DNA from: Longimicrobiales bacterium
GTDB lineage: Bacteria > Gemmatimonadota > Gemmatimonadetes > Longimicrobiales > Gaopeijiaceae
NCBI GenBank assembly: GCA_965116905.1
Contig: OZ220732.1
Span: 736,001 to 800,000 of the forward strand
Length of the DNA stretch: 64,000 nucleotides
Reading direction: 5' to 3'
How positions within the stretch are numbered: position 1 is the first letter of the stretch; the number at the start of each line of letters is the position of its first letter. Both the position numbers and the translations under genes were made by a program. Shown piece by piece: positions 1 through 64,000 of this stretch. Under the pieces are notes generated by a model that saw nothing but the letters and a program-made list of their open reading frames with translations, was not told where the DNA came from and did no database searches.

Positions 1-1345
1 CCTGCTTCCGGAACAGGTGCGGGATACGGTCGGGTGGAATGCCCCGGCCCCGGTCGGAAACCGAGATCGCGACATGCGTTCCGTCGCGCCACGCGGCTAC
101 GTGAATGGGCGACGACTCCGGAGAGTGCCTTGCGGCGTTGATGAGGAGGTTGTTCAGAACCTGGGAAATGCGTTGCCGGTCGACCATCACGAGGGGCAGG
201 TCCAGCGGAACGTCGATGACGATCGTGTGGCGGCCGGCGGCGGTCTGGAACGTGGTCCTCGCCGCGTCCACCAGCGCCCCGACGTCCGAGGTCTCGGGCA
301 CGACCGACAGCGTATCCGTGGCGATGCGTCCGGCATCGAGCAGGTCGCTGACGAGGCTGCTCATCTGATCGGCCTGTGAATTGATGATTCGGAAGAACTG
401 CAGCATTTCTGCCGGGGCGAAGCCGGGCGATGCATCGAGCACGGCGCCCGCACAGCCCTTGATTGAGGTGAGCGGCGTTCGCAATTCGTGACTCACGATC
501 GCGAGAAGCTCCGTGCGCATCCGCTCCAGTTCCTCGAATGGGGCAAGATCCTGCATCGTGACCACGACGAACTCGACTCCGCCGTTGGCTGCATGGATCG
601 GCGTGACGTTGACCAGCGTCCTCACGCTCCGGCCATCGGGCACCGAGAGCACGATCTCCTCGTTGCGCAGCGTCTCACCGCGCCTCAGTTCGTCTGAAAT
701 CGCGGGATCTTCCGTGAGGTCGACCTTGCGCCCGTCGGCCCCACGGGACGTGACGATCTCCAGCAGGTGCTCAATAGGGCGATCCGGCATCCTCAGCCCT
801 TCCACGATCCGCGTCGCCTTCCGGTTCCACGACACCAGACCGCCGGTCTTGGCGTCGAAGAGAACGACGCCGACCGGCGAAGTCTCGACCAAAGCCTCCA
901 GCTTCGCCCTCGCACGAAGCTCGTCCCGGTAGGCGCGAGCGTTGGCGATCGCCGCGGCTGCTTGAGGTGCAAAAAGCACAAGCATATCTTCGTCTTGGTC
1001 AGTAAACTCCTGTCCGCCTTCCTTATCAGCAACAACGAGGGTGCCCAGGTGCACACCTTGATGACGGATCGGCGTGGCTTGTAACGTGTTGCCCGGTTGC
1101 CCGGCCCGCTTTTCATCCGGCGCGACGCCGGAAGTTGGAACGCGGTGGGGTTGGCCCGGCTCGTCGGTGGCCGTGAGGTATCCTTGCCGGGCCCCGGTCA
1201 AAGCGCGAGCGCTGTCCACGACCTCGCGCAACACGGTGTCGAGGTCCAGGCTGGCGCTGATCCGGACCAAAGCCCGGGACAGTCTCGAGTGGCGCTCCCT
1301 TAACGCCCTGTTCTGGCGAAGGAGCTCGTCCGGGTCGTTCGTCAC
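1..1345 (-). CDS. GAF-PAS sensor histidine kinase (3'-partial, runs off window)
   Basis: Not in the ORF track; translated by hand from GTG at 1345 (AAGGAG RBS): ...ISASLDLDTVLREVVDSARALTGA (GAF), ETSPVGVVLFD (PAS), IVSHELRTPLTSIKG (H-box), QVLNNLLINAARHS (N-box), VSDRGRGIP (G1). Confidence 0.92.
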   Translation of the reverse strand, partial: MTNDPDELLRQNRALRERHSRLSRALVRISASLDLDTVLREVVDSARALTGARQGYLTATDEPGQPHRVPTSGVAPDEKRAGQPGNTLQATPIRHQGVHLGTLVVADKEGGQEFTDQDEDMLVLFAPQAAAAIANARAYRDELRARAKLEALVETSPVGVVLFDAKTGGLVSWNRKATRIVEGLRMPDRPIEHLLEIVTSRGADGRKVDLTEDPAISDELRRGETLRNEEIVLSVPDGRSVRTLVNVTPIHAANGGVEFVVVTMQDLAPFEELERMRTELLAIVSHELRTPLTSIKGCAGAVLDASPGFAPAEMLQFFRIINSQADQMSSLVSDLLDAGRIATDTLSVVPETSDVGALVDAARTTFQTAAGRHTIVIDVPLDLPLVMVDRQRISQVLNNLLINAARHSPESSPIHVAAWRDGTHVAISVSDRGRGIPPDRIPHLFRKQ

Positions 1346-1613
1346 GGGTTTCTCCTTCCCATGCCTGAGCGCAGTGTAACGTGGATGGGGGATTATCGCC
1401 AGAGAATCGCCAAGGGCGGGCCGTGTGTCGCCCACGGGTCGTAGGGCGGGCTGTATGGTAGGAGGGCAGGTGTCGGTATCCTCGTTCGATTTCCTTGAGT
1501 CGGTCTTCGCGACTCATAGAGCTGAGGCATACAGATGCTCGGATGGCAATGTGGTGCTTGTCAAAACGATAAGGGAGAGTTAGGCGTCACCCTCTAGACA
1601 AGGCAAGTGAAAG

Positions 1614-4430
1614 ATGTCTGGCGTTATCTATTCTTTGCGACAAGTTAATACCGCCACCGGGACCGCCGGTGGCTGGGGGTTGACGAGTTGTCTTCGCAGA
1701 TACCTCCGTCGTCGCTTCCAATCCGGGCTCGCAATTCTGGTGATCGTAGCCGTGGGTGCGTGCGACCACCCGCCCGCCGGATTCTCCATTGAGTCGGCGT
1801 TCGAGATCGTTGATTCGCTCAGCGCGATGCGCGACCGCGGCCCAATTCAAGGCGCGCGCGAAGCATGTGCGAATGAGACCGAGCCCGAAGCGGACATGGC
1901 CACCAGCGGCACATCGTCGGACGTCCTATTGTATGCCGCGCTTCACCTTAGACGACTGGGGTTCTCCTGCACCGTGCGCTCGGTGAGACAGGTGGGTGGC
2001 AGCGCCACGGGGATTCGGATCGATGCCGCGAGCGAATTGGTCGCTTGGCGCGACGGCCGCGCTTCGTCGGCAACTGCGGCACTGATGGCGATTTCTTACC
2101 ATGCTGACCCTGGCCGAGCGCCCGATGCGTACCGACTGTGGCCGATCGTCGTCGGTCTCGAAGGCATCCGCGCGTTTGTGGAATCAGATGCAACGGACGA
2201 TATCGGGGACCTCGTCGTTACGATTGGCGACATTTCGGACTGGGCTGCCGGTGTCACATCGACTTGGTTACAACCCTTCCCTTCACCGGACAATGACACG
2301 TACTCTACCCAAGTCGCTACTTCAGGCCCCGTTGGACCAGCCCTCCCGGTGATGTTGGCGAGTGCTCCAGGATGGGTGATTGGGACGAGCGCGGAACCGG
2401 TTACCGAAGCAGTCAGCCTTGGTTTCTCTGGCATGGGCGAGTTTCCGATACTCGGTGAACCGCCTCCAGCCAATCGGACTCTCCTGCGTTCTCACGGAAT
2501 CGCACCTACGCCCATCCGGCCGGTTGCCTTTGCGAGCGATCATCAACCGATTGGACGCGCCGGGTCCACCTCGGTTGCGCGGAACTCAGGATCGGTTCTG
2601 CGCGGCAAGGGCGACGCGTTCGTCCGTGCGCTACGCGCGGCGGCAGCACCATCACAGCCCGCGTGGACAATGGAGGGGCATTGGTACTGGCTTTTGGGAA
2701 TCTGCCTTCCATTGATACTCGTGGGCCTCGCTCTCCAAACGATTGTCATCAATACGCGGACGCGCTTGTCGAACGTCAAGAGGGCGATTGAGAAACTGGG
2801 GCTATGGCTTCATCGTAGCGACAAGGCGTTGGCAAAGCAGACAGAGCAGCGGCAAACTCTCAATGAGGCGAGGGACGGGTCCCGAGCAGTCCTGAAACGG
2901 TTGCCGGCCTGGTTGTGGCTGAAGTTGGTGGGTGGAATCGTACACCGTAGGCATCTACGGGATGATCTGCGAAGGAGAAGGGCAGATTACTTGAGCCATT
3001 TGGAGGTCCAGAACGAAGTGCTGACGAAAAGACAGGAGGGCGAGCGAGGGGACAGATCAAGACTCTTTGGCGGAGTCTGGGAGGGTGTCGCCACGGTTCT
3101 CGCTAAGGGCGGTGTCCTGCCTTTGGTGATCGGTGGGTTGACTGCCGCCGGATCGCTCGTCGCTGTGCACTGGTTGGAAATACAGGTTCAGCAACAATTG
3201 CTGCCGGACTCACTTTTCGACTTGGGAATCCTGCTTCCGTCGGTGGCCGCAGTATACGTCTTAGGGTGCCTTTTGGCACAGGTGCTGGCATCGCCCAAAG
3301 ACAGACACAATCCGATCGCTGCATTTGCCTGGGGAAGCAGCCTGGTTGTGTACCTCGGTTTGAATGCAGTGGAGTTGAGCGGCTTCGACGATGCGATCAA
3401 CAACCTATACGACTCCCAGACGATCGACATGATGTTTGCAAGCCTGGCCATGGTGCTGATCAGTCGTGAGATCCTCTACTCCAGACGGAAGGAGAGGCAG
3501 AGGCACCAAGTGGAAGCGGACTACACAAAGGAACTCGATGCGGTCAGCGATGCGCTCTGGTTTGCCAGTTCGGGAGAGCGGCGAGAAGCACTTCTGCGCT
3601 CGGTGACGGGAGTCGTGTACCTCGGACTTGCCGCTCACTGTGTCTGGCGCGGACTCGGCGTGGTCCTGAGCAGCGAACAGGTGCCCGTGGGCCTGGTGCC
3701 GGTTACAGCGGTCACCGCAGTCGCGTTGTTGGTTCCGCTCGCGACCCTGTTCCTGGGCAACGTGCCTCCTGCCCCAACCACGGACCAGGGCATCAACGTC
3801 AGGAGCGCAGCCCCGATACTCTTGGCCATGGTCGGTTCAACACTCGCCTGCGCCGATCCGTCGGATCACCGATTCGAAAACGATCGTCACCTTACGGCGA
3901 TTCGCATCGATATGCGGGCTGCGGAGGATGCGCCAGTCATGTACCGGGTCTTCAGCGGAGATGACGGTACTCGGCAGGTCGAGCAGACGACAGTAGACCG
4001 AGCCGGTTTCGCTTTGCCCGCGGTAGGGCGCCGCGATACGGTTGTGATGGAAGACACCAGGCGCAGGCAAGTGCGGTTGGTCATCGAAGACAGCAGTGCT
4101 GCCGACATGATGGCAATCTGGCGGGGGAACGACAGCATCGCGGTTCTGCGGGCCGATGGCATCGAGCCTCGTCGAGGCTCCGACCCACGGGTCGTCGAGC
4201 GCTGGTTTGACACGGAGGACGACCGTTCGATGACCCTTCTGGTCGAACTCCCCAGATGTTGGTCCGCTGATCTTGTGGTGGTTCGGCGATTCAGCGGCAG
4301 GGCGGCAATGGAATTGGCGGGGCACGTTGTCGAACCCGATACAATTGTCGGGGATCGTCTTGATATGGAAGTGCTCACGACCGTGACGCAACAGCATTCG
4401 ATGCCAAGGTGCTGTACAACGTCGAGCTGA
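1614..4430 (+). CDS. Large polytopic membrane protein, possibly with a degenerate M28 peptidase-like N-terminal domain
   Basis: 938-aa ORF; lipobox-like VAVGAC; many hydrophobic segments. SYHAD...VGLEGIRAF...DLVVTIGD loosely resembles M28 motifs. Start uncertain. Confidence 0.55.
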   Translation: MSGVIYSLRQVNTATGTAGGWGLTSCLRRYLRRRFQSGLAILVIVAVGACDHPPAGFSIESAFEIVDSLSAMRDRGPIQGAREACANETEPEADMATSGTSSDVLLYAALHLRRLGFSCTVRSVRQVGGSATGIRIDAASELVAWRDGRASSATAALMAISYHADPGRAPDAYRLWPIVVGLEGIRAFVESDATDDIGDLVVTIGDISDWAAGVTSTWLQPFPSPDNDTYSTQVATSGPVGPALPVMLASAPGWVIGTSAEPVTEAVSLGFSGMGEFPILGEPPPANRTLLRSHGIAPTPIRPVAFASDHQPIGRAGSTSVARNSGSVLRGKGDAFVRALRAAAAPSQPAWTMEGHWYWLLGICLPLILVGLALQTIVINTRTRLSNVKRAIEKLGLWLHRSDKALAKQTEQRQTLNEARDGSRAVLKRLPAWLWLKLVGGIVHRRHLRDDLRRRRADYLSHLEVQNEVLTKRQEGERGDRSRLFGGVWEGVATVLAKGGVLPLVIGGLTAAGSLVAVHWLEIQVQQQLLPDSLFDLGILLPSVAAVYVLGCLLAQVLASPKDRHNPIAAFAWGSSLVVYLGLNAVELSGFDDAINNLYDSQTIDMMFASLAMVLISREILYSRRKERQRHQVEADYTKELDAVSDALWFASSGERREALLRSVTGVVYLGLAAHCVWRGLGVVLSSEQVPVGLVPVTAVTAVALLVPLATLFLGNVPPAPTTDQGINVRSAAPILLAMVGSTLACADPSDHRFENDRHLTAIRIDMRAAEDAPVMYRVFSGDDGTRQVEQTTVDRAGFALPAVGRRDTVVMEDTRRRQVRLVIEDSSAADMMAIWRGNDSIAVLRADGIEPRRGSDPRVVERWFDTEDDRSMTLLVELPRCWSADLVVVRRFSGRAAMELAGHVVEPDTIVGDRLDMEVLTTVTQQHSMPRCCTTSS

Positions 4431-4979
4431 GCAACTGCACGCCAAACGAGCTGAACGCGCAACTTGCGTTGCTCGCGCGTGGCTTCGGCTTGGTCGCTTT
4501 CTGGGCACGGTCTTCTTGGCCCCAACACCTTTTCACAGGGAATACGTTCGTCAGAGCGCTTCACAGCTCCGTTGACCACAGCGCTGAATGACCGGAGCCG
4601 GGTTGCCAGGAATAGTGCCACCATGTCCCGATACCGGGTGCCGGTGGAAAGCCAGCCACCCACCTAGCCACAGTCCGAAATGCCCGATCCACGCCTGGCA
4701 CCAGTTTGCGCGATGACTTCCGGACATGGCAATCAGGTGCCAGACGCGATCCGCTCGATACCTGTTCTTCCTGGGCAAAACGCCTTGCCGATACAGGCAA
4801 TCGTGCACCACACCGGCAACGTCTACTTTCGACCAATGGACCAAGGGTCGAGCAAGCCACGGAATTGAACTGTAGTCTCTCCTGAAGCAATCATGCTCGG
4901 CTGGACAACAGGGCGCCTGGTTTGGCCGGTTGGCTACTTACCGTCGTACGCGGTTTACGTCGTCAAAGCGTCCCGCTGT

Positions 4980-5864
4980 TCAGCCAGCCCCCCAAGGATC
5001 CAGCGGCGGCACCGCCCTCCGCAGGCGCAGCTTCGTCCACATCGCCGAATGGTCACTCCAGCCCGGGCGGCGCCACTGGTGATGGTATCCGCTGCCGACC
5101 ACCTCGAAGTGTCGCGACACGAAGGTGTGATCGAAGCAACGCGGCCCATCACCCTTGCTCACACGGTGCGTCACGGGAGCCTCCACCTCAAACCCGTGGC
5201 GGTCACGGAATGCATCGCGCAAGCCGTGGCGTGACGTGTCCGCGAGCACCGACCTGACGCCCGCAGACCAGTCGGCACGAGGCCGGCCACGGAGCCTTCC
5301 ACGCGGCGGTCCCATCGCGCCATCGGCAGTAACCTCGGTTTCCGCGAATGTCAGGAACTGGCCCGACCTCAGAAACCGCCTCGGTTCATTGAAGTCGCCG
5401 GTGAGAAGGCGCGCGGAATCGCCCGCGCTACGGAGGGCCAGCGCCAGCGTCTCGAAGGTCTCGATCTTCTGCCACTTATGCCCGCTCCCGTGCGGGATGT
5501 GGGCGGTGAAGACATCGACATCCCCGTCAGGCGCCTTCACTGTGACTCGGCCGAGCACCTCCGGAAACGGAGCCGAACAACGCCAGGCGTCGCCTCCCGG
5601 AGGGTCGGTCACGGGCCAGCGGCTCGCGATCACGCAATGGTACTTCTTCTCAACCTTGCGGTCGCGGCAGGGCGATGGTTCGTGACTGTGCCAGACGTGT
5701 GCAAGCCCACGAGCTTGGAGCGCCTTGGCGATGTCGCACTTCCTGTCCGAACGGACCTCCTGCAGCGTGACGATGTCCGGCTCGGTCGACGCAATCGCGG
5801 TTGCGACGGTCTCGATTCGCTTTGACGAGCCGAGCTGGTCAACGTTCCAGGAAAGCAGATACAC
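4980..5864 (-). CDS. Endonuclease/exonuclease/phosphatase (EEP) family protein
   Basis: Motifs LLSWNV, DIVTLQEV, LLTGDFNE, FDHTFVS, WSDHSAM. Confidence 0.9.
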   Translation of the reverse strand: MYLLSWNVDQLGSSKRIETVATAIASTEPDIVTLQEVRSDRKCDIAKALQARGLAHVWHSHEPSPCRDRKVEKKYHCVIASRWPVTDPPGGDAWRCSAPFPEVLGRVTVKAPDGDVDVFTAHIPHGSGHKWQKIETFETLALALRSAGDSARLLTGDFNEPRRFLRSGQFLTFAETEVTADGAMGPPRGRLRGRPRADWSAGVRSVLADTSRHGLRDAFRDRHGFEVEAPVTHRVSKGDGPRCFDHTFVSRHFEVVGSGYHHQWRRPGWSDHSAMWTKLRLRRAVPPLDPWGAG

Positions 5865-5984
5865 CGTTGGAGCCTTAGTTGAGCGTGGGCTGCCTCTGCA
5901 TTATGGGTCCCGAGCCGGGCCTCGCGCAACGGCTGCTCGTCGACGGCGAGTAGGGCTCGAGCCGGCCGACTACGGCGGGCCCCT

Positions 5985-6833
5985 CTACGGCGGGCACCCC
6001 AACCTGGCCGGATCGACCGACAGGCCCGAGTAAGCGTCCGCACGTCCCCGCAACACCCGCGTCGCACAACCGGGGGGCAGGACTCTTGACGACAGGGTGA
6101 TCGGCAAGGGCGCCAGGCGCGTCTTCGCGGCGCGCTCCATGAAGGTCTGGGAATAGGCTCGGATGTGCGTGCCCCTGCGGTATACCTCGATCATGTAGAG
6201 CTGGCTGGTCGGCAGGGACTCGAACTGTGGCCAGCCCCCGGGCAGAAGGCGCTCGTCGAGGTAGACGGAAGGCTGGACCAGGTTGCCGCGGTAGTAGACG
6301 CACCTGCTGAACCCGCACGGCGTGGTGAAGATCCCCGAGCGAGATGCGACAAAGTCGGCAGCCGACCAGTGGCCGCTGCTCGCGAAAGCCGCTTCATCGT
6401 ACGTTCGCACCACGGTTGCCACAGCACGGTGCCGGGTCCGGAAACGATCCATGACGATTTCGAGGCCCTCCAGCAGAATCGGGCTCGGCTGAAGGCGAAG
6501 GCGCATCGGTTCGTCCCCGGTCCCCGCGGCGACATCGACCGTGAGCGTCTCGTATCCCAGCCGCTCCGCCGTAATGGCAATGCTGCCCGCACCGACGCCG
6601 CAAAGAAGGAAGCGGCCGTCGCTGGTGGTCAGTGCCGGCCGATCCGCCACCTCTGCGGACACGCGAACGACGTCCAGCGGCGCCTCGGTCGCAGCGTCAA
6701 CGACCTGTCCGACGACGCGGCGCTGATCCGGCTCGCAAACGGGCTGGGCGTCGGCCGAAGAGACGGTGACCGCGGCCAGCGCCAACGACGCGAACAACTG
6801 CGGGAAGCTCGGACCTTCGATTGCTCTCAACAT
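5985..6833 (-). CDS. Secreted carboxypeptidase-regulatory-like domain protein
   Basis: Signal peptide (LALAAVTVSSADAQ), GQVVDAATEAPL...TTSDGRFLL...AERLGYET, PSPILLEGLEIV. ATG at 6833 preferred to the track start at 6971. Confidence 0.75.
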   Translation of the reverse strand: MLRAIEGPSFPQLFASLALAAVTVSSADAQPVCEPDQRRVVGQVVDAATEAPLDVVRVSAEVADRPALTTSDGRFLLCGVGAGSIAITAERLGYETLTVDVAAGTGDEPMRLRLQPSPILLEGLEIVMDRFRTRHRAVATVVRTYDEAAFASSGHWSAADFVASRSGIFTTPCGFSRCVYYRGNLVQPSVYLDERLLPGGWPQFESLPTSQLYMIEVYRRGTHIRAYSQTFMERAAKTRLAPLPITLSSRVLPPGCATRVLRGRADAYSGLSVDPARLGCPP

Positions 6834-6964
6834 TCTGGCGGGCTTCCTTCGTTGGCTCCCTTCGCGGGCTCCATGGGCGGGACGGGTTGCAGGCACACTG
6901 CGCCGTGGGAAATACCCCGCAGGTGTCTTCGGGTTCCGGGGCGGGCCGTTCCTTGCGATCCGAA

Positions 6965-7005
6965 ATGTCAACTACGGTTTCCATTAAGTGAACTCTGGTT
7001 GACAT
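6965..7005. repeat. 41-bp imperfect palindrome, copy 1
   Basis: ATGTCAACTACGGTTTCCATTAAGTGAACTCTGGTTGACAT; other copies at 35340 and 45821. Confidence 0.9.
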
Positions 7006-7084
7006 CCGGGGCCTGCGTCAGCTTCGTTTCCTCCCTGACCAGTCACTGTTGGTGGCCTCCACGGAGTGCGACCGCTGCCTGCCG

Positions 7085-7375
7085 CTACCCGATCAGTTCG
7101 ATCCTCAGATTCAGGCCGAGCACGTTCGCAGCCGCGGCGAGCGTGTCCAGGCGAATGTGGTCGTTGTCCGGGTCGAGAATCCTGTCCAGCTGGCTCCGGC
7201 TCGTCTGCATCGCTCGAGCCATGGCGCTCTTGCTGATCTGCTGCCTTTCCATGGCCTGCTCCAACTGCCAGGCCAGCACGCGTTTGATAGCACTGGTATT
7301 GGTCTCTTCGAGGGTTCCCTGCTCGGCCAGATAGTCCTCGAAGGAGGAGCCGATCCGTCCCTTCGTCTGCGTCAT
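7085..7375 (-). CDS. XRE/HTH antitoxin (HigA-like)
   Basis: MTQTKGRIGSSFEDYLAEQG...ISKSAMARAMQTSRSQLDRILDP; start overlaps the toxin stop. Confidence 0.88.
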   Translation of the reverse strand: MTQTKGRIGSSFEDYLAEQGTLEETNTSAIKRVLAWQLEQAMERQQISKSAMARAMQTSRSQLDRILDPDNDHIRLDTLAAAANVLGLNLRIELIG

Positions 7376-7719
7376 GACGTGATTTCCATTGCTCGTTGCC
7401 TCGCCAGCTCCAGGTCTCTTTTCGGGATCTTCCGTGTTTTCTTCACGAAGCCATGTAGCAACACCATACGGGCAGCGTGGACCACAAAGATCACCCGCGC
7501 AATGCGCCTTCCGGTAAGGTTCGAGCGCACCTCCCAGAGTCCGTCGCCCAGAGTCCGGCACAGCGGCATCCCGATCGGCCAGCCAAACTCCGCAGTGGCT
7601 ATGTCCCGTCCGACGATACGCCTGCTTTCCGGGTCCAGGGCGAGAAGCCAATCCCGGACTGGCTCCTTCCCGCTGGAGCTTCGATAGAATGCGGCCGGTA
7701 TCCTCTTGAGTGACGCCAA
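7372..7719 (-). CDS. RelE/ParE-superfamily toxin (Gp49/HigB-like)
   Basis: FYRSSSGKEPVRDWL...GLWEVRSNL...RVIF...LLHGFVKKTRKIP; TTG start with GAGGT RBS; toxin-first gene order. Confidence 0.9.
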   Translation of the reverse strand: MASLKRIPAAFYRSSSGKEPVRDWLLALDPESRRIVGRDIATAEFGWPIGMPLCRTLGDGLWEVRSNLTGRRIARVIFVVHAARMVLLHGFVKKTRKIPKRDLELARQRAMEITS

Positions 7720-7739
7720 GCGTACCTCACAAAGTACAG

Positions 7740-7757
7740 TGTACCATATATCGTACA
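7740..7757. promoter_or_regulatory. Putative TA autorepression operator
   Basis: Inverted repeat TGTAC-CATATATC-GTACA just upstream of the toxin start. Confidence 0.55.
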
Positions 7758-7879
7758 ATCCGTCAATCGAAGACCGATCGTCCTGGTGATCGGCGAACCA
7801 GCGCAACCTATGCCAGTCGATTCACTATCCGATCAGCGAATGGGGCGAGAGCTGGAGGGTCGTCGGCCGCCTGGACGGC

Positions 7880-8148
7880 TGGGCGGAGACTCGGCGGGCG
7901 CACGATCCTTCACGTTGCTACATGAACTCGCTCATCTGTGGCTCCGCGAGCCCGGTGTGAGCGCGGGCGATCCGACGGATCCCGTCGAGGTATACTGCAA
8001 CAGGGTGGCCTCCAGCTTCCTGCTGCCGCAAAACGAACTCGACAGAGAGGATCGGCTGGAGGCATCGGGATCGCTTACCGCCACGAAGGTCGGGAAGGTC
8101 CTGGGCGTCAACCCGCGCAATGCCCACGCGATCTTGCCAGCCGGGTGA
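7880..8148 (+). pseudogene. ImmA/IrrE metallopeptidase remnant
   Basis: RSFTLLHELAHLWL...VEVYCNRVASSFLLP joined to a C-terminal-like tail; no N-terminus; boundaries approximate. Confidence 0.75.
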
Positions 8149-8178
8149 CAGAGCCGTCACTCACTGGGTCGGGCACGC

Positions 8179-9663
8179 TCACGGCACCTGCCATCTCCCG
8201 CGGCGCAGCAATTCGCCGCTGCCCGCCCCGGCCAGGATCTCTCCGTCCTCGTACACCACGTCGCCCCGGCGCAGCGTCATCACGGGCCAGCCCGTGACTT
8301 CCCACCCCGTGTAGACCGAGAAGCCGGCTCCGGAGAACATGTCCTCGTCGCGGATGGTTCGCGTCTCGTCCGGATCCCAGAGGACGATATCGGCGTCGGA
8401 GCCCACGGCGATCGTGCCCTTTTGCGGGTAGAGGCCGAAGAGCCTGGCCGCGTTGGTCGAGGTCACCGCCACGAAGCGCTCCTCGGAGATGCGCCCCTTG
8501 ACGACGCCCTCGGAATAGAGCATCGGCCGCACCACCTGGAGATTGCTCAGGCCGGCGCGGTGACGGGAGATGGTCTGCGACGGGTCCATCTTCTCGTCGC
8601 GGCGATACGCGACATGGTCCGTGGCGAGCACGTCCACCGATCCGCTGGCGATGCCCGCCCACAGCGCGTCCTGGTCACGCTGCTCACGGAGCGGCGGCTG
8701 CCCCACGTAGAGCCCGCGGTCGGGGCCCTCGAAGCGCTCGCGCGTGAAGTGGAGGTAGATGGGCCGGGTCTCGACGAAGACGCTGAGCCCGCGGTTCCGA
8801 GCGTCCTGCAGCACCCGCAGTGCGCCTTCGGAGGAAACGTGAACCGCGTAGATGGGCGCGCCAGTGGCCTCGGCCATGGCGACCGCACGCTGGGTGGCCA
8901 CCACCTCGGCAAGCACCGGACGGCTGTCCGGGAAGTACTCGAGCGAGGTGCGCCCGGCGGCCGTCAACTCCCCGACCGCGTGGGCCAGGATGGGCCAGTC
9001 CTCGCAGTGCACCATGGTCAGGATCCCGTTGCGCCCGGCCGCTTCCATGGTCGCTATGTAGTCGGGCACTGCGGCGTCGAACACGGTCCACACCATGAAG
9101 ACCTTGGTGCTGGTCTGGCCGGTTTCGGCGGCCAGGGTGGCCATCTGGCCTGCCTGGGTCTCGGGGGTGATGCCCGCGTGAAGGATGACGTCCGCGATCG
9201 CCTGCTCGCGGATGAGCGCCGCCTCGCGCTCGATGGCCTGCGCGAGGCTTCGCCCCTGGGCGTGCCAGGCGAAGTTCGAGATGGTGGTGATGCCTCCCGC
9301 GAGCGCCGCCTGCGACCCCGTGCGGTAGTCGTCGCGGGTGCTTCCCCCCAGGTGTACGTGGGGATCCACCCCGCCCGGCATCACCAGCAACCCGGTGGCA
9401 TCGATGGCGCGGGCGCCGTCCCCCGCCGCCAATCCGGTCCCGATCTCGACGATGATCCCATCCCGCACGCGCACGTCCGCGTCGAATCGCCCCTCCGAGG
9501 TGACCACGGTGCCCCCGCTGATGAGGATCTCTTGCGCGGCCAGGTCGGGTGCGAACGCTTCCGCCGCCAACAGGCCGGCCAAGAGGGCGGGGAGAGCCAT
9601 TCCCGGTGAGGGGACGGTGCCGATGCGGGTGGCGTGGCTCGGCAGGCGGGTCATCGCGTCCAT
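8179..9663 (-). CDS. Dihydropyrimidinase/D-hydantoinase-like amidohydrolase
   Basis: MPGGVDPHVH, ALAGGITT, MVHCED, YAVHVSS, PPLR, LATDH, KGTIAVGSDADIVLWDP. Confidence 0.9.
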   Translation of the reverse strand: MDAMTRLPSHATRIGTVPSPGMALPALLAGLLAAEAFAPDLAAQEILISGGTVVTSEGRFDADVRVRDGIIVEIGTGLAAGDGARAIDATGLLVMPGGVDPHVHLGGSTRDDYRTGSQAALAGGITTISNFAWHAQGRSLAQAIEREAALIREQAIADVILHAGITPETQAGQMATLAAETGQTSTKVFMVWTVFDAAVPDYIATMEAAGRNGILTMVHCEDWPILAHAVGELTAAGRTSLEYFPDSRPVLAEVVATQRAVAMAEATGAPIYAVHVSSEGALRVLQDARNRGLSVFVETRPIYLHFTRERFEGPDRGLYVGQPPLREQRDQDALWAGIASGSVDVLATDHVAYRRDEKMDPSQTISRHRAGLSNLQVVRPMLYSEGVVKGRISEERFVAVTSTNAARLFGLYPQKGTIAVGSDADIVLWDPDETRTIRDEDMFSGAGFSVYTGWEVTGWPVMTLRRGDVVYEDGEILAGAGSGELLRRGRWQVP

Positions 9664-9783
9664 GAGGTCGAACCATGAGGCGTGTTCGGCCGTGTGACAA
9701 GGCCATCGGGCGACTGGGGCCCCTTGACTCGTTCACACCAAAACGGTACGATGGGTCGCAATTGAGATACAGGAGCTTATCGC

Positions 9784-10065
9784 GTGAAGACACAGAGTTC
9801 GATGGTGCATGTCCGGATGGACACCGAGATGAAACGGAAGGCGACAGAAGCGCTCGCGGCGATGGGCCTGACGGCCTCGGAGGCCGTGCGGCTCCTGTTC
9901 CATCGCATTGCCGTCGACCAGGCGTTCCCGCTCGAACTGAAGGTTCCAAACGCGGAAACGCGAGCCGCCATGGCCGAGATCGACGAAATGGTCAACACGC
10001 GCGCGGCGCGATTCGCGAGCGCGGACGAGCTGTTTGCAGAGCTTGAAGAAGCCTCCGACCGGTAA
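9784..10065 (+). CDS. dinJ: RelB/DinJ family antitoxin
   Basis: VHVRMDTEMKRKATEALAAMGLTASEAVRL...FPLELKVPNAETRAAM; directly upstream of a YafQ-like toxin. Confidence 0.88.
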   Translation: MKTQSSMVHVRMDTEMKRKATEALAAMGLTASEAVRLLFHRIAVDQAFPLELKVPNAETRAAMAEIDEMVNTRAARFASADELFAELEEASDR

Positions 10066-10369
10066 GCGGGCCAAGCCGCCACGCCGGGTCGACTACTCCC
10101 GAAGGTTCCTGAAGGACTGGAAGCGTCTCTCGCGTTCCGGCCGATACGACATGCGTCGGCTGAAGACGGCCATGCTCATTCTCATCGCCAACGATGCCCC
10201 ACTCGGTCCTGAATGGCGGGATCACGCGCTCAAGGGCTCATGGGCGAGCTACCGGGAATGTCACGTCGGCGGTGACTTCCTCCTCATCTATCGCATTGAC
10301 GATACAGACGGGCCAACCGGCTCCGTTTACTTTGCCCGCGCTGGCACGCATGCCCAGCTGTTCGAATGA
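10034..10369 (+). CDS. yafQ: YafQ family mRNA interferase toxin
   Basis: FLKDWKRL...WRDHALKGSWASYRECHVGGDFLLIY...RAGTHAQLF. Confidence 0.9.
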   Translation: MQSLKKPPTGKRAKPPRRVDYSRRFLKDWKRLSRSGRYDMRRLKTAMLILIANDAPLGPEWRDHALKGSWASYRECHVGGDFLLIYRIDDTDGPTGSVYFARAGTHAQLFE

Positions 10370-10374
10370 CCAGG

Positions 10375-10413
10375 CAGATACGGGCCACATTCTGTCCGGC
10401 GACCGTCGACCTG
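10375..10413 (+). repeat. Short remnant of the repeated truncated-gene scaffold
   Basis: CAGATACGGGCCACATTCTGTCCGGCGACCGTCGACCTG matches about 38340-38372 and 49459-49495. Confidence 0.7.
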
Positions 10414-10456
10414 GACCTGAGACGGGGGTATAGCCGGGTGGGACGCGGCGGGCATG

Positions 10457-10933
10457 CTATCGGGGCTCAAGCACAATGACATCCACCCCTTCGACATCCT
10501 TGAGGTGGAGTTCGATCAACTTCCTGACGGTAGGCCACTTGAGTTTCCCGAGTCCGCACCCGAGCGCCGGAATGGCGATGGAGTCGATTCCCCGCCATGC
10601 ATCATCCGTTTTCAGGTAGCGAATGAGCTTTGCCAATGTGGCCAGTCCACGTTCCACGTTTTCCAGGCGGCTATTGTCCTTCCAGTGATCCTTGGTCGCA
10701 AAGTTGATGATGTAGCTCGGCCCTTCTCCCTTGTTCTCGTGCACGAACAGGTGACCCGGCTTCATGCTTCCCTCGCGGCACCGCTCCTGGTATTCCTGGA
10801 AGTTCTCCGGAAACCTGTTCTTGAACTGCAGTGCGAGTCCCCGTCCCATGACGCCTCTGCAGTTCACGGAGTTGACCATGGCGTCTACGTCCGGGGCAAA
10901 CGTGAATATGTCACCCTTCTCGACCCTGATCAT
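10457..10933 (-). CDS. Macrodomain protein (DarG-like ADP-ribose glycohydrolase domain)
   Basis: GDIF...AMVNSVNCRGVMGRGLALQFK...IINFATKDHWK...SIAIPALGCGLG; ATG at 10933. Confidence 0.88.
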   Translation of the reverse strand: MIRVEKGDIFTFAPDVDAMVNSVNCRGVMGRGLALQFKNRFPENFQEYQERCREGSMKPGHLFVHENKGEGPSYIINFATKDHWKDNSRLENVERGLATLAKLIRYLKTDDAWRGIDSIAIPALGCGLGKLKWPTVRKLIELHLKDVEGVDVIVLEPR

Positions 10934-11169
10934 GTCTTCATATCCCCCCCGATGTTCAGGACGGGGAAGGCCCCGCCGGTAGCAGCGAATAATAACATGG
11001 CCGCTTTGGCCGGACGGATTGGCGACAAGAGCGAGCGACTGGTACCAGATCGACGAAGTCGAGCGGGTCGAAAAACTGATTGGCGTCCACCCGCGTAGGA
11101 CAACTGACGAACCCGGCAAACGGGCCGGAACGTTCACCCAGCCGACCGCGGCTGAATGGGAGGTGTGTG

Positions 11170-11814
11170 ATGATCGAAGACATCAGGACTGCCGCAAGCG
11201 GATTCGTACTGCGCTGGACCGTTCTCTGCGGGCTCGGTCTGGCGGGCGGGCTGGCCGTCGGCCTGGGCCTGGCAGCACCGGTCGAGGCGATCGTGGGCAT
11301 GATGTTGGTGACGCCCGTCACCCTGGGGTTGGCCGGTTCGATGTTCGGCGGCGCCCAGTGGCTGGCCCTGGGAAGGAACCCGCGGTTCGGCGCGTTATGG
11401 ATCGGGGCCTCAGGTCTCGGCCTCGGTGTCGGCATGACCGTCGGCATCGTGCTGGTCGAGGTGCTCGGCCAGGCGCTGACCGGCGAGCCGATGCGTCTGG
11501 CCACGCTCGACATGCTCGGCCGACTCGGCGGGTTGACGTTCGTCGGGGCGTTCGCCGGCCTTGGGCTGGGCGCCGCGCAGTGGCTGGCGCTCCGCCCGGC
11601 GGCCTCGATGGCCCGGCGGTGGATCCTCTTGTGCGTCGCCGGATTCGGCATCGGACTGCCCGCCGGCAGCCTGGCCGCGGAACTCGTGGGAGGACTCCAG
11701 AGCCCGGTTGGCTTCGCCGCCTTCCTGGCAGTCGCCGGATTGACACTGGGAGTGTTCACGGCCAGGAGCGGGGCGGCGATTGCCGCCGGACTCGCGCCTC
11801 GACGCGCGGATTGA
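11170..11814 (+). CDS. Gly/Ala-rich integral membrane protein
   Basis: About six hydrophobic helices with a repeated G.AQWLAL motif; GGAGG RBS upstream. Confidence 0.7.
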   Translation: MIEDIRTAASGFVLRWTVLCGLGLAGGLAVGLGLAAPVEAIVGMMLVTPVTLGLAGSMFGGAQWLALGRNPRFGALWIGASGLGLGVGMTVGIVLVEVLGQALTGEPMRLATLDMLGRLGGLTFVGAFAGLGLGAAQWLALRPAASMARRWILLCVAGFGIGLPAGSLAAELVGGLQSPVGFAAFLAVAGLTLGVFTARSGAAIAAGLAPRRAD

Positions 11815-12086
11815 ACCGGCGGTGGGTCTCTGGTGGGAGAAGGGGTAGAGGACGATCACGCGGCCCTGGCCCGCTCGCGACGCGCCTTCACCGCGACTTG
11901 TGGACGGCGAGTGAACCAAAGACTCCACGATCACACCTATCGCGGTCCGACCACGCCGGCCGTCTCGGCCCTCCTCAACCTTGCGGTCCACCACGGCCGA
12001 TAAGACACGAATCTTACAGGAGCCCGGCGGCTCGCGCGGGTGTTCGGTAGGCGCCGGGGAACAGTCGTCGCTCGGCACGGGCACAG

Positions 12087-13086
12087 TCAACGCCGCGGAT
12101 CCGACAGTCTTGGTTCCAGTAGATGCAGGTACGGCACGCCCTCTTCCGTCTCATGGTAGGCAACGACGTACCGGGAACCCTTTGCGAAGCCGAGCAGGTA
12201 CCCGTCGGTGTGGTGACGGGCGATCGTGAGACCCGTTTCGGGATCGATCAGGTCCACCCATCCGTCGTGTTCGAGACGCGGTGGCACTGTCGCGCTCGGG
12301 GTTCCCGCAGGGCTGCGCCGCGTCCAATCGGGATCCGGAGTGGTCCAAACAAGCCACAATCCATCGGGATCCAGCATGAGCCCCCGGTTCCGCGAGCTGG
12401 GGAACGTATTCCCATCCGGAGCGTCGTCGTCGAAGGCCTTGACCCGCCGCTGGAACTCCCCTGTCAGCCTGGGCCTGGACTCCATGCTCCAGCGGCTCAG
12501 GATGTTGGCATCGGCTCGGATGGTCCAGACGGTGTCCCCTCCATCCCCCGTCAGCTTGTAGGAGGTCGAGGAAGGGCCTCGGTACACGCCGCCTTCGTCG
12601 CCGAAGGACTTCATCTCTCCCGATGGTGTCAGGACGTGGAACCTGTAGCCAACGGCAGTCGGTGTGGGCACGTCCGCGCTGAGCACGACATCATCGGAAT
12701 CCATTACGAAGGTGTCGATTGGCTGGCCCGGGTATTGGTCGATCCTCACGACATCGAAGTCGTAGTCGAGCACCGCCGTCCGCGGCGATGGTCGAAGACG
12801 TGGACTCCGGTTGACGTATGTCGCTGACGATGATCCGGCCCAGGCGGTCGACAGCCACTCTTGAGAAACGAAAAACGACGTGAAGTCCCGGCCCGTCGAG
12901 TCCGCCGATCGTCGCCACCGTGTCGAGCGTGATCCGGCAGGTCGCGCAAGCTACTTCGCCGGACACGAGCTGGCGTTCCTGCGCTGGCAGCGGCGGCGGC
13001 GCGGCGTGCAGGCCGAGTAAAGCGAGGAGGCAGGGGGCGATCATCATGCGACTGCAGCGCGGTCGAAAGCGCTCTCGGAAACTCAA
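12087..13086 (-). pseudogene. 6-bladed beta-propeller protein, disrupted near 12770-12810
   Basis: N-terminal part (signal peptide, CATCRITLDTVATIGG) and C-terminal part lie in different frames; the GxGPGE blade expected after RQPE is missing. Confidence 0.7.
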
Positions 13087-13282
13087 CTTCGTGCCTCCCC
13101 TCGTCGCTGCTTGCTTACCGGAAGGCTCATCCTACTGAACGATGTCTTGGCCATGTCAGGTTTGAGCGGGTCAGACGGCGTTGGGCGTAGGGCTGGTCGC
13201 AAAGCTCCGACGCGTCGCGTTGCGCGATCCCCGGGTTGACCACTCCGGACAGGGTGCTCAAAGACCGGAGGCCGTCGTTGCC

Positions 13283-15031
13283 CTAGGACGCTTGGCCCGC
13301 AACAACCCGACTAACCACCGCCCTCGGGACGTCCAGCTCATCAGTACGGCGCAACAAGACGACATCTCCCTTCGCGTCGAGTAGCCGTTCATCGGCGTCC
13401 AGCCTGACTCTGAAGAGCGCCGTGGCCGGCTCCAGGTCCCATGCGCGCCACGTCACACTGTCCTGATCGGTGAAGTGGTAGTCGCGCACCCAGAGCCTCT
13501 TGTCGAAGTCGATGAAGACCGAATCGATCGGCGGTGCCAGTTCATTCGCCGGCCACAGGTTCATCGCCAAGGGGGACGCGTCGACGGCGGCCATCTCCTC
13601 TTCGGACCAGACCGTGCTCAGCAACTCGGCGTGCCTGGACGGCATTGCAGCCATGTACTCGCGCGCCACGCGCAGCTGATTCGCCGACACGCGAGTCGGC
13701 GGCGGCATCGGGATGCGGCCGACCTCGCTGCCGTCCCACCTGAACACTTGGATGGCTTCCTGATCGGTCTCGGCAATGACGAAATGATCTGCGGAGGCAG
13801 CCATCAACGACCGGTGCCCGAAAAGTACGCCGCCGCTGGCGTCAGTTCCGTAGTAGTGCTCGTAGCCCTTGGTCTGGGCGACGATCTCAAGTTTACCTTC
13901 GTCGTTCACAGCAACATACTCGACCGAGTCCCATGTCCGCCCCCGGAAGTCCCCGAAGGCCCTGGATTCCGAGTCACCGAACACAATGCGACCGTCCCGA
14001 TGAACCGCTACCGGGGGCACAGATAGCGAGCCTTTGAATGGGACAGCCTGATAGCTCAGGTCGCGCAGAAAGGCACCGTCGTGGTCAAGCGACACGACGC
14101 GACGCCGGAGTATGTCCCAGAGCGCGATGCCCTGCGGACCACGCAAGGCACGGGAGATGCGGCCGAATTCGCGTGGGCCGCCACCCTCCCTGCCGAAACC
14201 CCGGATCTCTCCCGATGCCATGTTCACGAAGTGGACTTCGGTCCGCTCCACCAATGCCAATCCATCGCCGGGAAGGAAGAATCCGGCGGTAATGAAAGAC
14301 AACGCGTCGGCCAAGTCCGGATGTTCCGATGTGTCGAAAGTCGATACGCCGGGAACCAGAAGCTGGACCCCGGGGTCTGGCGCGCCGGCAACGGCCGCTA
14401 CGGCAGCCGCCAAGTCCCCTGGGTGCAACGCTCTCTCCGAGACAAAGGTAGGAGTTCCAGGGATCTCAAGGATGCTCGCCAGAGCCACGTCTCGCGCCAG
14501 ACGATTCTGGCTCTCGTCGCCACCCATGCAGGCGACGTACGACCGAAAGTCGCTGATCCCCAAGCTCTGTGCGAAGCGAGTCCAATCCCGATCGTCGAGC
14601 CATGTCTGATCGGCAAGCAGCGATTCGTGGGCCTCCCGAAACAGCCCGAATTTCTCGGCGCAAATGGCAGCCAAGGCGGCTTCAGTGGCGGCAGCCCCAC
14701 CGTTTGACGGGACATGCCGTACGACCACAGTGAGGTCCTCCTGGCTCACAGCCTCCAACACGGCTGGCGCCAATCTTCGGCACACCTCGCACTCGTAGTC
14801 GATGAACTCTACGATGACGCCTCCTGAGGAGGACTGTCCGAGGCGGCTTGGTGCTTCCACCAAAGTGTTCCAGTTGCGAGAGACTCGGCGCTGCTCGTCC
14901 CACCCGCGGTACGTTGAGCCAATCCACCGCCCGACCACACCGGACGGATTCAGTAGCAGGAACGCGAGAGTAACGACTATCGCAATGTTGGCGACCCGGT
15001 TCCAGCGGTCGCGCTTGTCTCGGTCACTCAC
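13283..15031 (-). CDS. DsbA/thioredoxin-like (CxxC) domain fused to a 6-bladed beta-propeller
   Basis: N-terminal TM; IVEFIDYECEVC...IPGTPTF (DsbA); FGREGGGPREF, RLWVRDY, DELDVPRAV (propeller). Confidence 0.85.
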   Translation of the reverse strand: MSDRDKRDRWNRVANIAIVVTLAFLLLNPSGVVGRWIGSTYRGWDEQRRVSRNWNTLVEAPSRLGQSSSGGVIVEFIDYECEVCRRLAPAVLEAVSQEDLTVVVRHVPSNGGAAATEAALAAICAEKFGLFREAHESLLADQTWLDDRDWTRFAQSLGISDFRSYVACMGGDESQNRLARDVALASILEIPGTPTFVSERALHPGDLAAAVAAVAGAPDPGVQLLVPGVSTFDTSEHPDLADALSFITAGFFLPGDGLALVERTEVHFVNMASGEIRGFGREGGGPREFGRISRALRGPQGIALWDILRRRVVSLDHDGAFLRDLSYQAVPFKGSLSVPPVAVHRDGRIVFGDSESRAFGDFRGRTWDSVEYVAVNDEGKLEIVAQTKGYEHYYGTDASGGVLFGHRSLMAASADHFVIAETDQEAIQVFRWDGSEVGRIPMPPPTRVSANQLRVAREYMAAMPSRHAELLSTVWSEEEMAAVDASPLAMNLWPANELAPPIDSVFIDFDKRLWVRDYHFTDQDSVTWRAWDLEPATALFRVRLDADERLLDAKGDVVLLRRTDELDVPRAVVSRVVAGQAS

Positions 15032-15067
15032 GCATCAAGCCTGACGTCGATGGATCACGATGGTCAA

Positions 15068-15265
15068 CTACTCTTCGGGGCATTTTATCCCAGACCCGCG
15101 TGCGTGGCCGATTGGACACACCCATGCGATGCATTCGTCGTCCGTACATGTCATGCAGCCACTGGTGTGGGTCTTGCAATCCTTTTGCTGAGCGTGGACA
15201 GGCTTCGCTTCCATTGAGAGCAGGCCAACCAGGAGCAAGCCGAGGATCTGGAGGGTGCGGTTCAT
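15068..15265 (-). CDS. Secreted Cys-rich peptide 1 (65 aa, 6 Cys)
   Basis: MNRTLQILGLLLVGLLSMEAKPVHA|QQKDCKTHTSGCMTCTDDECIAWVCPIGHARGSGIKCPEE; AAGGAG RBS; conserved upstream motif. Confidence 0.8.
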   Translation of the reverse strand: MNRTLQILGLLLVGLLSMEAKPVHAQQKDCKTHTSGCMTCTDDECIAWVCPIGHARGSGIKCPEE

Positions 15266-15312
15266 GGGGTTTCTCCTTCTGCGTTGGTGGGGATGGACAT
15301 CCCACTGGTTAC

Positions 15313-15680
15313 CGAGTGGCGACTCTCGCCCCTCTATATATCTGACAGTTCTCGCGGCGGAAATGTGCAATCGGGCTGCGAACGACCCCCGATCACCGCA
15401 GGTCAGTTCCTCCCCCGGTGAGCGCTCGGGCCACCTCGGCAAGGCCGGCGCCATGACCATCGGTCACGACCCGCCCCTCCTGGTCCAGCGCGACTATCCA
15501 TGGGGTCCGTCGCGCCAGAATGGCGGCCTCCGGCTCCCCTGCAGGGTGCTCCAGGGACAGAACGTCAACGGGCCAACGGTGCTCCCTTGCGAAGTCGATC
15601 GCATCGGCCAGGGTCCCGTCAGGGTGCCTCACGGGAACTGACGACAGATTGTAGCCAATCGGAATCGGGTCGGCCTCGCG
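15313..15680. repeat. Duplication of 18649-19166 (promoter plus internally deleted redoxin pseudogene)
   Basis: Near-identical to 18649-19166 but lacks about 150 bp including the DPDCAHT segment. Confidence 0.9.
15343..15370 (-). promoter_or_regulatory. Conserved promoter-like motif, copy 1
   Basis: TTGCAC-ATTTCCGCCGC-GAGAACTGTCA upstream of peptide 1. Confidence 0.75.
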
Positions 15681-15724
15681 CCGCGCCTTCCGGTCTCCAA
15701 TCAACTCCAGGTTATCACAACAAT

Positions 15725-16933
15725 TCAGCTGAACGGTACCAGTCTGCGTCCCTGGACCTGTCCGGCGAACCGTCTGTCTACGTGCAGTCCCCAGACATGC
15801 GTGGACGTAGCATCGCGAAGCATGAATTGTTCCGGCAAAAGGACGCGACGTGGTGGCGACTTTGGCTGCGCGCGGTCGATGGCATACCAGACGGCCATCG
15901 AGTCGTTCGGTTCGTTACTTCGAAGCCATACTTCGTTTGACGCTGTTGCCACAACAGCGGTAACGGGTGGCAGGTGATCGGGAATGTGGAGGGCCGCTTC
16001 GACCAGGTCATGGAGAGTCGAAGTCGCCAGAGAGTCGTCGCTCGACCGCAGCCTTCGAGATATGCTTTGCATGTGCGACGCGACGACCGTCTCGACGCGC
16101 TCCCGGTCCAGAAGCGACAACGGCAACTGTAGTCGTGCTTCTAGCACGGTATCTTGGCCCGGCACCACCTCGACCACCCCGACCTCGCCTGTACCCATGT
16201 TCCTGTTCACGATTCCCACCGCACCCGCCTGCCGGTTCCAGTACATCAAGTCATGATCGGCAAATGGCTGGCCGGAGAACACCTGGTTTCGACGCACCGA
16301 GATGCCCAAGGTCCGCCCGGAAGAGTCAAACATGGCCACCGTATCGGCCACCCATTCATCGTCGGCCAGCCGAAGATGCGCCGCAGCAACCTGCCAACCG
16401 GGGTGTCCCAACTCCCAGCTGAACACCCGGTGCGGAAAGGGAAACCGCCCGCGGGCAAGCAGGGTCCCATCGCCGAGAACTACGATACCCCCCTGGAGCC
16501 ATTGGTCGGGCGGGCTTCGCATCGTCCGCACAAGACGACCATCGAGCAGGAATCGCCCAAACCCGCGATCATATTGGACCCAAAGCCCGGTCGAATCCAG
16601 CTGGACGTTTCGAGGGTTACCCAATTGTGCGACATCGTCTCGAGGCCACAATTCCAACACGGGCTCACCCAAGTGACGCGAATCCCAAACCGTGACCCTG
16701 CGAGGCTGAAGGACAGCGATCATGGTGCCGGTGCTGGTGGAGCGCACGTTCTGTAGAAACGGCAACGCGTTATCGGTCCCCGGCTCTCCTCCGATGACCT
16801 TGTCGTATTGCGTTGACCAGTCCTGTGGTACAGCACGGGCATTTGCCTCAACAGGCTTCCCAACACCGATGGTGTAGAACAATGCGGCAAACCAGAGCCA
16901 CATGAGGCGTCCCGTTGTTCCTTTGCCGATCAA
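15725..16933 (-). CDS. Secreted beta-propeller-like protein
   Basis: Signal peptide; paralogous to 16930-18171 (QPFADHD, EAALHIPDHLPPV, EVWLR, RRVLLP); start overlaps the upstream stop. Confidence 0.75.
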   Translation of the reverse strand: MIGKGTTGRLMWLWFAALFYTIGVGKPVEANARAVPQDWSTQYDKVIGGEPGTDNALPFLQNVRSTSTGTMIAVLQPRRVTVWDSRHLGEPVLELWPRDDVAQLGNPRNVQLDSTGLWVQYDRGFGRFLLDGRLVRTMRSPPDQWLQGGIVVLGDGTLLARGRFPFPHRVFSWELGHPGWQVAAAHLRLADDEWVADTVAMFDSSGRTLGISVRRNQVFSGQPFADHDLMYWNRQAGAVGIVNRNMGTGEVGVVEVVPGQDTVLEARLQLPLSLLDRERVETVVASHMQSISRRLRSSDDSLATSTLHDLVEAALHIPDHLPPVTAVVATASNEVWLRSNEPNDSMAVWYAIDRAQPKSPPRRVLLPEQFMLRDATSTHVWGLHVDRRFAGQVQGRRLVPFS

Positions 16934-18171
16934 TCCGGATCCCCAGTGTGGCGAACCAATAGGCGGCCAACCACATAGCGTACGTCAAAGGAATCGAATC
17001 GGGTGCCCCACAGAACGGATTCAGTAGCGTCGAAAGGCAGAAAGGTAGCTGGCAACAGGACTCGTCGTACGGCAGAGGCAGAGTCCCGCGCAACTCCGAC
17101 CTGTACCGCATACCATACGTCCAGCGAATCAGCACCCGCGTCTTCGTACGTCCTCATCCACATCTCACCGTTGGACAGTAATGCCATGTTACGGACGGAC
17201 GGATAGTTCTCGGGCACGTACAAAGCCTCTCGAACGGCCCTTCGTGCGTCGGCCAGGAGCGCATCTGACCTCCGGTTCGCTATGGTCGTGGCGACGTTCT
17301 CGACGAGCTCTTCCACTTCTTGCACCGGCAGGGCAATGGGTGGGAACCGTAGACTTCGGAACCAAACGGTATCGCCGTCCGCTGACAGCTCCGTCAAATG
17401 GACCACCCCTGGATCCAGGCCTCTTTGTCGGGTGACGACGACCGTCTTCGACCACGAATTATAGCTTGCTTGGTCAGTGTCTCGGTATGGTTGCCGCGAG
17501 AACGAGGTCAGGCCGGAACTCTGATCGTTCTTGCCAGTCGCAAGAATCTCGTTTCGAACATCAAGCATCGTCAGGACATCAACCGTCCAAGCGCCGTCCT
17601 GTTCCCTCAGACGGACGACGGGCAACTCCACCACCGGATCGTCACCCCACCATCCAGACATGTAATCCGGTGAAACGCTGGGATAGGCCAAAAAGCTACC
17701 GTCGTCAAGCAAGAGTGCGGGGCGAAATCGGAATCCGCGATGGCTCACGGAAAGGGGTATGGACACCGTGCGCAGGTATTCTCCGTCAGGCGAGAACAGG
17801 ACGAAGCGATCCCGGTCACGCACCTGGAATCCATCAGATGTGACCTGGACTCGATCAGGGCGTCGGAACTCTCCCGGTCCCTGTCCTTCGCCTCCGACCG
17901 AAAACAGGGGTGAACCGTCAGGCGTCCAGACGGTCACCCGAAGATCACTGGGATCGACAACGTAGACCCGGGTTCCCTCATCCCCCAGGCCGACATCAGA
18001 TACCCTGGTGAAGGCAGCGTCTGTTCCGTGCAGGCTGCCTATTTCATACCGTGGCACCGTGACCCATGTATCGACGGCGTCAAGGAATTCCGGCGGTGGA
18101 TCGTCACCGCACCCATAACCTGCGGCAAGGACCGAGGCAACGATCCACCACCGCCGGAAACCGAACGTCAC
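16930..18171 (-). CDS. 6-bladed beta-propeller lipoprotein
   Basis: Lipobox-like AGYGC; VYVVD...SVGGEGQGPGEFRRP; DSFDVRYV at the C-terminus. Confidence 0.85.
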   Translation of the reverse strand: MTFGFRRWWIVASVLAAGYGCGDDPPPEFLDAVDTWVTVPRYEIGSLHGTDAAFTRVSDVGLGDEGTRVYVVDPSDLRVTVWTPDGSPLFSVGGEGQGPGEFRRPDRVQVTSDGFQVRDRDRFVLFSPDGEYLRTVSIPLSVSHRGFRFRPALLLDDGSFLAYPSVSPDYMSGWWGDDPVVELPVVRLREQDGAWTVDVLTMLDVRNEILATGKNDQSSGLTSFSRQPYRDTDQASYNSWSKTVVVTRQRGLDPGVVHLTELSADGDTVWFRSLRFPPIALPVQEVEELVENVATTIANRRSDALLADARRAVREALYVPENYPSVRNMALLSNGEMWMRTYEDAGADSLDVWYAVQVGVARDSASAVRRVLLPATFLPFDATESVLWGTRFDSFDVRYVVGRLLVRHTGDPD

Positions 18172-18175
18172 GCCG

Positions 18176-18622
18176 CTAGCCTAGCTTAAGCGCACTGCCC
18201 GGAAGAACTCCGTCGGAGCCTTGGGCCACGACAAACCCGACCAACGAGCCACCGCACTTCTTCCGGACGAGAAGCCGGCCGCCTTGAGTGGCCACGAAGT
18301 AGGGAGTGTCAGCGGGCAAGATGCCGCCGTCTGCCACTAGTGCGAGGACTTCCTGCGTGGCAGCTTCTTCCTCGACCGGCGAGAGCGCGAATCCTCCACA
18401 CAGCTCGGAACCCTCGTCCGGGAGACACATGCCTCGACCCTCGACGGGACCCGCGCCGACCGCGCATTTGGAGAATCCGTATTTGTCGTCCTCCTGATCG
18501 TCGCAGAGGTCGGTGTCCAGGTCGCAGGTATAGCACTGCGCCATGGCGGGCGTTCCGCCAAAAGCGATTCCCATTAATGGAAATCCGACCATCACCATCG
18601 CGGCCAAGAGTTTCCTTTTCAT
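18176..18622 (-). CDS. Secreted Cys-rich protein 2 (148 aa; 6-Cys N-terminal module)
   Basis: MKRKLLAAMVMVG...TPAMA|QCYTCDLDTDLC...SKC...GMC...ELCGG; GGAGG RBS; upstream motif. Confidence 0.8.
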   Translation of the reverse strand: MKRKLLAAMVMVGFPLMGIAFGGTPAMAQCYTCDLDTDLCDDQEDDKYGFSKCAVGAGPVEGRGMCLPDEGSELCGGFALSPVEEEAATQEVLALVADGGILPADTPYFVATQGGRLLVRKKCGGSLVGFVVAQGSDGVLPGSALKLG

Positions 18623-18678
18623 ACTGCTACCTCCGTAGCTGTGGGATTCGAGTGGCGACTCTCGCCCCTCTATTAACT

Positions 18679-18706
18679 TGACAGTTCTCACGGCGGAAAT
18701 GTGCAA
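18679..18706 (-). promoter_or_regulatory. Conserved promoter-like motif, copy 2
   Basis: TTGCAC-ATTTCCGCCGT-GAGAACTGTCA upstream of protein 2. Confidence 0.75.
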
Positions 18707-18738
18707 TCCGGATGCGGACGACCCCCGATCACCGCAGA

Positions 18739-19299
18739 TCAGCTCCTTCCCCCGCTGAGCACTCGAGCCACCTCGGCAAGGCCGGCGCCATGACCATCGG
18801 TCACGACCCGCCCTTGCTGGTCCAGTGCGATTATCCATGGCGTCCGTCGCGCCAGAATGGCGGCCTCCGGCTCCCCTGCAGGGTGCTCCAGCGACAGAAC
18901 GTCAACGGGCCAACGGTGCTCCCTTGCGAAGTCGATCGCATCGGCCAGGGGGCCCAACGAAATCGCTAGAAGGCGATATCGTTCGGCCTCCTTGCCGGCA
19001 AGCCAGGAAGACCAGGCTGGCGCAACACGACGTGTGTGGGCGCAGTCAGGATCGAAGACGAGGAGCAGGGTGGGCTGGCCCGCCCCCAACTCGGCCGGGG
19101 TCCCGTCGGGGTGCTTCACGGAAACTGACGACAGATCGTAACCGACTGGAATCGGCTCAACTCGCGAATCGGCATCCCACATCGCGGCACTCAGGATCGC
19201 CACCTGGCCAATCGCCGACGCAGCCAAGACCGTGGTGAACGAGTGGCTGCGCCAGGCTCGTCCAAGCGGCAGCCTCCGGCTTTCGGCGCTGTTCGCCAT
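18739..19299 (-). CDS. Membrane-anchored thioredoxin-fold (redoxin-like) protein
   Basis: TLLLVFDPDCAHT (single Cys), RTPWIIALDQQGRV. Confidence 0.75.
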   Translation of the reverse strand: MANSAESRRLPLGRAWRSHSFTTVLAASAIGQVAILSAAMWDADSRVEPIPVGYDLSSVSVKHPDGTPAELGAGQPTLLLVFDPDCAHTRRVAPAWSSWLAGKEAERYRLLAISLGPLADAIDFAREHRWPVDVLSLEHPAGEPEAAILARRTPWIIALDQQGRVVTDGHGAGLAEVARVLSGGRS

Positions 19300-19363
19300 G
19301 AGATGTCTGCTCCAAGTGATCCAAGGCCGAATCCGGTCGATTTACCTCGGCCGTCCATTTAAC

Positions 19364-19391
19364 TGACAGTTCTCGCGGCCCAAATGTGCAA
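19364..19391 (-). promoter_or_regulatory. Conserved promoter-like motif, copy 3
   Basis: TTGCAC-ATTTGGGCCGC-GAGAACTGTCA upstream of the redoxin. Confidence 0.75.
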
Positions 19392-19495
19392 TGCACCGTT
19401 CCACAGGGGTGGGTCGCGGGTGCGCTGGCCAGCGCGGTCAGGGTCGTGCCGGGTCGCGTGGAGGGCTCGGTCCGAGTCGGCGCCGACCACGCCAA

Positions 19496-19523
19496 TTGCA
19501 CTTTTCTGCTCTGAGAACTGTCA
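19496..19523 (+). promoter_or_regulatory. Conserved promoter-like motif, copy 4 (divergent)
   Basis: TTGCAC-TTTTCTGCTCT-GAGAACTGTCA upstream of peptide 3 and the sigma operon. Confidence 0.75.
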
Positions 19524-19594
19524 GTTAATAGGAACCCGCGAGTTTCGATTCACTACATCAGGGGCCGTCAGGTCCCGAAACGGAGGGACGAACG

Positions 19595-19792
19595 TTGCGA
19601 ACGATCAGGGTGGTCCTTATCCTGCTCAACCTCGTGTTGGCGGCGGCTTTACTGACGCAGGCGAGCGCGGCGCGTTCGACCGACGCCATGCGCACTTGCT
19701 GCCGGGGCGATGGTCCGGAAGCGTACTGTTGCTATGGCTGCTGCTGGCTCTTTTCAAATTGCGACAGGAGCAGCGACTGCCAGGACGGGTGA
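19595..19792 (+). CDS. Secreted Cys-rich peptide 3 (65 aa, 8 Cys)
   Basis: Signal peptide then TCCRGDGPEAYCCYGCCWLFSNCDRSSDCQDG; TTG start with GGAGGG RBS. Confidence 0.8.
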   Translation: MRTIRVVLILLNLVLAAALLTQASAARSTDAMRTCCRGDGPEAYCCYGCCWLFSNCDRSSDCQDG

Positions 19793-19831
19793 ACAGCGGA
19801 AACGGCTCTCCAGAGGGACACGACGGCGACG

Positions 19832-20674
19832 ATGGCGGAAACAAATCGCGGCTACGCAGCCTGGATGGGCCCGGTCGCGAGAGCGATGTGGCCCTGGTGT
19901 TTGCTCTTCATCGTCGGCAAGCCGCTGTTGGAACTGAGGCGGCCGCCGTATGAGTGGTCGGTAAGCTCCCTGAGGTGGCTGTGGGGTGTCACCGAGGACG
20001 CCGCGTTGGCTCTCCCGTTCCTGATCTTCGCGGGTGGCGTGGCGCTGGTTCGGGTGCTGGGAGACTCCCGCCGCCTCGTACGGACGGCGGTGGCTGTCGG
20101 ACTCTCAGCGGGTGCAGTCACATATGCCTTGGGCGCGTGGGTCGCTCCGGAGGTACACAGTCGATTTCTGGCTGCTCTGGATCCCGAAACCGTGGATTTG
20201 CGCCAGTTCGGGCCGAGAACCCCGCCCGGCATCGTGGAGAATCTGCGGTTCGTGGAGGCAAACCCTCCCGGGGAGTACACCCTGAACGTAGGGGCCCCAC
20301 ACAGGTTCCCGCCGAGCGTGCTCCGTTGGGAGCTGCATCGCCCTCCCGCCATGGCGGTGTTCGCCGTCATCAACGTGCTTCTGGGTGTGCTGGCCGCAAA
20401 GCTGACCCTCGAACTCAGTCGTCGGGCGCAGCGGAACGCTCGACTCGCGATCGGTGTGTTCGGCGGGATCGCTTTCTTCGCGTGTCTCGCGGCGGCATCT
20501 CCCGTGGAGCCCTTTCTTCGCGATGGCACCATGCGATCGGGTGTCCTCGGTGCCTGGGTGCCGTTGGCCTTCCCGTTGGCACAGACGTTGGTGCTCGTGC
20601 ACCTGCTGCGCCGACGGGAGCACCGCCACCCCAACACACGGCCGGCCGAGTCGTTCGGTAGAGGACCGATGTGA
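19832..20674 (+). CDS. Hypothetical integral membrane protein
   Basis: 280 aa with about six hydrophobic segments; co-oriented between peptide 3 and the sigma factor. Confidence 0.7.
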   Translation: MAETNRGYAAWMGPVARAMWPWCLLFIVGKPLLELRRPPYEWSVSSLRWLWGVTEDAALALPFLIFAGGVALVRVLGDSRRLVRTAVAVGLSAGAVTYALGAWVAPEVHSRFLAALDPETVDLRQFGPRTPPGIVENLRFVEANPPGEYTLNVGAPHRFPPSVLRWELHRPPAMAVFAVINVLLGVLAAKLTLELSRRAQRNARLAIGVFGGIAFFACLAAASPVEPFLRDGTMRSGVLGAWVPLAFPLAQTLVLVHLLRRREHRHPNTRPAESFGRGPM

Positions 20675-20704
20675 GTCCCGCAACAGCACAGTCCGTGGGC
20701 TTCG

Positions 20705-21253
20705 ATGAGTGAATCGAAACGGCCCGACTTCGACGGTGTTCGGGAAGCGCTACAGCGCTTTGGACCCCTCATCGAGACGGTCGCCGAAAAATATGCGGAA
20801 GATGGCGATGACCAGGATGACATATACCAGGAGATTTGTGTCCGCATCGCGAAGCGTCTACACCAGTACGAAGGCAAGGGCGCGCTGGGTGGTTGGATCC
20901 AGAAGCTGGCACATCGTGTCGGCTTGAATTGGTGGAACGGGCGCACGGCCCACGAGGAGCGGCTGGAACGATACGAAGCGGAGATGCTGCCGATGGACCT
21001 TGCTGAGTCCCTGATCGACAACCCGGAGAAGCTGTTCGACTACAAGGAATTCCTCCAAGGCCTGGGACACGTGCTCACCCGCCTCCCGGAACGACAGTCG
21101 GATGTGATGATCTTGATCCACCTGCACGGGCTCAGTTTTCCTGAGGTGGCGAAGATCCTGAAGTCGAAGGAATCCACGATCCGATCTCATCATCGGCACG
21201 CCAGAAGGAATCTTCGGAGGATGCTGGGAGATGGAAATGATGACTTGCCCTGA
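20705..21253 (+). CDS. ECF-type RNA polymerase sigma factor
   Basis: DDQDDIYQEICVRI...GWIQKLAHR (region 2); LTRLPERQSDVMIL...GLSFPEVAKIL...TIRSHHRHARRNL (region 4). Confidence 0.9.
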   Translation: MSESKRPDFDGVREALQRFGPLIETVAEKYAEDGDDQDDIYQEICVRIAKRLHQYEGKGALGGWIQKLAHRVGLNWWNGRTAHEERLERYEAEMLPMDLAESLIDNPEKLFDYKEFLQGLGHVLTRLPERQSDVMILIHLHGLSFPEVAKILKSKESTIRSHHRHARRNLRRMLGDGNDDLP

Positions 21254-21686
21254 CTACATGGTGCTGGCCCGCACGGACTTGCGTAATGCCGACCCGGAGT
21301 TGGTCGAGCACCTGAAAACCTGTCCATCGTGCTGGCTCGACTGGCAGATTCTGCACGGTCTGCGTCACGTGTTGGACCCCCAGAGACCGGTTCGAGCCGA
21401 TCTGAACGAGCGGGTGATCGCCAGGCTGGCCCTGAGCGCAGCGCAGCTGGAGAGGACGCTGCGGTGGCAGGATCTCACGATGTCCGCGGTGCTGGTCGTG
21501 GTTGCGACGGGCGTCTTTTTTCTGGCGACCGATACTGCGGGCTCGGTTGTGTCCGTCTCCACGGCGCTCTACGTGATCGTGGCAGGTCTCGCGGCGGCGC
21601 TGTACGTGAAACGTGAAGACCGTAACGAACGCGCGGTGGCATTGGCGGCGGCGGGGGTGGTGATTCCGGAGGATGGCGATCAGTGA
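21231..21686 (+). CDS. Zinc-binding (HxxxCxxC) transmembrane anti-sigma factor
   Basis: EHLKTCPSC plus two TM helices; overlaps the sigma stop. Confidence 0.8.
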   Translation: MEMMTCPDYMVLARTDLRNADPELVEHLKTCPSCWLDWQILHGLRHVLDPQRPVRADLNERVIARLALSAAQLERTLRWQDLTMSAVLVVVATGVFFLATDTAGSVVSVSTALYVIVAGLAAALYVKREDRNERAVALAAAGVVIPEDGDQ

Positions 21687-21808
21687 TTCGGGCGCATGCC
21701 GATCACCTGAAATCAGAAGAGCGAGTCTGCCCGCCAGTGGAGTTGCCACCCGGCGGTAACCGAGCCGAGTCCGTCGATGCCCGCGTTTGAAGTCAGACGT
21801 CGCGCCAC

Positions 21809-21961
21809 ATCGAAGGGCGGGCCGTGGCCGCGCTGGCTGGCGATCAGGACATCTGCCGTTGGACTGGACAGGTGCTCGTTGCGGCCGCGCTCGCCGAACA
21901 CTACGGCTTTACCGACATCGACGGGCGGTCGCCCCGGCCGCTCACGCTGGATGGTGTTTGA
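21809..21961 (+). pseudogene. C-terminal remnant of a short-chain dehydrogenase/reductase
   Basis: Hand translation GRAVAALAGDQDICRWTGQVLVAAALAEHYGFTDIDGRSPRPL*; no start codon. Confidence 0.65.
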
Positions 21962-22316
21962 CGTCGGTCGCCCAGGGCGGTGGCCGCGCGGCGCGGGTGA
22001 GGGGACGGCCGGAGTCGTGGCGAGGAATTCGGGGAGATCCTCCCCTGTGATCATCCGCGGATGGTTCCCGATTACGTGCGAAGGTCTGCCACCAACCGGC
22101 ATAACCGCCGTCTCGTCCTCGAAGCTCACCCAATCCGCGTCGAATCTCTGATAGAGCTCAATGCCCGCCAGCGTGATCAGATTCGCGGTACTCCCAGCGT
22201 TGCTGCTCGACCATCTGGACCGGGGCGCTGTCGCTCCCTTGGCGTCAGGAGTTGGTCATCAGGTGACCCGATAGCCCTGGATCGGTCATCCACCGTCATT
22301 CCATGCCTTGTCCCGT

Positions 22317-22336
22317 ATATACGTTTGTGCGTATAT
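22317..22336. promoter_or_regulatory. Putative ArsR operator
   Basis: ATATACG-N6-CGTATAT immediately before the ArsR ATG. Confidence 0.6.
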
Positions 22337-22343
22337 TCGGAAC

Positions 22344-22658
22344 ATGCTCACAACACTCACTGCTCTCGCCGAGCCGACTCGACTCCGCATCGTCGAGCTA
22401 CTGCAGTCGAGTCCGCGGTACGTCGGCGAGATCGAGAAGCTCCTCGTGCTCAGCCAGCCGCAGGTCTCGAAGCACCTCCGGGTGCTGCGGGAGGCCGGGG
22501 TGGTCGAGTCCACGGTGGTTGCTCAGCGGCGGCTCTACGAGCTCCGTCGACAGCCCTTTCAGGAGATGGCCGTGTGGCTGGAGGGCTACCGCCGATCCTG
22601 GGAAGGCCATCTCGACGCACTCGAGGCGCACCTCGAACAGATTGGAGACGACCAATGA
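22344..22658 (+). CDS. ArsR/SmtB family transcriptional regulator
   Basis: ALAEPTRLRIVELL...LSQPQVSKHLRVLREAGVV...QRRLYEL. Confidence 0.92.
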   Translation: MLTTLTALAEPTRLRIVELLQSSPRYVGEIEKLLVLSQPQVSKHLRVLREAGVVESTVVAQRRLYELRRQPFQEMAVWLEGYRRSWEGHLDALEAHLEQIGDDQ

Positions 22659-23212
22659 ACGAATCCGAAGCCAGCGGAACCCTCGGGGAGCAGGGGGGCA
22701 GACAGGTCCTGCAATTCAGGCGATTCCTCGGGCACTCGCGCGAGCGCGTTTGGCGCGCCATCACATCCGAGAGCGAGCTGTCCGCGTGGTTCCCGGCTCG
22801 CATGACGGGAGACCGCAAGGTGGGTGCGGCCCTCCGTTTCGTGTTTCCGCCCGAGCCCGGTCAGACACCCTCAGACTCGGACGAAGAGGGATTGGTGATG
22901 ACAGGTGAGATGCTGGTTTGCGATGCACCCAATGTGCTCGAATACCGGTTGGACGCGGACGTGCTGCGATGGGAACTTGAGGAAAGCCCTGGGGGCACGC
23001 TACTCACGTTCACGCACACCTTCGACGAAAAGGGGCGGGCGGCGCTGTATTCCGCTGGCTGGGATCACTGCCTCGCATCGCTGGAGGCACGGCTTGGCGG
23101 GGATCCGGTCGAGCCCTTCACGCGGGAGCGCCACGACCAACGGTTCGCCCACTATGCACGTCGGTTCGGGCCGGATGGGGCGGTACATCGGTCTGCGGAG
23201 ACACAGACATGA
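22655..23212 (+). CDS. SRPBCC/AHSA1 domain protein
   Basis: RERVWRAIT...LSAWFP...LRWEL...GTLLTFTH...AGWDHCL; ATGA overlap with ArsR. Confidence 0.88.
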   Translation: MNESEASGTLGEQGGRQVLQFRRFLGHSRERVWRAITSESELSAWFPARMTGDRKVGAALRFVFPPEPGQTPSDSDEEGLVMTGEMLVCDAPNVLEYRLDADVLRWELEESPGGTLLTFTHTFDEKGRAALYSAGWDHCLASLEARLGGDPVEPFTRERHDQRFAHYARRFGPDGAVHRSAETQT

Positions 23213-24435
23213 TCCGCAGCGTCCGACCTGGCAGCTCGATCCTGTGTGCGGTGAGCGTTCTGACCGCCGGATGCGACCGCTCCGCGCACCCTGGACGTGA
23301 TTTCGTCGTACGGGACAGCGCGGGCGTGACGATCGTAGAGAACCGACGTCCACAGCCGGGGCTGCGACTCGGATGGCGGATTGGCTTGGCCCCGTCACTC
23401 TCCATCGGCGGCGCCACGGATAGTCCCGCACACGAGCTGTTCAACGTGACCGACGCCACCAGGCTCGCGGACGGTACCATCGTGATTGCCGACGCCGGGT
23501 CAGGTGAGTTGCGAGTTTTCGACGCGTCCGGGGCCCATCGTGCATCGTGGGGTGGCCGGGGCGAGGGTCCCGGCGAGTTCGGCAGCGCAGCGCCATCGAC
23601 GGTCGGACCCTGGCCCGGCGACTCGCTCGCGGCGTCGGACACCTTCGCGAGGCGGGTCTCCGTGTTCGGCAGCAATGGCGAACACGGCCGCACCTTCGTA
23701 CTGGAGTCTCCTTACTACCGCCTGCGTGGCGTGCTCCGCGACGGCAAGATGTTCCTCGGGAACGGTTCCACTTTGGCGTCCGCAGTTGTCGGCACCGGTG
23801 TGGCCCGCCGAGAAATCGCATACGGCATCGCGCGGCCGGACGGGGGCCTGTACAAGGCGCTCGGGACACGTCCCGGCGAGGAGTGGTATGTCGTATCCGA
23901 GAGCCAGGGGATGGCCGTGTACCCCCAGCCGTTTGCCCGCTCAACCGTGACGGCCGTGTGGGGGGACCTGGTTGTGATCAGCCCGAACGCTCGCTACGAG
24001 TTGCAAGCATATGACGCCGGCGGGGCACTGGCGATGCTCGTGCGACGCGATCACGACCCGCGGAGTCCGACCGGAGCCGATGTTGACGAGCACCTACAGC
24101 AGCTATACGCAGACGCCTCCGAGGAGGAGCGGGCGTCCGCGCTGGCCGACCTGCGCGACATGCCGCGCGTGGAGACCTTCCCCGCATTTGGCCGTATTCT
24201 GGCCGATCGTCTGGATCATCTCTGGGTGGAGGAATACCCGTTGCCCGGCAACACTGATGGATCGACTCGGGTGTGGACCGTATTCGGCCCCAACGGGCGC
24301 ATGCTCGGTCAGGTCGAAACCCCGGTCGGACTGAGAATCTTCGAGATCGGGGCAGACTACATCCTTGGGTCGATGGCCGATGACCTCGGGATCGAGTCTG
24401 TCCAGCTCTGGTCGCTCGACCGCGACGAGTCCTGA
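23209..24435 (+). CDS. 6-bladed beta-propeller lipoprotein
   Basis: Lipobox LTAGC; VRDSAGVTIVEN; GGRGEGPGEF; LWVEEY; DDLGIESVQLW. Confidence 0.88.
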   Translation: MIRSVRPGSSILCAVSVLTAGCDRSAHPGRDFVVRDSAGVTIVENRRPQPGLRLGWRIGLAPSLSIGGATDSPAHELFNVTDATRLADGTIVIADAGSGELRVFDASGAHRASWGGRGEGPGEFGSAAPSTVGPWPGDSLAASDTFARRVSVFGSNGEHGRTFVLESPYYRLRGVLRDGKMFLGNGSTLASAVVGTGVARREIAYGIARPDGGLYKALGTRPGEEWYVVSESQGMAVYPQPFARSTVTAVWGDLVVISPNARYELQAYDAGGALAMLVRRDHDPRSPTGADVDEHLQQLYADASEEERASALADLRDMPRVETFPAFGRILADRLDHLWVEEYPLPGNTDGSTRVWTVFGPNGRMLGQVETPVGLRIFEIGADYILGSMADDLGIESVQLWSLDRDES

Positions 24436-24590
24436 AGCGAGCGTCCGAAGGACCGATTCTCGCGCAAAGTGCATATTCGTCTGATTACCGGACACTATTA
24501 CGGCTATTCTTGACATCACATGTCCCGTTAGCGATCTTCTGTGCCCCCTTGGGGCCCCCGATCGCAGCCCCAACCAACGAGACCCGCTCC

Positions 24591-25844
24591 ATGCCGATCA
24601 CCCAGCTGGAACTCGCTCGCCGTCTGCGGGCCGCCCGGAAGTCCTGCCAAATCACCCAGGCGCAGGCCGCGAAGGCCCTCGGGATTCCGCGCTCTGCCGT
24701 GTCCCAGCTGGAAACGGGACAGCGCGGTGTGTCGGGGCTGGAACTCTACCGGCTGGCGCACCTCTATTCCCGGGCTGTCGGAGATTTCCTGGAGGAGCAG
24801 CTCGACGAGAGCAGTCCGGTTGCGGCGATGTTCCGGGCGCACCCCGAGCTGAGGGAGAGCCCTGCCGCGATGGAGTCCCTTCGCCTCTGCGGAGAACTCA
24901 CTCGTGAGGTAGCGCACCTGCACGAGTTGCTCGAACTGGACCGCGGAATCTCGGCGATTCCCGAGTACTCTCTCCGGATGCCAAAGTCGAGGTGGGGTGC
25001 CGTGCAACAGGGGACGGAAGCAGCCGAAAAGGAGCGTCGGCGACTCGACCTGGGAATCGCCCCGCTTCCCGATGTGGCCGACCTCCTGGGAGCACAGGGC
25101 ATCACCACCGTCCTTGCGGAAATGGACGATGGTATCTCCGGGCTCACTCTGATCAGCGCCGACGGCAATGTCGTCGTCGCGGCAAACCGGACCCATCCCA
25201 TCCTGCGCCGCCGGTTCTCGTTCGCGCATGAGTACGCTCATGTCCTCCTGGATCGCGAGTCGAAGGCGATCCTGAGCCACGCCCGAGACCGGTCGCGCCT
25301 GACGGAAGTGCGAGCCAACGCGTTCGCGGCGTCATTCCTCATGCCGGCCGACGGCGTGCGCAGCTACGTAAACGCCCTGTCCAAGGGACTGGGAAGCCGG
25401 ACCAGAGCGGACACGTTCGACGGAGAGGCACCCACGCGCGTCGAGGGAAGAAAGGCTGCCGACACACAGAACATCGAACTGCATGATGTCGTGAGGATGG
25501 CCCATCATTTCGGAGTCAGTTGCACCGCCATGCTGTACCGACTGAAAGGGCTCGACTTCGTGACCGAGGAGGAGCGCCTATCGCTGGCCGAACTGGACAG
25601 CGCGGGACTCAGCAAGGCCCTCAGAGAGTTCCTTGGCGTTCCGCAACCCGACGATTCCGACGGCGAGATGCGGGTTCACGCCAGGTTCGTGGCGATGGCG
25701 ATCGAGGCCTACACGCGCGCCAGGATCACGCAGCGCAAGCTCGACGAGCTGGGACGTCTGGTTCAGGTATCGGATCTGAGCCAGCGGCTGTGGCAGGCTC
25801 GCTTGGGGACCGGGTGCCGTGTGGTGCACGAAGGGGTTCGATGA
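24591..25844 (+). CDS. XRE-HTH plus ImmA/IrrE (M78) metallopeptidase fusion
   Basis: ITQAQAAKALGIPRSAVSQLETGQR; RRRFSFAHEYAH; EVRANAFAASFLMP. Confidence 0.92.
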   Translation: MPITQLELARRLRAARKSCQITQAQAAKALGIPRSAVSQLETGQRGVSGLELYRLAHLYSRAVGDFLEEQLDESSPVAAMFRAHPELRESPAAMESLRLCGELTREVAHLHELLELDRGISAIPEYSLRMPKSRWGAVQQGTEAAEKERRRLDLGIAPLPDVADLLGAQGITTVLAEMDDGISGLTLISADGNVVVAANRTHPILRRRFSFAHEYAHVLLDRESKAILSHARDRSRLTEVRANAFAASFLMPADGVRSYVNALSKGLGSRTRADTFDGEAPTRVEGRKAADTQNIELHDVVRMAHHFGVSCTAMLYRLKGLDFVTEEERLSLAELDSAGLSKALREFLGVPQPDDSDGEMRVHARFVAMAIEAYTRARITQRKLDELGRLVQVSDLSQRLWQARLGTGCRVVHEGVR

Positions 25845-26122
25845 GCGGTGGCACGCGCGGGCTCGGCCGCAACCGGCGGATCTCGAACCAAAGGTGTGGC
25901 CGCGCTAGGACTCGGTCGCGACGACCACATGGTGATCATGAATGCGAGTGAAGCGCGGGATCACAGCCTCGTTCTCGGGCCCGACTGCGCTGAATCTCGC
26001 ACCCACCCAGTTGCCGAACACTTCCCTCAGCGGACTCAGTCCTTGAAGATGTCCCCCTGACGGAGCGTCGTGTCTTCTACCGTTTCGTACCAGAACCCGT
26101 GGACGGCGGACATCCTCGCGCG

Positions 26123-26455
26123 CTAGCCTCCGATCTCCCAGTCCAGTACGGTCGGGGCGGCATCGCTGACGCTGCCACTGATCCGCGTGCCAGCGCGATG
26201 TTCATAGTGTTCCGAATACTCGGAGAACGAGCTATCGAAACGCTGACCCTTTCCGTCGTCCAGCTCCTTCATTGCCTCGACGGTCGTCGCATTTGGTACC
26301 CGGACGATGAAGGGCAGTCGCTTCTCCTCGGCAACCCGCAACAGCACCAGGCGGATGACGTCGGACACGGAAAGGCCCATTGCCTTGAGCGCCTCGGTGG
26401 CACGCGCTTTGGTGTCGCTGTCGATTCTCGCGCGCACGACGGTGTCTGTACTCAT
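26123..26455 (-). CDS. RelB/DinJ antitoxin copy with a replaced C-terminus
   Basis: Nearly identical to 54711-54968 up to QRFDS, then diverges; no adjacent toxin. Confidence 0.8.
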   Translation of the reverse strand: MSTDTVVRARIDSDTKARATEALKAMGLSVSDVIRLVLLRVAEEKRLPFIVRVPNATTVEAMKELDDGKGQRFDSSFSEYSEHYEHRAGTRISGSVSDAAPTVLDWEIGG

Positions 26456-26472
26456 TCTGGATCTCCTGTGTG

Positions 26473-26493
26473 TGTAGCGTCAATGTGGCTACA
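26473..26493. promoter_or_regulatory. RelB operator-like inverted repeat
   Basis: TGTAGC-N9-GCTACA upstream of both RelB copies (also about 54984-55004). Confidence 0.6.
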
Positions 26494-26537
26494 GACCGAC
26501 CCGGCAGCAAGACTAGCGCCTGACTGGCCGGACCGCC

Positions 26538-27425
26538 ATGCCGAGCTCGCCCGGCCTCGCTGCTCACCTCTACATCCCCGAAGGATTCGACGAGAACGGC
26601 AGCTGCCCGGCAATCATCTACTCCGGACCTTTCAACCAGGTGAAAGAGCAGACCGGCGCCGTCTACGGTCCTCGACTCGCTGAGCGGGGCTACGTCACCA
26701 TCGTCTTCGACCACATCGGCTACGGCGACAGCGAAGGGGAGATTCGCAACAACGAGAACTCCTTCGTGAAGATCGAGAGCATCCGTGACGCGATCAGCTT
26801 CATGGGAATCCTGCCCTTCGTCGATCGTCAGAGGCTCTTCGGGCTGGGCGTTTGCGCCTCGGGCGGCTACATCGCCCTCGTCGCCACGACGGACAAGCGC
26901 CTCAAGGCCATGGCTTCCGTCTCCGGTATGCTCGGCAACCAGCAGTCCTACTTCGGTACGATGGATCGAGAGACGATCACCGCGCTGATCACGGCACAGA
27001 ACGTCGGTCGGCAAAAGACCTACGAAACCGGTCAGGTCGAGTATGTGGACGCCTTGGGGCTGGAAGCGGGCAAGGATGCCCCGGAAGGCGCCTTGCGCGA
27101 CGGTTACGACTACTACATGACCGAGAGGGCCGGTGCCCAGACCTACCCAAACTACAACCACCTGGCACCGTCCTTCATGCTGGAAGCACCGATGCTCGCC
27201 GATGCGATGAGCTACGCGCCCTATCTCTACACGCCGTTCATTGGCATCCATGGTGCACACGCCGGCACCGCGCCTTTGACCACCTCATTCCATGAAAAAG
27301 CGTCTGAGCCCAAGGAGCTGGTTGAGATCTCCGGCGCTACGCACGTCTCGCTCTACGATATCCCGGAAGATGTTGACCGGGCCGTCGAGGCCATGGACCG
27401 CTTCTTCAAGAAGCATTCGGCCTAA
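26538..27425 (+). CDS. Alpha/beta hydrolase with Cys nucleophile (YcjY-like), possibly 5'-truncated
   Basis: QVKEQTG, LAERGY, GYGDSEG, GLGVCASGGY, GATHVSLYD. Confidence 0.85.
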   Translation: MPSSPGLAAHLYIPEGFDENGSCPAIIYSGPFNQVKEQTGAVYGPRLAERGYVTIVFDHIGYGDSEGEIRNNENSFVKIESIRDAISFMGILPFVDRQRLFGLGVCASGGYIALVATTDKRLKAMASVSGMLGNQQSYFGTMDRETITALITAQNVGRQKTYETGQVEYVDALGLEAGKDAPEGALRDGYDYYMTERAGAQTYPNYNHLAPSFMLEAPMLADAMSYAPYLYTPFIGIHGAHAGTAPLTTSFHEKASEPKELVEISGATHVSLYDIPEDVDRAVEAMDRFFKKHSA

Positions 27426-27473
27426 CGAAAGCCGCCAGCCCACCTTCGAGGGACAGCTACGTCACGCGCGACG

Positions 27474-27638
27474 CTACCCGACCAACTCGATCCTCAGGTT
27501 CAGGCCGAGAACGTTCGCGACAGCGGTGAGCGTGTCGAGGCGAATGTGGTCGTTGTCCGGGTCGAGAATCCTGTCCAATTGGCTTCGGCTCGTGCGCATC
27601 GCCCGGGCCATGGCGCTCTTGGTGATCTGCTGCCTTTC
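27474..27638 (-). pseudogene. 3' half of the XRE antitoxin (copy of about 7085-7250)
   Basis: ERQQITKSAMARAMRTSRSQLDRILDPDNDHIRLDTL; abuts the scaffold repeat. Confidence 0.85.
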
Positions 27639-27639
27639 G

Positions 27640-27946
27640 AGGAGATGCTGTTGGCCAGGCAGGTACGGGCCGCGGACGATACCCGTACGTCGTCCGCCGG
27701 TCCGCCAAGCGCGTCCGACCTGAATCGGAAGGCCACCGAGCACGGAGTCGCGGCGATCTGGCAGGATGCACGAGAATCGCTGGACAACAGTGTTCGGACG
27801 TACTACACGAAATCCGGCATCACCTACCTGCAGCGGACGACCACCGTGCCCGATGGCGTGCGTGTCCGCGGGTCGCACTGCGTAACGATCGGCGAACCCG
27901 GGGAATCCGGATCACGTTCTATTCGGCGGCCGTCGACCTATGTTAC
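27640..27946 (+). repeat. Truncated-gene scaffold repeat, copy A (internal fragment)
   Basis: EMLLARQVRAADDTRTSS...GITYLQRTTT...RGSHCVTIGE; matches the copies at 37.5, 46.8 and 55.0 kb. Confidence 0.9.
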
Positions 27947-28226
27947 TAGTCTGGACATGTACCCGCAGCTTGACACCTTCTCCTAACAGAATGGCGATCT
28001 GGCCAAGGAACCAATCCGACTCATGGTGGTACTCAATGCCAAGGCCATTCTTTGGAATGACCCTCCACCACGGCAGACTGGTGTACGCATCCCGTGACCA
28101 TATGGCTTTACCCACGTGCATGGGAGTAGTGCCGAGTTCAGATGCGATTTCGCTGTGGGTTCTGACCGTTCCCTTGGGAATGGCTCGTACAGCTTCACGG
28201 ATTCTCTCATACGTAGTCAGGGTCAT
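27912..28226 (-). CDS. Alkyltransferase-like (ATL/MGMT family) protein
   Basis: VRAIPKGTVRTHSEIA...HVGKAI...LPWWRVI, with Trp in place of the PCHRV Cys. Confidence 0.8.
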   Translation of the reverse strand: MTLTTYERIREAVRAIPKGTVRTHSEIASELGTTPMHVGKAIWSRDAYTSLPWWRVIPKNGLGIEYHHESDWFLGQIAILLGEGVKLRVHVQTSNIGRRPPNRT

Positions 28227-28454
28227 GAGCTACCTGGTGTCCAGACGACTTCAAAGGCATTTGTCACATTCGCCAGCCGTTCCTGTCCGTCGCTTTCTCC
28301 CCTCGACGCCTTGAGCTTCTGTCCAGCTGCGGCCTTCACGGCGCAGATGGCGATCACCGAGTTGTCAATGACCATTGAAAATGGCCAGCGGAGACGTGGA
28401 CGGTTCCGACGCCCTGCTGTCGACCGCAATGGACACCCCCTAACGGAGCCGCCG

Positions 28455-28961
28455 CTACCTGCACCACCCCTCGTTCACCCGCAGATAGCCGGCGATGATC
28501 TCGTCCACCTCCTCGGTCAGTACCTGCATGATAAAACCGCCTTCTCCGGCGTGGAATCCCAAATTGAAGACCCCGGGCGTCGCGTTTGCCGTCTCTTTGC
28601 CCGCGCCGTGGGGGTCATCGAGCGGTTTTTCAAACACAACGACGTACGCAAAGGCCTCATCCAAGACCTTCACATCCGCATAAATGGTGGGCTGAGGCTC
28701 GTACTTTCGCTCTCCGTACACCCGTGCTACGCGGAGGCGATTCTCGATCATCCCCTCGACACGATCAGGGGTAAGCCCCTCAATGGCCTTTGCGTGGTCA
28801 CCGTAAAGCCCGAGTCCAACCATCACCGTAACGGGCCCGCATTCGGTGAAGTACCTGAACCGGTCGAAGTCGGAGACAGACTGCCCCTCCGCTGGGAGAG
28901 GGAGGGCGAATCCCGCGAGGAGAAGCGCGGGGACGCGGAAGCAAGGGAGTACGGTTAGCAT
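28455..28961 (-). CDS. Hypothetical secreted protein
   Basis: Signal peptide ALLLAGFALPLPAEG; coherent ORF of about 168 aa. Confidence 0.65.
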   Translation of the reverse strand: MLTVLPCFRVPALLLAGFALPLPAEGQSVSDFDRFRYFTECGPVTVMVGLGLYGDHAKAIEGLTPDRVEGMIENRLRVARVYGERKYEPQPTIYADVKVLDEAFAYVVVFEKPLDDPHGAGKETANATPGVFNLGFHAGEGGFIMQVLTEEVDEIIAGYLRVNEGWCR

Positions 28962-29089
28962 CGAAGGGTCCTCGAACAGATTCTCGAAGGGGATCAGCGC
29001 CCCCAAGCGGGAGCTAACGGTATCCCTGGGCTCGTCACCACGTCAAGCATAACGTCGGCCAGTGATGGGCATGCGCCGGAGAATCCCAA

Positions 29090-30490
29090 TCACCCCTCGT
29101 TCCCGAGCACTATTTCGATCCAATCTGATGGCCGTCCTTGCTGAAGCAACTTGAAGACCGAACGACGCGCCACGTGGAATCCGGAGTTGAACGCTTCCTC
29201 CGGGCGCTTGGCCGATGGCGTGTTCTTCGCGTGGATGATGTCTGAGCGGGTCTTGTAGAACTGCCGCACATCATCAAACACGCGCCGTCTGGTCTTCCGA
29301 TCGGATTCGAGGAACCAGGCAGCTCTGGCCGCAAGCGTTTGGCTGCTGGTCCAGCCTTGTCGGTACATCTGCTCCAATACGATCGCCAAGTCCAGGATAC
29401 TGTCGGTGGCGGCGTACTGTCCTGCCCGTGCGAGAGCTTGTGAGAGTCTCGCGACAACGGGCTCCAGATCGCCAAGACGGCTATCGTCCAACGCTAGGAA
29501 GATTCGCTTGGCCTCGCCGAACGCCTCATCGTCGAGTTCGCTGGGGCTCCGCAGCCTGGCGACAGACAGTTTCCATGCGGTCGGTGTGGTACTGCCGTGG
29601 TAGTGCGGCTGGCCGAGCAGATGCAGGACCGTGCGATGAACGCAATACTCGATTTCCATCAACGGAACGACCGGCACGCCATGCGCGACCGCGAGGAGTT
29701 GGATGAACGTGCGCGCATCCTCGAAGAACGAACCTCCCCAGTCCAACTGAGGTTCACGTTCTTCGTCTGCGGGACCCAGAGAGAGCTTCCACGGGACGGG
29801 GCAGAGCATCGCGCCGACCGCAACATGGCCGCGACCTCGGGCGAACTCCGGTGCGACATCTTCCAACACACCTTTGTTGACAAAGGATTCGGTACGCTTC
29901 AGCGGTCTAGCGATCAGGTCGTCGGCGACCTGCAGGTCCTCGGTTAACTGCAGACCGTGGAAGAGTGAGACGTGGTATGCCACGGTCAGTTCGCTGGCAC
30001 CCGGGGCAGCGTCATCGCGGGCCGAATCAAGCAGTGACTCCAACTCGGTCGATGCGACAGTGAACTTGTCTTGGCCCGTCCGTCGGGCGCGAGACATGAG
30101 CCCCGCGACGATTCTCAAGCATGAGGTTTTCCGAGTTTGGTTCAGGATGCGGAACGAAAACTCATGTCCGCTTTCATCTTCCTCCAACACCGGCGTCAGG
30201 ACTGTGTGTTGGCCCACCTTGCGGGCGGCGTTTTCCAACGCTGTTCGCAGCGGTGGATATCGCTCCTTGGCATGGATCCCCTTGCTACGCCAGACATGCT
30301 GATAGAACGCGACACGGTCACGAGCTGGTTCAGATGCCGCGAAAGGCATCGGAAAGCGAGCGTCATCTAACTCTCGCTGGCGCTGTCTCTCAAGCATCTC
30401 ATCGAAGTAGTAGCGCTCGACTTCGTGGAGACGCTCAAGGGCCTCCACGAGGTTGGCTCGCCAATCGTTCCTATCGCACTTTGGTGTCAT
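29090..30490 (-). CDS. HEPN (ApeA-like) domain protein
   Basis: ILDLAIVLEQMY...LAARAAWFL...FYKTRSDIIH (RxxxxH motif). Confidence 0.8.
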   Translation of the reverse strand: MTPKCDRNDWRANLVEALERLHEVERYYFDEMLERQRQRELDDARFPMPFAASEPARDRVAFYQHVWRSKGIHAKERYPPLRTALENAARKVGQHTVLTPVLEEDESGHEFSFRILNQTRKTSCLRIVAGLMSRARRTGQDKFTVASTELESLLDSARDDAAPGASELTVAYHVSLFHGLQLTEDLQVADDLIARPLKRTESFVNKGVLEDVAPEFARGRGHVAVGAMLCPVPWKLSLGPADEEREPQLDWGGSFFEDARTFIQLLAVAHGVPVVPLMEIEYCVHRTVLHLLGQPHYHGSTTPTAWKLSVARLRSPSELDDEAFGEAKRIFLALDDSRLGDLEPVVARLSQALARAGQYAATDSILDLAIVLEQMYRQGWTSSQTLAARAAWFLESDRKTRRRVFDDVRQFYKTRSDIIHAKNTPSAKRPEEAFNSGFHVARRSVFKLLQQGRPSDWIEIVLGNEG

Positions 30491-30543
30491 CGTCCGTCCG
30501 AATGCATCGACCTCGCCACTGCCGGGGCCGGTCTAGGCCCCAC

Positions 30544-32166
30544 TCATCCGTAGCAACTCCGCTCGCTGAAGGTACCGTACAACCCGAGTTCCGCCTCCTC
30601 GAACTCCGGTGCGTACATGTAGCCTGGGAAGTTGATGGTCGCGAGAGTCAGCCTGGTGATGTAGGCCGGGTATTCGGCACTCCCCACTCCCAGCATCATG
30701 ATGTCGTTCGCCTCCCGGCTGACCAGTGTTTCGCCACCCCATGTTTGACTACGCTCGGCCTTGGCCGCCACACATGAATTGAGGTGGCCCTCGGGCGGGT
30801 ATGGCGAGTTGTCGTAGTACGACAACATCGGGATTCCGTACACGCCCGTTGGGAACCGCTTGGCCCAGTCCAGCTCTTTCTCGATGCCGCCGCCGTCTAC
30901 GTCGGCAAAGGTCCTGCGCCAGATGTATTCGACAGCTTCCCGGGCGCGGTCGCTCGTGGCGATACTGACCGTCTTGGTTCTGCCGGACTGGGTTTCATAG
31001 GTGTAGCTGTCGCCCGGCATGAACTGGAGTACATGGCCGATCTCATGGAGGGCGAGGGACACGTCCGCCACGCTCATGGTGATCAACCCGGCGGGTATCT
31101 GCTCCAGGGAGTCGGCGATGGCGGCCCGGTCGGCAATGTCATAGATGCAGTCTGCCGCCGTTCCGGGAGGCGAACCCGCCGTGCGGGAGACCCATATGTG
31201 GATACCCGCCTCAAGAGTGTCGCCAGCCCGAAATCCGGGCATTCCGCTTGGGCAATCTGGGTCGGCCTGGAACACGTAGGGCCGCGGCACCGACGGTACC
31301 AGGACGGCACCCCACCGCCTGACGGCCTCGGCAATCGCGTCACGAAACATGTCGTCGATCGGCGGCACTCCGGACCACGACGGCACTTCATGGATGTGGA
31401 AGGGGAACAGGCTCCTGACCACCAGGACATCGCTGCTGCCGGTCGCCGGCCCCAAGGTGGCCGTGATGGTCGCCTCGCCTTGGCCGAGGGCAGCGACCAG
31501 ACCCTGAGCATCCACAGAAGCCACTAGGGGCGAACGGGACGCCCACGTGAACTTCGCATGGGGCATCGGATTGCCCATCGCGTCCTCGGCCGCGGCCGAG
31601 AGGCGCACCGTGTCGCCCGCCACCAGAACTGCGTGGGTGGGCGGAACAGTCACCGAGACCTCCGCGGCCTCCTGGTGGACGGTGACCTGCATGGTACCGG
31701 ATATGCCTTCCGCCGCCTGTACCCGCGCGGTGATGGTCGCCTCGCCATCACTCAGGCTGACAATGGCGCCGACCATGGGCTGGTCGGTGATGTCAGTGCC
31801 AGCAACTGCCGGGTTGCTGCTCTCCCAGGCAATCGCATATCCAGACATCGGTTTGCCGTACTGATCACGCACTTCTGCGGTTACGAAGGCGAATTGGCGG
31901 TGGGCAGTCATCCGAAGGGCGGGTGGTGTGAGCACGACGACCGACGGTTGGGGAGGTTCGTCCGGCGGTGTGACCGCCGATGGGTCGTGCTGACAGGAAA
32001 CGGTCAGCACCACGGTCAGTATAGCCGCGCGGAGCGAGCGGGAACGGATCACCGGCCCACGACCTTCCTGCTTACGGCAGCCCCGATCCGATACCTCCCG
32101 ATGGGGCTGTGCCGTGTCCACGTCCTCAGAAGACTTGCTTCCATCCATTACTGTGTCCTTCCTCAT
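30544..32166 (-). CDS. Lipoprotein with Ig-like (Big_2) repeats and an HExxH zinc-metalloprotease domain
   Basis: LTVSC; WESSNPAVA and WASRSPLVASVDAQGLV...GEATITA; LALHEIGHVL. Start uncertain. Confidence 0.8.
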   Translation of the reverse strand: MRKDTVMDGSKSSEDVDTAQPHREVSDRGCRKQEGRGPVIRSRSLRAAILTVVLTVSCQHDPSAVTPPDEPPQPSVVVLTPPALRMTAHRQFAFVTAEVRDQYGKPMSGYAIAWESSNPAVAGTDITDQPMVGAIVSLSDGEATITARVQAAEGISGTMQVTVHQEAAEVSVTVPPTHAVLVAGDTVRLSAAAEDAMGNPMPHAKFTWASRSPLVASVDAQGLVAALGQGEATITATLGPATGSSDVLVVRSLFPFHIHEVPSWSGVPPIDDMFRDAIAEAVRRWGAVLVPSVPRPYVFQADPDCPSGMPGFRAGDTLEAGIHIWVSRTAGSPPGTAADCIYDIADRAAIADSLEQIPAGLITMSVADVSLALHEIGHVLQFMPGDSYTYETQSGRTKTVSIATSDRAREAVEYIWRRTFADVDGGGIEKELDWAKRFPTGVYGIPMLSYYDNSPYPPEGHLNSCVAAKAERSQTWGGETLVSREANDIMMLGVGSAEYPAYITRLTLATINFPGYMYAPEFEEAELGLYGTFSERSCYG

Positions 32167-32421
32167 CGGTGCGGAAACAGGTTGGATTCGGTGATTGAAA
32201 GGGTCATATTCGTCGAACCAGGAGGCCGCGATAGCACGATTCCTCGACGCTCTATATGAGCGACCATATCGCGATCACATAAACAGAAGGCGCGATATAA
32301 TTGTGATCCACCCAGGATTCCGCAATAGACCAGCGGAGCCCGCCGCCACCAGATCACCCAAGACATCGAACCAGCCGAACGTACGGCTTGCGTGGACCGG
32401 GTCCGACCCGGCCGGCCCCAA

Positions 32422-33549
32422 ATGACCGGCACTCTCCGACTACTCCCGCTGGGTCTCCTGCCCCTGTTGGCTTCGTGCGACGCGCTGAGCCCGTCAGTGG
32501 GTGCGATCTCCGGCCAGGTCGCCATTGACGGTCAGGGTGTCGGCGGCATCGAGGTGACGCTGAGCAGCGGAGTGAGCGCCACTACCGATGCAACCGGCGC
32601 TTACCGATTCGATCAGGTCCAGGGAGGTTTGTACACCGTCGCGATCAGCGGCTACCCGCTCGACGCCACCTTTCAAGCGACATCGGAACTGGCAGAGATC
32701 GTCGCCGATGGGCAGACGGCCATCGTCGACTTTCGAGGAGAGTACATACGCACTGCCAGCGTGATGGGGCGCGTGACCCTCGAGGGCCGGGTGCTCCCTG
32801 GTGTCACGGTGCAACTTGACGGGATGTCCGAACGCCTGACCGCGACGGACGGAGTCGGTCAGTTCGCGTTCGAATCGCTTCGGGCCGGAGCCTATACGGT
32901 GACGATATCCGACTTCGGGGAGGTCGAGTTCACCACGACCGCTCAATCCGTCTCGCTGGCCGTCGGTGAATCCAGGGTGCTCAGCTTCACCGGAAGGTAC
33001 GTCCGCAGTTCGAACATTTCGGCAACTGTAAGGGTTGCTGGCACCGGACTGCAGGGGGTCACCCTACGACTGGCGGGCCAAGGCGAGGTGGCCGACACCG
33101 TAACGGATGCCGCGGGGCAACACACATTCGCCGAACTCCGGGCAGGCACCTATTCCATCGAGATTTCCGGCTTCTGCAGTGACCATCTGAGTTTTCCGAA
33201 CACGAGCCAGGACGTGTCGGTGGCGGTGGATCAGACGGCGATCGTCACGTTCGACGGAAGTTACCTGCTCGAGGGCAGCATCGTCGGCCGGGTGTCGATC
33301 AAAGGCATGGGGATGGACGGGATATCGGTCTCCCTCAGCAATGGGGCCTCCACCGCAACGGCTGGTGGCGGGTGCTATCGCATCGACGATTTGGAGCCGG
33401 GCTCCTACACGGTCACGATCAGCGGATACCCTGCGGACGCCAGGTTCGACCAAACCTCAGCTCAGGTCACCATCGGTGATCACGGCGGGACGGTCACCGT
33501 CGACTTCCGCGGCGTCTACGACCGTACCGGGGGCATTGTTGGGGGCTAG
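32422..33549 (+). CDS. Lipoprotein with four carboxypeptidase-regulatory/SdrD-B-like repeats (probably truncated)
   Basis: LLASC; repeated G.V...TD..G.Y.F..L..G.YTV.ISG; a fifth repeat continues past the TAG. Confidence 0.82.
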   Translation: MTGTLRLLPLGLLPLLASCDALSPSVGAISGQVAIDGQGVGGIEVTLSSGVSATTDATGAYRFDQVQGGLYTVAISGYPLDATFQATSELAEIVADGQTAIVDFRGEYIRTASVMGRVTLEGRVLPGVTVQLDGMSERLTATDGVGQFAFESLRAGAYTVTISDFGEVEFTTTAQSVSLAVGESRVLSFTGRYVRSSNISATVRVAGTGLQGVTLRLAGQGEVADTVTDAAGQHTFAELRAGTYSIEISGFCSDHLSFPNTSQDVSVAVDQTAIVTFDGSYLLEGSIVGRVSIKGMGMDGISVSLSNGASTATAGGGCYRIDDLEPGSYTVTISGYPADARFDQTSAQVTIGDHGGTVTVDFRGVYDRTGGIVGG

Positions 33550-33728
33550 GTCAGCGTGGACGGCCAAGGGCTCGCTCGACCAGCCGTGGCGGACCGGATC
33601 TCAGGTCTCTTCCGCCACGCACGGTGATGTGGACACCCTGCGGTGTATCCTTCCTGAAGGAGGAAGGTGCATTCTCGTCCCGAGCTTTTCGATTCTCCGC
33701 TGTTCTCCTGGACAGATCGGACCCCAAG

Positions 33729-34202
33729 ATGAGCAGAAAAGGCAAGAATACGACCCATGAGGCGCTTCGGCGCTGGCGTGAAACCCCAGCCGTGAACCCC
33801 AGCCACAAGACGCCAGCACTCGGCGTGACCGAGCGGGGCGGCACGATTGACGTGAACAGTCGCAGATGGCGTACGGCGATGGCGGTGGCAACGATCGCGG
33901 TGGTAGCGCTAATGGCCCTGGGTCCACAGGAGACGCCAGACCTTACCACGCTATGGCACCAGCTTGAATCCTGTCAGGCGGATGAGCACAATGCCAATGA
34001 TCACATGCGTCGCATTGCCGCCTTCAATCGCAGTCGATTGCTCCCGCCCCACCAAGCCACATTCGACAGTCTCTCTACTGTGATCGATGCGATTCATCGC
34101 CGGGAAATGGAGGCCGGTGCCGACCTCTTCGCTGAATTGAGGAAGATCGGAGTGGTTCGGCAGTATCCGGTTGGCAGTGACTATCCACCATGTCCTCAAT
34201 AG
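33729..34202 (+). CDS. Hypothetical membrane-anchored protein
   Basis: Single hydrophobic segment (MAVATIAVVALMALG); start uncertain. Confidence 0.45.
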   Translation: MSRKGKNTTHEALRRWRETPAVNPSHKTPALGVTERGGTIDVNSRRWRTAMAVATIAVVALMALGPQETPDLTTLWHQLESCQADEHNANDHMRRIAAFNRSRLLPPHQATFDSLSTVIDAIHRREMEAGADLFAELRKIGVVRQYPVGSDYPPCPQ

Positions 34203-34367
34203 CGCCCGCGGACCTGACCGGAGCCTCGGAGCCATCTTGGAAGTGAAGTTGCCCCGCTTTGACGGACACCCTTTTTCGTTGGAGCCAGCGAGGAGGTGAG
34301 CCATGGCGGGAAATAGAGGGCGACCCCAGCGGTCCCCGCCGAGTCGGGCGCGCCGACCTGCAACTGT

Positions 34368-34522
34368 CAGCACGCGCTTCACCGCGGTGGTGTTGGTCTC
34401 CTCGAGGATCCTCTCCTCCGTCAAGTAGTCTCGAAGGAGGAGCAGATACGTCCCTTCTTCTGCGTCATGATGTGATTCTCCCTTGCTCACTGCCTCCCGG
34501 TACCGGCTCCTTCCCGCTGGGG
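34368..34522 (-). pseudogene. Scrambled remnant of the 7085-7719 TA pair
   Basis: Contains DYLTEERILEETNTTAVKRVL, the toxin/antitoxin junction (TGCGTCATGA.GTGATT) and GGCTCCTTCCCGCTGG from the toxin 5' end. Confidence 0.8.
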
Positions 34523-34624
34523 TCCCGCCGGTCGAGAGTCTCAATTCGTTGCGGCGCAGCGCGGCGGGGTCTACCATGCTGTGCGCTGCGGGTGCCATAC
34601 CCTCGGCGCAGACAAAGGAGCGAC

Positions 34625-34840
34625 ATGGACGTTGGCCGCATCGTATACATCACCGTGCTGGTGGCGTTCGCCGTGGGATTAGTGTTTTACTGCATCTTCG
34701 GCGACCACGAGGAACCGAAAAAGCCGGCCCCGCCGGACATCGACCTGTCGGACGTGCCGGACTTCTTCGACGACGAGGAGACGGCCAAGGCCAAGCGGAA
34801 GCGAATGCACGAACGCCTCTATTACGGTGGCGGCGAATGA
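34625..34840 (+). CDS. Small single-TM protein
   Basis: AAGGAG RBS; MDVGRIVYITVLVAFAVGLVFYCIF; ATGA overlap with the next gene. Confidence 0.65.
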   Translation: MDVGRIVYITVLVAFAVGLVFYCIFGDHEEPKKPAPPDIDLSDVPDFFDDEETAKAKRKRMHERLYYGGGE

Positions 34841-35148
34841 AGGTGCCGGAACCCCCGAACGGCTGGGCCGACCACGATCCCGCTGAAGTCTGGCTCAAGG
34901 CACTGGCCCGGCGCGGCTTCCCCTCCACCAAGGTGGGCCGGTCGGAGTGGCGGGCGACATGCCCCCTTTGCCGGAGCGTGGACAGGTTTCGCGTTCTGCG
35001 CGGCCCCGACGGCTACATCAGCGGCGGCGAGGACTCAAAGACAACGTTCACGAAGCCGCTGGACGTGCGGTGTCTGGACGGCTGCGACGTGCTGGCCGTC
35101 GCCCGAGTCCTCCATCCGTTCCAACGTGAGTGCGGCCGCGTCACGTGA
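34837..35148 (+). CDS. Small Zn-finger protein resembling a primase Zn-binding domain
   Basis: EWRATCPLC...DRFRV...VRCLDGCD. Confidence 0.6.
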   Translation: MKVPEPPNGWADHDPAEVWLKALARRGFPSTKVGRSEWRATCPLCRSVDRFRVLRGPDGYISGGEDSKTTFTKPLDVRCLDGCDVLAVARVLHPFQRECGRVT

Positions 35149-35339
35149 GCCTGTCCAGCCTGTTCGGCACAGTGGCGGGCGTTGCCAGCGTTTTCGGACC
35201 TTCACCGCATAGTTGTTGGGTAACGCGCGTGACAGACGTCAAGGGTGCGTGCCCGGCGGCTGCCGCCTCAAGATGGATCAGTGCTTCGTCAATCGAGGTT
35301 GAGGAGAGAACGAGGCGGCCCCGTGTGGTCACGGCCGAA

Positions 35340-35380
35340 ATGTCAACCACAGTTTCCATTCCGTAAACTCAAGTTGACAT
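35340..35380. repeat. 41-bp imperfect palindrome, copy 2
   Basis: ATGTCAACCACAGTTTCCATTCCGTAAACTCAAGTTGACAT. Confidence 0.9.
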
Positions 35381-35396
35381 CGGATGGCCATTGGGG

Positions 35397-36512
35397 TCAG
35401 AACAGGGTCGGATTGGGCAGCCGGAAGCGGACGCGACATCCTGCCGGGTAGCTGAAGCGCCTTTTCCGGGTTCCGGGCTCGACCTCGATTCGCTCGGCTT
35501 GTTCCATGGCTTTCAGCTGCTTCCTTAGGTGCCCTTCGTGGAATATGGTCGCGTCGGACTGCACGAATGTCACTACTTCCTCAATCGACACCCACCCCGC
35601 GTCGCGGAACCTTCGGTCGAGCGCGTCCGTGAGGGCTGTGAAGTCAGGCTCGGCAACACCGAGCATCACCATCTGCTCGGAGTCGCCCCCCCGAAAACTG
35701 AAGTCTCCAAATGGAGCGACCTTCCAGATTGCCTGCTTCATGCGGTCTGACCCGAGCGAGTGACCAGTGGCGAAGAACACGGAGTACCTGAGACTATTCC
35801 CCTTGTACAGGTGAAAGTGGAGCACATGGCTAGCGCCAGCGCTCTTGAGCTGGGCCTTGTAGAGGGAGTAGAGATGCCGACGCCGGTCACTACCATCCAT
35901 CGCCGCTGCTTGTCGCCACTCGGTGGTGCCGAACAACGCGTCCATGTGGGGCTCGAATTCTTCCGTGGTCAAGAAGCGGTTGATCTCCTCCCACATGAAC
36001 GTGACGTACACCTCGCATCTCGGGTTCTCGAGAATGCCCCGGACCACGCTGAGCGGGATGTCCTTGACGCCGAATGGGTCCATCATCACGAGGGCCGGGG
36101 CCATTTGCTTCTTTTGATCTTCCAGTTCCTGGAGCACTTCGGCCATACGGGATTGGAACGAGTCTTCCAGCACGTGGACTTGCGCGCTCGAGGGCAACTT
36201 GGGTCGCCACCGATTCACCCGCCCGTTGAGGTGTGCCGCTCGCTTGGGATCCTGCTCAATGAACACGAACACCACTTCTGCGCGGATGGTTGCCGGGTGC
36301 TCGGCCAGCACCCGCATGGCCACCACCGCGGAACCTTCTTCACCCCCGGCGTATTCGCCCGGTCCAGCGAACCCGTCGACGAATAGAATCCGACCATTCG
36401 CATTTCCCATGCCCAGAATCGGAAACCAGGCCTTCAGATACTCCGCCAGCAGGAGATGCTTGCCTTCTGTGTGGTCGTCTCGCTCCCAAATCGTCGCCCT
36501 TGGTGCTGCCAT
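35397..36512 (-). CDS. tcmP: Three-Cys-motif partner protein (TcmP family, SAM-binding fold)
   Basis: HTEGKHLLLAEYLKAW, FVDGFAGPGEY...GS, FIEQD, MDPFG; adjacent to DUF5131. Confidence 0.85.
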   Translation of the reverse strand: MAAPRATIWERDDHTEGKHLLLAEYLKAWFPILGMGNANGRILFVDGFAGPGEYAGGEEGSAVVAMRVLAEHPATIRAEVVFVFIEQDPKRAAHLNGRVNRWRPKLPSSAQVHVLEDSFQSRMAEVLQELEDQKKQMAPALVMMDPFGVKDIPLSVVRGILENPRCEVYVTFMWEEINRFLTTEEFEPHMDALFGTTEWRQAAAMDGSDRRRHLYSLYKAQLKSAGASHVLHFHLYKGNSLRYSVFFATGHSLGSDRMKQAIWKVAPFGDFSFRGGDSEQMVMLGVAEPDFTALTDALDRRFRDAGWVSIEEVVTFVQSDATIFHEGHLRKQLKAMEQAERIEVEPGTRKRRFSYPAGCRVRFRLPNPTLF

Positions 36513-36517
36513 CGACT

Positions 36518-37315
36518 CTACGCTAGCTCTACTTTGTCCTCGCCCGGAAACTCGTCCCAGGTCACCCCATCCAGCTCCCGTCCTCCGGCCTTTGGCGTCC
36601 GGCCACCCCACTGCTTGAAGAAGAACGGCACCCGCGCCGACCGGCACTGATCCCGCAGCTGCCTCGCCCACTGGCGACTCATCGGCCGCGCTCGCGCCCC
36701 GCTCTCGCCACCCACGATGACCCAATGCAGTCCCGCCGCCTGGTCGGACCCGTTCAGGAAGCCTCCCAGGTCAAGGGGGCCCAGCAGAGGCTCGCAGCTG
36801 AGAAAGCGGATGACGGCCGGGACCGCGAGAAGGTGCCGCACCCGGTAGTCAACCGCCTGATCCTCCACCGAGGTGCCGATCCAGATGTGGGCCGGAAGGC
36901 CGTCGGGCAGCAGGTCCCGGTTACGCCCGACGAACTTCGCCGCTCGGGCCGGTCGCTTGGTCAGCACCTGATACACGTGTCGATCCACGTCAAGCATCAC
37001 GCGGAAGCACCGCCTCACGAACTCCTCCGGAACGTCGCGGTGGAACAGGTCCGACATGGAGTTGACGAATACGCGCCGCGGAGCCCGCCAGGATCCCGGG
37101 ATCGCGAGCCTTGCCGGCCACACTCTGACCGCGAAGGGGTCGGCGCGGTTTTCGGGGGTGTCCACGACCGGCATGCGCGCCCGATAGGTGGTCGCCAGCA
37201 GCCTCTGGGAAAGGGTCGCCGCGTAGCAGTGGTCGCACCCCCGTGAAACGCGGGTGCATCCCGTCGTCGGGTTCCAGGTCGCGTCGGTCCATTCGATCGC
37301 GCTGCGGTCGGGCAC
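36518..37315 (-). CDS. DUF5131 / phage Gp37-Gp68 family (radical-SAM-like)
   Basis: IEWTDATWNPTTGCTRVSRGCDHCYA, FVNSMSDLFH, LTKRP, RFLSCEPLLG, WVIVGGESG, FFFKQWG; GTG start with GGAGG RBS. Confidence 0.92.
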   Translation of the reverse strand: MPDRSAIEWTDATWNPTTGCTRVSRGCDHCYAATLSQRLLATTYRARMPVVDTPENRADPFAVRVWPARLAIPGSWRAPRRVFVNSMSDLFHRDVPEEFVRRCFRVMLDVDRHVYQVLTKRPARAAKFVGRNRDLLPDGLPAHIWIGTSVEDQAVDYRVRHLLAVPAVIRFLSCEPLLGPLDLGGFLNGSDQAAGLHWVIVGGESGARARPMSRQWARQLRDQCRSARVPFFFKQWGGRTPKAGGRELDGVTWDEFPGEDKVELA

Positions 37316-37507
37316 GGCTGCCTCCTGGTTGGTAGGGTGCGGAATCGAGCCGAAAGATACCGTCTTCGGGTTTTGTTCGCCATCTCTATCTCGTGGCGGC
37401 CGGCCATTTGGGACGGCCTCGGTCCCCATCCAGTCCATGGTTCCTGCTGACGAACGGAGGGGAAGAACAGGGCGACGACGTGCAGTCCCGGTGACGTCGG
37501 CCACCCC

Positions 37508-38385
37508 GAATGGTACGGAGCCAGAGGGGAGAGTCCCTCAGGCCCATCAGGATGGTCCTCGTCGGGCTCGATGCGAGCGCCCACCGAATGGTGTCCTACC
37601 TGGCGGACAGGGCCATCGACGTCCGGCTGGTGACCTTCCATGGCTACGTTCACGACTCAAGAGATGCTGTTGGCCAGGCAGGTACGGGCTGCGGACGATA
37701 CCCGTACGTCGTCCGCCGGTCCGCCAACCGCGTTTGACCTGAAACGGAAGGCCACCGAGCACGGCGTCGCGGAGATCTGGCAGGATGCACGGGAATCGCT
37801 GGACTACAGTGTCGGACGTACTACACGAAAGCCGGCATCACCTATCTGCAGCGGACGACCACCCTGCCCGATGGCGTGCGTGTCCGCAGGTCGCATTCCG
37901 TAACGATCGGCGAGGCCGGAGAAATCCGGATCACGTTCTACCCGGCGGCCGTCGACCTGTGCTACGAGGAGTTCGAGCAGCTCAAGCGTGCGATTCCATT
38001 CGGAGCCGAGAAGCGCCCGAACGCGCCGGCGACGCGACGGGCGACGAATCGGTGGTACTGTCGGCTCGACGAACGGTCATGGCAGAGGTTCAGGACGCCT
38101 CTGATTGCGTTTGTGCGGGCCGTGGAGGACGCTTGGCGGGGGCATGAGCGGAAGGTGGCGGATGCCGGTAGCGCGCGCGTTGCGACAGACGAAGCGGAGT
38201 TGGGGAACAGGTAGTCCTTTCGACTGGGGGGATTGCCGAGCCGCAACGAACCCCGGCATGACCTGCCTGCAGCGGACGACCTGCCTGCCTGACGACGTGC
38301 GTGTCCGCGGGTCGGTTCCGAGACGATCGACATCTTGGACAGATACGGAACACATTCTGTCCGGCGGCCGTCGCAGGCCGACCGT
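37508..38385 (+). repeat. Truncated-gene scaffold repeat, copy B (frameshifted) plus degenerate echo
   Basis: Begins at EWYG; several frameshifts to the stop at 38214; decayed second partial copy at about 38253-38385. Confidence 0.9.
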
Positions 38386-38482
38386 AACTAGCCTCGGGCG
38401 AAGAGGTCACTGCCTCGGTGTCAAACCGCGCTACGAGGGGCACCGGCGTTTCCATTCATTCTCGGGGCCGAGATGCGGCGCG

Positions 38483-40723
38483 CTACTGCGAAAGACCGGT
38501 GTGAACCGGCACTTGTATGATTGGCCTCAGCGGCTGGAGTTGCGCTCGGTAGGTCTGGACGACACGGTCGTAGAGGTCCTGTACTCTCGGTGCCTCCACC
38601 GTCACGATGAGCGCGTAGCGGATCTTGCCGGCGCTGGTGTCGCTCCGACTCTCCGAACGCGCGTTGTAGTGAATGTCAAAGACGGGCCCATCTAGGCTTT
38701 TTCCGAGCTTGCCAACACGACGGTGGAGGCAAGTCTCCCATTTGTGCGCGTCATCGCGAAGTGGCCAATCCGTAGCATAGAGTTGCGCTGGCTGGAAGAA
38801 CGGGGCCGTATTCGGATGAATCGCGTCCTTTCGACGGAACTTGGACCTGTGCGGCCGAAAGAAGACCGACAAGCCGCTCTTAGTGTAGTTGCCTGGATGT
38901 TCAGGATCCACGGCAGTGGCGAAGCAGAATGTCGCGGTGATCTGGACTCTCCCACTCAACTCGCCCGGCGGTAGCGGTAAGCGAATACGCCTGTAGGCTG
39001 CTGCGGTGATCTCATCCTGGTAGACCACACGCACACAGCCGTCAGGGCAGATGACGAGGTCGTCCAAGTCGGCGGGCAACCGACCCCACCCGGTTTCGTG
39101 CCTTGGCCCTGTGCCCGGATCGGTACAGTGGATCAAGAGTGCTTTGATGGCGAGCGGGCCGAGCACCGGCCCCAAGTGCGCGCGCACTGCGAGTGCGGAC
39201 CGCATTGCCAAAGGCGCTGCATAGCTTGTGCCTTGCGTCGCGATGGCACGGTCGGAATCTGTGGGGTCGTTTACCCAGAAAGCTTCGTGCTGGCTGCCGC
39301 CGAAAGCGACAAGATCCGGCTTTACGATGCCAGGTGAGCGCCCTGGCCCCCTTGAGCTATAGGGTGCCCGTGCCCAGTTGCCGTTTCGCCGATCGCTCGC
39401 ACCTACGGTGAGCCCATTGACGCAGTCGGAGGGTACCTGGATACGCCAATTCTCAAGGACCGGATCTTGGGGTTCTTGGCCAGTGTTTCCCGCTGCGATG
39501 GTGGCAAGAGAGCGCCCATCCGACAGGTGCTCGTCGAGCACAGCCGTCCAAGCGTGGACATCGTGGTCGTCGATCGGCAAGTGTGGCCCAATGCTGAGAT
39601 TGAAGAATTCGTAGTTGCCTTGTGACAACACAGACCTGACCCGCTCGAGTACCTCGTACAGTTCGGACGGATCACGATATGAGTTGGCGTCAAGCACCCG
39701 GTGGTGGTCGATCCGGCACAACGGGCGCTGCACCTGCGTCTCATCGATTGAGCCGAAGAGCATCGCGGAAGTCACGCCCTCCCCGTGGGATAGTAGCTCC
39801 GCATCAGACTGGCCCACTCCCGGTCCGTCGACGGGATTCGCCCATGTAGTCAACGGACTCGACTCAGGCAATCCTCCATCGAAGACGGCCACACGTAGGT
39901 TCGGGTCGAGGACGCCCTGTCCCGGCAATGCGGCGATCGGCCGCGTTGTAGGCTGGCTGCGCAGAACTGGCTGAGTGTTACGGAGCCTCGGCATCTCCCG
40001 TACCACGCGCAGGAAAGAGAAGTGGGCAACGTCCTGCGCCTCTTGCTCATTCGCGCGCAAACGTAAGAAGCAGAGCTTCCCCGCGAAAAAGATGCGATTA
40101 AGGTCGGGATTGAGTCCGAGATCTCTCAGGTAGACCTCGAATGACGCAAGGATAAAGCGATCCGCCGGTTTCTCACTCGCATGAAGTACAACTTCGAGAG
40201 GGAGCCTCTCTTGGCCCATTGTGAGTGGTCGAATTCGCTCCCTAGCCTCGAAAACGGACACCCTTTCAATCGCGGGAAGATGGACAGCCCCGAAGGAGTC
40301 CTCTGTCCAGGAGGTTATCTGGTCTGCGAGTCTGCGGAAGGATCTCCGGGCTCCGGCCACGAACAACTCCGTGGTCACGGCTTCCGTCGGCTCGCGACCG
40401 CGGCTACGTTTTTCCGGGCGAATCTGGCGGGCACGGCTGCCGATCGCACGAAGACCACTCGCCCTTAGGAAGCTCGCTGGGAAGTAGCTCTTCGCATAGT
40501 ACTCTGGATGGAGGGTAAAGGCAGCAACTGCTTCATCGTTCGGACAGGCGTTTGTCGGTAGCCTATCCAATACCGAAGCGGTACTCGCCAGCATTGGCGC
40601 GACACGACCACGTGCCTCGCGAAAACTGTAAGGTGCTGCCTTCGGTCCACCGCCCGTGGTCATCTCGACAGCAGCCGTGAGGCGCTCACCGTACCCCAGC
40701 AGGTAGTTTCGCCCATCCGGCAT
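38483..40723 (-). CDS. S8 (subtilisin-like) peptidase, IetS-like
   Basis: Catalytic triad VAVFDGG / SHGEGV / GTSYAAP; IAAGN; no signal peptide; follows an AAA ATPase. Confidence 0.9.
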   Translation of the reverse strand: MPDGRNYLLGYGERLTAAVEMTTGGGPKAAPYSFREARGRVAPMLASTASVLDRLPTNACPNDEAVAAFTLHPEYYAKSYFPASFLRASGLRAIGSRARQIRPEKRSRGREPTEAVTTELFVAGARRSFRRLADQITSWTEDSFGAVHLPAIERVSVFEARERIRPLTMGQERLPLEVVLHASEKPADRFILASFEVYLRDLGLNPDLNRIFFAGKLCFLRLRANEQEAQDVAHFSFLRVVREMPRLRNTQPVLRSQPTTRPIAALPGQGVLDPNLRVAVFDGGLPESSPLTTWANPVDGPGVGQSDAELLSHGEGVTSAMLFGSIDETQVQRPLCRIDHHRVLDANSYRDPSELYEVLERVRSVLSQGNYEFFNLSIGPHLPIDDHDVHAWTAVLDEHLSDGRSLATIAAGNTGQEPQDPVLENWRIQVPSDCVNGLTVGASDRRNGNWARAPYSSRGPGRSPGIVKPDLVAFGGSQHEAFWVNDPTDSDRAIATQGTSYAAPLAMRSALAVRAHLGPVLGPLAIKALLIHCTDPGTGPRHETGWGRLPADLDDLVICPDGCVRVVYQDEITAAAYRRIRLPLPPGELSGRVQITATFCFATAVDPEHPGNYTKSGLSVFFRPHRSKFRRKDAIHPNTAPFFQPAQLYATDWPLRDDAHKWETCLHRRVGKLGKSLDGPVFDIHYNARSESRSDTSAGKIRYALIVTVEAPRVQDLYDRVVQTYRAQLQPLRPIIQVPVHTGLSQ

Positions 40724-41845
40724 CTAGCTGCTCCCTCGCTTCCCGGATGTCGCGTACTTGCGGATGGTGTCGCGACTGACGCCGGTGATCACGTTAGCTT
40801 GCCGCTGCGAAACGACTCCTTCTTCGACTAGGGACACCGCGATCTCTTGGCGCCGCTTGCGATCCAGCGACCTAACGGTGTCACGGAGTACTCGTTCCAG
40901 AGCCCTCTCGATGTTACAGCCATCAACCGCGGCCATCCTCCGAGCGTGGTTCGCGGCCTGAACCGCGGCGCTGAAAGACGAGCCGGCTAGTACGCTGCCG
41001 AGTAGCCCCGGCCACGGCGATGTCGCACGTAGTTCCAAGTGAGCACGTAGTACGGCCGTGACCGCCTTTGCCTGTGGCAGGGGGAATTCTACTACGACCT
41101 CGAACCTCCTCCACACGGCGGAGTCGAGGAGCTGGGCATGGTTAGTCGCTGCTAGAAGCAGGCAACTGGGCGGCCACTCGTCGATTTCCTGAAGGAGCAC
41201 CGTGACCAAGCGTTTCAATTCTCCGATTTCGCTCGTATCGTCCCTGCGCTTCGCTACAGCGTCGAGTTCATCCAGCAGAAGGATGCAATCCCGGTCACGA
41301 GCGAAATCTAGCACGGCCCGCACGTTGCTCCCGGTGCGTCCCAGGAAGGAACTCATCACAGCTGAGAGGTCCAAGATGGCGAGAGGCTGCCCGAGCTCGC
41401 GAGCCATCCACTTGGCCGCGAACGTCTTGCCCACACCTGGTGGCCCAGTAAAGAGCACGGTCCGGGTCGGGTCCACCCCCGCCTCCGCCAATCGCGCTCT
41501 CGACTGGTGCTCGCGAGCGACTTGCCACAGAGCCGTCCAGACATGCGAGTCGTATACTGGCTCGACCTCTAGGACTGGCGCCTCGATCATCCGAACCAAG
41601 GGAAGGCGGGAGTCTCCGTCGACTGGAAGGCCTTCCGGCTCAATTCGACGGGTCGGATTTGCAGTCCGCGGATTCTCCCGCAGGAGAGCGGTCAGTTTGT
41701 CGGCCAGCTCGGGAACGGACGAGCGGTAGCGACGGGCGTATTTTCGTACGAGTACAGCGACATCCCGCTGGCGACCCGCAAGCGCGACCCTTGCCAAGTG
41801 GAAGATATCACTCGTCATTCTGTCGTTTTCGTCCGTCTGGACCAT
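40724..41845 (-). CDS. AAA+ ATPase, IetA-like
   Basis: GPPGVGKT, LLLDELDAVAKRRDD..EIGELKR, AATNH, DSAVWRRF. Start could be 41818, 41845 or 41911. Confidence 0.9.
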   Translation of the reverse strand: MVQTDENDRMTSDIFHLARVALAGRQRDVAVLVRKYARRYRSSVPELADKLTALLRENPRTANPTRRIEPEGLPVDGDSRLPLVRMIEAPVLEVEPVYDSHVWTALWQVAREHQSRARLAEAGVDPTRTVLFTGPPGVGKTFAAKWMARELGQPLAILDLSAVMSSFLGRTGSNVRAVLDFARDRDCILLLDELDAVAKRRDDTSEIGELKRLVTVLLQEIDEWPPSCLLLAATNHAQLLDSAVWRRFEVVVEFPLPQAKAVTAVLRAHLELRATSPWPGLLGSVLAGSSFSAAVQAANHARRMAAVDGCNIERALERVLRDTVRSLDRKRRQEIAVSLVEEGVVSQRQANVITGVSRDTIRKYATSGKRGSS

Positions 41846-42189
41846 AAGATATGTCCGTATCGATGTTAACGGGTGGACGATTACGCGAACCTTCGAATCA
41901 GTATAGGCCATTCCATACTACGAGGCAACTCCCACCATCCTCGCTTGCCCTTGAGTGCTCGGGTCCGGCGCCGCGGCCTCGGGGGCTAGGCTTGACCGTG
42001 TGGGACCGCCCGGTGAACCGCTGGAAGAAGCCCCTCGACCTAGGCCTAGGCTATGTACGGCAGGGAGCCCCCACTTAAGTCGCCCAACCGTCAAGACGAC
42101 GAGGCTGGAGGATACACCTCTTGGGGGTACCGTGGGTTCACAGTCAATCCCTTCGCCTTCGAGCCTTCACGATCCGATTAGGGCGGGAT

Positions 42190-42510
42190 TCACTCTTCTC
42201 GGTCATCTTCGATTAGCGCCTCCGTCACCTTCTTGACCAGGTTGAGGGTCCTCGAGTTCGATCGCGACGCTCGCAGGAAAACGGGGTCGACCAACACGGT
42301 GGGACTATCAGACCCACGACCCAGAAGCGCGTCAGTGCTCAGTTCGAGGGCGTCGGCCAAACGAACGAGCGATTCGAGCGACGGCGCACGCTGTCCGGTT
42401 TCGAAGTGAGAAACGGAGGCCGCGGCAATCCCGGCTTTGGCTCCCAGCTCAGCTTGCGTCAGGCCGCGCATCTTGCGGTTCTCCCGCAGCCGCTCGGGCA
42501 GGCCATCCAT
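42190..42510 (-). CDS. XRE-family HTH regulator, divergent from the Ubl operon
   Basis: RGLTQAELGAKAGIAAASVSHFETGQRAPSLESL. Confidence 0.9.
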   Translation of the reverse strand: MDGLPERLRENRKMRGLTQAELGAKAGIAAASVSHFETGQRAPSLESLVRLADALELSTDALLGRGSDSPTVLVDPVFLRASRSNSRTLNLVKKVTEALIEDDREE

Positions 42511-42529
42511 CGGCGTTTCGTATCTCCCC

Positions 42530-42589
42530 TTGACGTGGCCTCACGATTCGTATAGCGTTTCACTACGATGTCGCAGCATTCGCTACGAC
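42530..42589 (+). promoter_or_regulatory. Putative sigma70 promoter with overlapping operator-like repeats
   Basis: TTGACG-N17-TAGCGT; imperfect palindrome GTCGCAGCATTCGCTACGAC; repeated AGC...CTACGA units. Confidence 0.5.
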
Positions 42590-42631
42590 TAAGCATAGCC
42601 CGCGAAAGGGCTCCAAGCAAGGAGGGGAACG

Positions 42632-42874
42632 ATGTCGGAGCGAGGAAAGGACCTGATCATCTACGTGAACCGTCGCAAGTTCGATGACGGTGACGGGGTC
42701 AAGCCACACATGACCGGTGGCGAGATCGCGCTGCTCGTGGACGTGCCGCCCGGGAACGCCGTGGTCCGACTCGATAGGCGCGGCGACAAGAGGGAGATCG
42801 CGGAGAAGGAAGGGGTCGATATCAAGCACGACGATCACTTTCTCGTGACGCGGAAAGTCGTCGAGGGGGGTTGA
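42632..42874 (+). CDS. Ubiquitin-like (multiubiquitin/beta-grasp) protein ending in di-Gly
   Basis: IIYVNRRKF...MTGGEIALL...VDIKHDDHFLVTRKVVEGG*; AAGGAGG RBS. Confidence 0.85.
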   Translation: MSERGKDLIIYVNRRKFDDGDGVKPHMTGGEIALLVDVPPGNAVVRLDRRGDKREIAEKEGVDIKHDDHFLVTRKVVEGG

Positions 42875-43275
42875 TGAACCAGGATCGGATAGTGCGCGAA
42901 CTACGCGCATTGGAGGAGGGCGGGCAGGTAGCGAAGTTGGTGACCGTCTCGCGACCCGTCGTGGTCTATTACGATGTTCCGACCGCTGGTGAAGAGAGGG
43001 ATCTGCCTTCCGAATCAGATGTCATAGTGCCCGTACCCAGCGGCTACCCTGGGGGCATCATCGACCTCGCTGGCCTGCCCGTGGACTCTCCGTTCCTGGG
43101 TCTCGTCAAGGGTGGCCGAAACAGCCAAGGTCTCATCAGTGTCTGCGACCGCGAGTGGCAGCTCGCCAGCTACCATCCGCATAACGGCGGCGGCGGTCCC
43201 CCATGGGATCCGAATCGTCACGGCTTTCACACCTACCTGGATCACTTGATCGCATGGCTAGCCCATCTGAACTGA
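42874..43275 (+). CDS. Prokaryotic E2/UBC-like protein (family E-like)
   Basis: DVIVPVPSGYP...WQLASYH...WDPNRHGFHTYLDHLIAWL; coupled to the Ubl stop. Confidence 0.78.
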   Translation: MNQDRIVRELRALEEGGQVAKLVTVSRPVVVYYDVPTAGEERDLPSESDVIVPVPSGYPGGIIDLAGLPVDSPFLGLVKGGRNSQGLISVCDREWQLASYHPHNGGGGPPWDPNRHGFHTYLDHLIAWLAHLN

Positions 43276-44726
43276 ACGGTAGGCGGACTGGGAGCGTCAT
43301 CGTTCGGATAAGCAACCCCGAACGGGACGACCTGCTCCGTTTGATGTTTTCTCGATACCCGAAGGAAGAGTGGGCCACGTTCGTCAGATTCGGGTGGCGA
43401 GACACAGGCAGTACTCTGGTCCTGACGCTGGCGGGTATCGACGCGCCCCAGCCCGGAGAGCTGGATGAGCGGGTGGATCACGTGGCAATCCTGGAGCCGT
43501 ATACGCTGCGCATTGCGCTCGATGCCGAGACGCACCCGTTGGCCGTCGGTGTTGTTCACAGCCACCCGGAGGGTTGCCCACCTGTACCGAGCCTGATCGA
43601 CGACGATATGGACACCTACTTCGCCGACTACCTTGCTGGGTTCGCCCCTGGGCGACCGTACGTCAGTTTGATCGTCTCTCAGGTCGACGACCAGGTAGTT
43701 TTTGGGGGCCGCGTCTTCCACGATGGCCATTGGTACCCAATTGCGCGGTTTCCATCTGATTGCGAGCCGGTACATGTTCATCATCAGGAGAGGCCCGACT
43801 CGGCTGACCTTGAGACAGTAGCTCGACTCGCTGCCGCGTTTGGAGACGATGCGGCGCGCAGACTCCGGGAGGCCACGGTCGGCGTGGTCGGCGCCGGCGG
43901 GACGGGCTCGGTGGCCATTGAGGTCTTGGCACGTGCTGGCGTGGGCCGGTTGATCATCGTCGATCCTGACCACCTGGAGCCCTCCAATCTCGAGCGCGTT
44001 CATGGCAGTTGCGCCGATGATGGAGTGGCGCGCTTGAGCAAGTCGGAGATTGCACGGCGTCACGTTAGCGCGATCAATAGGCGATGTGAGGTTGTCGCCG
44101 TAAAGGGAGCGCTACCTCAGGAGCTCGCCATAGACAAGCTCGTCGAGGCAGACGTAGTCCTCGGTTGCACGGACCAGCAACACAGCCGCCTTGCTCTAAG
44201 TGACCTCGTGGTCCGCTACCTCGTGCCGGCAATCGACTGTGGCGTTGCGTTGGAAGGGAGCGAGGGAGTCGTTCGTGGCCAGATAATGCAATTGCTGCGC
44301 TGGCTACCAGCGGACCCGTGCGCCATATGCCGCGGGCTCATTAATCCACGTCGGGTCTCCCAGGAACTCATGTCCGAGCAGGAGCGAGAGTCCCGGCGGT
44401 TGGCGGCCCAAGCGGCCAATCCGGACGGCCGACCCGATAGTGCGTACTGGGAGGACATCCCTCAGCTAAACACCGTTGGCTACCTAACCACGACGGCGGG
44501 AGCGCTGGCGGCAGGCTACGCCGTTGGTTGGATCACCGGACGCTTCGAGCCTCCATTCGAGCGGCTCCAAATGAACCTCACAGCACCCGAGTTTGAGGTC
44601 ATTGCTTGGGAGGAAGTAGCCAACGACGGATGTGCGTGCCGAAGGGTACGTGGCTGGGGCGACCAAGGAAGCGCAGAGGCTTGGGTAACACCTCCTGACC
44701 ACTGGCCGGCCGCCGTGGTCCTGTAG
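43254..44726 (+). CDS. JAB/MPN peptidase - ThiF/E1 fusion
   Basis: EEWATF...VGVVHSHPEGCPPVPSLIDD (JAMM); VGAGGTGS, DPDHLEPSNLERV, LGCTD, PCAIC...CAC (E1). Confidence 0.9.
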   Translation: MASPSELNGRRTGSVIVRISNPERDDLLRLMFSRYPKEEWATFVRFGWRDTGSTLVLTLAGIDAPQPGELDERVDHVAILEPYTLRIALDAETHPLAVGVVHSHPEGCPPVPSLIDDDMDTYFADYLAGFAPGRPYVSLIVSQVDDQVVFGGRVFHDGHWYPIARFPSDCEPVHVHHQERPDSADLETVARLAAAFGDDAARRLREATVGVVGAGGTGSVAIEVLARAGVGRLIIVDPDHLEPSNLERVHGSCADDGVARLSKSEIARRHVSAINRRCEVVAVKGALPQELAIDKLVEADVVLGCTDQQHSRLALSDLVVRYLVPAIDCGVALEGSEGVVRGQIMQLLRWLPADPCAICRGLINPRRVSQELMSEQERESRRLAAQAANPDGRPDSAYWEDIPQLNTVGYLTTTAGALAAGYAVGWITGRFEPPFERLQMNLTAPEFEVIAWEEVANDGCACRRVRGWGDQGSAEAWVTPPDHWPAAVVL

Positions 44727-44904
44727 CTAAGCCCGATATGGCTCGACATCACCGCAATACGATGCCATCGCGGCCGTACGTCCCCCGTCCACGTCAACGA
44801 CGAGCTCGTCCAGCGCGTCCGCGACTCTAGCGCCGTCGGGTTGGCCGCCTGGGCTACTGCAGATGCCCGCACTCTCGCAGGCTCCGGATGGGAGATGCCA
44901 AGAA

Positions 44905-45780
44905 ATGACAGCAAGCTACGGTTCAGGAGATGTGTCCATCACACCATCCACGGTAGGCAACGTCGCCGTGTCGAACGTTCGCGCCGTCCCGGCCCTGATC
45001 CCCCGAATTCGCTTCGATCTGTCCTGGACCCTACACAACGCTTTCACCCTGGAAGAGGGCCATCGGGGAAAGCAGTTCATCCTCACCGACTTCCGGGGCG
45101 AGCTGACGGTCGGGCCTGACAATCTGTTCGTCGGCAACCTCGTTCGGGACGGATCGGGCCACCCCATTCCGTCGCTGTCCCATGTGCGAGCGCACACGGG
45201 CTCCGTCGCTCTCGATCTGGATGGACATAGGCTCGAACGCCTGGAAGAGCATCGGGCAGGAGGCGTGCTTACCATGCAGATGCAGCTGTGGCCCCGTGTC
45301 GAGATGGACGGGAAGACAATTAATGCCACGGTCGCCGGAATCCGGCTCCAGGTCCCGCGTGACGAATGGCTGGCGGTGGTCGGCGGATTCACCGGAGAAC
45401 AGATCGACCTCTTTGAGATCCGCTACCACCTCACGCACGCGAGTCGTTTCCGGCCAAGCGTCGGGGTGCTCCAGCGTGCGCGCGAGGCCGTCGATCGGGG
45501 GGATTTCGACGCCGCCGTGATCCAGGCGAGAAAGGCCATCAGCCTCTCGGCCGAGTCTTTCCAAGGGCCCGACGGAGGCAGCCTCTTTGCCACCCTCACC
45601 GACAGACTCGACGACGACCATGCGAAGCTCTACGCGGGCCTGGTTGGCCGTGCCAAGGTCATGGGCAACCTTACCGCGCACAGTGCCTCGGCCCGCGAGT
45701 ACACGCGTGGCGAAGCGCTGTTCGCCATCCGCTTCGCAACGATCCTGCTCGAACTGATTGCCGGGTTGGTGTCAGATTGA
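44905..45780 (+). CDS. Hypothetical protein (beta-rich N-terminus, helical HEPN-like C-terminus)
   Basis: 291 aa; C-terminus GDFDAAVIQARKAI...MGNLTAH...EALFAI resembles HEPN/Abi-type helical bundles. Confidence 0.6.
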   Translation: MTASYGSGDVSITPSTVGNVAVSNVRAVPALIPRIRFDLSWTLHNAFTLEEGHRGKQFILTDFRGELTVGPDNLFVGNLVRDGSGHPIPSLSHVRAHTGSVALDLDGHRLERLEEHRAGGVLTMQMQLWPRVEMDGKTINATVAGIRLQVPRDEWLAVVGGFTGEQIDLFEIRYHLTHASRFRPSVGVLQRAREAVDRGDFDAAVIQARKAISLSAESFQGPDGGSLFATLTDRLDDDHAKLYAGLVGRAKVMGNLTAHSASAREYTRGEALFAIRFATILLELIAGLVSD

Positions 45781-45820
45781 CTGCTGGTCGAGTCGGTCGA
45801 GAGGGGTCGGCATCGGCGAA

Positions 45821-45861
45821 ATGTCAACTACAGTTTCCATTGTGTGAACTCTGCTTCACAT
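45821..45861. repeat. 41-bp imperfect palindrome, copy 3
   Basis: ATGTCAACTACAGTTTCCATTGTGTGAACTCTGCTTCACAT. Confidence 0.85.
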
Positions 45862-46041
45862 ATGCTGGCCGATGACCGACGGATTGGGGGCACACTGGCA
45901 GTTGCGAATCACCCATCCGACCGCCATGATGACCGCTGCTGTACGAACGTTTGGGAACACCACTTCCCGCGACACTCCAACCGAGCCTTCACCAACCGTG
46001 AGAGTCCCGACACACGATTGCCTCAGAGATAGAAACGCCGT

Positions 46042-46602
46042 ATGAGGGCCCCTACAGCGGTCGTCCTCGTGTGGGCGGTCCTCCTGACTGCATGCGGCCT
46101 CAATGCTCCCGAGGAAGACGTTGAGGAGGTCCGTGGGTTCGCTATCGCACCCATCGAGATCAGTCCCGACGAGCTCGAGGTAGACCAAGGCGAGACTGTT
46201 GCTGTGGACATCGTGCGGGCACTGCCCGTTGCTCACCCGTGTTTCAGCTCAGGTACCGTGGACGCGCAGCCCAAGTGCGAGGACATCATGGGTAGCGGGT
46301 GGACTCTGTGGACCGAAGAGGATCTTGAAACGCTCACCATGGCGCTCGACTGTGGAGATACTGGCCCGGGAGGCGGGGCCATCAACTTGAAAGATTGTTG
46401 GGGCCTTACCGTGTACGAGAGAGGAACAGGACCTGGGCTGGAGGACCTCGGGGGCATGAGGTGGAAGCCCCTGCCTTCGCACTGCGGCCGCCGGACTTGG
46501 GTGGCATACACGCTGAAGGAACACCATGGCGCGGTGTCCAAGTTCTTTCCAAGTCTCCGAATCTTCACCGACACTACCGTCGTCTTCATCCGCCAATGTT
46601 GA
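46042..46602 (+). CDS. Hypothetical lipoprotein
   Basis: Lipobox VLLTACG; several additional Cys residues. Confidence 0.7.
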   Translation: MRAPTAVVLVWAVLLTACGLNAPEEDVEEVRGFAIAPIEISPDELEVDQGETVAVDIVRALPVAHPCFSSGTVDAQPKCEDIMGSGWTLWTEEDLETLTMALDCGDTGPGGGAINLKDCWGLTVYERGTGPGLEDLGGMRWKPLPSHCGRRTWVAYTLKEHHGAVSKFFPSLRIFTDTTVVFIRQC

Positions 46603-46775
46603 CAACGCCTTCAAGATCGAAGCCTCTGGTCGCCAAAATCATCCGGCGCAACGGGGCCGGTCGCCGCGGCAAGTATCCTCCGCCAAGCGCCTGACAGCGG
46701 CGCTAGATCTTCCTTGGCCCTCACCCAGACCTGTCGACCCGCCTCGCCTGCTCGGCGGTATGCCCAGCGCGCAAT

Positions 46776-47438
46776 CTCAGGCCCATCAGGATGGTCCTCG
46801 TCGGTCTCGGGCTCGATGCGAGCGCCCACCGAGTGGTGTCCGACCTGGCGGACAGGGCTATCGACATCCGGCTGGTGACCTTCCATGGCTACGTCAACGA
46901 CCAGGAGATGCTGTTGGCCAGGCAGGTACGGGTTGCGGCCGATACCCGTACGTCGTCCACCGCTCCGCCAAGCGCGTCCGACCTGAAACGGAAGGCCACC
47001 GAGCACGGAGTCGCGGCGATCTGGCAGGACGCACGGGGATCGCTGGACTACAGTGTTCGGCCGTACCACACGAAAGCCGGCATCACCTACCTGCAGCGGA
47101 CGACCACCCTGCCCGATGGCGTGCGTGTCCGCGGGTCGCATTCCGTAACGATCAGCGAGGCCGGGGAGATACGGATCACGTTCTATCCGGCGGCCGTCGA
47201 CCTGTACCACGAGGAGTTCGAGCAGCTCAAGCGTGCGATTCCATTCCAAGCCGAGAAGCCCCCGAACGCCCTTGCGACGCGACGCGCGCCGGATCAGTGG
47301 TATTGCCGGCTCGACGAACGGTCATGGCAGGGGGGCAGGGCGCGTCTGATCGAGTTTGTGAGGGCCGTGGAGCACGCGTGGCGCGAGCACGAGCGGAAGG
47401 TGGCGGACGGGGGTGGAGACGTTGCGGCGGATGCGTAA
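46776..47438 (+). repeat. Truncated-gene scaffold repeat, copy C (open frame 46791-47438)
   Basis: LRPIRMVLVGLGLDASAHR...IRLVTFHGY...WREHERK; starts further 3' than copy D. Confidence 0.9.
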
Positions 47439-47541
47439 GAAGACACGAGAGGGCGCCGGGCTGGCTTGAGATCTGGTCGCTGCTCCCGTACTCTAGCGAC
47501 AAGGAAGCACCTGAACTCGGCGCGGAGAGAACGAGAACCCA

Positions 47542-49305
47542 GTGACCGGAACACTTACGTTTCTGAATCAGCTTCTACGCGGCGATTGGCTCTTTGAGAT
47601 TCCCATCTACCAGCGCGGCTACGCCTGGGGACAGGAGAACCTCCGGGATCTTTGGGACGATCTCTACTACCTCGGCGACCGAGAACACTACTTCGGTACC
47701 ATCCTGCTCAAGAAGGCGGAAAAGAGAACGAGAGCCCCCCTAAGAGACTTCGATCACTTCGAGGTAATCGATGGTCAGCAACGGCTGACGACAACCCTCA
47801 TCCTGCTTCGTGAGTTGATCTCCCAACTCAAGGATTTCCGCGACGAAGAAGTGAGTGGCCAGGCTTCCAAGCTCGAAGAGGACTACATCGTTTACCGGGA
47901 CCACTACAAGCTGGCTGTCGGCGGCGAAGACAAATCCTTCTTCCGAGAATCAATCCTGGCTGGTAGGTCCGCCACCGCCCCCCAGACCCGGGCCCAGGAG
48001 CGGCTACTAAGTGCCCAGGAGTTCTTCCGCGACTTGCTCGGTCGGCAAAGAGAATCCAGGGGTGATCAGTATCTCGACTTCCTGATCGAACTCAAGAGTC
48101 GGATCGACCGGCTGCAGGTCATGCTGTACATAGTGCCGTCAACTGCCGAGGCGGTCCGCATGTTCGAGACGGTGAACGACCGCGGGCAACCGTTGACGAA
48201 TCTGGAGAAGACGAAAAGCATCCTGATGTACGCCTCGTATCTCGTCGTTGACGACCCCACCGCCCTGGACACGCTGCTCTCAGAACTGAACGACCACTTT
48301 TCGGAGATCTACAAGTGCTTCAAGGACGTCGAGGAAGCGCTTGGGCTTCGCGATGCAGGTGAGATTCAACGCTATCATCACATCTTCTTCATTGGCTCGA
48401 AGGACTCCCACAAGCACATGCGGGTGCTCAAGGATCTTCTCATGGGGAAGAGCCGGGAGGATCCGGAAGACTGTAGGCGGTTCATTCGCAGGTACACCAG
48501 CGACCTCCGGCACGCGTTCGAAACGATGCGGGAGGTCGCGAGACGCAGGCGGGATAGGAGTGCGCTGGGCAGTGCAATCGACAGGCTCTTCCTAATCGGG
48601 CGTGTGGGGAATCTATATCCGCTTCTGATCGCCGGATGGCAGAAGTTCACGAAGGAATCGCAGCGCGAGGAGATTGTGTGCCTGTTCGAGGCTTTCGTAT
48701 TGCGAGTCTACCGTGTCGCCAGGCGGTACAGCCATACTGGTGGGAGTAGCCTGAACTGGTGGGCCCGTCAGGTCCACGGGGGGCACCGCGCCTACGCAGA
48801 CTTTCTCCACGGGTTGCGGGAACTGACTCAGTACTGGGGCAGCGACAACGCATTCCGACGACACTTGTCTGCGACGCACTGCTACGGGAATCTCGGTACG
48901 GGGACGATCAAATACCTGCTCGCAGAGTACGAGATGAAGCGCCGTATCGAAGCCCGCGAGCCGTTGCAGTTGGACCTTGCTGAGATCCTCTCGTCCGATT
49001 ACGAGACGGAGCACATCCTCCCGCAGCACCCCGCGGGGGGCCTAGGCGAGGAAGAGATGATCGCGCACCAGGAGATCGTCCATCGCCTGGGCAACCTGAC
49101 CATCGCGTCGAAGGACTGGAATCGGAGCATGAGCAACCGTCCCTTCGAGGAGAAGAAGGAATACTACGGCAATTCCATCCTGCGAGTCCAACGCGACCTA
49201 GAGGAATGGAGGGAATGGAACGAAGCGTCCATTCAAGAGCGCGGCGAGACTATCATCGACTTCGCTTTGGAGCGTTGGCGAATTGATCCCACGGTCCCTG
49301 AGTGA
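47542..49305 (+). CDS. DUF262 + DUF1524 (HNH) protein, GmrSD/SspE-like
   Basis: IPIYQRGYAW, VIDGQQRLTT, FETVNDRG; TEHILPQ...LGNLT...WN. Confidence 0.92.
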   Translation: MTGTLTFLNQLLRGDWLFEIPIYQRGYAWGQENLRDLWDDLYYLGDREHYFGTILLKKAEKRTRAPLRDFDHFEVIDGQQRLTTTLILLRELISQLKDFRDEEVSGQASKLEEDYIVYRDHYKLAVGGEDKSFFRESILAGRSATAPQTRAQERLLSAQEFFRDLLGRQRESRGDQYLDFLIELKSRIDRLQVMLYIVPSTAEAVRMFETVNDRGQPLTNLEKTKSILMYASYLVVDDPTALDTLLSELNDHFSEIYKCFKDVEEALGLRDAGEIQRYHHIFFIGSKDSHKHMRVLKDLLMGKSREDPEDCRRFIRRYTSDLRHAFETMREVARRRRDRSALGSAIDRLFLIGRVGNLYPLLIAGWQKFTKESQREEIVCLFEAFVLRVYRVARRYSHTGGSSLNWWARQVHGGHRAYADFLHGLRELTQYWGSDNAFRRHLSATHCYGNLGTGTIKYLLAEYEMKRRIEAREPLQLDLAEILSSDYETEHILPQHPAGGLGEEEMIAHQEIVHRLGNLTIASKDWNRSMSNRPFEEKKEYYGNSILRVQRDLEEWREWNEASIQERGETIIDFALERWRIDPTVPE

Positions 49306-49384
49306 CTGGTCTGCCGGTCTCTTCCTCCTCGACAACTGGCACGACATCATCGGTGATCCACCTTCGCCGACGCCATCCTCGACT

Positions 49385-49715
49385 GGCTCCTCCACAACTC
49401 TCAACCGCATCACCCTCAGAGGCGCTCGTCGAGCATTCCTGACAACCGACGACCCTGGACAGATACGGGCCACATTTTGTCCGGCGGCCGTCGGCTTGTC
49501 CCACGAGAATGCTCGAGCAATTCAAAGCGTGCGATTCCATTCGAAGCCGAGAAGCCCAGCCCCCCGACGACGCGTCGCGCGCCATAATCATTGGTATTGG
49601 CGGTGGGAGGGAGGGAAGAAGAGGGCGGCGATGTTAGTTGCCGTCGTGGTGGACGAGCCAAGCTGCAGCGAGTGGGGATCGGCACGAGCGGAGGTTGACC
49701 GGGTGACGCGGCGGT
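49385..49715 (+). repeat. Degenerate scaffold echo plus downstream repeat
   Basis: Matches 55870-56210 (GCGATTCCATTCGAAGCCG, AGGGCGGCGATG, GGAGGTTGA.CGGGT.ACGCGGCGGTGGG). Confidence 0.8.
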
Positions 49716-50041
49716 GGGCTGGTCGCGGTGGGCCATCACGGCCTGGGCTCGTCCGCGACCGAGCGGATCTCAGGTCAGAAACGTGGCCACCGGTGGCGCA
49801 ATCTGGGCTGTCTCGGCCTCGCGAATAGGCGGAACCGCGATCACTAGCATGACCCCAAAGAGCGACCGGTGCCGGCACCTGCTCCCTTGCTCACTGGCGA
49901 CCCGCCGTGTACTTCAGAACGGCGCAACGACAATCGGGGCTATCGCACGGTCAGCCGGTCCGCCGGTCGCGCTAGCAGCATTCAATTCAATCCGGAGAAG
50001 TACTTCACGTTTGGGCCAATCCGCCCAGAGAGGAATGAGCA

Positions 50042-52932
50042 GTGGCCGAGAATGACAGTAAGGGCGCTCAGGATAACGCCCGGCGCGTGCGTGTCGAGTG
50101 GCTTCCGACGTACTCGCAAATGCGTCGCTTCATCGGGGTGTTGATCGGCCGCCCGAAGACCAACTTCACCGGACTCCAGAAAGAGCTGTGGGGGCTCCGC
50201 GGCACGCCGCAAAAGACCGTCGATTGGAAAGACCCGGACACCTGGATCGACGAGAGGGTCCCCGGCGAATACCACGAGTTGGCCCTGGCGATCTGGACCA
50301 AAAGCGGTGTCAATCCCAGGTACACAGATGACCATTGGAGGCTCATCCAGAACTACGAACTGCTCGCGGAGGGAGCGGACGGCAAACTGGAGTTGGCCGA
50401 ACGTGGAATCGACTTTATCGACCACGAGTTCGGCGAGGCAGAGGTGTTTCTGGACGAACAAGAAGGCATCATCAACCTCCTCACACTTGTGGCTGGTGCC
50501 GGATCCGCCGGCGCGAGCCGTTCAGCGCTACGTGAGCCGTGGAAGGAGTACCTCACTCGCCATTCGGGATACCAGGCACGCACTACCGTCGACTCAACAC
50601 TCTCGTCACGCCTGAATCACCTTGTCCACCGGGGTTTGGTCAAGCGCGACGGTTCCGACTACGAGATTACCAAGGCGGGATTCGATCACCTGAAGAGGGC
50701 TTCCGTTGACTCGGCGATTACGAAAGGCCTGTGGGACTCGTACCTCGCAACTGCAAAGGAGCGTCAAGAGGAAATCGCCAGACAGGAAGACTACAAGGCG
50801 ACTCTGGCAGAGGAGCTGGCCAAAGCCCGTAGGGCGTTGTTGAGCGACGACGATGGGTGGCCACGGCTGGTGATCGCCGCGATCAAGCACAAAGACAACA
50901 ACATCATCTTCCACGTCAACAAGTCGAAGCTGACGAACTGGATCGAAGGCAATCGAGCCGAGGCAAGAGAAGCCCTACTGGGGATGTGGTCTCAAGGCGA
51001 TCGATCACCTGGTGACCGCGTCCACTCCTTCGACGCCAAGGTGCCGGAATCCGTTTGGCCGCGAACTGCCGTGGGCACACGGCTCAATTCGGCATCGTAC
51101 CTCATGATGGGACTCGACGCGCAGCGCTATCCGCCCTATCAGATCAGGCTGTTCACCAACGCGTATCGGTGGCTCGGGTATCCGATGTCTGCCGCCAAGG
51201 ACGCAGGGGGTGCGTACGAACACGCCTTGGGGTTCCTCGATCGCCTACTTGAAGAAGCACATAAGCGTGGAATGGATAGACCCAGTACCCGGTTGGACGC
51301 GCAATCTGTCGTTTGGCAGCTCCGGAACGAGCCCGCGGAAGACGGAGGGGGCGCTAGACCGACAGATGGGTTCACGAAACTCGCCAAATCCCTCAAGGAC
51401 GCCGGTCTTCTTTTCTCTCAGGAACTAGTCGCCAACTACATCCTGGCCTTGCAGACCAAGCGGTTCGCCATTCTGACGGGGATCTCGGGGACCGGGAAGA
51501 CTAAGATCGCCAAGGCCTTGGCAGGGCACTTCGAACTGAGGAGGCCGGCCGCCAAGATTCCGGGTGATGCTGTCCTCCGAAGGGTGATGCCCGCCCACGT
51601 CAAGTTCGCCAAGCTCGTCTTGCCTGTGGCCATCCGCGACGAACTCAACATCGAAACAAAACCGAGCGCCGGCACAGGACCAACGCTTATCGTACGGTAT
51701 CCAGGTGGGCATGCTAGGCTTCGGACTTTCCTAGCCGGCGGAATGAATCCGATTCTTCAGTTCAAAGGAGATTTTCGGGAGTGGTTCCAGTCGACCTTCA
51801 AGGAGGGCAGTCAGTTCTGGCTTCGAGTGCAGCCCAGCGAAACGGACGACCACGGTGAACTGGAAATCGGACTACCCGGCACTGAAGTCGTCGACAAACG
51901 CCTCGACAACTGCGTCGTCATCCCCGTCCGCCCCGACTGGGTCGACAACCGTGGCCTGCTCGGCTACCTCAACCCCCTGACGAACGAGTACTCGACCACC
52001 CCGTTCCTGAATCTGCTGCTCCGGGCGCGCGACGAGGAAGAAAGAGCCGAGGCGGTCGGCGAGGAGCCACACCCCTTCTTCGTCATTCTCGACGAAATGA
52101 ATCTGGCCCGTGTCGAACACTACTTCTCGGACTTCCTGTCGGCCCTCGAATCAGGCGAGGCCATTCCGCTTCACGAGAACGCAGCAATCGAGAGCGGCGA
52201 GTCCGAATCGGGCCCCCAGGTGCCCCGAGAGCTGAAGGTGCCCGGCAACGTCCTCTTCACCGGCACCGTGAACGTTGACGAGACTACGTACATGTTCAGC
52301 CCCAAGGTGCTCGACCGCGCATTCACCATCGAGTTCGACCAGGTCGACCTGGAAGGGTTCACGACGGGGGAAGCCAGTGACGACGCCTCTGAGCTGGACC
52401 TCGATGGCGTCGAGGACTCACTCGATCTCCTGCGATGCGGGTCCTCGGACGGGGACTGGAAACCCAGACGTGAAGACTGGGTGGCGTTCAGCAAGGGGAA
52501 ACCCGAACACCACACGGCTCTCCTCCAGCTCCACGCCATCCTGGAGAGACAGCACCGGCACTTCGGATACCGTGTCGCCAACGAGATCGCCCGGTTCGTG
52601 AACCTGGCGCGCGAACAAGCGGCGGATCCGGACACAGCCGCAGACGCTGCCTTCGATCTCGCGCTCCTCCAGAAGGTCCTGCCGAAGTTCCATGGGACAC
52701 AACAGGAGTTGGAGTCTCTGCTCGAACAGCTCTTCCACTTCGCGTTGCACGGTGGCGACCACGGGTCAGAGGGGAACAGTCTGCGAAAGTGGACGACTGG
52801 AACGTCGTTGCCGGTCGTTTGACGGGCTCGTCCGCTGACGCAAAGGCCCCGGCCTACCCACGCACCGGTGCGAAGGTCTTGCGAATGCTCCAGCGCCTGC
52901 GGGACCGGGGCTTCACTTCGTTTATCGAGTGA
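50042..52932 (+). CDS. McrB-like AAA+ GTPase with an extended N-terminus (frameshift near 52770)
   Basis: GISGTGKT, VRPDW, ILDEMNLARVEHYFS, GTVNVDETT, QKVLPK. The track ORF stops at 52822, but the family-like tail AKVLRMLQRLRDRGFTSFIE* ends at 52932 in another frame. Confidence 0.88.
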
Positions 52933-52939
52933 CCGGCCC

Positions 52940-54676
52940 GTGAACGGTTCCGCCGGGGCAGGAAAGTCCAGCCGTGTCGCTGTCCACCCTTACGGCCATG
53001 ATGAGCCGGTCGAGGAAACAGACTGCGGCTACCGCTTGCAAAGCGAACGGCAGTGGGCCCTCGCAGGGGACGACGAGGCACTCGAGCAGATAGCGAACCA
53101 GTTGCCGAGTTCGAACCGGAAATGGGTCGCACAACGAAGCGCCCTCATCCTCAACCTCGTCAACTCGGTCGGCGTCCTTGAACTACCCCACCTCGGGACC
53201 CTCGACCTGGTCACCCGCAAGTTCGACGGAAACCAGTTCGAAGCCATGCTCCGCGCCCTAACCGAGTCGGCAACCACCCTCCCATTCTCAGCAAACGAAG
53301 CCGCCGCCGGCCGCTACTCCGTCAGCACCGCACCCCGCGACGATGTCCTCTACCACGCCTTCGTCTACCTGCGCTACATCCTTTCGAACAGGGCCGCGGA
53401 GGAAGTACGCCTGCTTCCCGCCCTCGAGATGACCGTAAGGGAGCCGCACCGGTTGTGGCGCAGCCATCGCCGGGACGTGCGGATTGAAGCCATGACGAGA
53501 GTGGACGCGCATACCCCGCTCGATCTCGTCACGCGGCCCGGGATAGCCGTGGAAGCGTCGTCCCTCTCACCCTCGGGGGCGAGGCTCGCCAAACGACTGG
53601 GCTGGCGTCTCCCGGAATTCGTCTCGGAGCGGAAGATCAGGCCGACAACCGATACCGCCGAGAACCGATTCGTGAAGGCCTTCATCGGACAGGCTCGGAC
53701 CATCATCGGTCGCATGCGATCCGTGGTGAGCTCGCCTGAGCCCAACGCGTTCCGATGGAACCTTCTGCGGGACTGCGATCGCATGGAGGCGTCGTTGATG
53801 CCGATCGCCCGGCACAGCATGTGGCAAGAAGTCGGAAGAATGGTGCGGATCCCCTTCTCGTCCACCGTGCTTCAGCGACGGCGGGGGTATCGCCGCGTGC
53901 TCCAGCACTTTTCCCGGATTCGCCTTGCCCCGACGATCCCGCTCGACAAGGACGGCATGCGCGACCTCCTCGAACTCAAGGACATCGCGCTTCTGTACGA
54001 GCTTTGGACCTTCTTCCGGCTGGTTCACGAGATCTCGGCGGTGCTGGGGAGGCCGCCCGTTCGATCGGAGCCGCTGGTCAGCGATCCCTTCCAGACCGGT
54101 TTAGAAGCCGGCGGAACCTTCGAATGGGATCCGGGCGTGCGCCTGGTCTACAACCAGCGCTTCTCCAAGTCAGCGAGGGCACAGACGCGTTCCTACTCCT
54201 ACTCGGTGCCGCTGATCCCCGACATCGCTCTCTCGGTCCCCGCCGGGCCGAACGCCGGCCTTCACCTGTTCGACGCGAAGTTCCGGGTCCACGGACTCGC
54301 CGACGTGGGGTTCGACGCGGACTACAAGAAGGCCGACGACGAGAAGGCCGCAGAGCGGGCGGGTTCGTTCAAGAGTGCGGACATCTACAAAATGCACGCG
54401 TATCGCGACGCGATTCCAGACGCGCGGTCGGTGTGGATCCTGTACCCGGGTGGACGGTTTCGGTTCTTTGGGGTACCGGAGGATGGTGGGCAACGTGGCG
54501 GCCGGGTGGTTTCGTCGGCCGAAGGGCTGCCTGAAGAGCTGAAGGGGGTGGGTGCGATTCCGGTGGCTCCGATCATCGGCGGGGAGGGGAACAACGGCCG
54601 AGGAATGGCGCCTGCGAGCGGCGAGGCGCTGCGAGCTACATTGGGGCGGATGCTGGGGACTGGGGCAGGAATGTAA
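52940..54676 (+). CDS. McrC-like DUF2357 / PD-(D/E)XK nuclease
   Basis: DTAENRFVK, LYELWTF, PDIAL...FDAKFR, DIYKMHAYRDAI, ILYPG. Confidence 0.9.
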   Translation: MNGSAGAGKSSRVAVHPYGHDEPVEETDCGYRLQSERQWALAGDDEALEQIANQLPSSNRKWVAQRSALILNLVNSVGVLELPHLGTLDLVTRKFDGNQFEAMLRALTESATTLPFSANEAAAGRYSVSTAPRDDVLYHAFVYLRYILSNRAAEEVRLLPALEMTVREPHRLWRSHRRDVRIEAMTRVDAHTPLDLVTRPGIAVEASSLSPSGARLAKRLGWRLPEFVSERKIRPTTDTAENRFVKAFIGQARTIIGRMRSVVSSPEPNAFRWNLLRDCDRMEASLMPIARHSMWQEVGRMVRIPFSSTVLQRRRGYRRVLQHFSRIRLAPTIPLDKDGMRDLLELKDIALLYELWTFFRLVHEISAVLGRPPVRSEPLVSDPFQTGLEAGGTFEWDPGVRLVYNQRFSKSARAQTRSYSYSVPLIPDIALSVPAGPNAGLHLFDAKFRVHGLADVGFDADYKKADDEKAAERAGSFKSADIYKMHAYRDAIPDARSVWILYPGGRFRFFGVPEDGGQRGGRVVSSAEGLPEELKGVGAIPVAPIIGGEGNNGRGMAPASGEALRATLGRMLGTGAGM

Positions 54677-54710
54677 ACTGAACTGCGATGATCGAACCGG
54701 AATCAGCACT

Positions 54711-54968
54711 TCAGATTTCGACATCGCGGAACAGCTCATCAGCGCTATCGAAACGCTGGCCCTCACCGTCGTCCAGTTCCTTCATGGCCTCGACGGTCGT
54801 CGCGTTTGGTACCTGGACGATGAAGGGCAGTCGCTTCTCCTCGGCAACCCGCAGCAGCACCATGCGGATGACATCCGACACGGACAGGCCCATGGCCTTG
54901 AGCGCCTCGGTGGCACGTGCCTTGGTGTCGCTGTCGATTCTGGCGCGGACGACGGTGTCGGTACTCAT
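54711..54968 (-). CDS. RelB/DinJ family antitoxin (orphan)
   Basis: MSTDTVVRARIDSDTKARATEALKAMGLSVSDVIR...PNATTVEAM...FDSADELF. Confidence 0.88.
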   Translation of the reverse strand: MSTDTVVRARIDSDTKARATEALKAMGLSVSDVIRMVLLRVAEEKRLPFIVQVPNATTVEAMKELDDGEGQRFDSADELFRDVEI

Positions 54969-55049
54969 TCTGGATCTCCTGTGTGTAGCTTCATTGTAGC
55001 TACAGGCCGATCCGGCAGCAAGACGAGCGCCTGACCGGCCGCACACCCG

Positions 55050-56210
55050 GGATTCCCGGAACCCTTCTGGCCGAGCGATCCGGCAAGGACGGCATCGAAC
55101 GCATAGGGGACTTCGAGGAATGGTACGGAAGCCAGGGGGGAGAGTCCCTCCGGCCCGTCAGGACGGTCCTCGTCGGTCTCGGGCTCGATGCGAGCGCCCA
55201 CCGAATGGTGCCCTACCTGGCGGACAGGGCTATCGAGATCCGGCTGGTGACCTTCCATGGCTACGTCAACGACCAGGAGATGCTGTTGGCCAGGCAGGTA
55301 CGGGCTGCCGACGATACCCGTTCGTCGTCCGCCGGTCCGCCAAGCGCGTCCGACCTGAAACGGAAGGCCACCGAGCACGGAGTTGCGGCGATCTGGCAGG
55401 ATGCCCGAGAATCGCTGGACTACAGTGTCCGGACGTACTGCACGAAAGCCGGCATCACCTACCTGCAGCGGACGACCACCCTGCCCGATGGCGTGCGTGT
55501 CCGCGGGTCGCACTGCGTAACGATCGGCGAGGCCGGGGGAATCCGGATCACGTTCTATCCGTCGGCCGTCGTCCTGTGCCACGAGGAGTTCGAGCAGGTC
55601 GGGGATGCGGTTTCGTTCGAAGGCGGAGAGCCCCCGAACGCGCTTGGGACGCGACGTGCGCCGAACCAGTGGTATTGCAGGCTCGACGAGCAGTCGTGGC
55701 AGCGGGGCAGGGCGCGTCTGATCGAGTTTGTTCGGGCCGTAGAGGACGCGTGGCGGGAGCATGAGCGGAAGGTGGTGGACGGGGCTGGAGGGCGGGTTGC
55801 GACGGACGAAGTGGAGCTGGAGGACAAGTAGTCCTGCCGACTCGGGAGATTGTTGAACCGGACCGAAGTCCGGCATCACCTGCCTGCAACGGACGACCAT
55901 CCTGCCCGACGACGCGCGTGTCCGCGGGTCGCATTCCGTGATGGTCGACGAACTCGGACATACGGACCAGTTCCTGTCCGAGGGGCCTGTGCCACGAGGA
56001 GTTCGAGCAGCTCGGGGATGCGATTCCATTCGAAGCCGGGAGTTCCGAACGCCTCGGCGACGCGTCGCGCGCCGAAACAGTGGTATGCAGGCGGGAAGGG
56101 GGGAGGAGAAAAGGGCGGCGATGGCAGTTGCGGTCGCGGTGGCCGGACGGAACTGCAGCGAGTGGGAAAAGGGCATTGGGGGAGGTTGAGCGGGTCACGC
56201 GGCGGTGGGA
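55050..56210 (+). repeat. Truncated-gene scaffold repeat, copy D (longest) plus degenerate echo
   Basis: LLAERSGKDGIERIGDFEEWYG...VLVGLG... to the stop at 55831; decayed partial copy at 55870-56090. Confidence 0.9.
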
Positions 56211-56945
56211 TAGTGGCGGAAGTCGGTGGCCACCCGGCGCGGGGGAACGGGAACGTGCTGGAAACGGACACAAAAACCTGGTTTCCCGGTCGGGATTGAC
56301 ATCTGTTCCATTTGGTATGGGTATGACACCAAGGAGGCGGGGCGCTCGGATTCAGAGACCCTCGCCACAGGCGGGTACCGGATGAAAAAGCCGGGGAAGC
56401 TGTATGCGAGGAATTGGCCGAGGGCCATAGGGAAGCTCGAGTCTTCGCCGAAGCCGCACCTTCAGGCCCCAGCGGGGCGGAACCACGACCCAGTGCATTG
56501 GTCACGCATGGGCGTGGCGCAAACGGATGCGTGTCCCTCACATCTGGGCGATCCCCCGTACGATTTCCGATGACGCAGGATCTCGGCCAAGCCCAGCGCG
56601 AGCCAATACCGTCGGCAGACGACCTCCTCGAACTCGAGGCGCCTTTGATCGGCACCGCCGCCGTCACTCTAAGAGCACTGCTCGGCGATCACGGCCCGCG
56701 GAATGGTAGTTTCGGCCCCCAACGGAGGTGTTGGCGACACACCCGCAAGCCCCTGCTGCAGACGCCGCCGTCACCCGTACACTTCCACTTCACGCTACCC
56801 GCACTTTGCCGCTGCGGAGCCGCATTCGCCAAGCAAGCGTGGCTTCCGGGGCACACTGAGCAAGCGATGAAGGGTTGACACTGAGAGTGGACCCTGTGAG
56901 CGTGGGCTAGCCACGCACTATCGACCCTTCGACGAAGCAGGAGCC

Positions 56946-57179
56946 ATGAGCTACACCAGAACAGCCCCCCCTACTGAGAGCTATTTGCCCAGGAGAACTT
57001 CGGAAGGAATGCTGTTTCAGCGCGTACACGGGAAGCAACATGGACCGGCGCCACTGTGGCATCTTTGGGCCGATCCAGAAGGATGGGGTAGCGTGATGCT
57101 ATTTGTCCGAGACGGTACAACCGTCAAGGAGGCGACCGAGGAAGTGGCACGGACGCTCAGGCATCATGAGGAGGAGTGA
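56946..57179 (+). CDS. Hypothetical protein (77 aa)
   Basis: AGGAG RBS; TTGACA upstream at about 56875. Confidence 0.5.
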   Translation: MSYTRTAPPTESYLPRRTSEGMLFQRVHGKQHGPAPLWHLWADPEGWGSVMLFVRDGTTVKEATEEVARTLRHHEEE

Positions 57180-57293
57180 AGGAGTAGTCGGCCGCCTAAG
57201 GTCTACCATCAGCTACACCGACAACAAGGTAGCGCGCTTCGTGCGGCAGGCGATAGATTGAACGGCGGTGGTTCTACCGGCATTGGGAAATGA

Positions 57294-57911
57294 ATGGCGC
57301 TTACCCGCTCTGAGCACATGGCCCGGATTCGCAGCATCAATACCGGCCCCGAGATGAGGTTGCGGTCTCACCTCTGGGCCCGAGGGCTCCGGTATCGGTT
57401 ACACCGAACAACTCCGGTTGGACGACCAGACTTGGTCTTCCCCGGCAGCAGAGTTGCCGTATATGTAGACGGGTGCTTTTGGCATGGTTGCCCGCTCCAC
57501 TACGTTGCACCAAGGACAAAGCGGTCATTCTGGGCATCGAAGCTCGCCAAGAATGTCGAGCGCGACCGTCTCCAGACACTTGGATTGGAGAAGCGTGGCT
57601 GGACGGTCATCCGCGTTTGGGAGCACGAGGTGGACGAAGAACTGCCTGCGGTAGGTAACGCAGTCGAGCGAGTTGTCTTGGGCGAGAACGCATCGCCCAC
57701 GAACGATTGGCGTGTCTATAGGGTCGAGGACCTTCCCGGTAGGAGTGGTCACGAACGCCGGTATCTCGTGGATCTGCGAGTTCCAAATCGGTGGGCGGTC
57801 GACGAAGGACCTCGGTTCTCGCGCCGCGGTCCAGCGGACCGCGACGCTATTGCTCGACGGTGGACCGGACCGGATCTGGACGCCCTCTGCAACGGCACTG
57901 GAGAGCATTGA
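57294..57911 (+). CDS. vsr: Very-short-patch repair endonuclease with a C-terminal extension
   Basis: RSEHMARIRSINTGPE, GRPDLVF, VDGCFWHGCP, FWASKLAKNVERD, GWTVIRVWEHE. Confidence 0.93.
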   Translation: MALTRSEHMARIRSINTGPEMRLRSHLWARGLRYRLHRTTPVGRPDLVFPGSRVAVYVDGCFWHGCPLHYVAPRTKRSFWASKLAKNVERDRLQTLGLEKRGWTVIRVWEHEVDEELPAVGNAVERVVLGENASPTNDWRVYRVEDLPGRSGHERRYLVDLRVPNRWAVDEGPRFSRRGPADRDAIARRWTGPDLDALCNGTGEH

Positions 57912-59005
57912 TCGTGATCGTCGACCTATTCTCGGGTGCCGGTGGCTTCGCATTGGGAGCGGTGGAGGCTGGGCTGAAGGTCGCGCTTGCCGTAGATCAT
58001 GATCCAGTACTCACTTCATCGCATCGCCACAACCTAACTGACATTCCGCTATTGCTACGGGACCTCGGCGAAGTCGGATTACTCGACCTCTTGGAGGAGG
58101 CGAAACTTGCACCCGATCAGATTACCGGTGTTGTAGGAGGCCCCCCATGTCAAGGATTCAGCAGTATTGGCAAACGTGATGCTCGAGATTCCCGTAATGC
58201 CCTGGTGCCGCGCTTTTTTGGCATGGTCAATGAGCTGCGACCGCCTTTTTTTGTGTTCGAAAACGTCCCTGGGATAATGACCAAACGCTTCCGTCCTCTC
58301 CTCGACAATAGCATCGACCCACTCGTCAACCACTACACGGTGGTCGGGCCCCTAATCCTGAACGCCAGCGCCTTTGGGGCAGCCACCCACCGTCTGCGTG
58401 TCATAGTCCTCGGGATTCACCATCCAAGTAGCCCTGTGTCGGAGACTGACGTAGCAGGCACCGCTCAACCAACGGACGTCGCAGATGCGCTTTCCGGCCT
58501 TCCGGCGCCCTCCCAGAATGGTCACAAGCCCCACTTTGGTTGGCAGCAACTGGAACCAGAAACCGACATTAGCACCTACGCACTCAGCATGAGAAGGACT
58601 CCACCTGACATCTCCGGTGCGCTCGTTAAGGACGCGCACAAACAGGGTCGCGTTTCCGGGTTCCAAGCTACACGACACTCCTCGCACGTGATCGAACGTT
58701 TCTCCAACATACAGCCCGGCGACAGAGATTCCGTCTCGAAGTTTCCCCGCTTGCATCTAGATCGCCCGGCGCCGACGCTCCGCGCCGGCACCGGCCGGGA
58801 CCGCGGGAGCTACCAGTCCGTACGGCCCATACACCCGGTTGAGCCGCGTGTAATCACGGTTCGTGAGGCGGCCCGCCTTCAGGGCTTTCCCGATTGGTTT
58901 GTATTTCACCGAACGAAATGGCACAGCTTTCGAATGATCGGCAACAGCATCGTTCCCACCATGGCGCAACGGCTATTGGAGGCTTGCCAATCACGGATAC
59001 GGTAG
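57908..59005 (+). CDS. DNA (cytosine-5)-methyltransferase
   Basis: DLFSGAGG, GGPPCQGFS, FENVPG, ITVREAARLQGFPD, IGNSI. Confidence 0.95.
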   Translation: MIVIVDLFSGAGGFALGAVEAGLKVALAVDHDPVLTSSHRHNLTDIPLLLRDLGEVGLLDLLEEAKLAPDQITGVVGGPPCQGFSSIGKRDARDSRNALVPRFFGMVNELRPPFFVFENVPGIMTKRFRPLLDNSIDPLVNHYTVVGPLILNASAFGAATHRLRVIVLGIHHPSSPVSETDVAGTAQPTDVADALSGLPAPSQNGHKPHFGWQQLEPETDISTYALSMRRTPPDISGALVKDAHKQGRVSGFQATRHSSHVIERFSNIQPGDRDSVSKFPRLHLDRPAPTLRAGTGRDRGSYQSVRPIHPVEPRVITVREAARLQGFPDWFVFHRTKWHSFRMIGNSIVPTMAQRLLEACQSRIR

Positions 59006-59029
59006 TAGTATGATGAAAGGAGCCACACA

Positions 59030-60364
59030 TTGAGTAGACACCCGCAAGACGCTGCGACTAGGGTGATTAACGCAATGCCCACGAAACAGCTGTTCATCGG
59101 GATGCTCACTAGGGACATCGCCTTAATCCCGGCCGTGCTCGACTTAGTGGACAATTGCGTCGACGGAGCCCGACGCGACGTCGGGGATGGCCCCTACGAC
59201 GGCCACTGGGTGCGGATTGAAGTCTCTGCTGATAGGCTCCGCCTCGCCGACAACTGCGGAGGTATTCCAGTTGATGTTGCCCAACGTTACGCGTTTCGTT
59301 TTGGAAGAGATGAGGACTCGCCGTCAATTCGCCACTCCATCGGACAGTTTGGTGTTGGTATGAAGCGTGCCATCTTCAAGATTGGTGACGAATTCCGGGT
59401 CGACTCTCGTACTAGGACCAGTCGCTTTGTCGTTCGCGAGAACATCCCGGCTTGGGCCAGCAGGGACAAATGGCAGTTTCAATTCACCGAACTCGAAGAG
59501 AACAAAGACCGTCCCGAGGACACCATCGGCACTGTACTCACCATCTCCAAGCTCCACCCAGACGTCGCGACGGCGTTTCGAAGCGAGGCGTTCCGCAACC
59601 AACTTCGAGAGGAGCTGCGAAGCAAACTGACCGGTCCGATTTCCCTTGGGTTCGCAATTTCCCTGGATGGGCGTCCTGTTCACGCTGACCCGCTTGAGCT
59701 CCTCGATTCACGAGCACTGAAACCAGCGTATGCCAGGCGTGACTTCCGTAACGGCGGGCCGTCGACGGTGACTGCACGGTTTTATACGGGGCTAGCCGAC
59801 CCGGATCCGGAAGCCGCGGGCTGGCATGTCTTTTGTAACGGGAGGTTGGTGTTAGAGGCCGACAAGTCGCGGGTGACTGGATGGGGCGGCACAGAGGAGA
59901 CCCGAATCCCTCGCTTCCACGGGCAGTTTAACAGATTTCGCGGCTACCTATACTTTGACTCCGATGACGCTGGTGCGCTGCCTTGGAACACGACCAAGAC
60001 CGGCCTCGATTTGGACTCTGCGGTCTACCGCGCTAGTAGACTCCAGATGCGGACACTGATGAGACCGGTTATCGACTTCCTGAATAAGCTAAAGGCTGAG
60101 AAAGAGGAGTCAGACACTGGTCCGCTTCAGGGTCTGCTTTCTAGGGCACGAAAGGCTAAACTTACCGCATTGACACCACGCCCCACGTTCGTGGTTCCGA
60201 AGGTAGCGCCCCCAAAGCCAAAACCCTCTGTTCAACGTATTCAGTACGATGCGCCATCAGCCAAGGCGCAGGAGATCAAAGAGTACCTGAGTGCTTCTAC
60301 ATGGGTTGCTGTCGGTCGATATACGTTCGACTACTTTTATGATGCGGAGCTCGGGGATGAGTAG
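59030..60364 (+). CDS. GHKL/MORC-like ATPase
   Basis: LDLVDNCVDGA, DNCGGI, IGQFGVGMKRAIF, GTVLTI, GWHVFCNGRLV. Confidence 0.9.
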   Translation: MSRHPQDAATRVINAMPTKQLFIGMLTRDIALIPAVLDLVDNCVDGARRDVGDGPYDGHWVRIEVSADRLRLADNCGGIPVDVAQRYAFRFGRDEDSPSIRHSIGQFGVGMKRAIFKIGDEFRVDSRTRTSRFVVRENIPAWASRDKWQFQFTELEENKDRPEDTIGTVLTISKLHPDVATAFRSEAFRNQLREELRSKLTGPISLGFAISLDGRPVHADPLELLDSRALKPAYARRDFRNGGPSTVTARFYTGLADPDPEAAGWHVFCNGRLVLEADKSRVTGWGGTEETRIPRFHGQFNRFRGYLYFDSDDAGALPWNTTKTGLDLDSAVYRASRLQMRTLMRPVIDFLNKLKAEKEESDTGPLQGLLSRARKAKLTALTPRPTFVVPKVAPPKPKPSVQRIQYDAPSAKAQEIKEYLSASTWVAVGRYTFDYFYDAELGDE

Positions 60365-61325
60365 TGGCACTCTTGGTCGGGTCATTTACCGAATCCGCCC
60401 AGCAAAGAACGTCGAACGCAAGATGATATGCGAAGCAATGGCTACCCTCTGCCGTCTAGAGCCGCTGCCTGCCTATCAGTATGTCGGCTTGGGGTCCCTG
60501 GAGTTTCACGACTTTGCGTTGTTCTATCAGCGACTAGGGATCCGCACCATGGTGAGCATAGAGAAGCGCGATTCGGCCGAAGAGCAAGCTCGTATCGGGC
60601 TAAACCGTCCGTATGGGCACATTGTGATGGAGTGGGGTGTCTCCACTGAGCGCCTAACCGACATCAACTGGAATAGTCGGTCAATCGTCTGGCTGGACTA
60701 TGACTATCGCATTACGCCGTCGATGCTCGACGATGTACAGTTTCTTGTTTCCGAGCTGCCTTCTGGATCATGCTTGATCGTCACGGTCTGCTGCGAACCA
60801 TGGAAAGCTAGTCTCGCGACGCCGAAGGTTGGGCGCATGCGATTTGAGAGGCTCATTCGGGCGGTGGGCAGGGCGAGGATTCCAGACGGAATAGGTGGTA
60901 AAGACCTTCGCGATTGGGGCCTTGGTGAAGTATCGCGACGGATCATTCGAAATGAGATTGAGACCACTTTGGCTGCTCGGAGCGGTGCTTTGGCACCAGA
61001 TGACCGAATGACGTATTCTCAGGTCTTCAATTTCAGATACGCAGACGGCCCCACGAAGATGGCCACATTCGGGGGAATACTCGTTTCGCGGAGGGATGAG
61101 GTCAGATTGTCTGGGCCTGATTTTGCGCACCTGCCGTACTATCGCCCAGACACGGGCGATTACCATATTCGAATACCTCGGCTGACTTTGAGGGAGGTAC
61201 ACTACCTCAACCAGAAGATGCCGGACAACCTGTCTAGCGTGACTGCGATACCGACTAATGAGGTTGAGAAGTACCTCTCGATCCATAGGTACTTCCCAGA
61301 GTTTCTCGAGGTTGAGATGACGTAG
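60357..61325 (+). CDS. Putative SAM-dependent O-methyltransferase-like protein
   Basis: YRIRPAKNVERKM, YQYVGLGS...DF, MVSIEK, IVWLDYD, FNFRYADG..MATFGG; overlaps the ATPase stop. Confidence 0.7.
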   Translation: MSSGTLGRVIYRIRPAKNVERKMICEAMATLCRLEPLPAYQYVGLGSLEFHDFALFYQRLGIRTMVSIEKRDSAEEQARIGLNRPYGHIVMEWGVSTERLTDINWNSRSIVWLDYDYRITPSMLDDVQFLVSELPSGSCLIVTVCCEPWKASLATPKVGRMRFERLIRAVGRARIPDGIGGKDLRDWGLGEVSRRIIRNEIETTLAARSGALAPDDRMTYSQVFNFRYADGPTKMATFGGILVSRRDEVRLSGPDFAHLPYYRPDTGDYHIRIPRLTLREVHYLNQKMPDNLSSVTAIPTNEVEKYLSIHRYFPEFLEVEMT

Positions 61326-61474
61326 CGGTCGTTCCATTATCAATAGTCTGATCTGCGAGAGACTCCATGCGCTCCCGGGTGTTAGGGTGAACACGTGTTC
61401 ATGGTGTTGGCGGCCGTTCAAAACCCGACAGTTGTGGCCGTCGAAAGTCGTACATCTCGGGAGGGTGATCGAGG

Positions 61475-62273
61475 TTCGCCACGCGGCTGTTCAAGGAAGT
61501 TCGCGATGCGGGCTACCCGGGGAGCTACAGCCAGGCGAACCGGTATGTGCGACGGGTGCGGCCGCGGCCTCCGGACGAGCCTGTGCAGCGGTTCGAGACC
61601 CCTCCGGGCCACCAGGGTCAGGTGGACTTCGCGGACTTCCGGCTGCCCTGGGGCAAGGGCCATGCGCTGAAACGTGGTACTGGGCTACTCGCGCCTGATG
61701 TGGCTGCGCTATTACGAGCGCCAGACGATGCCGGTGGTGATGCGGGGGCTCGAGACCGCGTTCCGGTACTTTCGGGGGCGTCCCGTCCGAACTGCTGTTC
61801 GACCAGATGAAGGCGGTGATCATCGCAGACGGCCGTGCAGATGGGGGGCGGCTGGTCGAGAACCCGGAGTTCCTGCGCTTCAGCCATCACTGGGGCTTCC
61901 GGATCCGAGCGTGCCGTCCCTACCGGGCGCAGACGAAGGGCAAGGTGGAACGGCCGATCCGGTACATCCGCGAGAGCTTCTTCTACGGCCGGGACTTCGT
62001 CTCCGACGACGACCTCAACGCCCGGGCGCTGGAGTGGCTCGACGGCGAGGCCAACGTCCGGATCCACGGGACGCTGAAGGAGCGGCCCGCGAACCGGTTC
62101 CAGCGGGAGCGGCCCTTCTGGCACCGCTCACTTCGTGGCCCTACCGGCCTGCGGCGCCGCTTTCTGAACCCCGAAGGGCAACACGGACCCGGGGAGCTCC
62201 GGCTCCGCCCGTCGTAGATGTCGAACAGCGCCCGCTGGCCACGTATGCCCGGATCACAGGGGATGTCCAGTGA
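61475..62273 (+). pseudogene. istA: IS21 transposase, N-truncated and frameshifted
   Basis: RFETPPGHQGQVDF, VLGYSR, DQMKAV, ACRPYRAQTKGKVER, NVRIHGT across several frames. Confidence 0.9.
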
Positions 62274-62900
62274 AGACGCCCTCGGGCAGGGAGCGGATCG
62301 CGGCCCAACTGGCCGACCTGAAGATGCCGGGCGCCCTGGAGGCCCTCGACGAGATCCTGGCCGGTGTGGACGGCGGCGGCACGACCGCTGCGCAGGCCAT
62401 CGAGCGGCTCCTTGCCGCCCAGATCGCGCTCCGCAACAGCCGCCGCCTGCAGACGGCGATGCGTTCCAGCCGGCTTCCGGCGGTCAAGACGCTCGCAGAC
62501 CTCGACTTCAGCTTCCAGCCGTCGGTCAAGCGAGAGCAGATCGACTCGCTGCACGAGCTCGGCTTCGTGGACCCACCCGGGGCTCCTGGTCGTCGACGAG
62601 ATCGGCTACCTCCCCATCACCCGCAGCGGCGCCATCCTCTTCTTCCAGCTCGTCAACCGTCGCTACGAGCACGCCTCGACGGTGCTCACGTCGAACCAGG
62701 GCTTCGAGCGCTGGGGCGAGATCCTGCACGACGAGGTCATGGCCGCCGCCCTGCTGGACCGTCTGCTCCACCGCTGCCACATCGTCAACATCCGCGGCAA
62801 CAGCTACCGGATGCGGCGCCACACCGAACTCTCCAAGGCGATCCACCCAACCGCCGCCCGGGCCCTGTCCGCCGAACGCTCGGCGAGGGGGGACGCAGTG
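62270..62900 (+). pseudogene. istB: IS21 helper ATPase with internal deletion (Walker A lost)
   Basis: KTLADLDFSFQPSV...ELGFVD joined directly to LLVVDEIGYLP...LDRLLHRCHIVNIRGNSYRM; end approximate. Confidence 0.9.
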
Positions 62901-63204
62901 GTGGGCCTCCGGCAGAGACCCCGGGCCCGCCCCGCTACGGTCGCTCCGCTCCCTCCGCAGTGCGGGCGCCGAAGTGTCAGATTTTCGATGGCCAGGAGTG
63001 TCAGATTTTCGGCGGCCATTGACAGCGGAGGAATCGAGAACTTCTGCTCTGCGCCGTGCGGCGCTCTCCACAGGAGCCGCCGACGGGCCTTGCTGATCGT
63101 GGTGGTACACATGTACAGTACCTTGCCGTGGCTCAGCTAATGGTCGCACACCTCAACCGCCCTCCTTCCACAACGCCACTTCGGACCCCGGAGCGCCAAC
63201 ACCC

Positions 63205-64000
63205 GTGACACAACTCAGTGAGCAGATCGAAACCGCACGTCGCCGTGTCGTCTCCGATGGCTACGACATGTCTGTAGGTGAGCTGATCAGCCTTTACAGA
63301 GATCGCGAACTCGTGATCAACCCTATCTATCAGCGCTATTTTCGTTGGACCGATTCGCAAAAGACCAGATTCATCGAGTCGTTGCTGTTGGGAATCCCCA
63401 CCCCTCCGATCTTCGTGTTTCAGCAGGCCGGCGGGGTTTGGGAACTCATCGATGGCCTCCAACGGATCTCCACAGTATTGGAATTCGTCGGGGAACTCCG
63501 GCGCGACGGCGAGGTAGTGGAGCCGTCGTCTCTCGAAGGCACCAACCTTGTCCCGAGCCTTGCCGAGGTTGCCTGGGAGTCCCTCCCCATGCCGCAAAGA
63601 TTGGATATTCGCCGGTCCCGAATGCGGGTTGAGATTCTGAAGAAGGAGAGTGACGAGGAAGCCAAGTTCGAACTGTTCCAACGACTCAATACAGGTGGGA
63701 CACACCTGACCGACCAGGAAGTACGAAACTGTGTACTCGTAATGGTGAACCAGGAGTTTCATGATTGGTTGAGACGGCTGACCGAGTCCGATTGCTACTC
63801 CACGACAGTTGTGCTAAGCGACGTCAAGAAACAACAGCAACAAGACATGGAGATTGCGCTTCGATATGTAGCTTATCGACATGTTCCGTATGTCACAGGT
63901 CTAGACGTAAATGAGTACCTCGACCGGGCAGCGCTCACGTTGGCACGGGAAATGACAAGTGATCGGCGCGCTGCCGAAGAGACGGCCTTTTTCAAGACGT
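63205..64000 (+). CDS. DUF262 domain protein (3'-partial)
   Basis: Not in the ORF track; hand translation DMSVGELISLY...NPIYQRYFRW...FIESLLLGIPTPPIF...LIDGLQRISTV...LFQRLNTGG. Confidence 0.92.
   Translation, partial: MTQLSEQIETARRRVVSDGYDMSVGELISLYRDRELVINPIYQRYFRWTDSQKTRFIESLLLGIPTPPIFVFQQAGGVWELIDGLQRISTVLEFVGELRRDGEVVEPSSLEGTNLVPSLAEVAWESLPMPQRLDIRRSRMRVEILKKESDEEAKFELFQRLNTGGTHLTDQEVRNCVLVMVNQEFHDWLRRLTESDCYSTTVVLSDVKKQQQQDMEIALRYVAYRHVPYVTGLDVNEYLDRAALTLAREMTSDRRAAEETAFFKT

Follow-up and report, generated by a model that had tools for sequence, protein, structure and literature searches.

A truncated Bub-like operon without bubE in a Longimicrobiales bacterium, and a papain-fold protease module linked to it in relatives

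The described systems closest to the locus reported here are the Type I Bub operons (6E.1/DUF6527), which correspond to class 6e in the accessible part of Iyer et al. 2006 (PMC1779556) and are represented by Citrobacter BubAB, BubCD and BubE (PDB 9ea4, 9eae). According to the accessible text of the Bub preprint (bioRxiv 10.1101/2024.11.21.623953), Citrobacter Bub was shown to use an oxyester relay of a tyrosine and a serine; the JAB domain of BubCD matures the ubiquitin-like protein (Ubl), and conjugates were left in place by this characterised JAB. The regulators of published Bub operons all include a sensor, as far as the open text of that preprint and of PMC13373217 goes, and CapP is described as cutting CapH at F82-R83 in the available portion of bioRxiv 10.1101/2022.04.27.489752. 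Because the published list of Bub operons was collected by DUF6527 (bubE), operons lacking bubE are missing from it, and to use bubE as a criterion of membership would be circular. Bil operons, as set out in the open portion of PMC10557695, also combine Ubl, E2, JAB and E1 in one operon, with a zinc site in E1 and tails after the terminal glycine that are trimmed by the JAB; they have a catalytic Cys in both E1 and E2, an E1 of IAD-AAD-CYS architecture and a stand-alone JAB.

The window analysed here is a 64,000-nucleotide stretch of contig OZ220732.1 from a Longimicrobiales bacterium (assembly GCA_965116905.1), in which a first-pass annotation had described a complete ubiquitin-like conjugation operon with a divergent XRE regulator. 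All four open reading frames (XRE, Ubl, E2 and JAB-E1) are present in the window sequence. The three operon genes are intact and form a Type I Bub-like cassette, and the locus as a whole is a truncated copy of a tagging operon, with the following features.

42180–42190, no strand: breakpoint, where the homology of relatives stops at the XRE stop codon; IetA and IetS then follow in the window
42190–42510, minus strand: XRE/CapH-like repressor, 106 aa (HTH_3, 3e-15); it opens the divergent arm and is the sole arm gene remaining here
42530–42558, plus strand: predicted sigma-70-type promoter of the Ubl operon (TTGACG, 17 bases, TAGCGT)
42541–42595, no strand: three predicted operator sites at a spacing of about 21 bases (family consensus TAC-N6-GTA; no perfect match here)
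42632–42874, plus strand: single-domain ubiquitin-like protein, BubA-like by sequence, 80 aa, C-terminus VEGG with no tail
42874–43275, plus strand: E2/UBC-fold protein, BubB-like, 133 aa (D64, S99, H101; its only Cys, C91, is not conserved)
43254–44726, plus strand: JAB peptidase-E1 fusion, BubCD-like, 490 aa (JAMM residues E39/H102/H104/D116; Y398)

The start codon of the E2 gene (ATG, 42874) overlaps the Ubl stop in the sequence TGATG, and the end of the E2 gene (43275) overlaps the start of the JAB-E1 gene. The latter is most likely the ATG at 43254 rather than 43203; the resulting 490 aa equal the length of an identical database protein (P0121). The first-pass annotation was right about the Ubl ending in EGG and coupled to the E2 gene, the E2 with WQLASYH and a single Cys, the JAMM peptidase fused to a ThiF/E1 domain, and the divergent XRE gene. 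It had also proposed a check against four Pfam families, of which ThiF matched (2e-34), whereas Multi_ubiq (0.008), Prok-E2_E (0.03) and Prok-JAB (5e-4) stayed below their cut-offs in the window. The word complete has to be withdrawn: there is no bubE, two conserved genes behind the XRE gene have been lost, and the place of that gene as the stump of a three-gene divergent arm had been missed.

The order Ubl, E2, JAB-E1 was found again in 75 loci of many phyla, so the arrangement is not due to chance, and the absence of JAB-E1 from the 30 related genomes searched, 18 of them of the same genus, marks the cassette as accessory. IetA and IetS adjoin the XRE gene (PADLOC, 2e-77 and 8e-42), a GmrSD-type gene lies 2.8 kb downstream of the cassette, and GmrSD-type, McrBC-like and PDC-M30/M41-like genes occur within 10 kb. 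A defence role had been proposed from such neighbours. The IetAS and GmrSD-type genes are indeed there, but defence would follow from genomic context only: the Bub preprint, in its accessible text, found no protecting operon, and no Bub operon is shown to protect against phage in the open text of bioRxiv 10.1101/2024.11.21.623953 or PMC13373217. No conserved gene was found downstream of E1 across the loci compared. The gene 3' of E1 in the window (44863-45780, weak DUF4145) was considered as a part of the system and rejected, as it has no homologue in the 75 loci. This DUF4145-like gene is retained on one contig of 92% identity.

A profile search of the Ubl against the PDB gave no meaningful match. 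At E<=0.1, however, 38 of the 43 members of the Ubl family match Multi_ubiq, the best at 8e-10, and the Atlas neighbours of the Ubl are Multi_ubiq clusters (score 0.95). The small protein does not show the likeness to ThiS/MoaD that the first-pass annotation had named as fatal to its proposal. E78-G79-G80 are invariant in the 43 family members. The Ubl is fused to the E2 in 45 of the 75 loci, with the GG at the junction, and is encoded separately in 26; the remaining 4 are without a Ubl match. A tail of 2-11 aa follows the GG in 21 of the 26 split relatives, and five end at GG, as do 4/49 in a metagenome set (one row of which was mis-parsed). Most of the tails come from the start of the overlapping E2 gene being translated in a different frame. 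Given these tails and the Ubl-E2 fusions, maturing the Ubl tag would normally be the job of the fused JAB. The JAB site also stays intact in lineages with a tail-less Ubl, and the JAB may thus have a second role beyond maturation. The earlier proposal that a pre-matured Ubl leaves the JAB mainly to deconjugate is correct in its premise, since the Ubl here has no tail; its conclusion is weak, because a tail-less Ubl is the minority state among split relatives.

Sequence searches of the E2 against solved structures likewise gave no meaningful match, and a fold search alone placed it. The structure model (pLDDT 83.6) had a single Foldseek match under E 0.001, Citrobacter BubB (9eae_C, E 6e-4, TM 0.60), so the absence of a UBC fold, which would have told against the original assignment, did not arise. 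Conservation was counted on the query and the best 120 of its 539 homologues: all 121 sequences share D64, S99 and H101, and C91 is not conserved, with 78 of these best 120 homologues lacking Cys altogether. A canonical BubB, encoded at a bubE-linked locus, could be aligned with the solved BubB and, weakly, with the E2 family of the window (probability 19.5, E 0.001); through it, S99, H101 and D64 map onto BubB S333, H335 and D299, the residues named in the accessible text of the Bub preprint (bioRxiv 10.1101/2024.11.21.623953). The E2 is therefore predicted to act through serine rather than cysteine, and the Bub-like serine E2 of the first-pass annotation is supported by both the fold match and the conservation.

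The best PDB match of the JAB-E1 fusion is BubCD (3e-32 by profile), across both domains. Among 185 JAB-E1 homologues, the JAMM residues E39, H102, H104 and D116 are kept in 183-184, and the cysteines of the zinc site (C356/C359/C460/C462) in 184-185. Y398, whose codon lies at 44445-44447, is present in all 185, and the crossover loop is Cys-free in 176 of them. The proline that ends the loop stands five residues after Y398 and nine after the loop Tyr of BubCD (Y370) and of four canonical E1s, so that the invariant Tyr of the window's family is shifted by four residues relative to BubCD Y370. By loop position and invariance, not by an aligned column, the two tyrosines may be equivalent, and the E1 is predicted to act through tyrosine rather than cysteine. 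An E2 and an E1 crossover loop with no conserved Cys but with invariant Ser and Tyr fit the oxyester relay of Citrobacter Bub.

The locus thus shares with Type I Bub the JAB-E1 fusion, a Cys-free E2 with Asp/Ser-x-His, a Cys-free crossover loop with an invariant Tyr, a Multi_ubiq-type Ubl, a divergent HTH regulator and a defence-island context. Separate Ubl and E2 genes are also not new, being already present in Table S1 of the Bub preprint (at least 31 rows in its accessible form; bioRxiv 10.1101/2024.11.21.623953). Unlike Type I Bub, the branch of the window is without bubE, its Ubl here ends at GG, its E1 Tyr lies in a YW-x7-8-TVG motif four residues nearer the loop end, and its zinc site keeps the CxxC/CxC pattern, whereas Citrobacter BubCD has no CxxC. 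DUF6527 has no match in the genome of the window (a single contig, 97% complete). Genomes of relatives were checked for 50 of the 75 loci; six of these 50 contain it, in regions that are separate canonical Bub operons or a lone bubE. A BubE profile built from six such genes matched 1/155 related loci, and this match, which is also the seventh DUF6527 hit, is a partial gene in L017 that lies on the opposite strand. Of the genome loci, 60 extend for 1 kb or more beyond E1. In a quick tree of 50 E1s, which omitted every second fused row, long branches part four bubE-linked E1s from the branch of the window. Judged by these sequences, the cassette is a member of a separate, uncatalogued Bub-like branch without bubE.

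A second difference lies in the regulator. The best PADLOC match of the XRE protein is capH (1e-14), and the same XRE subfamily occurs in 19 split loci, including the window. At 106 aa it has no sensor domain; it keeps a Phe at position 78, near the start of its C-terminal part. The arm that it opens in the clade of the window consists of the XRE gene, a small gene and a papain-fold peptidase, whereas Bub operons have CapH/CapP, CapW or CapK/CapS. Compared with CapH and CapP, as described in the available portion of bioRxiv 10.1101/2022.04.27.489752, the locus has the same kind of divergent capH-like XRE with a conserved Phe (F78), and in relatives a peptidase gene follows the XRE gene; the partner in those relatives, however, is a papain-fold cysteine peptidase with a small gene rather than an M78 metallopeptidase. 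The window XRE has no partner, and its cleavage is only putative. Of four M78 genes in the genome none stands beside the XRE gene, and none occurs in the 16 papain loci.

Of 64 intergenic regions between the two arms, 49 carry a promoter of the form TTGAC[AG]-N16-18-TAnnnT (shuffles, mean 0.23), although a plain consensus scan of the window did not have the conserved promoter among its listed sites. TAC-N6-GTA is found in 60 of the 64 (shuffles, mean 4.2, maximum 12) and peaks at +10-12, +33-35 and +53-55 from the -35 box. Four regions, that of the window among them, have no perfect site. As speculation, its imperfect operators would fit relaxed repression after loss of an inducer.

Neighbour clustering showed that in 16 genome loci the XRE gene is followed by a gene of about 70 aa and then by one of about 505 aa. 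The larger gene, the peptidase, is found in 16/75 genome loci, all in the clade of the window, and is interrupted in five of the 16 (decay or assembly error). Neither protein is named by Pfam, NCBIfam or PADLOC. A sequence search of the peptidase against solved structures gave no meaningful match, and its identity comes from a fold search with a model of pLDDT 80.3, in which a papain fold spans residues ~148-380: staphopain is the best match (Z 15.3, rmsd 3.1, 169 aligned), followed by a C39 double-glycine protease (Z 12.1), UfSP2 (Z 11.2) and Mug105 (Z 10.9). Gln, Cys, His and Asp are invariant in 51/51 peptidases. Close members have no Pfam match; two of five distant members have weak C39_2 matches (E 0.003-0.005). 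In the small protein, a VKPxVKRE-like lysine motif lies in a conserved helix.

Linkage of the peptidase to the cassette is tight among close homologues and absent among distant ones. A reverse search with the peptidase yielded 80 metagenome loci. After exclusion of six distant loci (30-38% identity) and of loci whose upstream DNA was too short, the close homologues had XRE upstream in 56/56, Ubl in 49/49, E2 in 43/43 and E1 in 39/39, counts that include some near-duplicate contigs and rest on search patterns derived from the same clade. The cassette accompanies 0/4 distant homologues among the metagenome loci. In a sample of 401 genomes, 25 match the peptidase profile, and neither the cassette nor the XRE was found near distant homologues at 29 loci (flanks of ~1.5 kb, subfamily-specific XRE profile); many distant homologues have a small open reading frame directly upstream. 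On plasmids, only four distant homologues were found. The word papain does not occur in the accessible texts of two Bub preprints (10.1101/2024.11.21.623953 and 10.1101/2024.11.21.623966), the Bil preprint or the CapK/CapS paper, and our search, which covered sources other than subscription papers, found no published description of a papain-like peptidase with such operons.

The genome of the window has neither arm gene. In the quick tree its E1 is sister to that of L001, whose locus has both, and DNA homology to L001 and L002 stops at the XRE stop codon, where the relatives continue into the arm. In sequencing run X4, a 5400-base contig aligns at ~92% with positions 42190-44792 of the window, and the peptidase arm of L001 is covered by a contig that equals it in length and depth. 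The IetA-XRE junction is bridged, with no differences, by contigs of two runs from two studies, either of which may be the source of the assembly. From the end of homology, the bridged junction and the armed sister locus it follows that the two arm genes have been replaced by IetAS here.

Our preferred reading, to which we give a probability of roughly 0.55, is that this is a Bub-like, bubE-less cassette that passes a tag from Tyr to Ser and onto proteins, and that it has lost a papain-fold arm which likely induces it in relatives. By the conserved ThiF residues and the analogy with BubCD, E1 would adenylate the terminal glycine of the Ubl. Trimming should not be needed here; in most relatives the fused JAB would first remove the tail or the E2, as was shown for Citrobacter BubCD. 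Y398 would then take the Ubl as an oxyester and hand it to S99 of the E2, aided by H101 and D64, a chemistry suggested by the conservation of these residues, and the E2 would attach it to target lysines without an E3. XRE would repress the operon by binding the three TAC-N6-GTA sites that lie over the promoter. In the intact six-gene form, the odds are about even that the papain-fold peptidase is released from its small partner by a stress or infection signal and that the repressor is inactivated in the way CapP inactivates CapH. With the arm gone, the cassette in this genome would either be silent or, owing to its degenerate operators, leaky.

That the arm is the inducer of the operon in relatives we regard as close to an even bet. 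The argument for it is one of position: in 21 other loci a Pfam M78 (IrrE/CapP-like) peptidase holds the same slot (a first IrrE screen gave 30 loci, of which Pfam M78 confirmed 21, 19/26 plus 2), no locus carries both kinds of peptidase, and L022, inside the papain clade, has a different XRE and IrrE instead. The XRE itself points the same way, since it lacks a sensor, matches capH best and has F78 near the position of the CapH cut. The papain loci form one clade, however, so their mutual exclusion with IrrE amounts to little more than one or two events, and the occurrence of distant peptidase and small-gene homologues without this XRE indicates that the ancestral target was not this repressor.

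The main rival role for the peptidase, which we consider unlikely, is that of a deconjugase that replaces BubE and cuts after the Gly-Gly of the Ubl. The six-gene locus would then encode a ubiquitin-type pathway of bacteria whose eraser is a papain-fold deubiquitinase of the UFSP/ZUFSP kind, with its catalytic E1 Tyr in a non-BubCD register, and the window copy would tag without an eraser. The lack of bubE in the branch, the invariant GG at the end of the Ubl family and the complete linkage of peptidase to Ubl would all suit such an enzyme, as would fold neighbours that include double-glycine C39 proteases, UfSP2 and ZUFSP/Mug105; the best fold match is nevertheless staphopain, and a common fold proves no substrate. 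The peptidase gene also sits in the divergent regulatory transcript rather than behind E1, and its distant homologues occur without any Ubl. Moreover, L022 and the fused branch do without both bubE and the peptidase, and the existence of the operon in the fused branch without either shows that a separate deconjugase is not required.

Somewhat less probable again is a toxin-antitoxin-like or abortive effector module, made of the small gene and the peptidase under the same repressor, with the cassette tagging either protein to release or restrain it and the window cassette having lost its target. The wide occurrence of the two-gene module on its own in the genome sample is what such a module would predict; the lysine motif of the small protein is in keeping with it, and CapK/CapS have a stand-alone toxin-antitoxin counterpart in the open text of PMC13373217. 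The proposal leaves the induction of a sensor-less XRE unexplained, however, and the module is missing from most loci of the wider branch.

A thioester system like Bil or a sulfur-carrier operon of the ThiS/MoaD type, suggested by the ThiF domain with its four-cysteine zinc site and the GG-ended small protein, is very improbable: neither the E2 nor the E1 crossover loop has a conserved Cys, and the lack of a catalytic Cys in E1 rules out Bil, whose other hallmarks were also not found here (there is no inactive adenylation or CYS domain, and the JAB is fused), while the Ubl matches Multi_ubiq and not ThiS, ThiF/MoeB NCBIfam scores are all far below cut-off and there are no conserved sulfur-pathway neighbours.

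In conclusion, the core chemistry of the cassette has already been published, and what is new here is an uncatalogued branch and a tightly linked papain-fold protease module. The window copy is a natural deletion of that arm and would be a poor choice for a defence test. The shifted Tyr of its family provides a test of the generality of oxyester E1 chemistry. If the peptidase were a deconjugase, a papain-fold protease would be linked to a bacterial ubiquitin-like pathway; papain is the fold used by most eukaryotic deubiquitinases, which would bear on that reading if it were true. The protease module, linked to the cassette in every informative contig, offers a concrete handle on the biological role of Bub.

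The island that carries the Bub-like tagging operon is split by a ~600-base repeat into blocks of defence-type genes, and IetAS (the IetA/IetS genes) and the operon share one such block. Three copies of the repeat, 85-93% alike and spaced 9.2 and 8.4 kb apart, are present in the window, along with shorter partial copies; within the middle of the three lies an ORF of 215 aa that matches PDC-S11 weakly. The genome encodes four M78 (IrrE-like) peptidases, and every one of their genes falls within ~70 kb around this island, those outside the window being just beyond both of its ends. The features within the window are:

~7891, M78 (IrrE-like) peptidase gene
~25101, M78 (IrrE-like) peptidase gene
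35397-37504, minus strand, PDC-M30/M41-like pair (DUF5131 radical-SAM-type gene and partner)
37519-38112, repeat copy
46758-47357, repeat copy (middle)
55130-55729, repeat copy

The papain-fold peptidase that belongs to the XRE-linked arm in relatives of the operon has counterparts elsewhere, where a small helical ORF is paired with a papain-fold protein of 430 to >1000 aa, with no ubiquitin-like genes alongside (L154, L157, L159, L163-L191). This stand-alone two-gene module is widespread (profile matches in 25 of 401 sampled genomes) and has no name in Pfam, NCBIfam or PADLOC.

At six loci (L042, L043, L048, L050, L052 and L057), the regulator slot upstream of the fused Ubl-E2 gene is filled by a conserved divergent block encoding a 218-aa sigma-like ORF, a 126-aa ORF, a PD-(D/E)XK nuclease and a 783-aa unnamed protein. 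In L017, a partial DUF6527 (bubE) gene (10059-10397, minus strand) faces the operon's end and adjoins an integrase; it is likely a remnant of another Bub operon.

An IetS-like subtilase gene (9485-11722) adjoins the canonical Bub operon of L077, and others lie downstream of three operons in which Ubl is fused to E2 (L034, L051, L072), much as IetAS neighbours the Bub-like operon in the window. IetS-like subtilases are possibly recurring neighbours of Bub and Bub-like operons.
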